12,482 nucleotides of DNA from Candidatus Woesearchaeota archaeon (GTDB lineage: Archaea; Nanobdellota; Nanobdellia; Woesearchaeales; GW2011-AR15), in contig JAVZBY010000008.1 of the NCBI GenBank assembly GCA_038874655.1, positions 31,229-43,710 of the forward strand. The letters run 5' to 3'. The translations under genes were made by a program, and so were the position numbers. How positions within the stretch are numbered: position 1 is the stretch's first letter; each line of letters opens with the position of its first letter. The notes beneath the pieces were generated by a model. That model had not been told where the DNA came from. It searched no databases and saw only the letters and a program-made list of their open reading frames with translations. This document shows positions 1 through 12,482 of the stretch, piece after piece.

Positions 1-2
1 AT

Positions 3-518
3 CAACAATCTATTGATGATTTTATAAATGAAATTAAGGTAGCAACAGGAGTAAGTAAAGTTTTTTTATTGCCTTATTTAGGACATAAGCATATAGATTT
101 AATTGTAGGTTTTATTCCATGGCTTAATTTATTTGTTTTTGATGAAACTTATTTTAGGGTTAATAAATTTATTTTAGAACCAATTTTAACAGAATTAAAT
201 TCTAATTTTATTTTAACAAATGAAAAATATGCTAGTAATTTTTTTGTTTTTGATTATTCACTAGAGGAAATTCCTGAAAATCTTAGAGAAAGATTTGTTA
301 TTACTTATAATTCACCAAGATTATCTAAAAAATTAGAAAAACTAGGAGTTAATGTTTTACAACCAGAAAATACTTCTCTTGAAGATTTATCTATGTTTGG
401 CGGTGTTTCTTGTACTATGAATATAGTTCATGATGTTAGTTTAATTTCCCAACTTTTAATTGGCTCTCAAGATTATATGAAAAGAGTTTATATTAATAAT
501 CCTCATTTAAATTCTTAA
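3..518 (+). CDS. 5'-truncated CDS, possible pentein-superfamily (amidinotransferase/arginine- or agmatine-deiminase-like) enzyme, C-terminal part
   Basis: The frame is open from position 3 (QQSIDDFINEIKVATGVSKVFLLPYLGHKHIDL...), so the TTG at 69 is probably internal. It has an HID motif and a C-terminal GGVSC motif, resembling the catalytic H-x-D and GG-x-x-C motifs of penteins. Confidence 0.5.
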   Translation, partial: QQSIDDFINEIKVATGVSKVFLLPYLGHKHIDLIVGFIPWLNLFVFDETYFRVNKFILEPILTELNSNFILTNEKYASNFFVFDYSLEEIPENLRERFVITYNSPRLSKKLEKLGVNVLQPENTSLEDLSMFGGVSCTMNIVHDVSLISQLLIGSQDYMKRVYINNPHLNS

Positions 519-584
519 AACTATATTTTTAATTAGTTTGCATATTTTTTTATTATTTTATCAAAATTTTATAAAACAATAACC

Positions 585-592
585 TTTTAATA
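585..592 (+). promoter_or_regulatory. Putative archaeal TATA box for gltX (leaderless transcript)
   Basis: TTTTAATA ends about 23 nt upstream of the ATG at 615, and there is no SD motif before the start. The AT-rich background weakens the call. Confidence 0.35.
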
Positions 593-614
593 TGTATTAA
601 TTTTTTTTGTTTTT

Positions 615-2384
615 ATGCTCACTCAAGAAATTTTAGAATCTATTAGATTTTTTGCATTAGAGAATGCATTAAAGTTTAAAGGAAAAGCAAATAATAATGC
701 TGTTTTTGGAAAGGTTTTAGGAAATTTTCCTGAATTAAAAAAAGACATGAATTTTTTAAAGAAAGAGGTAGATGAAATAGTTAGTAATGTAAATTCCCTT
801 TCTTTTGAAGATATTGTAAAAGAATATGAGTCTGTTAAAAGAAAAACACAAAAAGATTTAAAAAATGAAAAAAGTGAAGTTGTAGAAGAGAAATTAAAAA
901 AAGAAGAGCAAAAAAAGAAAAAAGATCTACCTGATTTGCCTAATGCAGTATATGGAAAAGTTATTACAAGAATTCCGCCAGAGCCATCAAAATATAATCA
1001 TATTGGACATGCTCTTTCTTTTTTAATTAATTATTTATATGCTAAGAAATATAATGGCAAATGTTTCATTAGATTTGAGGATACTAATCCAGAAAAAGCA
1101 ACTCAAGAGTTTGTTGATGCAATGATTGAAGATGTTGTTGGTTATTTAGAGATAAAACCTGATAAAATTATGTTTGTTAGCGATGATATGCCTTTGTTCT
1201 ATGATTTTGCTGAAAAATTAATTAAAATGCAAAAAGCATATGTTTGTTGTTGTGAAAGAGAAAAGATGCAAGAATTTAGAGAAAAAGGTATTTCTTGTGA
1301 GTGTTCTAAAAATAATGTTGATAAAAATTTGAATGAATGGCACAAAATGTTGAAAGGTTTTTATAATGAAGGTGAAGCTGTTTTAAGATTAGTTGGAGAT
1401 ATGAAATCTTTAAATCATGTAATGAGAGATCCTGTTATATTTAGAATAAATAAGACAGAACATTACAGACAAAAAAATAAGTATTGTGTTTGGCCTATGT
1501 ATGATTTTGAAAATGCAGTTGAGGATTCAATAACAGGAGTAACCCATATTTTAAGAAGTAATGAGTTTGGTGAGATGAGAATTGAGCTTCAAAATTATAT
1601 TAAAGAACTTTTAGGTTTGCCAAAACAAACAATAATTCAATATGGAAGGTTTAATATTTCAGGAGCAACTACAAAAGGCAGAGAGATTAGAGAAAAAATT
1701 AATTCTGGAGAGGTTTTTGGTTGGGATGATCCTTCATTAGTAACCTTAAAAGCTATGAAAAGAAGGGGTTATGTTAAAGAAACTTTTTATGAGTTGGTTT
1801 ATGAAGTGGGATTATCAGCTAATACAAGCAAAAATATTGACTGGAGTTTAATAGAATCCATTAATAGAGCAATTTTAGATAAAAAAGTAAATAGATATTT
1901 TTTTGTTGAAAATCCAATAAAAATTGGAATTAAAAATAGTCCAATTTTAAAAGTTCAATTAAAAAAACATCCAGAGTTAATGGAAAAAGGATTTAGAATT
2001 TTTGAAACAAAAGGTGTTTTTTATGTTTCTAAAACTGATTATGATAAATTTAATAATGGTGATTTAATTAGGTTAATGGATTGTTTAAATTTTAAAGTTA
2101 TTAATAAAGAGAAAAATGAGTTTTTGTTTGATTCATTGGATTATGAAACTTATAAAAAAACAGGCAAATTAATTATACACTGGCTTCCAGCAGATGAAAT
2201 AAATGAAAAAGAATTAGTTTATACAGAAGTGTTAATGCCTAATCATGAATTAAAAAAAGGTTATGCTGAAAATGAAATAAAAAATTTAGCTAAAGAGGAG
2301 ATTGTACAATTTCAAAGGTTTGGGTTTTGTAAATTAGATGAAGTTAAGGAAGATAAATTTATATTTTGGTTTACTACAAAGTAA
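615..2384 (+). CDS. gltX: Glutamate--tRNA ligase, archaeal type
   Basis: TRIPPEPSKYNHIGH (HIGH motif), RFEDTNP, AYVC, RDPVIFR, VWPMYDF, GVTHILRSNE, GWDDP, and a C-terminal beta-barrel anticodon-binding region (IIHW...QFQRFGF). It also has the archaeal N-terminal ALENALKFKGKA segment. Confidence 0.96.
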   Translation: MLTQEILESIRFFALENALKFKGKANNNAVFGKVLGNFPELKKDMNFLKKEVDEIVSNVNSLSFEDIVKEYESVKRKTQKDLKNEKSEVVEEKLKKEEQKKKKDLPDLPNAVYGKVITRIPPEPSKYNHIGHALSFLINYLYAKKYNGKCFIRFEDTNPEKATQEFVDAMIEDVVGYLEIKPDKIMFVSDDMPLFYDFAEKLIKMQKAYVCCCEREKMQEFREKGISCECSKNNVDKNLNEWHKMLKGFYNEGEAVLRLVGDMKSLNHVMRDPVIFRINKTEHYRQKNKYCVWPMYDFENAVEDSITGVTHILRSNEFGEMRIELQNYIKELLGLPKQTIIQYGRFNISGATTKGREIREKINSGEVFGWDDPSLVTLKAMKRRGYVKETFYELVYEVGLSANTSKNIDWSLIESINRAILDKKVNRYFFVENPIKIGIKNSPILKVQLKKHPELMEKGFRIFETKGVFYVSKTDYDKFNNGDLIRLMDCLNFKVINKEKNEFLFDSLDYETYKKTGKLIIHWLPADEINEKELVYTEVLMPNHELKKGYAENEIKNLAKEEIVQFQRFGFCKLDEVKEDKFIFWFTTK

Positions 2385-2446
2385 ATTAGATTTTTAAATA
2401 ATTTTTTTTAAATTTTTTAATTAAAAAAGTTTTTAAAATTTTTTAT

Positions 2447-2453
2447 GAGGTGA
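2447..2453 (+). promoter_or_regulatory. Shine-Dalgarno site of the histone-fold gene
   Basis: GAGGTGA lies 7 nt upstream of the ATG at 2461. Confidence 0.8.
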
Positions 2454-2460
2454 TTTTAAA

Positions 2461-2622
2461 ATGTTAATAACAAAATCACAGATAAAGCAGATTGTTGGAG
2501 ATGTTAGCATAGCAGAAGAATTTTATCCAGCTTTAAACCAAGAGGTTGAGAATTTAATTAAAAGAGCTTTAGAAAGAGCAAAAGCAAATGGTAGAAGAAC
2601 ATTGATGGCTAGAGATTTGTAA
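2461..2622 (+). CDS. Small histone-fold protein, 53 aa (DUF1931-like / face-to-face-type prokaryotic histone), absent from the ORF track
   Basis: Hand translation: MLITKSQIKQIVGDVSIAEEFYPALNQEVENLIKRALERAKANGRRTLMARDL*. It has the histone-fold signature A-x-x-N-G-R-R-T-L-x-x-R-D-L (L2 loop R-x-T and R-D clamp), a long alpha2 helix and a strong SD. Confidence 0.9.
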   Translation: MLITKSQIKQIVGDVSIAEEFYPALNQEVENLIKRALERAKANGRRTLMARDL

Positions 2623-2631
2623 TTTTTTATT

Positions 2632-3069
2632 TTATAGTTCAAACTTTTCTAACTCTTGTTTGGATTGTTCAAGATCAATCTTTTTTATTGTTTTTAATAA
2701 ACTTTCAATTTTTTTTAATTTTGTTTTTAAAGAATTTGCTTTTTTTTTGTCTTTTTTTTGAATTTTTTTGATTTTTTCTTTTAGTTTTTTTATTTTTATT
2801 TCATATGGAAGGTATTTATTTTTAGAATAAAACATTTTTATTTTTAGTTCAATTTCTTCCTTTCTTTCAGGGCTTATTTGTTTTAATCTTTCCTCAACCT
2901 TTTTTTCTATGTTTTCTTGTTTTTCCTTTATTTTATATGTTTGTATTTCTTTCGGTATTTTTTTTATTTCTTCAATTGGTTCTTTTTTTTCTAATTTTGA
3001 AGCAGCATTAGCTAAATATTTTAGAAATAATTTTACTTTTTCTTTCGAGTATTTTCTCTCTTCTAGCAT
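2632..3069 (-). CDS. Hypothetical Lys/Glu-rich coiled-coil protein
   Basis: 145-aa ORF, highly charged and helical, 31 nt downstream of the co-oriented 3101..3586 gene. Confidence 0.7.
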   Translation of the reverse strand: MLEERKYSKEKVKLFLKYLANAASKLEKKEPIEEIKKIPKEIQTYKIKEKQENIEKKVEERLKQISPERKEEIELKIKMFYSKNKYLPYEIKIKKLKEKIKKIQKKDKKKANSLKTKLKKIESLLKTIKKIDLEQSKQELEKFEL

Positions 3070-3100
3070 TTTAATTAAAATAGATTTTTTAAATATTCAT

Positions 3101-3586
3101 TTATATCTTAAATGAAAAACCTTTCTTTTTTTCTTCAACAGGCATTTGATAACTAGGCAATGGTTTTGGTTGCGGCATTTGTTGTAGTGGTTGCTGTATG
3201 TTTGGTTGCATAGGCACAGGTCTTTGAATGTTTTGAGTGAATTGTTTTTGTCTTAATTCTTCAATCATGTCAGCTATTGCAATTATGCCTTTTGCTATTT
3301 TTTCGTTTTGTGTTTCTAATTTTTCTATTCTTTCTATTATTTTATCTATTTTGTCAGAAATTAATACAGCATCATGACTATCATGTTTCATTTCTTCAGA
3401 TGCTTCCCTGAATATTCTTATTAAAGAATTCATTGATTTAGATAATGCTAACATAACTTCTTTAGTATCATCATTTTCATTTGCTCTGTAAATTTCGCTT
3501 TTATCTAAAGAAGGTTTATTTTTTAAAATCTCAATTTCTTTTTTTAGCTTTTCCATATTATCTTTTGGTAGGAGAGTATCATCCAT
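3101..3586 (-). CDS. Hypothetical coiled-coil protein with Pro/Gln-rich C-terminal linker
   Basis: 161-aa ORF with an AGGTGA SD at 3596..3591 (minus strand). Heptad-like segments (ISDKIDKIIERIEKLETQNEKIAKGIIAIADMIEEL) are followed by a PQ-rich tail. Confidence 0.8.
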   Translation of the reverse strand: MDDTLLPKDNMEKLKKEIEILKNKPSLDKSEIYRANENDDTKEVMLALSKSMNSLIRIFREASEEMKHDSHDAVLISDKIDKIIERIEKLETQNEKIAKGIIAIADMIEELRQKQFTQNIQRPVPMQPNIQQPLQQMPQPKPLPSYQMPVEEKKKGFSFKI

Positions 3587-3630
3587 AGTATCACCTTGTT
3601 TGATTTTTTTATATTTTTGAATTTTTATTT

Positions 3631-3667
3631 CTAGATTTTAATTTAGTTTTACTACTAGATTTTAATT
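3631..3667. repeat. 13-bp direct repeat (CTAGATTTTAATT x2, 24-bp period) in a divergent intergenic region
   Basis: Identical copies at 3631..3643 and 3655..3667. Confidence 0.55.
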
Positions 3668-3804
3668 CCTATTTCTTGAATAATCTATTGTTAATGTTGC
3701 TATTAATGTCAATAAACTTTATAAATATTGCGATTTGTGTTTGCATTTTGTTGTTTTTTTGCGCTTTGTAATTTTTGTTTTTTTGAAATTTTTTTAGAAT
3801 TTTT

Positions 3805-3832
3805 TAGAAATAATTATAAAGCAGTGTTTTTT
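3805..3832 (+). promoter_or_regulatory. Putative BRE/TATA promoter of pyrH
   Basis: Purine-rich GAAA followed by ATTATAAA, ending about 23 nt before ATG 3843. A near copy lies at 4637..4664. Confidence 0.5.
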
Positions 3833-3842
3833 TATTTTTTTT

Positions 3843-4550
3843 ATGGAAACTATTGTTTTGAGTTTAGGTGGTTCTATTATTGTTCCTGATAAACCAGATT
3901 ATTTCTTTTTAAGAGAGTTTAAGAATTTTATTTTAACAAATTTAAATAGATATTCTTTTATTATTGTTTGTGGCGGAGGGAAAACAAATTTTTATTATAA
4001 TGAAGCAGCAAAAAGAATTTCAGATGTTTCAAAAAATGATTTAGACTTAATAGGAATTATGGCTACTAAGTTGAATGCAGAATTAGTAAGAAGTATTTTT
4101 GGTGGTTATGCATATCCAAAGATAATTACTAGTCCTAATTCAATTGTTTTCAAGAATTTTTATAAAGATAATTTTAAAAAAAACAATAAGACAAAGGTTT
4201 TTGTAGCATCTGGCTGGAAACCAGGAAATTCTAGTGATTATGTTTCTGTTTTAATTGCGAAAAATTTGAGATGCAAGAGAATTTTTAATTTAACAAATGT
4301 TGATTATGTTTATGATAAAGATCCAAGAATGAATAAGGATGCTAAAAAAATAGTTTCTATTAGTTGGAATGATTTTAGAAAGATGTTTTCTTCAGAATGG
4401 CAACCAAGAATGAATAGTCCTTTTGATCCAATAGCAAGCAAAGAAGCACAAAAACATAAATTAAAGGTTTTTATATTAAAAGGAACAGATTTAAAAAATT
4501 TACAAAATGCTTTTGAAAATAAAGATTTTGTAGGAACAACAATATATTAA
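3843..4550 (+). CDS. pyrH: Uridylate (UMP) kinase, archaeal type
   Basis: IVLSLGGS, IVCGGG, DLIGIMATKLNA, SGWKPGNSSD, TNVDYVYDKDP, PFDPIA and a terminal GTTI all match amino-acid-kinase-family UMP kinase motifs. Confidence 0.95.
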   Translation: METIVLSLGGSIIVPDKPDYFFLREFKNFILTNLNRYSFIIVCGGGKTNFYYNEAAKRISDVSKNDLDLIGIMATKLNAELVRSIFGGYAYPKIITSPNSIVFKNFYKDNFKKNNKTKVFVASGWKPGNSSDYVSVLIAKNLRCKRIFNLTNVDYVYDKDPRMNKDAKKIVSISWNDFRKMFSSEWQPRMNSPFDPIASKEAQKHKLKVFILKGTDLKNLQNAFENKDFVGTTIY

Positions 4551-4636
4551 GTATTTTTTAAATGTATTATTGGTAATTTTTTTTGTATCTTTTAAATTTA
4601 GTTTTTTAATTATTTCATTTCTTTGAATTTATAGAA

Positions 4637-4664
4637 TAGAAAAGTTAATAAAGTAGTGTTTTTT
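4637..4664 (+). promoter_or_regulatory. Putative BRE/TATA promoter of the membrane protein gene
   Basis: GAAAAG followed by TTAATAAA. It is 23/28 identical to the element upstream of pyrH. Confidence 0.45.
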
Positions 4665-4683
4665 AATTATGAATGGTGGGATT

Positions 4684-6099
4684 ATGAAAAAGTTTTATTT
4701 TATTATTTTGATGGCTATTCTTTTTGTTAATCCTGTTTTTGCTTTAACAGCAAATGTTAAGATTATAAAAAATAGTATTTTTATGGATGAATCTGCATTG
4801 TTTTTAATTAATTTGCAAAATCCCACTGATAAAGAGATTTTAGTTCAAGTTTATTCTAATGATATTGCATTTTCTAGTGAAACAGAGCCAAGTATAATAA
4901 AATTAATGCCACTATCAGAGATGAATGTTAGTTTAAGATTATCACCAAATAGTTGGGCTTCTTATGGTGCAAAAGGTGTTAGTGTAATGATTAGTTCCTC
5001 TGAAAAGGATAATATTGAACTGTCTATTCCTATATATGTAAAAACTTTTGATATGATTGAGAGAAAATACAGTCCTTCTGTAGAATTGAAAGTTGATTTT
5101 ACAAATAGAGTTGATCCTAGACAAGAATATCCATTAACTATTTATTTGAGAAATAGAAATAAATTAAATATTGAAAGTATGAAGGTTTATATAAGAAGCA
5201 AAAATTTTAATTATGATTTAGAAGATATAAAGTTAGAACCATATCCTAATGGCGAGTTTAAACAGACAATAAGGTATAGTGTTGATAAATATACTAAACC
5301 ACAAGAGGATATGCTTGAGATTTTTTTGGTTTATGAGAATAAAACATTTAACAGAGAAAAATATAGCTTTAGGATTGTAGATTATTCTGATGTTGTTTTG
5401 AAAGAAGAAAAAAATACAGAGCTTTTTAAAAATACTATTGATGTATATATGAAAAATGAAGGCAATGTGAAATCTGTTTTTAATTATACTTTCGGAACTA
5501 ATTTTTTAAGAAAATTTTTTGTTTCATCAAGTTTGCCTTTTGATAAAGTTAATTTAAAAAAGGATGGTTTTTTTGAGTGGAGCTTTGTTTTAGAGCCATT
5601 GGAAGAAAAACATCTTAGAATTGTTGAGAACTTTAGACCAATTATTTATTTTGTTTTGTTAGTATTGTTTTCAGTTTTAATTTATTTTATTTATAGAAGC
5701 CCTGTTGTTGTAAAAAAAGAGGCTATTATTACAGGAAAAAATAGTGAAGGTATTTCAAATATGAAGGTTTTAATACATATAAGAAATAGAAGCCAAGATC
5801 TTATTGAAAAGATTGAAATTAAAGATTTAGTGCCTACTATTGCAGAATTTATTGAAGAAGAAAGACATGGAACTTTAATGCCTAGTAAAGTTATTAGGAA
5901 TGATAAAAAAGGAACTGTGTTGAAATGGGAATTAGATGCATTAGAGCCATTTGAAGAAAGATTGATTACTTATAGATTAAAGTCAAAAATTGTGGTTGTT
6001 GGGGGTTTGACTTTACCAAATGCAAAAATAAAGTTTGAAGTAAAAGGCAAGCAAAGATCTATAAAGTCAAATAAATGTGAGGTTAGTTTGAGTATATAG
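4684..6099 (+). CDS. Secreted single-pass membrane protein with Ig-like beta-rich domains (S-layer/COG1361- or DUF11-like)
   Basis: The likely start is ATG 4684 (GGTGG SD at 4675..4679; ATG 4669 is the in-frame alternative). It has a signal peptide (MKKFYFIILMAILFVNPVFA), repeated beta motifs (INLQNP, IYLRNR, VYMKNEGN), a TM helix (IIYFVLLVLFSVLIYFIY) and then a further DUF11-like domain (VVKK...IHIRN...IEIKDLVP...LKWEL). Confidence 0.7.
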   Translation: MKKFYFIILMAILFVNPVFALTANVKIIKNSIFMDESALFLINLQNPTDKEILVQVYSNDIAFSSETEPSIIKLMPLSEMNVSLRLSPNSWASYGAKGVSVMISSSEKDNIELSIPIYVKTFDMIERKYSPSVELKVDFTNRVDPRQEYPLTIYLRNRNKLNIESMKVYIRSKNFNYDLEDIKLEPYPNGEFKQTIRYSVDKYTKPQEDMLEIFLVYENKTFNREKYSFRIVDYSDVVLKEEKNTELFKNTIDVYMKNEGNVKSVFNYTFGTNFLRKFFVSSSLPFDKVNLKKDGFFEWSFVLEPLEEKHLRIVENFRPIIYFVLLVLFSVLIYFIYRSPVVVKKEAIITGKNSEGISNMKVLIHIRNRSQDLIEKIEIKDLVPTIAEFIEEERHGTLMPSKVIRNDKKGTVLKWELDALEPFEERLITYRLKSKIVVVGGLTLPNAKIKFEVKGKQRSIKSNKCEVSLSI

Positions 6100-6143
6100 T
6101 TTAAAATTTTATCTTTTACTACAATTGTATCTTGATTGAAAAA

Positions 6144-7208
6144 ATGGAAGACAAAATTAAAGGTTATGCTATTTTCTTTATTGTATTTTTAGCTTTTTAT
6201 TTATTTTATTTGATGATAAAAAGTTTTTTTGCATCAATATTTTTTGCTATTTTATTTAGTTATATTTTTTTTCCATTGAATAAGTTTTTTTCAAACATTT
6301 TTTTTAAGTTTAATAGAAATATTGCGCCTTTTATTGTTATGATTTTAGTTATTTTGATAGTTTTTATTCCTTTTTCATATTTAGTTTTTTTGGTTATTAA
6401 TGAAATTCCTAAAACATATAATTTTTTATTATCTATTTTGCAAAGTAATTTGTTTAATGATATAAGTAGATTTTTTTTAGAAACCTTTAATTTTGATTTA
6501 AAACAGGTTGTTTTTAATTCTTTTAATTCTTTGTTTAGTTATTTAAAAGAATTTTTGTTTTCATTGCCTAATAAGTTTATGAATATTTTTTTAACCTTTT
6601 TTTTATTGTTCTTTTTTTTAAGAGATGGTGAGTTTTTTATCACCAAAGCAAGAGAATTTAGTCCTTTTTCAGAAAAAGAAACTTTGATTTTGTTCAGAGA
6701 GGTTAAAAATATTACTGATGCAATTATTTATGGACAGGTTTTAACTGCTTTTTTACAAGCTGTTGTTGCTTTTTTAGGATTTTATTTTTTAGGGTTTGGT
6801 TCATCTTTGTTATTGGCTTTTTTAACTTTTTTTGTTTCTATAATTCCAATGATAGGGCCTTCTTTTGTTTATCTTCCAGTTGGAATTTTTAGTATTTTAT
6901 TAGGTCTAAGTAATCAAAATCCAAATGAGATTAATAAGGGGTTGTTTTTGATTATTTATGGTTTTTTAATTATTAGTAGCGTTGATAATGTTATAAAACC
7001 CTTAGTAATTAGTGATAAGACAACAAGTCATCCTGTTTTGGTTATGTTAGGAATTATAGGTGGATTGTATGCTTTTGGTTTTATAGGTGTTTTTATAGGG
7101 CCAATTATTATGGTGGTTGTTGAAACTTTGTTTAAGATTTATAGGTTGAGAAATGAGCTTAATGATAAATTAAAACCAAATAAAAAAAGAATTGGTGTAG
7201 ATGTCTAG
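6144..7208 (+). CDS. AI-2E family transporter (PerM/YdiK-like)
   Basis: About 8 hydrophobic helices with the motifs FFFLRDGE, IYGQVLTAFLQ, IIPMIG, VDNVIKP and HPVLVMLGIIGG..FGFIGVFIGP. The start is ATG 6144 or the in-frame TTG 6132. Confidence 0.92.
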   Translation: MEDKIKGYAIFFIVFLAFYLFYLMIKSFFASIFFAILFSYIFFPLNKFFSNIFFKFNRNIAPFIVMILVILIVFIPFSYLVFLVINEIPKTYNFLLSILQSNLFNDISRFFLETFNFDLKQVVFNSFNSLFSYLKEFLFSLPNKFMNIFLTFFLLFFFLRDGEFFITKAREFSPFSEKETLILFREVKNITDAIIYGQVLTAFLQAVVAFLGFYFLGFGSSLLLAFLTFFVSIIPMIGPSFVYLPVGIFSILLGLSNQNPNEINKGLFLIIYGFLIISSVDNVIKPLVISDKTTSHPVLVMLGIIGGLYAFGFIGVFIGPIIMVVVETLFKIYRLRNELNDKLKPNKKRIGVDV

Positions 7209-7272
7209 ATCTAGTTATAATAGGAAATATTAAAAATATTTAAAAAGGATTTATTTTTCTATTTTATTTAAA

Positions 7273-7386
7273 GCCGGCGTCGCATAATCCGGTATTGCGC
7301 TAGCCTTGAGAGCTGGTCCCGTAAGGGATTCCCGGAAACTTTTACATTTTATGTAAGGTTGGGAAATTCAAATCCGGGCGCCGGCG
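7273..7386 (+). tRNA. tRNA-Ser(UGA) with a 31-nt intron at position 53/54; CCA not encoded
   Basis: Acceptor GCCGGCG/CGCCGGC plus G73, D stem GCA/TGC, anticodon stem CTAGC/GCTGG with loop CT-TGA-GA (anticodon 7307..7309), long variable arm TCCC-GTAA-GGGA, T stem CCCGG/CCGGG. Removing 7336..7366 restores GG-TTCAAAT-CC. Confidence 0.93.
7336..7366 (+). other. Non-canonical tRNA intron (53/54) with relaxed BHB motif
   Basis: Central helix TCCC(7330..7333)/GGGA(7361..7364), 3-nt bulges GG^A and AA^T, and an intron hairpin AACTTTTACAT/ATGTAAGGTT. Confidence 0.85.
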
Positions 7387-7437
7387 CTATTTTTCTATTT
7401 TTTTAATTTTTTTAGTGATTTTTTTTAGAAATAGAAA

Positions 7438-7527
7438 TGGGACCGCCCGGACTTTCGTTTTTTTGATTTCGAACCGGGGTTACTACCACCCCAAGGTAAT
7501 GTGATAGCCAAGCTACACTACGGCCCC
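7438..7527 (-). tRNA. tRNA-Pro(GGG) with a 16-nt intron at position 59/60; CCA not encoded
   Basis: Minus strand reads GGGGCCG TA GTG TAGCTTGGCTAT CAC A TTACC TT-GGG-GT GGTAG TAAC CCCGG TTCGAA[ATCAAAAAAACGAAAG]T CCGGG CGGTCCC A. Confidence 0.93.
7452..7467 (-). other. Non-canonical tRNA intron (59/60) with BHB motif
   Basis: The outer helix is the T stem, the central helix is TTCG/CGAA, and the bulges are AA^A and AG^T. Excision gives the canonical T loop TTCGAAT. Confidence 0.85.
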
Positions 7528-7568
7528 ATTTTTTAGAGTTTTATAAAAATTTGAAATAGAATAAATAT

Positions 7569-10500
7569 TTAATCTTTATGATGTGTTTCAATGTAGATTA
7601 TTATTGATATTAAACCTATAATAAAGATTGTTCCTTCTAAAAAGGTTAGTTTTTTTGGTTCTTTTTCTGTTGGTAGGTTTTTTATTCTTTTAGCAATAGG
7701 CAATAATTTTATTTGTTTTAAACATTCTTCAGATATTTTTTTGTTTGCTTTAAGGTTAAGTTCAAAATCTTTTTCAATGTTTGTTAAGTGCCATGCTATT
7801 ATGGGGTCTTCTTTAATAACTTCATATTCTTTTAATTCAATGTCTAATTCTTTTACATAATTTGCTAGGCATTTTGGTATTTCTAAATAAACTGTTAAGT
7901 TATCAACTTTTTCTTTTGGTTTTATTGTGTTTATTATTTTTGTTTGATTTTCTTCTATGTTGTAGTTTATAGAGCTTTCAATTATCTTTTTTGTGTTTTC
8001 TGCATTTATTAAATCGTTTTTGTTTAATGCTATATCAGTAATAAGTTCGTTTTTTATTGTTATGTTTGTGCAATTATTTTTTTTTATTATGATTTTTTTT
8101 TCTTGGAATATGTTATCACAAATGATTTTTAAGAAATGTTCTCCTGTTGATAGTGTGATTAGTTTTTCAGAGTAAGGATAATTTGTGTTGTCCAATGAAA
8201 TAAGGCAGTTTTCAGGATAATTATAATCAATTTTTATTTTAATTGATTTTGTATTTGAACATGTTTCTAGGTAGTTTTCTGGTTCAAGAATGTTAAAATT
8301 ACTAGGACATAATGCATTACATTGTTGCCATTTGAAGTTTTTACATTCTTGGTAACCATTTACAGAAGGACATTCTGGTTTTATGCAAGATCTTTTTTGA
8401 TTTTCATCTCTACAGCATTCTGCTAATTCATCTATTTGATTATTACAATTGTTATCTAGACCATCACATATTTCTTCTTGAGGATATATAGAGTTTTCAC
8501 ATTGACCCCATTGTCCATTAATGCATGTTTGTATTCCATATTTACAGATTCCTATGTCATTAAATCCACAAATTTTAGTTGAGCCAGTTTGACATGGACA
8601 GTTTTCATCAATATTGCCATCGCAATTATTATCTAATCCATCACATATTTCTTCAGTTGGTTTTAGATTTTTATCTGATTCAATATAGTTTCCATTTACA
8701 CAAATTAAAGTGTTGTTAGAACATATTCCTTTTTCGTTTTTTGAAATGATTAAATTTTCATCAATTAAACCATCGCAATCATTATCTATGTTATCGCATT
8801 TTGTTTCATTTTGCTCATAATCTGGGCATACTAAATTTCCATTTATACATTGAGCATTTTGATTGCACGCACTTTTTATGTTGTTGGATAAAGAGATTAT
8901 TGAGTTAATTTGCAGTATTTCTGAACATTTTTTTGTTTCTTTTATGTTGTTATCAATGAAACCATCGCAATCATTATCTTTGCCATCACAAATTTCGTCT
9001 TTTGGAATAGGACAGCCTTGCCAAATTCCATTTACACATGTTGCTTTTCCAATTGAACATTCTCCTAATAAAAATAATTCATTGCAATTTTTTGTTTGAT
9101 CATTAATGCAATTGCAGTTTTCATCTATTAAGTTATTGCAGTTGTTATCTTTTCCATCACATATTTCAGTTTCAATTTTACATTCGCAGCCATTATTTAT
9201 ATTTAAGTCTAAATCAGCATAACCTTCTATACATTTATTCTGGCAAACTAATCTGTTATTTTCAATAAAAGATAAACAATCTTCATCATTGCAATCTGTT
9301 TTTGAATCGCAATCATCATCTTTGTTGTTGTTGCATATTTCATTTTTTGGCAAAGGACAACCTATCCATTGGTTGTTTTGACATGTTGCATTTCCAATTG
9401 AACATTCTCCAAAAAACAAATCAGAACATTTTTTTTTAAATCCAGAAACACAATTACAACCCTCATCAATCTGAGAATTGCAATTATTATCAATTCCATC
9501 ACATGATTCTATTGCTGTTGGATAAACATATGGATTATTGTCGTTGCAATCTCCTTCAATATCAAACCATTTATCATTGTCATTATCATTTCCAATATTA
9601 AAAGTAGTGCTTACTGTTGTAGTTATTCCTTTATTATCGCAAATAGATGTTTGCCCTGTTGATGTTTCTGTTAATTCTGCAATAAATCTTCCAGGTTTTG
9701 CAGAATCCCATTGAACAGTAAAGGGTATAGGTGTATTATATTGATAGTTTTTGGGCAAAGTTCCAGTTTTTGTTGCAATAACTTGATTATTAGATTGATT
9801 AATTATTCTTAAAGTATAACTAGTATCGAAAAATGTTTCACTAACTAAATTTCCTTTTGTATCACAATTAGTTCCAGTAGTGCTCCAATCTTGATAAGAA
9901 TTTAACTTTTTTCCTGAAAACACTACAGGCTGATTTAAAACAAAATTAGTTGTATCTAATTTAAAATTTTCAACATTTGCAATACAGCCGTCAAATGACT
10001 CTGCTATATACACATTAAAAGTTTTAGAAACAGGAATCATTGTGCTTTGATCACATTTAGGATCTGGAACACTAGAGGTCATTGTTATTATATAATTACC
10101 TGGTTCTGTGTTCTTTGTTGTTTGCCATGTGAATCTAAAAGGATATGATGTTCCAGAATAAATGCCAAACTCTTTTTGCTGTGGAAAACCTAAAACTGAT
10201 GCACTTGAACCTTGTTTCTTTATATCAACAACCATTCTAGTAGTAACATTACGCCAAGGTTTTAATTCTTCTGGAAAATAAATATTTGCAGGATTTGGTG
10301 TAAAAGCACTTGCAGTCTCAGCATCTAAATTTGTGTCTGTTAAAATGGTTAATGGTAATCCTTGCTCTGCGCAACTACTTATGCTCGGTGTAAAATCGGA
10401 TTTGCAGTTGTCTTGCTTATCAAAAATTACTTTTTCTGATGGATATGTGTAAGTTGAATAATAACATGAATAAGTATAAGGTCTTCTAAAACGAAATCTA

Positions 10501-10805
10501 TAATTATTAACAGCATAATAACTAATATATCCATAACTAGTTTCCATACAATCTGGATAGATTAAAGTTAAAGAATTGGAGGATGTTGTTATAGGATTGG
10601 GAACAAACAAATTAGAAATAGGATTTAATTTTACACTTGTACATTCTTGATTTGAACAACTATACCATATAGCCCAAACACTATTTATTTGCTTGTTATC
10701 TTCTGTCTCAAAAGTTAAAGGATAAATTAGTTTTGAATGAACAAAAACTAAATTCAATATTAAAATAACAATAAATAAGATTAGTTTTAATTTTTTAAAA
10801 AACAT
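7569..10805 (-). CDS. Large secreted, C-terminally membrane-anchored Cys/Asp-rich surface protein with MopE-related putative metal-binding repeats
   Basis: N-terminal signal peptide, beta-rich Thr/Ser N-terminal half, seven E-x-C-D-G-x-D-N-x-C-x-x-x-I-D-E-type motifs, and a C-terminal TM helix (GTIFIIGLISIIIYI). Confidence 0.85.
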   Translation of the reverse strand: MFFKKLKLILFIVILILNLVFVHSKLIYPLTFETEDNKQINSVWAIWYSCSNQECTSVKLNPISNLFVPNPITTSSNSLTLIYPDCMETSYGYISYYAVNNYRFRFRRPYTYSCYYSTYTYPSEKVIFDKQDNCKSDFTPSISSCAEQGLPLTILTDTNLDAETASAFTPNPANIYFPEELKPWRNVTTRMVVDIKKQGSSASVLGFPQQKEFGIYSGTSYPFRFTWQTTKNTEPGNYIITMTSSVPDPKCDQSTMIPVSKTFNVYIAESFDGCIANVENFKLDTTNFVLNQPVVFSGKKLNSYQDWSTTGTNCDTKGNLVSETFFDTSYTLRIINQSNNQVIATKTGTLPKNYQYNTPIPFTVQWDSAKPGRFIAELTETSTGQTSICDNKGITTTVSTTFNIGNDNDNDKWFDIEGDCNDNNPYVYPTAIESCDGIDNNCNSQIDEGCNCVSGFKKKCSDLFFGECSIGNATCQNNQWIGCPLPKNEICNNNKDDDCDSKTDCNDEDCLSFIENNRLVCQNKCIEGYADLDLNINNGCECKIETEICDGKDNNCNNLIDENCNCINDQTKNCNELFLLGECSIGKATCVNGIWQGCPIPKDEICDGKDNDCDGFIDNNIKETKKCSEILQINSIISLSNNIKSACNQNAQCINGNLVCPDYEQNETKCDNIDNDCDGLIDENLIISKNEKGICSNNTLICVNGNYIESDKNLKPTEEICDGLDNNCDGNIDENCPCQTGSTKICGFNDIGICKYGIQTCINGQWGQCENSIYPQEEICDGLDNNCNNQIDELAECCRDENQKRSCIKPECPSVNGYQECKNFKWQQCNALCPSNFNILEPENYLETCSNTKSIKIKIDYNYPENCLISLDNTNYPYSEKLITLSTGEHFLKIICDNIFQEKKIIIKKNNCTNITIKNELITDIALNKNDLINAENTKKIIESSINYNIEENQTKIINTIKPKEKVDNLTVYLEIPKCLANYVKELDIELKEYEVIKEDPIIAWHLTNIEKDFELNLKANKKISEECLKQIKLLPIAKRIKNLPTEKEPKKLTFLEGTIFIIGLISIIIYIETHHKD
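8427..9587 (-). repeat. Intragenic array of Cys/Asp-rich motifs (Cu-binding_MopE-like)
   Basis: ESCDGIDNNCNSQIDE, EICNNNKDDDCD, EICDGKDNNCNNLIDE, EICDGKDNDCDGFID, TKCDNIDNDCDGLIDE, EICDGLDNNCDGNIDE and EICDGLDNNCNNQIDE. A DNA repeat is 29/30 identical between 9036..9065 and 9381..9410. Confidence 0.85.
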
Positions 10806-10865
10806 AATGTTCTATAAACAATTTAATTATATAAAATTTACTTTTTAAATCAATTAAAAAGTTCA

Positions 10866-11612
10866 TTAACTTCCTGGTTCAGTTGTAGGTTGAGGTGGTG
10901 GTGGAGGTGGCAGTGTAGGTTCAGTTGTAGGCTGTCCTGGCTGCCCTGGATTCTGTCCTGGATTTCCATCATTACCACTATCAGAATTACCACTAGAGCC
11001 AGGTGTTGGAGTTGATTTAGGTGCTTGGAAAGAAAAAATTAACCTTATGACATCACCATTAGGACCAACAATTTTTAATTTTGCATCACTTTGAGAATTA
11101 GTTAAATTCCAAGGGTTCCATTTTTGTGATGCAGGCAATTCATAATTACCTGTTTTTTGGTTATAAACTAACTCATAAGAGCCATTATCTCCTTGTAATA
11201 TATATTTTCCATTGCTTAAAAAAGGCAAATTTAAAACTAAAGTATGATAACCTGGAAACCATTTAAAAGTAGTTTGCTCATTTGTATCAATAACACCATC
11301 ATCTATTACATAAAGTGATTGTGCCTTTTCGTCTAAAGAAACCATGATTTCTAATTGTGATAGTTGTGTTGCTGTTATTGTTGCGGTAGGTGGATTTTGA
11401 GTTGGTGTATAACTTGGCAAAGTTCTAGGTGTGTAAGTTTGAGGTTGGAAAGGAGTTGCTGTTCCTGTTGGTTCATATGTTTGTGTTATAGGAGGTTGTC
11501 TATTTGTCAGCTCAACATGACCTTGTGCATTATTTCTTGGCGTGCATGCTGATAAAACCATAGTTGTAGCAACAACTGCACTTGCAAGTGAATAATACAA
11601 ACCTTTTGCCAT
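10866..11612 (-). CDS. Putative lipoprotein with Pro/Thr-rich linker and Gly/Pro/Gln-rich tail
   Basis: Signal peptide ending in the lipobox-like LSA-C (Cys23), PT-rich region (PTGTATPFQPQTYTPRTLPSYTPT), a central beta-rich domain of about 110 aa, and a tail with PGQ repeats, poly-Pro and QPTTEP x2. Confidence 0.75.
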   Translation of the reverse strand: MAKGLYYSLASAVVATTMVLSACTPRNNAQGHVELTNRQPPITQTYEPTGTATPFQPQTYTPRTLPSYTPTQNPPTATITATQLSQLEIMVSLDEKAQSLYVIDDGVIDTNEQTTFKWFPGYHTLVLNLPFLSNGKYILQGDNGSYELVYNQKTGNYELPASQKWNPWNLTNSQSDAKLKIVGPNGDVIRLIFSFQAPKSTPTPGSSGNSDSGNDGNPGQNPGQPGQPTTEPTLPPPPPPQPTTEPGS

Positions 11613-11675
11613 TTTATTTACTACTTAGTAGTTTTTATTTATAAATATTTCGATTTTTTGTATGAAAAAAGAAAG

Positions 11676-11707
11676 ATTTATATATAATTTATATATAATT
11701 TTTATAT
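11676..11707 (+). promoter_or_regulatory. TATA region with tandem 11-bp repeats, candidate RHH autoregulatory operator
   Basis: ATTTATATATA at 11676..11686 and 11687..11697, plus a degenerate third copy running into ATG 11708. Purine-rich BRE-like AAAAGAAAG lies directly upstream. Confidence 0.5.
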
Positions 11708-11944
11708 ATGAAAGAAATGATATCTCTAACATTAGAAGAAAATTTTTTAAAAGAAATAGATGAGATAGTAAAGACTTATAATTTTAGTAGTAGAACAGAA
11801 TTGATTAGAGCAGCATTAAGAGAAAAAATAGAGGAGTTAAAATTAAAAAATTCTATTATAGCTATATCTAAGTTAAAGGGTATTTCGAAAAAAAAAACGA
11901 CAGAAGAAGATTTAGAAAAAATTAGAGAACTTATTTTTAAATAA
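11708..11944 (+). CDS. CopG/ribbon-helix-helix DNA-binding protein, putative VapB-type antitoxin
   Basis: MISLTLEENFLKEIDEIVKTYNFSSRTELIRAALRE is a typical RHH (NikR-N/CopG) pattern. The protein is 78 aa and adjacent to a PIN gene. Confidence 0.85.
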   Translation: MKEMISLTLEENFLKEIDEIVKTYNFSSRTELIRAALREKIEELKLKNSIIAISKLKGISKKKTTEEDLEKIRELIFK

Positions 11945-12347
11945 TTTCTTCTGGTTTATATGATTTAACTATGTCTTTTAATTCTTTAAAATGTTTATCT
12001 CTTGTAATTAAAATTAAGTTATTATCTCTTGCAACTATAGCATGTAGAGCATCGCCTTTTGGAATATTTCTTTGTTCAGCAATAATTTTAGCTTCATCTT
12101 TTTGTTTATCATTAACATAAACAATTTCTAAAAATTCTTTAAATGGAAATAGCATACCTCTTATTTCTTCTAAGCCATAATTAACCTGCAATTCTTTTTG
12201 TATAAAATCAGTTATAACTATTTTATTTTTTTCTAATATAATTTTTTTAAATAATTCAAATGCATAATCTCCTAAAGGTTCATTTTTATAACCTTTTCTA
12301 TTTTCATATAAATCTATCCAAATAGAGGTATCAATTAGATAATTCAT
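11937..12347 (-). CDS. vapC: PIN-domain ribonuclease, VapC-type toxin
   Basis: YLIDTSIWID, KEL, GDALHAIVA and LITRDKHF contain the conserved acidic PIN active-site residues. Confidence 0.9.
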   Translation of the reverse strand: MNYLIDTSIWIDLYENRKGYKNEPLGDYAFELFKKIILEKNKIVITDFIQKELQVNYGLEEIRGMLFPFKEFLEIVYVNDKQKDEAKIIAEQRNIPKGDALHAIVARDNNLILITRDKHFKELKDIVKSYKPEEII

Positions 12348-12421
12348 TTTTAATTAATTTTATTCTAATTTTTATAAATCTTGATTGTATGAACAATCTC
12401 TAAGCATTTTATTTTTTTACT

Positions 12422-12481
12422 CTATTTACAAATAGAGGGAATATCAGGTGTTCTATCAACACCATCACAATTTTGATCAAC
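12422..12481 (-). CDS. 3' end of a second protein with a MopE-like motif (start lies beyond the window)
   Basis: The minus-strand frame reads VDQNCDGVDRTPDIPSICK* (TAG at 12424..12422). DQNCDGVD matches the D-x-N-C-D-G-x-D motif. Confidence 0.6.
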   Translation of the reverse strand, partial: VDQNCDGVDRTPDIPSICK

Positions 12482-12482
12482 A

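Follow-up and report, generated by a model that had tools for sequence, protein, structure and literature searches.

The closest described counterpart of the locus reported here is the pre-tRNA-Pro(GGG) of ARMAN-2, which carries introns at positions 53/54 and 59/60 according to the legend of Figure 1 in PMC3239211. Non-canonical as well as transposed tRNA introns are known from the Thermoproteales (Sugahara 2008 and Fujishima 2010, in the summary given by PMC4033280). As to the splicing endonuclease (EndA), the relevant parts of PMC3239211 and PMC5829648 hold that a single alpha-type enzyme without an extra loop needs strict BHB motifs. Kaneta et al. 2018 associate the alpha4-type EndAs of DPANN archaea with many disrupted tRNA genes and, in the part of PMC5829648 that treats them, tie this to an 'L3' loop. 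The 53/54 site is therefore not new, and introns of this kind are already known from related archaea; among the full texts that we searched, none dealt with 53/54 introns in Woesearchaeota.

The window, that is, the whole stretch of 12,482 nucleotides that was analysed, comes from a Woesearchaeota genome of 1.26 Mb on 17 contigs that is 97% complete and has a GC content of 25%. The tRNA-Ser(UGA) gene at positions 7273-7386 of the window (forward strand) is interrupted by an intron and very probably functional; it belongs to a Woesearchaeota-type DPANN archaeon, and its transcript would be spliced by EndA and RtcB through a relaxed HBh' motif. The gene is flanked by an AI-2E-family transporter and by a large MopE-repeat protein (1078 aa with MopE metal-binding repeats, 7569-10805, reverse strand); a homing endonuclease was sought beside it, and the window encodes none. 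Farther away the window encodes a class I aminoacyl-tRNA synthetase of the Glu/Gln type (615-2384, forward strand) and a PIN-domain protein (11937-12347, reverse strand).

Unspliced, the gene is 114 nt long including the discriminator G7386, an extent read from the sequence and supported by ARAGORN after intron removal and by RF00005; CCA is not encoded. Exon 1 (7273-7335, forward strand) represents tRNA positions 1-53 and holds the 5' strand of the acceptor stem, the D, anticodon and variable arms, and the 5' strand of the T stem, CCCGG. The 31-nt intron (7336-7366, forward strand) lies between G53 and U54 and is the sole deletion that yields a tRNA-Ser(tga). Exon 2 (7367-7386, forward strand) supplies the T loop TTCAAAT, the 3' strand of the T stem, CCGGG, the 3' strand of the acceptor stem and the discriminator G73. 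The acceptor stem has 7 bp, the anticodon loop reads CTTGAGA with the anticodon TGA, and the variable arm is a short 3-bp/4-nt element. With the intron taken out by script, ARAGORN calls a tRNA-Ser(tga) of 84 nt and 64% GC that shows the class II features of tRNA-Ser: a long variable arm, UGA, G73 and a 7-nt T loop. G73 and the variable arm are identity elements of tRNA-Ser. The coordinates, the insert length of 31 nt and the 53/54 site proposed in the preliminary description are thus correct, as judged from the sequence and from the exact tRNA left after removal. Oligo-T runs on the same strand 3' of the gene (7390-7413) are, from their sequence, a likely archaeal terminator.

The preliminary description had also expected standard finders to miss the gene, and they do: ARAGORN makes no call on the unspliced gene in either default or intron mode, and Rfam cmscan with gathering filters returns zero matches over the whole window. 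With laxer filters RF00005 scores 30.5 bits (cut-off 29) over exactly 7273-7386, aligning the intron together with the T loop as a single T loop of 38 nt. A group I or group II self-splicing intron was considered and rejected, the insert being just 31 nt long and the sole Rfam match at E<=1 being tRNA. The intron is present in a single copy, and no further copy with up to 6 substitutions was found in the genome.

The need for this gene was judged from the tRNA complement and from codon usage. The genome has four tRNA-Ser genes, with the anticodons GGA, GCU, CGA and UGA, the last being the gene at 7273-7386. An intact second tRNA-Ser(UGA) elsewhere had been named beforehand as a sign that the locus is a pseudogene. 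It was sought in the 97%-complete genome in four ways, with ARAGORN (with and without intron mode), by DNA similarity, by a genome-wide BHB-removal scan and by a search for the UGA anticodon arm, and none was found. The anticodon-arm scan also returned a GC-rich, apparently structured stretch that is not a tRNA (contig C10, ~21740-21900, forward strand). UCA accounts for 19.6 of every 1000 codons and shares with UCU the first place among serine codons. Because the gene is the sole copy found and UCA is a top serine codon, its transcript would have to be spliced. On these sequence grounds the gene is probably real and essential; there is a slight chance that a second copy lies in a gap of the assembly.

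The splice motif was identified by motif scoring, by pair probabilities and by covariation. Its central helix H is formed by the exon strand TCCC (7330-7333, tRNA nt 48-51) and the intron strand GGGA (7361-7364), a pairing proposed beforehand; it holds at 4/4 positions, with probabilities of 0.81-0.85. The 5' splice site is the bulge GG|A (7334-7336), cut after G7335 under the BHB rule, and the 3' splice site is the triplet AA|T (7365-7367), cut after A7366. The earlier claim holds true that the exact T arm results when each triplet is cut behind its second base (ARAGORN Ser(tga)). Between the sites the intron forms an inner helix h' (7337-7360) of ten pairs, all standard, in which 7337-7342 pair with 7355-7360 and 7344-7347 with 7351-7354, with T7343 bulged and a 3-nt loop at 7348-7350. 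The 5' triplet is thus closed by the intron hairpin h'. The 3' triplet is followed by T-loop sequence, and the outer helix h beside it scores 0/3 pairs, which agrees with the weak outer helix and relaxed BHB described before and falls short of a strict hBHBh' motif. By its pairing pattern the motif is of the relaxed HBh' type, in a nomenclature that follows the relevant portions of PMC5829648 and PMC3239211. BHB-like motifs alone are cheap: a loose BHB filter lets through 1,361,902 of the ~354 million combinations of position and length in the genome. As this amounts to just 0.4% of the pairs, chance does not account for a BHB motif at the one deletion by which a tRNA is restored; it is this coincidence, not the motif by itself, that is costly.

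H takes up nt 48-51, while the T stem needs 49-53 paired with 61-65, and H therefore excludes the T stem. By this geometry the splice motif is incompatible with the cloverleaf, as the first description of the locus had stated. The ensemble that ViennaRNA computes for the 114-nt precursor gives the H pairs probabilities of 0.81-0.85 at 37 C and the T-stem pairs at most 0.05, and its preference for H holds at 55 and 70 C as well. Compared as explicit conformers at 37 C, the two folds, T stem plus hairpin and H plus hairpin, are nearly isoenergetic (-38.7 vs -38.3 kcal/mol, a gap of 0.4), and warmer temperatures favour the BHB conformer. In the MFE structure of the precursor the GG of the bulge is additionally paired with UU. 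Formation of the T stem probably has to await ligation. That description had also noted that the variable arm repeats the TCCC/GGGA words and had suggested that alternative pairings compete with the motif. The words are indeed present, and the competition is rejected: the predicted probability of their pairing with the intron is ~0, and relatives that bear the same intron have other variable-arm sequences in which these words are not conserved.

From these elements we infer the following order of folding, cleavage and ligation. Before splicing, the acceptor, D, anticodon and variable arms of the transcript would already take the fold of the mature tRNA, with the T stem unformed. The 4-bp helix H of the relaxed HBh' motif would arise between nt 48-51 (UCCC) and GGGA, the final four paired bases of the intron. 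What is left of the intron would fold into h', a hairpin of 10 bp by which the 5' bulge GG|A of 3 nt is closed, and the 3' site AA|U would adjoin H with no helix closing it. The sole EndA of the genome would then cut each triplet behind its second nucleotide, and the exons would be joined by RtcB. Only after this joining could the T stem, CCCGG (49-53) with CCGGG (61-65), and the T loop of 7 nt take shape.

Comparison with relatives supports the junction. Many tRNA-Ser genes among 60 relatives continue without a break from query position 63 to 95, exactly where the junction is predicted, and the tRNA-Ser(GGA) of the same genome has an identical T arm and acceptor, uninterrupted. Homologous 53/54 introns are found in Ser(GGA) and Ser(UGA) of G005, a genome of the same family, and in Ser(UGA) of G020, which belongs to another family; they have the same ends as the intron described here and interiors of 86-92 nt. 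The shared ends recur in Ser(UGA), Ser(GGA), Ser(CGA) and Pro(UGG). The long Ser introns (L034, identical to L030, from G020; L037 and L046 from G005) have in common an interior made up of GGCGAC, a variable hairpin and GTCCCC. Six related intron-bearing loci searched against Rfam gave nothing at E<=0.1, tRNA included. Contigs of a related strain from another study's sequencing run keep the Ser intron, with differences inside the hairpin, and an intron-less joint across the intron was found in none of four DNA sequencing runs.

An exact 19-mer covering the 3' end of the intron and exon 2 occurs at 18 loci when one genome per prokaryote species is searched. Twelve of these loci are in a tRNA context, all in archaeal MAGs, and the other six comprise five bacterial loci and one coding-like stretch. 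Several of the public MAGs that carry a Woesearchaeota-type tRNA with the intron (L034, L035, L037, L040, L041, L044 and L046) are titled 'uncultured Methanosarcinales archaeon', a label that looks doubtful. With up to 2 mismatches the 19-mer pattern gives 34 matches in 29 of the 401 genomes of the order, as against 5 for a reversed control. Twelve of the 29 loci that were examined, with restoration of the T stem as the sole requirement and no BHB filter, yield a tRNA whose junction lies at 53/54; the locus of G261, an unpublished genome, is not included. The Val genes of G001 and G017 were added through a search with the genome's own tRNA-Val(CAC), and the Ile gene of G015 through a BHB scan over the loci of the Ser search. 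Scans that combine BHB and ARAGORN make numerous false calls at the termini of tRNAs without introns, and for this reason only calls with a T-loop junction and a restored T stem were used. The 26 introns collected include 2 duplicates, leaving 24 distinct 53/54 introns of 17-92 nt in tRNAs for Ser, Pro, Val, Ile, Tyr and Arg.

In these 24 introns H has a standard pair in 96/96 cells, through six exon/intron combinations: TCCC/GGGA, TCCT/GGGA, CCCC/GGGG, CTCC/GGAG, CGTG/CACG and TCTG/CAGA. The first four pairs of h' are standard in 94/96 cells and are formed by many different sequences. Of the positions that could build an outer helix, 47:55 makes a standard pair in 13 of the 24 introns, 46:56 in 8 and 45:57 in 2, and no conserved outer pairing is seen among them. 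The 5' triplet is RG|W throughout and the 3' triplet NA|U, with AA|U in 22. These counts are to be read with their ascertainment: most Ser and Pro examples were found by a pattern that fixes the 3' end of the intron and the Val and Ile examples by a filter that requires H to pair, so that what was free to vary is the exon side, together with the examples found without the BHB filter.

The position of the intron differs among close relatives. In the same-genus genome G002 the syntenic tRNA-Ser(UGA) has an intact T arm and instead carries a 14-nt intron at 37/38. The AI-2E transporter ortholog, with 51% identity in the last 68 residues, immediately precedes this gene, and the Ser(CGA) and Met genes follow it (L084, G002:C40:3700-5100); a duplicated tRNA 3'-end fragment is seen at about 1080-1095 of L084. 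Another member of the genus, G003, has a tRNA-Ser(UGA) without an intron. In G005 an identical 92-nt intron with an identical 3' exon is present in Ser(GGA) and Ser(UGA) on two contigs (L037 and L046), the latter tRNA carrying a 37/38 intron besides. From the sequences, this identity points to a recent gene conversion or intron transfer. The overall pattern fits, on the same kind of evidence, a turnover in which introns are gained, lost and passed between tRNAs with a common T arm, a process that PMC4033280 describes for Thermoproteales.

Other tRNA genes of the genome are interrupted as well. Convergent with the Ser gene is an intron-containing tRNA-Pro(GGG) (7438-7527, reverse strand), called by ARAGORN as tRNA-Pro(ggg) after removal of a 16-nt intron at 59/60 (exon 1, 7527-7468; intron, 7467-7452; exon 2, 7451-7438). 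Its motif is of the hBH/BHL type, with an H of TTCG/CGAA, the T stem in the role of the outer helix and no inner helix. Before removal the gene is missed by ARAGORN and is not reported by RF00005 at E<=0.001. Elsewhere in the genome a tRNA-Val(CAC) has an 81-nt 53/54 intron with an H of CCCC/GGGG (C3:135504-135657, which is L052:65-218, reverse strand); the intron is kept, at 89% identity, in the same-genus G001. A tRNA-Glu(UUC) with a 59/60 intron (C8:503-~620, L053, forward strand) has an intron 3' end, CGAAAG|T, that resembles that of Pro(GGG), and a tRNA-Lys(CUU) carries a D-loop intron of ~20 nt (C7:23237-23334, reverse strand). Many tRNA genes have 37/38 introns, and default ARAGORN, with no handling of introns, finds only 17 tRNAs in the genome. 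The 37/38 introns of tRNA-Met (C8:9183-9306), Trp (C5:57040-57173), Leu(UAG) (C2:224846-224989) and Cys (C9:26740-26864) contain words like GTGATGAGC and like CTGA. Judging by these words, they may be intron-borne box C/D guide RNAs. In Euryarchaeota the intron of tRNA-Trp bears a box C/D guide RNA.

The enzymatic equipment for splicing is present. The genome contains an RtcB gene and a single EndA gene (L031:1474-2103, reverse strand) that encodes 209 aa with the domains PF02778 and PF01974, next to FEN1-like and RNase Z-like ORFs named from their translations alone. A second EndA-like frame was found neither by Pfam at E<=1, nor by phmmer --max, nor with a profile of 120 homologs, in which the next best match has an E of 0.12. 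A weak second PF01974 match (C1:181839-181946, 13.7 bits) was rejected, as it has stops and runs antisense inside a 504-aa ORF. Among 40 relatives PF01974 matches exactly once in 37 and twice in one, with no match in two incomplete genomes. This gene content, one EndA with an N domain (PF02778) and a C domain (PF01974) and no gene for a second subunit, is that of the alpha4 type, whose polypeptide measures about 180-210 aa. No separate beta subunit gene as in (alpha-beta)2 enzymes was found in the genome, and the protein, at 209 aa with one N and one C domain, is not a three-unit epsilon2 enzyme of ~390 aa. The view that such an intron needs an (alpha-beta)2 or epsilon2 endonuclease, put forward when the locus was first described, therefore finds no match in the gene content.

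The sequence of the enzyme was also examined for the known specificity loops. The catalytic Tyr and His are separated by 9 residues in 120/120 EndA homologs, the same spacing as in M. jannaschii, and the insertion of the basic-loop type (N. equitans/ARMAN-2) between them is absent. On the question of a crenarchaeal (CSL) or ARMAN (ASL) loop, which would be an insertion with a conserved Lys in the N-terminal domain, the PF02778 match, at the level of sequence only, covers residues 45-105 and profile positions 7-67 and shows no net insertion. The M. jannaschii alpha4 enzyme aligns collinearly with residues 69-209, and the best match among solved structures is 3IEY_A (E 3.7e-42, residues 67-209). 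Residues 1-40 form a Lys/Glu-rich N-terminal tail that is absent from M. jannaschii EndA; homologs range from 176 to 262 aa and the tail varies.

Could the 31-nt insert instead have killed the gene, with another tRNA reading UCA? The silence of ARAGORN and of the default Rfam filters, and the occurrence of tRNA-Ser(UGA) without this insert in the same-genus G002 and G003, would agree with a pseudogene. The exons are nevertheless intact and restore a perfect cloverleaf, the motif of the insert covaries with the exon in 24 introns, and the same intron is kept in other families. Since no second Ser(UGA) was found and UCA is frequent, a pseudogene is very unlikely. Less probable still, to the point of being scarcely credible, is a tRNA that functions unspliced, its T stem formed and the insert retained as a 38-nt T loop. 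RF00005 aligns the gene in just this way, and at 37 C the T-stem and BHB conformers have much the same stability; against it, the T-stem pairs have an ensemble probability of at most 0.05 and the conserved T-loop residues would be displaced. Retention of the insert also leaves unexplained why the 3' tetranucleotide of the intron tracks exon nt 48-51 through six variants and why a cut by the BHB rule regenerates exactly TTCAAAT.

The remaining alternative accepts splicing and questions how the site is recognized: an undetected partner or beta subunit, or an unseen pairing that supplies the outer helix, would take the place of the HBh' model. Two facts speak for it, the strictness reported for single-subunit EndAs without specificity loops in the pertinent parts of PMC3239211 and PMC5829648, and the identity of the closest solved relative, 3IEY_A, as the catalytic subunit of the heterotetrameric N. 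equitans enzyme. A hidden subunit is opposed by the searches for a second EndA-like frame and by the exactly one PF01974 match in 37/40 relatives, and a hidden outer helix by the 24 introns with no conserved outer pairing. We give this alternative a slim chance, small but above that of a pseudogene. Splicing of a functional tRNA-Ser(UGA) by EndA and RtcB through the HBh' motif thus remains the preferred reading.

The introns may also have a wider significance. We lean towards the view that the loop-less EndA of Woesearchaeales accurately cuts both HBh' and hBH motifs, that the 'specificity loop' rule is incomplete, and that the 53/54 introns are a mobile family. If so, a single-subunit EndA collinear with that of M. 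jannaschii would cut motifs that lack an outer or an inner helix, and the introns would be able to enter any T arm with nt 48-51 matching the 3' tetranucleotide of the intron; such mobility would account for their spread over six tRNA identities and for their turnover between congeners. The 24 covarying introns amount to a natural mutagenesis series for what an endonuclease needs at this site, and with relaxed motifs alongside one alpha-type, apparently loop-less EndA the published specificity rule becomes directly testable. The genome further illustrates how a DPANN genome of 25% GC hides essential tRNAs from standard finders: both tRNAs of the window go unreported by ARAGORN, and RF00005 reports the tRNA-Ser alone. 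Because finders miss such tRNAs, judgements on annotation, codon capacity and completeness go wrong unless introns at any position are modelled.

Among the known systems, ARMAN-2 is the nearest. As set out in the parts of PMC3239211 that concern it, it too is a DPANN archaeon with introns at the same two T-arm sites, 53/54 (here in Ser) and 59/60 (here in Pro(GGG)), and there too enzymatic splicing of the BHB type was inferred from the motif. It differs in that, by the same account, its motif is labelled strict hBHBh', whereas the 53/54 motif here is HBh' with no outer helix, and in that both introns reside in one gene, whereas here the two sites are in two adjacent genes. The ARMAN-2 enzyme is a three-unit epsilon2 EndA with a Tyr-His spacing of 14 (from the residue numbers in PMC3488258), as compared with one 209-aa alpha-type EndA and a spacing of 9.

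The Thermoproteales resemble this archaeon in having introns outside 37/38 and, in the summary of PMC4033280, similar intron sequences across tRNA species; they belong to a different phylum, and the EndA described here is not an (alpha-beta)2 enzyme with the crenarchaeal loop. The organism of PMC5829648, so far as the relevant sections describe it, offers a parallel in that a relaxed HBh' motif is processed where EndA has no known specificity loops, although its intron is in the D arm and its EndA has two subunits, as against the T arm and a single EndA gene here. The same source, in the part that deals with DPANN enzymes, ties their alpha4 type to the 'L3' loop, while the enzyme here has a Tyr-His spacing of 9 and no insertion at the position of the N. 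equitans loop. Finally, N. equitans NEQ205 (3IEY chain A) has a Tyr-His spacing of 15, 6 more than here, has no N-terminal domain, needs the subunit NEQ261 and bears a basic insert beside the catalytic His. In the Woesearchaeota EndA, by comparison, no partner was detected in the genome, the basic insert is absent and the N domain PF02778 is present.

Follow-up and report, generated by a model that had tools for sequence, protein, structure and literature searches.

In archaea, tRNA introns are reported to range from 11 to 129 nt in length, and in the Thermoproteales and other archaea non-canonical introns are listed at positions 20/21, 53/54, 56/57, 59/60 and more (PMC4090602). Two pre-tRNAs from the DPANN archaeon ARMAN-2 (Ca. 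Micrarchaeum acidiphilum) are close to the gene described here. Its pre-tRNA-Cys(GCA) is described as having a 13-nt intron at 59/60 with a relaxed motif (hBH/BHL) that is cut in vitro by an epsilon2 splicing endonuclease (EndA), and its pre-tRNA-Pro(GGG) as having introns at 53/54 and 59/60 with strict hBHBh' motifs (PMC3239211). Relaxed motifs are reported to be cut efficiently by the (alpha-beta)2 and epsilon2 forms of EndA only (PMC6379350), the single-subunit type being inefficient on them (PMC6379350; PMC3239211). L3-bearing alpha4-type EndAs of DPANN archaea have been linked to genomes with many disrupted tRNA genes in a survey that included one Woesearchaeota genome (Kaneta 2018; PMC5829648).

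We analysed a 12,482-nt stretch of DNA (the window) from a member of the Woesearchaeales. It contains a gene that is very probably a functional DPANN tRNA-Pro(GGG) with an intron at 59/60 that is cut by EndA and joined by RtcB, the elbow of the tRNA folding only afterwards. Compared with the ARMAN-2 tRNA-Cys(GCA) as described, this gene shares the intron site, the relaxed motif class, the size class and a DPANN host, but its intron is 3 nt longer and lies in another tRNA. The ARMAN-2 tRNA-Pro(GGG) is the same isoacceptor with the same 59/60 site, and the other position reported for it, 53/54, is also used in our host genome, in Ser(TGA) and Val(CAC); however, the ARMAN-2 gene is described with two strict introns whereas the host gene has one relaxed intron. 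Like the published Thermoproteales-type introns, the intron studied here is at a listed position, has a length within the reported range and is patchily distributed among relatives.

The cloverleaf was read on the minus strand from 7527 to 7438, and the identification as tRNA-Pro(GGG) made in the initial annotation was upheld (Table 1). The gene shows an acceptor stem of 7 bp, a D arm, an anticodon stem of 5 bp and a variable region of 4 nt. The discriminator is A73 and the CCA end is not encoded. The 5-bp T stem (7474-7478 with 7446-7450) encloses 23 nt rather than 7, which agrees with the expanded T loop noted initially. Every stem is intact and rich in G+C, in a genome with 25% G+C. Re-reading the anticodon as TGG shifted the stem and left it without pairing, and a separate Pro(TGG) gene exists.

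Table 1. Coordinates of the tRNA-Pro(GGG) gene, its parts and the neighbouring tRNA gene in the window.
Feature	Position	Strand	Length or basis
tRNA-Pro(GGG) gene	7438..7527	minus	90 nt including the intron; 74 nt once spliced, without CCA
5' exon, tRNA positions 1-59, ending in TTCGAA	7468..7527	minus	sequence, fold, intronless Pro(GGG) genes of relatives
Anticodon GGG in 7-nt loop on 5-bp stem	7490..7492	minus	sequence, fold
16-nt intron at 59/60	7452..7467	minus	motif geometry, fold, covariation across homologous sites
A7 run within intron	7458-7464	minus	sequence
Central helix (4 bp), exon strand TTCG, positions 54-57	7470..7473	minus	fold
Central helix, intron strand CGAA	7454..7457	minus	fold and covariation
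3-nt bulge with 3' splice site	7451..7453	minus	fold; cut predicted after second base (EndA rule)
3' exon: U60, 3' strand of T stem, 3' strand of acceptor stem, A73	7438..7451	minus	sequence
tRNA-Ser(TGA), convergent neighbour	7273..7386	plus	Rfam tRNA 30.5 bits, sequence
31-nt intron at 53/54 of tRNA-Ser(TGA)	7336-7366	plus	boundaries predicted from motif geometry

Minimum free energy and centroid RNA folds of the 90-nt precursor both contained the T stem, a 3-nt bulge, a 4-bp helix between TTCG and CGAA, and a 12-nt loop. The predicted fold had an energy of -33.6 kcal/mol (z -2.63), with 3 of 200 shuffled sequences folding equally well. These folds agree with the earlier proposals that the intron's CGAA pairs with the T-loop TTCG, that the T stem serves as the outer helix and that no more than one T-A pair makes up the inner helix. 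The fold lacks the other 3-nt bulge of a strict hBHBh' motif, with its closing intron helix of at least two pairs. The fold does contain the 4-bp exon-intron central helix and the 3-nt bulge against the exon helix that characterize hBH. In the predicted fold, the intron motif is thus of the relaxed hBH (bulge-helix-loop) type.

Neither standard tRNA search detected the gene. ARAGORN called no tRNA gene in the whole window, at a relaxed score (-ps90) its output was mostly noise, and in the window Rfam at the gathering threshold gave no match to tRNA-Pro(GGG). A permissive Rfam scan matched only the 5' part of the gene, with 15.3 bits. Upon removal of the 16 nt, ARAGORN called a tRNA with a T loop of 7 nt. 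It accepted 84 of the 264 deletion variants, so the exact junction is not fixed by ARAGORN, and placement of the junction at 7468/7451 rests on motif geometry and homologues. With the rule that EndA cuts two bases into each side or bulge of the motif, excision of 7452-7467 is predicted to yield the mature T loop TTCGAAT, the loop proposed initially. The position of the 16-nt intron at 59/60 is likewise supported by the fold and the motif geometry.

Other 16-nt deletions accepted by ARAGORN include one that gives TTCGAGT, which would correspond to a real intron cut one or two bases earlier. TTCGAGT is a normal T loop in the host Val and Asn genes. With such a junction, however, the central helix would move into the T stem and lose its pairing, and the register is fixed at 59/60 by the conserved 3' ending of the intron and a covarying pair across homologous sites. 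We consider a shifted junction very unlikely.

The initial annotation had raised the concern that the insert could be an assembly artefact around the A7 run. Our comparison was made on contigs from 4 of the 9 runs found, none of the 9 being recorded as RNA. One contig (X1) matched the whole stretch with no difference and may be the source of this DNA. Another (X2), from a different study, agrees at every base of 7213-7474, a span that takes in the entire intron, and ends 7 bases past it. The gene lies outside the coverage of run X3, and X2 fails bridging by a 31-base rule. A contig from a third study (X5) covers 7229-7527 and contains the insert; it differs by 14 other letters and 8 gaps, and its copy of the tRNA-Pro(GGG) exons has no listed substitutions. 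One of the gaps is a single base absent at 7465, which would give a 15-nt insert; at a depth of 3 this missing base is possibly an error. The end of X2 so close to the intron, the low depth of X5 and the possible identity of X1 with the source leave some room for an artefact. Against this, X2 is identical across the whole intron, X5 lacks only one base of it, and a 16-nt insert with an end that pairs with the T loop cannot arise from a homopolymer error. The presence of the insert in contigs from two further studies makes an artefact of assembly unlikely; one arising around the A7 run is scarcely credible, and the concern is largely answered.

We looked for the gene and for similar inserts in related genomes. 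The tRNA-Pro(GGG) gene was matched in 25 of 40 relatives. Among the Pro genes parsed from these loci, 10 had inserts of 16-119 nt at 59/60 (one of them being the gene studied here) and 16 had none. In the two same-genus genomes with a Pro(GGG) match (G002 and G003), Pro(GGG) is intronless at 59/60 and has a different anticodon stem, and the Pro(TGG) gene of G002 has an 83-nt insert at 59/60. In a genome of the same family (G004, locus L024), the anticodon stem of a tRNA-Pro(GGG) resembles that of the gene studied here, and the gene has three introns, in the D-loop and at 37/38 and 59/60. The tRNA-Pro(GGG) from another genome of the order (G033, locus L014; 6% contamination) looks bacterial and is probably on a contaminant contig.

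Of the 301 genomes of the order, 193 matched a 59/60 pattern with inserts of 7-37 nt, giving approximately 620 matches in all and up to 12 per genome, compared with approximately 70 matches in 59 genomes for a reversed control pattern (control total tallied by hand). These tallies take in 10 unpublished genomes, and sequence-level claims rest on the others. In 30 loci from the order, ARAGORN called tRNAs at 27 of the 33 matches listed once the insert had been taken out, and at none before. Among the metagenome matches listed, ARAGORN called tRNAs in 89 of 120 after insert removal and 8 before; with a stricter overlap filter, 93 of 123 spliced sequences and none of the unspliced ones were called.

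The pair between position 57 and position -6 of the intron was left free by the search pattern. In 96 of the 115 distinct genes among the matches listed this pair is Watson-Crick (73 A-T, 23 G-C), with 4 G-T pairs and 15 mismatches in the remainder. We give no P value for this covariation as the counts come from related sequences and overstate independence. In these sequences the central helix is clearly kept by pairing across homologous sites. The D/T elbow of a tRNA requires T-loop positions 54-57 to be unpaired with an insert. A tRNA that retained the insert as an enlarged T arm would have these positions paired with it, preventing the elbow, and among the inserts of 16-119 nt in the relatives' Pro genes only the splice-motif bases are conserved. 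We therefore give retention of the insert hardly any credence.

In the Pro(GGG) gene itself CGAAA is repeated, which fits a duplication. As a general explanation, tandem duplication of the palindromic TTCGAA was rejected: loops of the TTCA type, which make up 73 of the 115 distinct genes among the matches listed, pair with a complementary TGAA that is not a repeat. Because of this, selection for pairing would explain the intron ends better than duplication, which may still have been a first step. We also observed a family of 59/60 introns of approximately 27-33 nt with an inner hairpin capped by a second TTCRAA that resembles a copy of the T loop. Such introns occur in different tRNAs and families, both in relatives (L298, L309, L316, L321, L322, L324, L337 and L338) and in metagenomes (L200, L224 and L231), and may have arisen by intron spread between genes or by duplication of the T arm. 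The 59/60 intron, 15 nt long, of an Arg(CCT)-like tRNA from a genome of another family (G271, L277) is nearly identical to the 16-nt Pro(GGG) intron, a likeness that would reflect either shared origin or convergence of a short A-rich sequence.

The description of the intron as minimal did not hold, since 26 genes of relatives have 59/60 introns of 11-15 nt and 11-nt archaeal introns are published. A search for inserts of 6-15 nt gave 49 matches in 42 of the 301 genomes of the order. We examined 46 of these; in 26 the T stem is complete and ARAGORN calls a tRNA once the insert is taken out but not with it in place. Their lengths were 11 nt (one), 12 nt (one), 13 nt (ten), 14 nt (five) and 15 nt (nine). 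The 11-nt intron is in a tRNA-Val (L325), and the ARAGORN call for the gene with the 12-nt intron gave no determined anticodon. The 20 matches that were dropped comprised 3 nested ARAGORN calls at the wrong site and 17 with no call, 2 of which are tRNA-like 13-nt cases with further introns. Pattern matches of 6, 7 and 10 nt were rejected as introns because they fell outside tRNAs or formed the interior of a longer intron. Metagenome tRNA-Pro genes among the matches listed have 59/60 introns of 13, 14 and 15 nt, and the host genome also contains a 13-nt intron at 37/38. In the sample of verified introns of up to 37 nt from the matches listed, 8 of 115 are 15 nt or shorter and 3 of 115 are 16 nt. 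It is fair to say that the 16-nt Pro(GGG) intron is short and lies in the short tail of the distribution.

The host genome assembly (1.26 Mb in 17 contigs, 97% complete) contains 43 tRNA genes by hand annotation, comprising 16 that are intronless and 27 with introns. Eight of the 43 have non-canonical introns that lie within the D-loop or T-arm. These are in the D-loop of Arg(CCT), Leu(GAG) and Lys(CTT), at 53/54 of Ser(TGA) and Val(CAC), and at 59/60 of Pro(GGG), Glu(TTC) and Glu(CTC). The two tRNA-Glu genes (C8:504-609 and C7 at approximately 23120-23234) contain 59/60 introns, 31 and 32 nt long, with a clear sequence similarity to each other. Glu(CTC) has an additional 15-nt intron at 37/38, and TTCA is paired with TGAA in its 59/60 intron. 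No genes for Ala(TGC), Arg(CCG) or Leu(CAG) were found in this 97% complete genome. A tRNA with the anticodon TAT (Ile) and a 37/38 intron is located at C12:8702-8807, and a separate Ile(CAT) gene was not found in the host genome. The 3' end of a tRNA-Ala(CGC) at C4:78404-78540 is repeated 44 nt downstream, resembling a relic integration site.

Intact Pro(TGG) and Pro(CGG) genes are present in the host. A rival possibility is that the Pro(GGG) gene is dead because of an unspliced insertion, with CCC and CCU read by tRNA-Pro(TGG) via extended wobble. The relaxed motif, an EndA that looks like a strict type and the intronless Pro(GGG) genes with a different anticodon stem in the same genus are in keeping with such a loss. 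By contrast, the stems are intact and G+C-rich despite the low G+C content of the genome, the central helix covaries, and the X5 copy of the exons has no listed substitutions. In addition, no second Pro(GGG) or further Glu gene was found among the 43 hand-annotated host tRNA genes. As the only Glu(TTC), Glu(CTC) and Pro(GGG) genes found carry such inserts, the cell must remove them. Thus, we consider a dead gene very improbable and favor a functional tRNA with an intron that is spliced.

In the precursor of this functional tRNA, the T stem would be the outer helix and T-loop positions 54-57 would pair with the 3' end of the intron; the 3' splice site would then lie in a 3-nt bulge and the 5' splice site in a 12-nt loop. 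The host EndA would cut two bases into each side and RtcB, for which the host has a gene (588 bits), would join the exons. The 7-nt T loop TTCGAAT would form and then be open to modification. We infer that the gene is transcribed, that the precursor is cleaved and ligated, where exactly the junction falls and at which stage modification takes place; what we observed is the sequence with its predicted fold, genes for both EndA and RtcB and, at homologous sites, selection acting on the helix. Counterpoints are that the 5' site has no true inner helix and that the EndA resembles a type that is inefficient on relaxed motifs. Modification of the T loop after splicing is plausible because U54-G57 pair with the intron in the predicted precursor and a TrmI-like gene is present in the host. 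The wording that modification must follow splicing was too strong, and the idea would hold equally for any 59/60 intron. A search of the host genome for Trm56 found no match, and a partial Pus10_C match (positions 117-205 of 232) could be Pus10 or Cbf5.

The host has one EndA gene (C1:175050-175676, minus strand), predicted to encode a single-subunit protein of 209 aa with the catalytic triad Y145/H155/K186. Searches of the host genome with PF01974, PF02778, the host EndA itself, a 110-sequence profile and the beta model NF007085 found no beta subunit, although the genome is 97% complete and a very divergent beta could be missed. These searches gave a single match in the host, the next best for the 110-sequence profile being at E 0.17. 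The second, non-catalytic beta gene that defines an (alpha-beta)2 EndA was therefore not found in the host. EndA was matched in 38 of 40 relatives, with a single match above the cut-off in 37, and each of the 4 single-contig relatives has one EndA gene. Of the best 80 EndA relatives in GTDB, most carry the title Woesearchaeota or Nanoarchaeota and many others 'uncultured Methanosarcinales'.

An alignment of 110 EndA sequences, 80 of which were relatives chosen for high similarity, showed that the triad, the acidic L10 residues D194 and E196, Arg179 and Trp206 are kept in all 110. The acidic L10 loop, which serves self-assembly in alpha4 enzymes, is kept in the host EndA, a region that is shorter in the alpha subunit of N. 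equitans. Broad-specificity EndAs of the CSL/ASL type have a loop inserted in the N-terminal part with a conserved Lys. Pairwise alignments with M. kandleri and M. jannaschii revealed no CSL/ASL insertion in the host EndA, and the N-terminal spacing in the CSL/ASL region is 9-10 residues in 109 of the 110 sequences. In L3-loop EndAs of the Nanoarchaea/ARMAN-2 type, a basic loop ahead of the catalytic His is lengthened. The spacing from the catalytic Tyr to His is 10 residues in all 110 sequences, as in M. jannaschii (10); it is 16 in N. equitans, 15 in ARMAN-2 and 8 in PDB 2cv8 and 5x89. From these features the host EndA looks like an alpha4 single-subunit type. It is a single-unit protein whereas the ARMAN-2 EndA is described as a three-unit epsilon2 enzyme with an ASL loop (PMC3239211). 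Like the EndAs in the published survey of Kaneta 2018, it is a single subunit, encoded by a DPANN genome in which many tRNAs are interrupted. However, that survey, as published, presents a correlation on few genomes, and the Tyr-to-His spacing in the host is that of M. jannaschii and less than in N. equitans or ARMAN-2.

The presence of relaxed T-arm introns in the only Glu and Pro(GGG) genes found argues against a narrow strict-BHB specificity for this enzyme. The EndA Trp is reported as typical for (alpha-beta)2 and epsilon2 types in one account (PMC3488258), and its position is described as variable in another (PMC12397907). In our alignment, M. jannaschii EndA has Tyr, not Arg, at the Arg179 column. 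This Tyr, the variable Trp position and the alpha4-type EndAs of Kaneta 2018 weigh against reading too much into the host EndA.

Our searches of the open-access literature turned up neither a biochemical assay of an EndA from Woesearchaeota nor a census of the 59/60 introns of Woesearchaeales. The main text of a bioRxiv Asgard preprint does not mention T-loop, DPANN or Woesearchaeota. From the genome sequences, it seems to us an evenly balanced proposition that 59/60 is a dominant and largely uncatalogued intron site of the Woesearchaeales, with relaxed introns cut by a homotetrameric EndA that has no beta subunit, no CSL/ASL and no long L3. Were this so, it would represent a further route to broad EndA specificity, possibly via the invariant Arg179/Trp206 pair, and would break the rule that alpha4 enzymes cut strict motifs only. 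Should a single-subunit EndA that has none of the specificity loops known so far cut T-loop introns of this relaxed kind, the view of how EndA architecture relates to substrate range would need revising. The 209-aa EndA and the 90-nt Pro(GGG) RNA make a convenient pair for probing EndA specificity.

The 59/60 site is already described and is very common in this lineage, and the Pro(GGG) gene is mainly an annotation catch. ARAGORN and Rfam miss such genes, so that genomes appear short of tRNAs. The order-wide 59/60 pattern and the EndA question matter more than the single gene.

A convergent tRNA-Ser(TGA) gene next to the tRNA-Pro gene was absent from the initial annotation and was also missed by ARAGORN (Table 1). 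The related X2 and X5 copies of this gene differ chiefly within the intron. The protein-coding neighbours in the window are predicted to encode an AI-2E-type membrane protein, a large Cys-rich protein, a glutamate-tRNA ligase and a UMP kinase, and none shows a link to the intron. At 11708-12347 a small ribbon-helix-helix (NikR/CdrS-like) ORF on the plus strand lies beside a PIN/VapC-like ORF on the minus strand; both matches are weak and below the cut-off, and the two are possibly a toxin-antitoxin-type pair. The Cys-rich protein (7569-10805, minus strand) is 1078 aa long and probably exported, with repeated acidic double-disulfide motifs (weak NF033662 match), and its gene ends 41 nt upstream of the tRNA-Pro gene.
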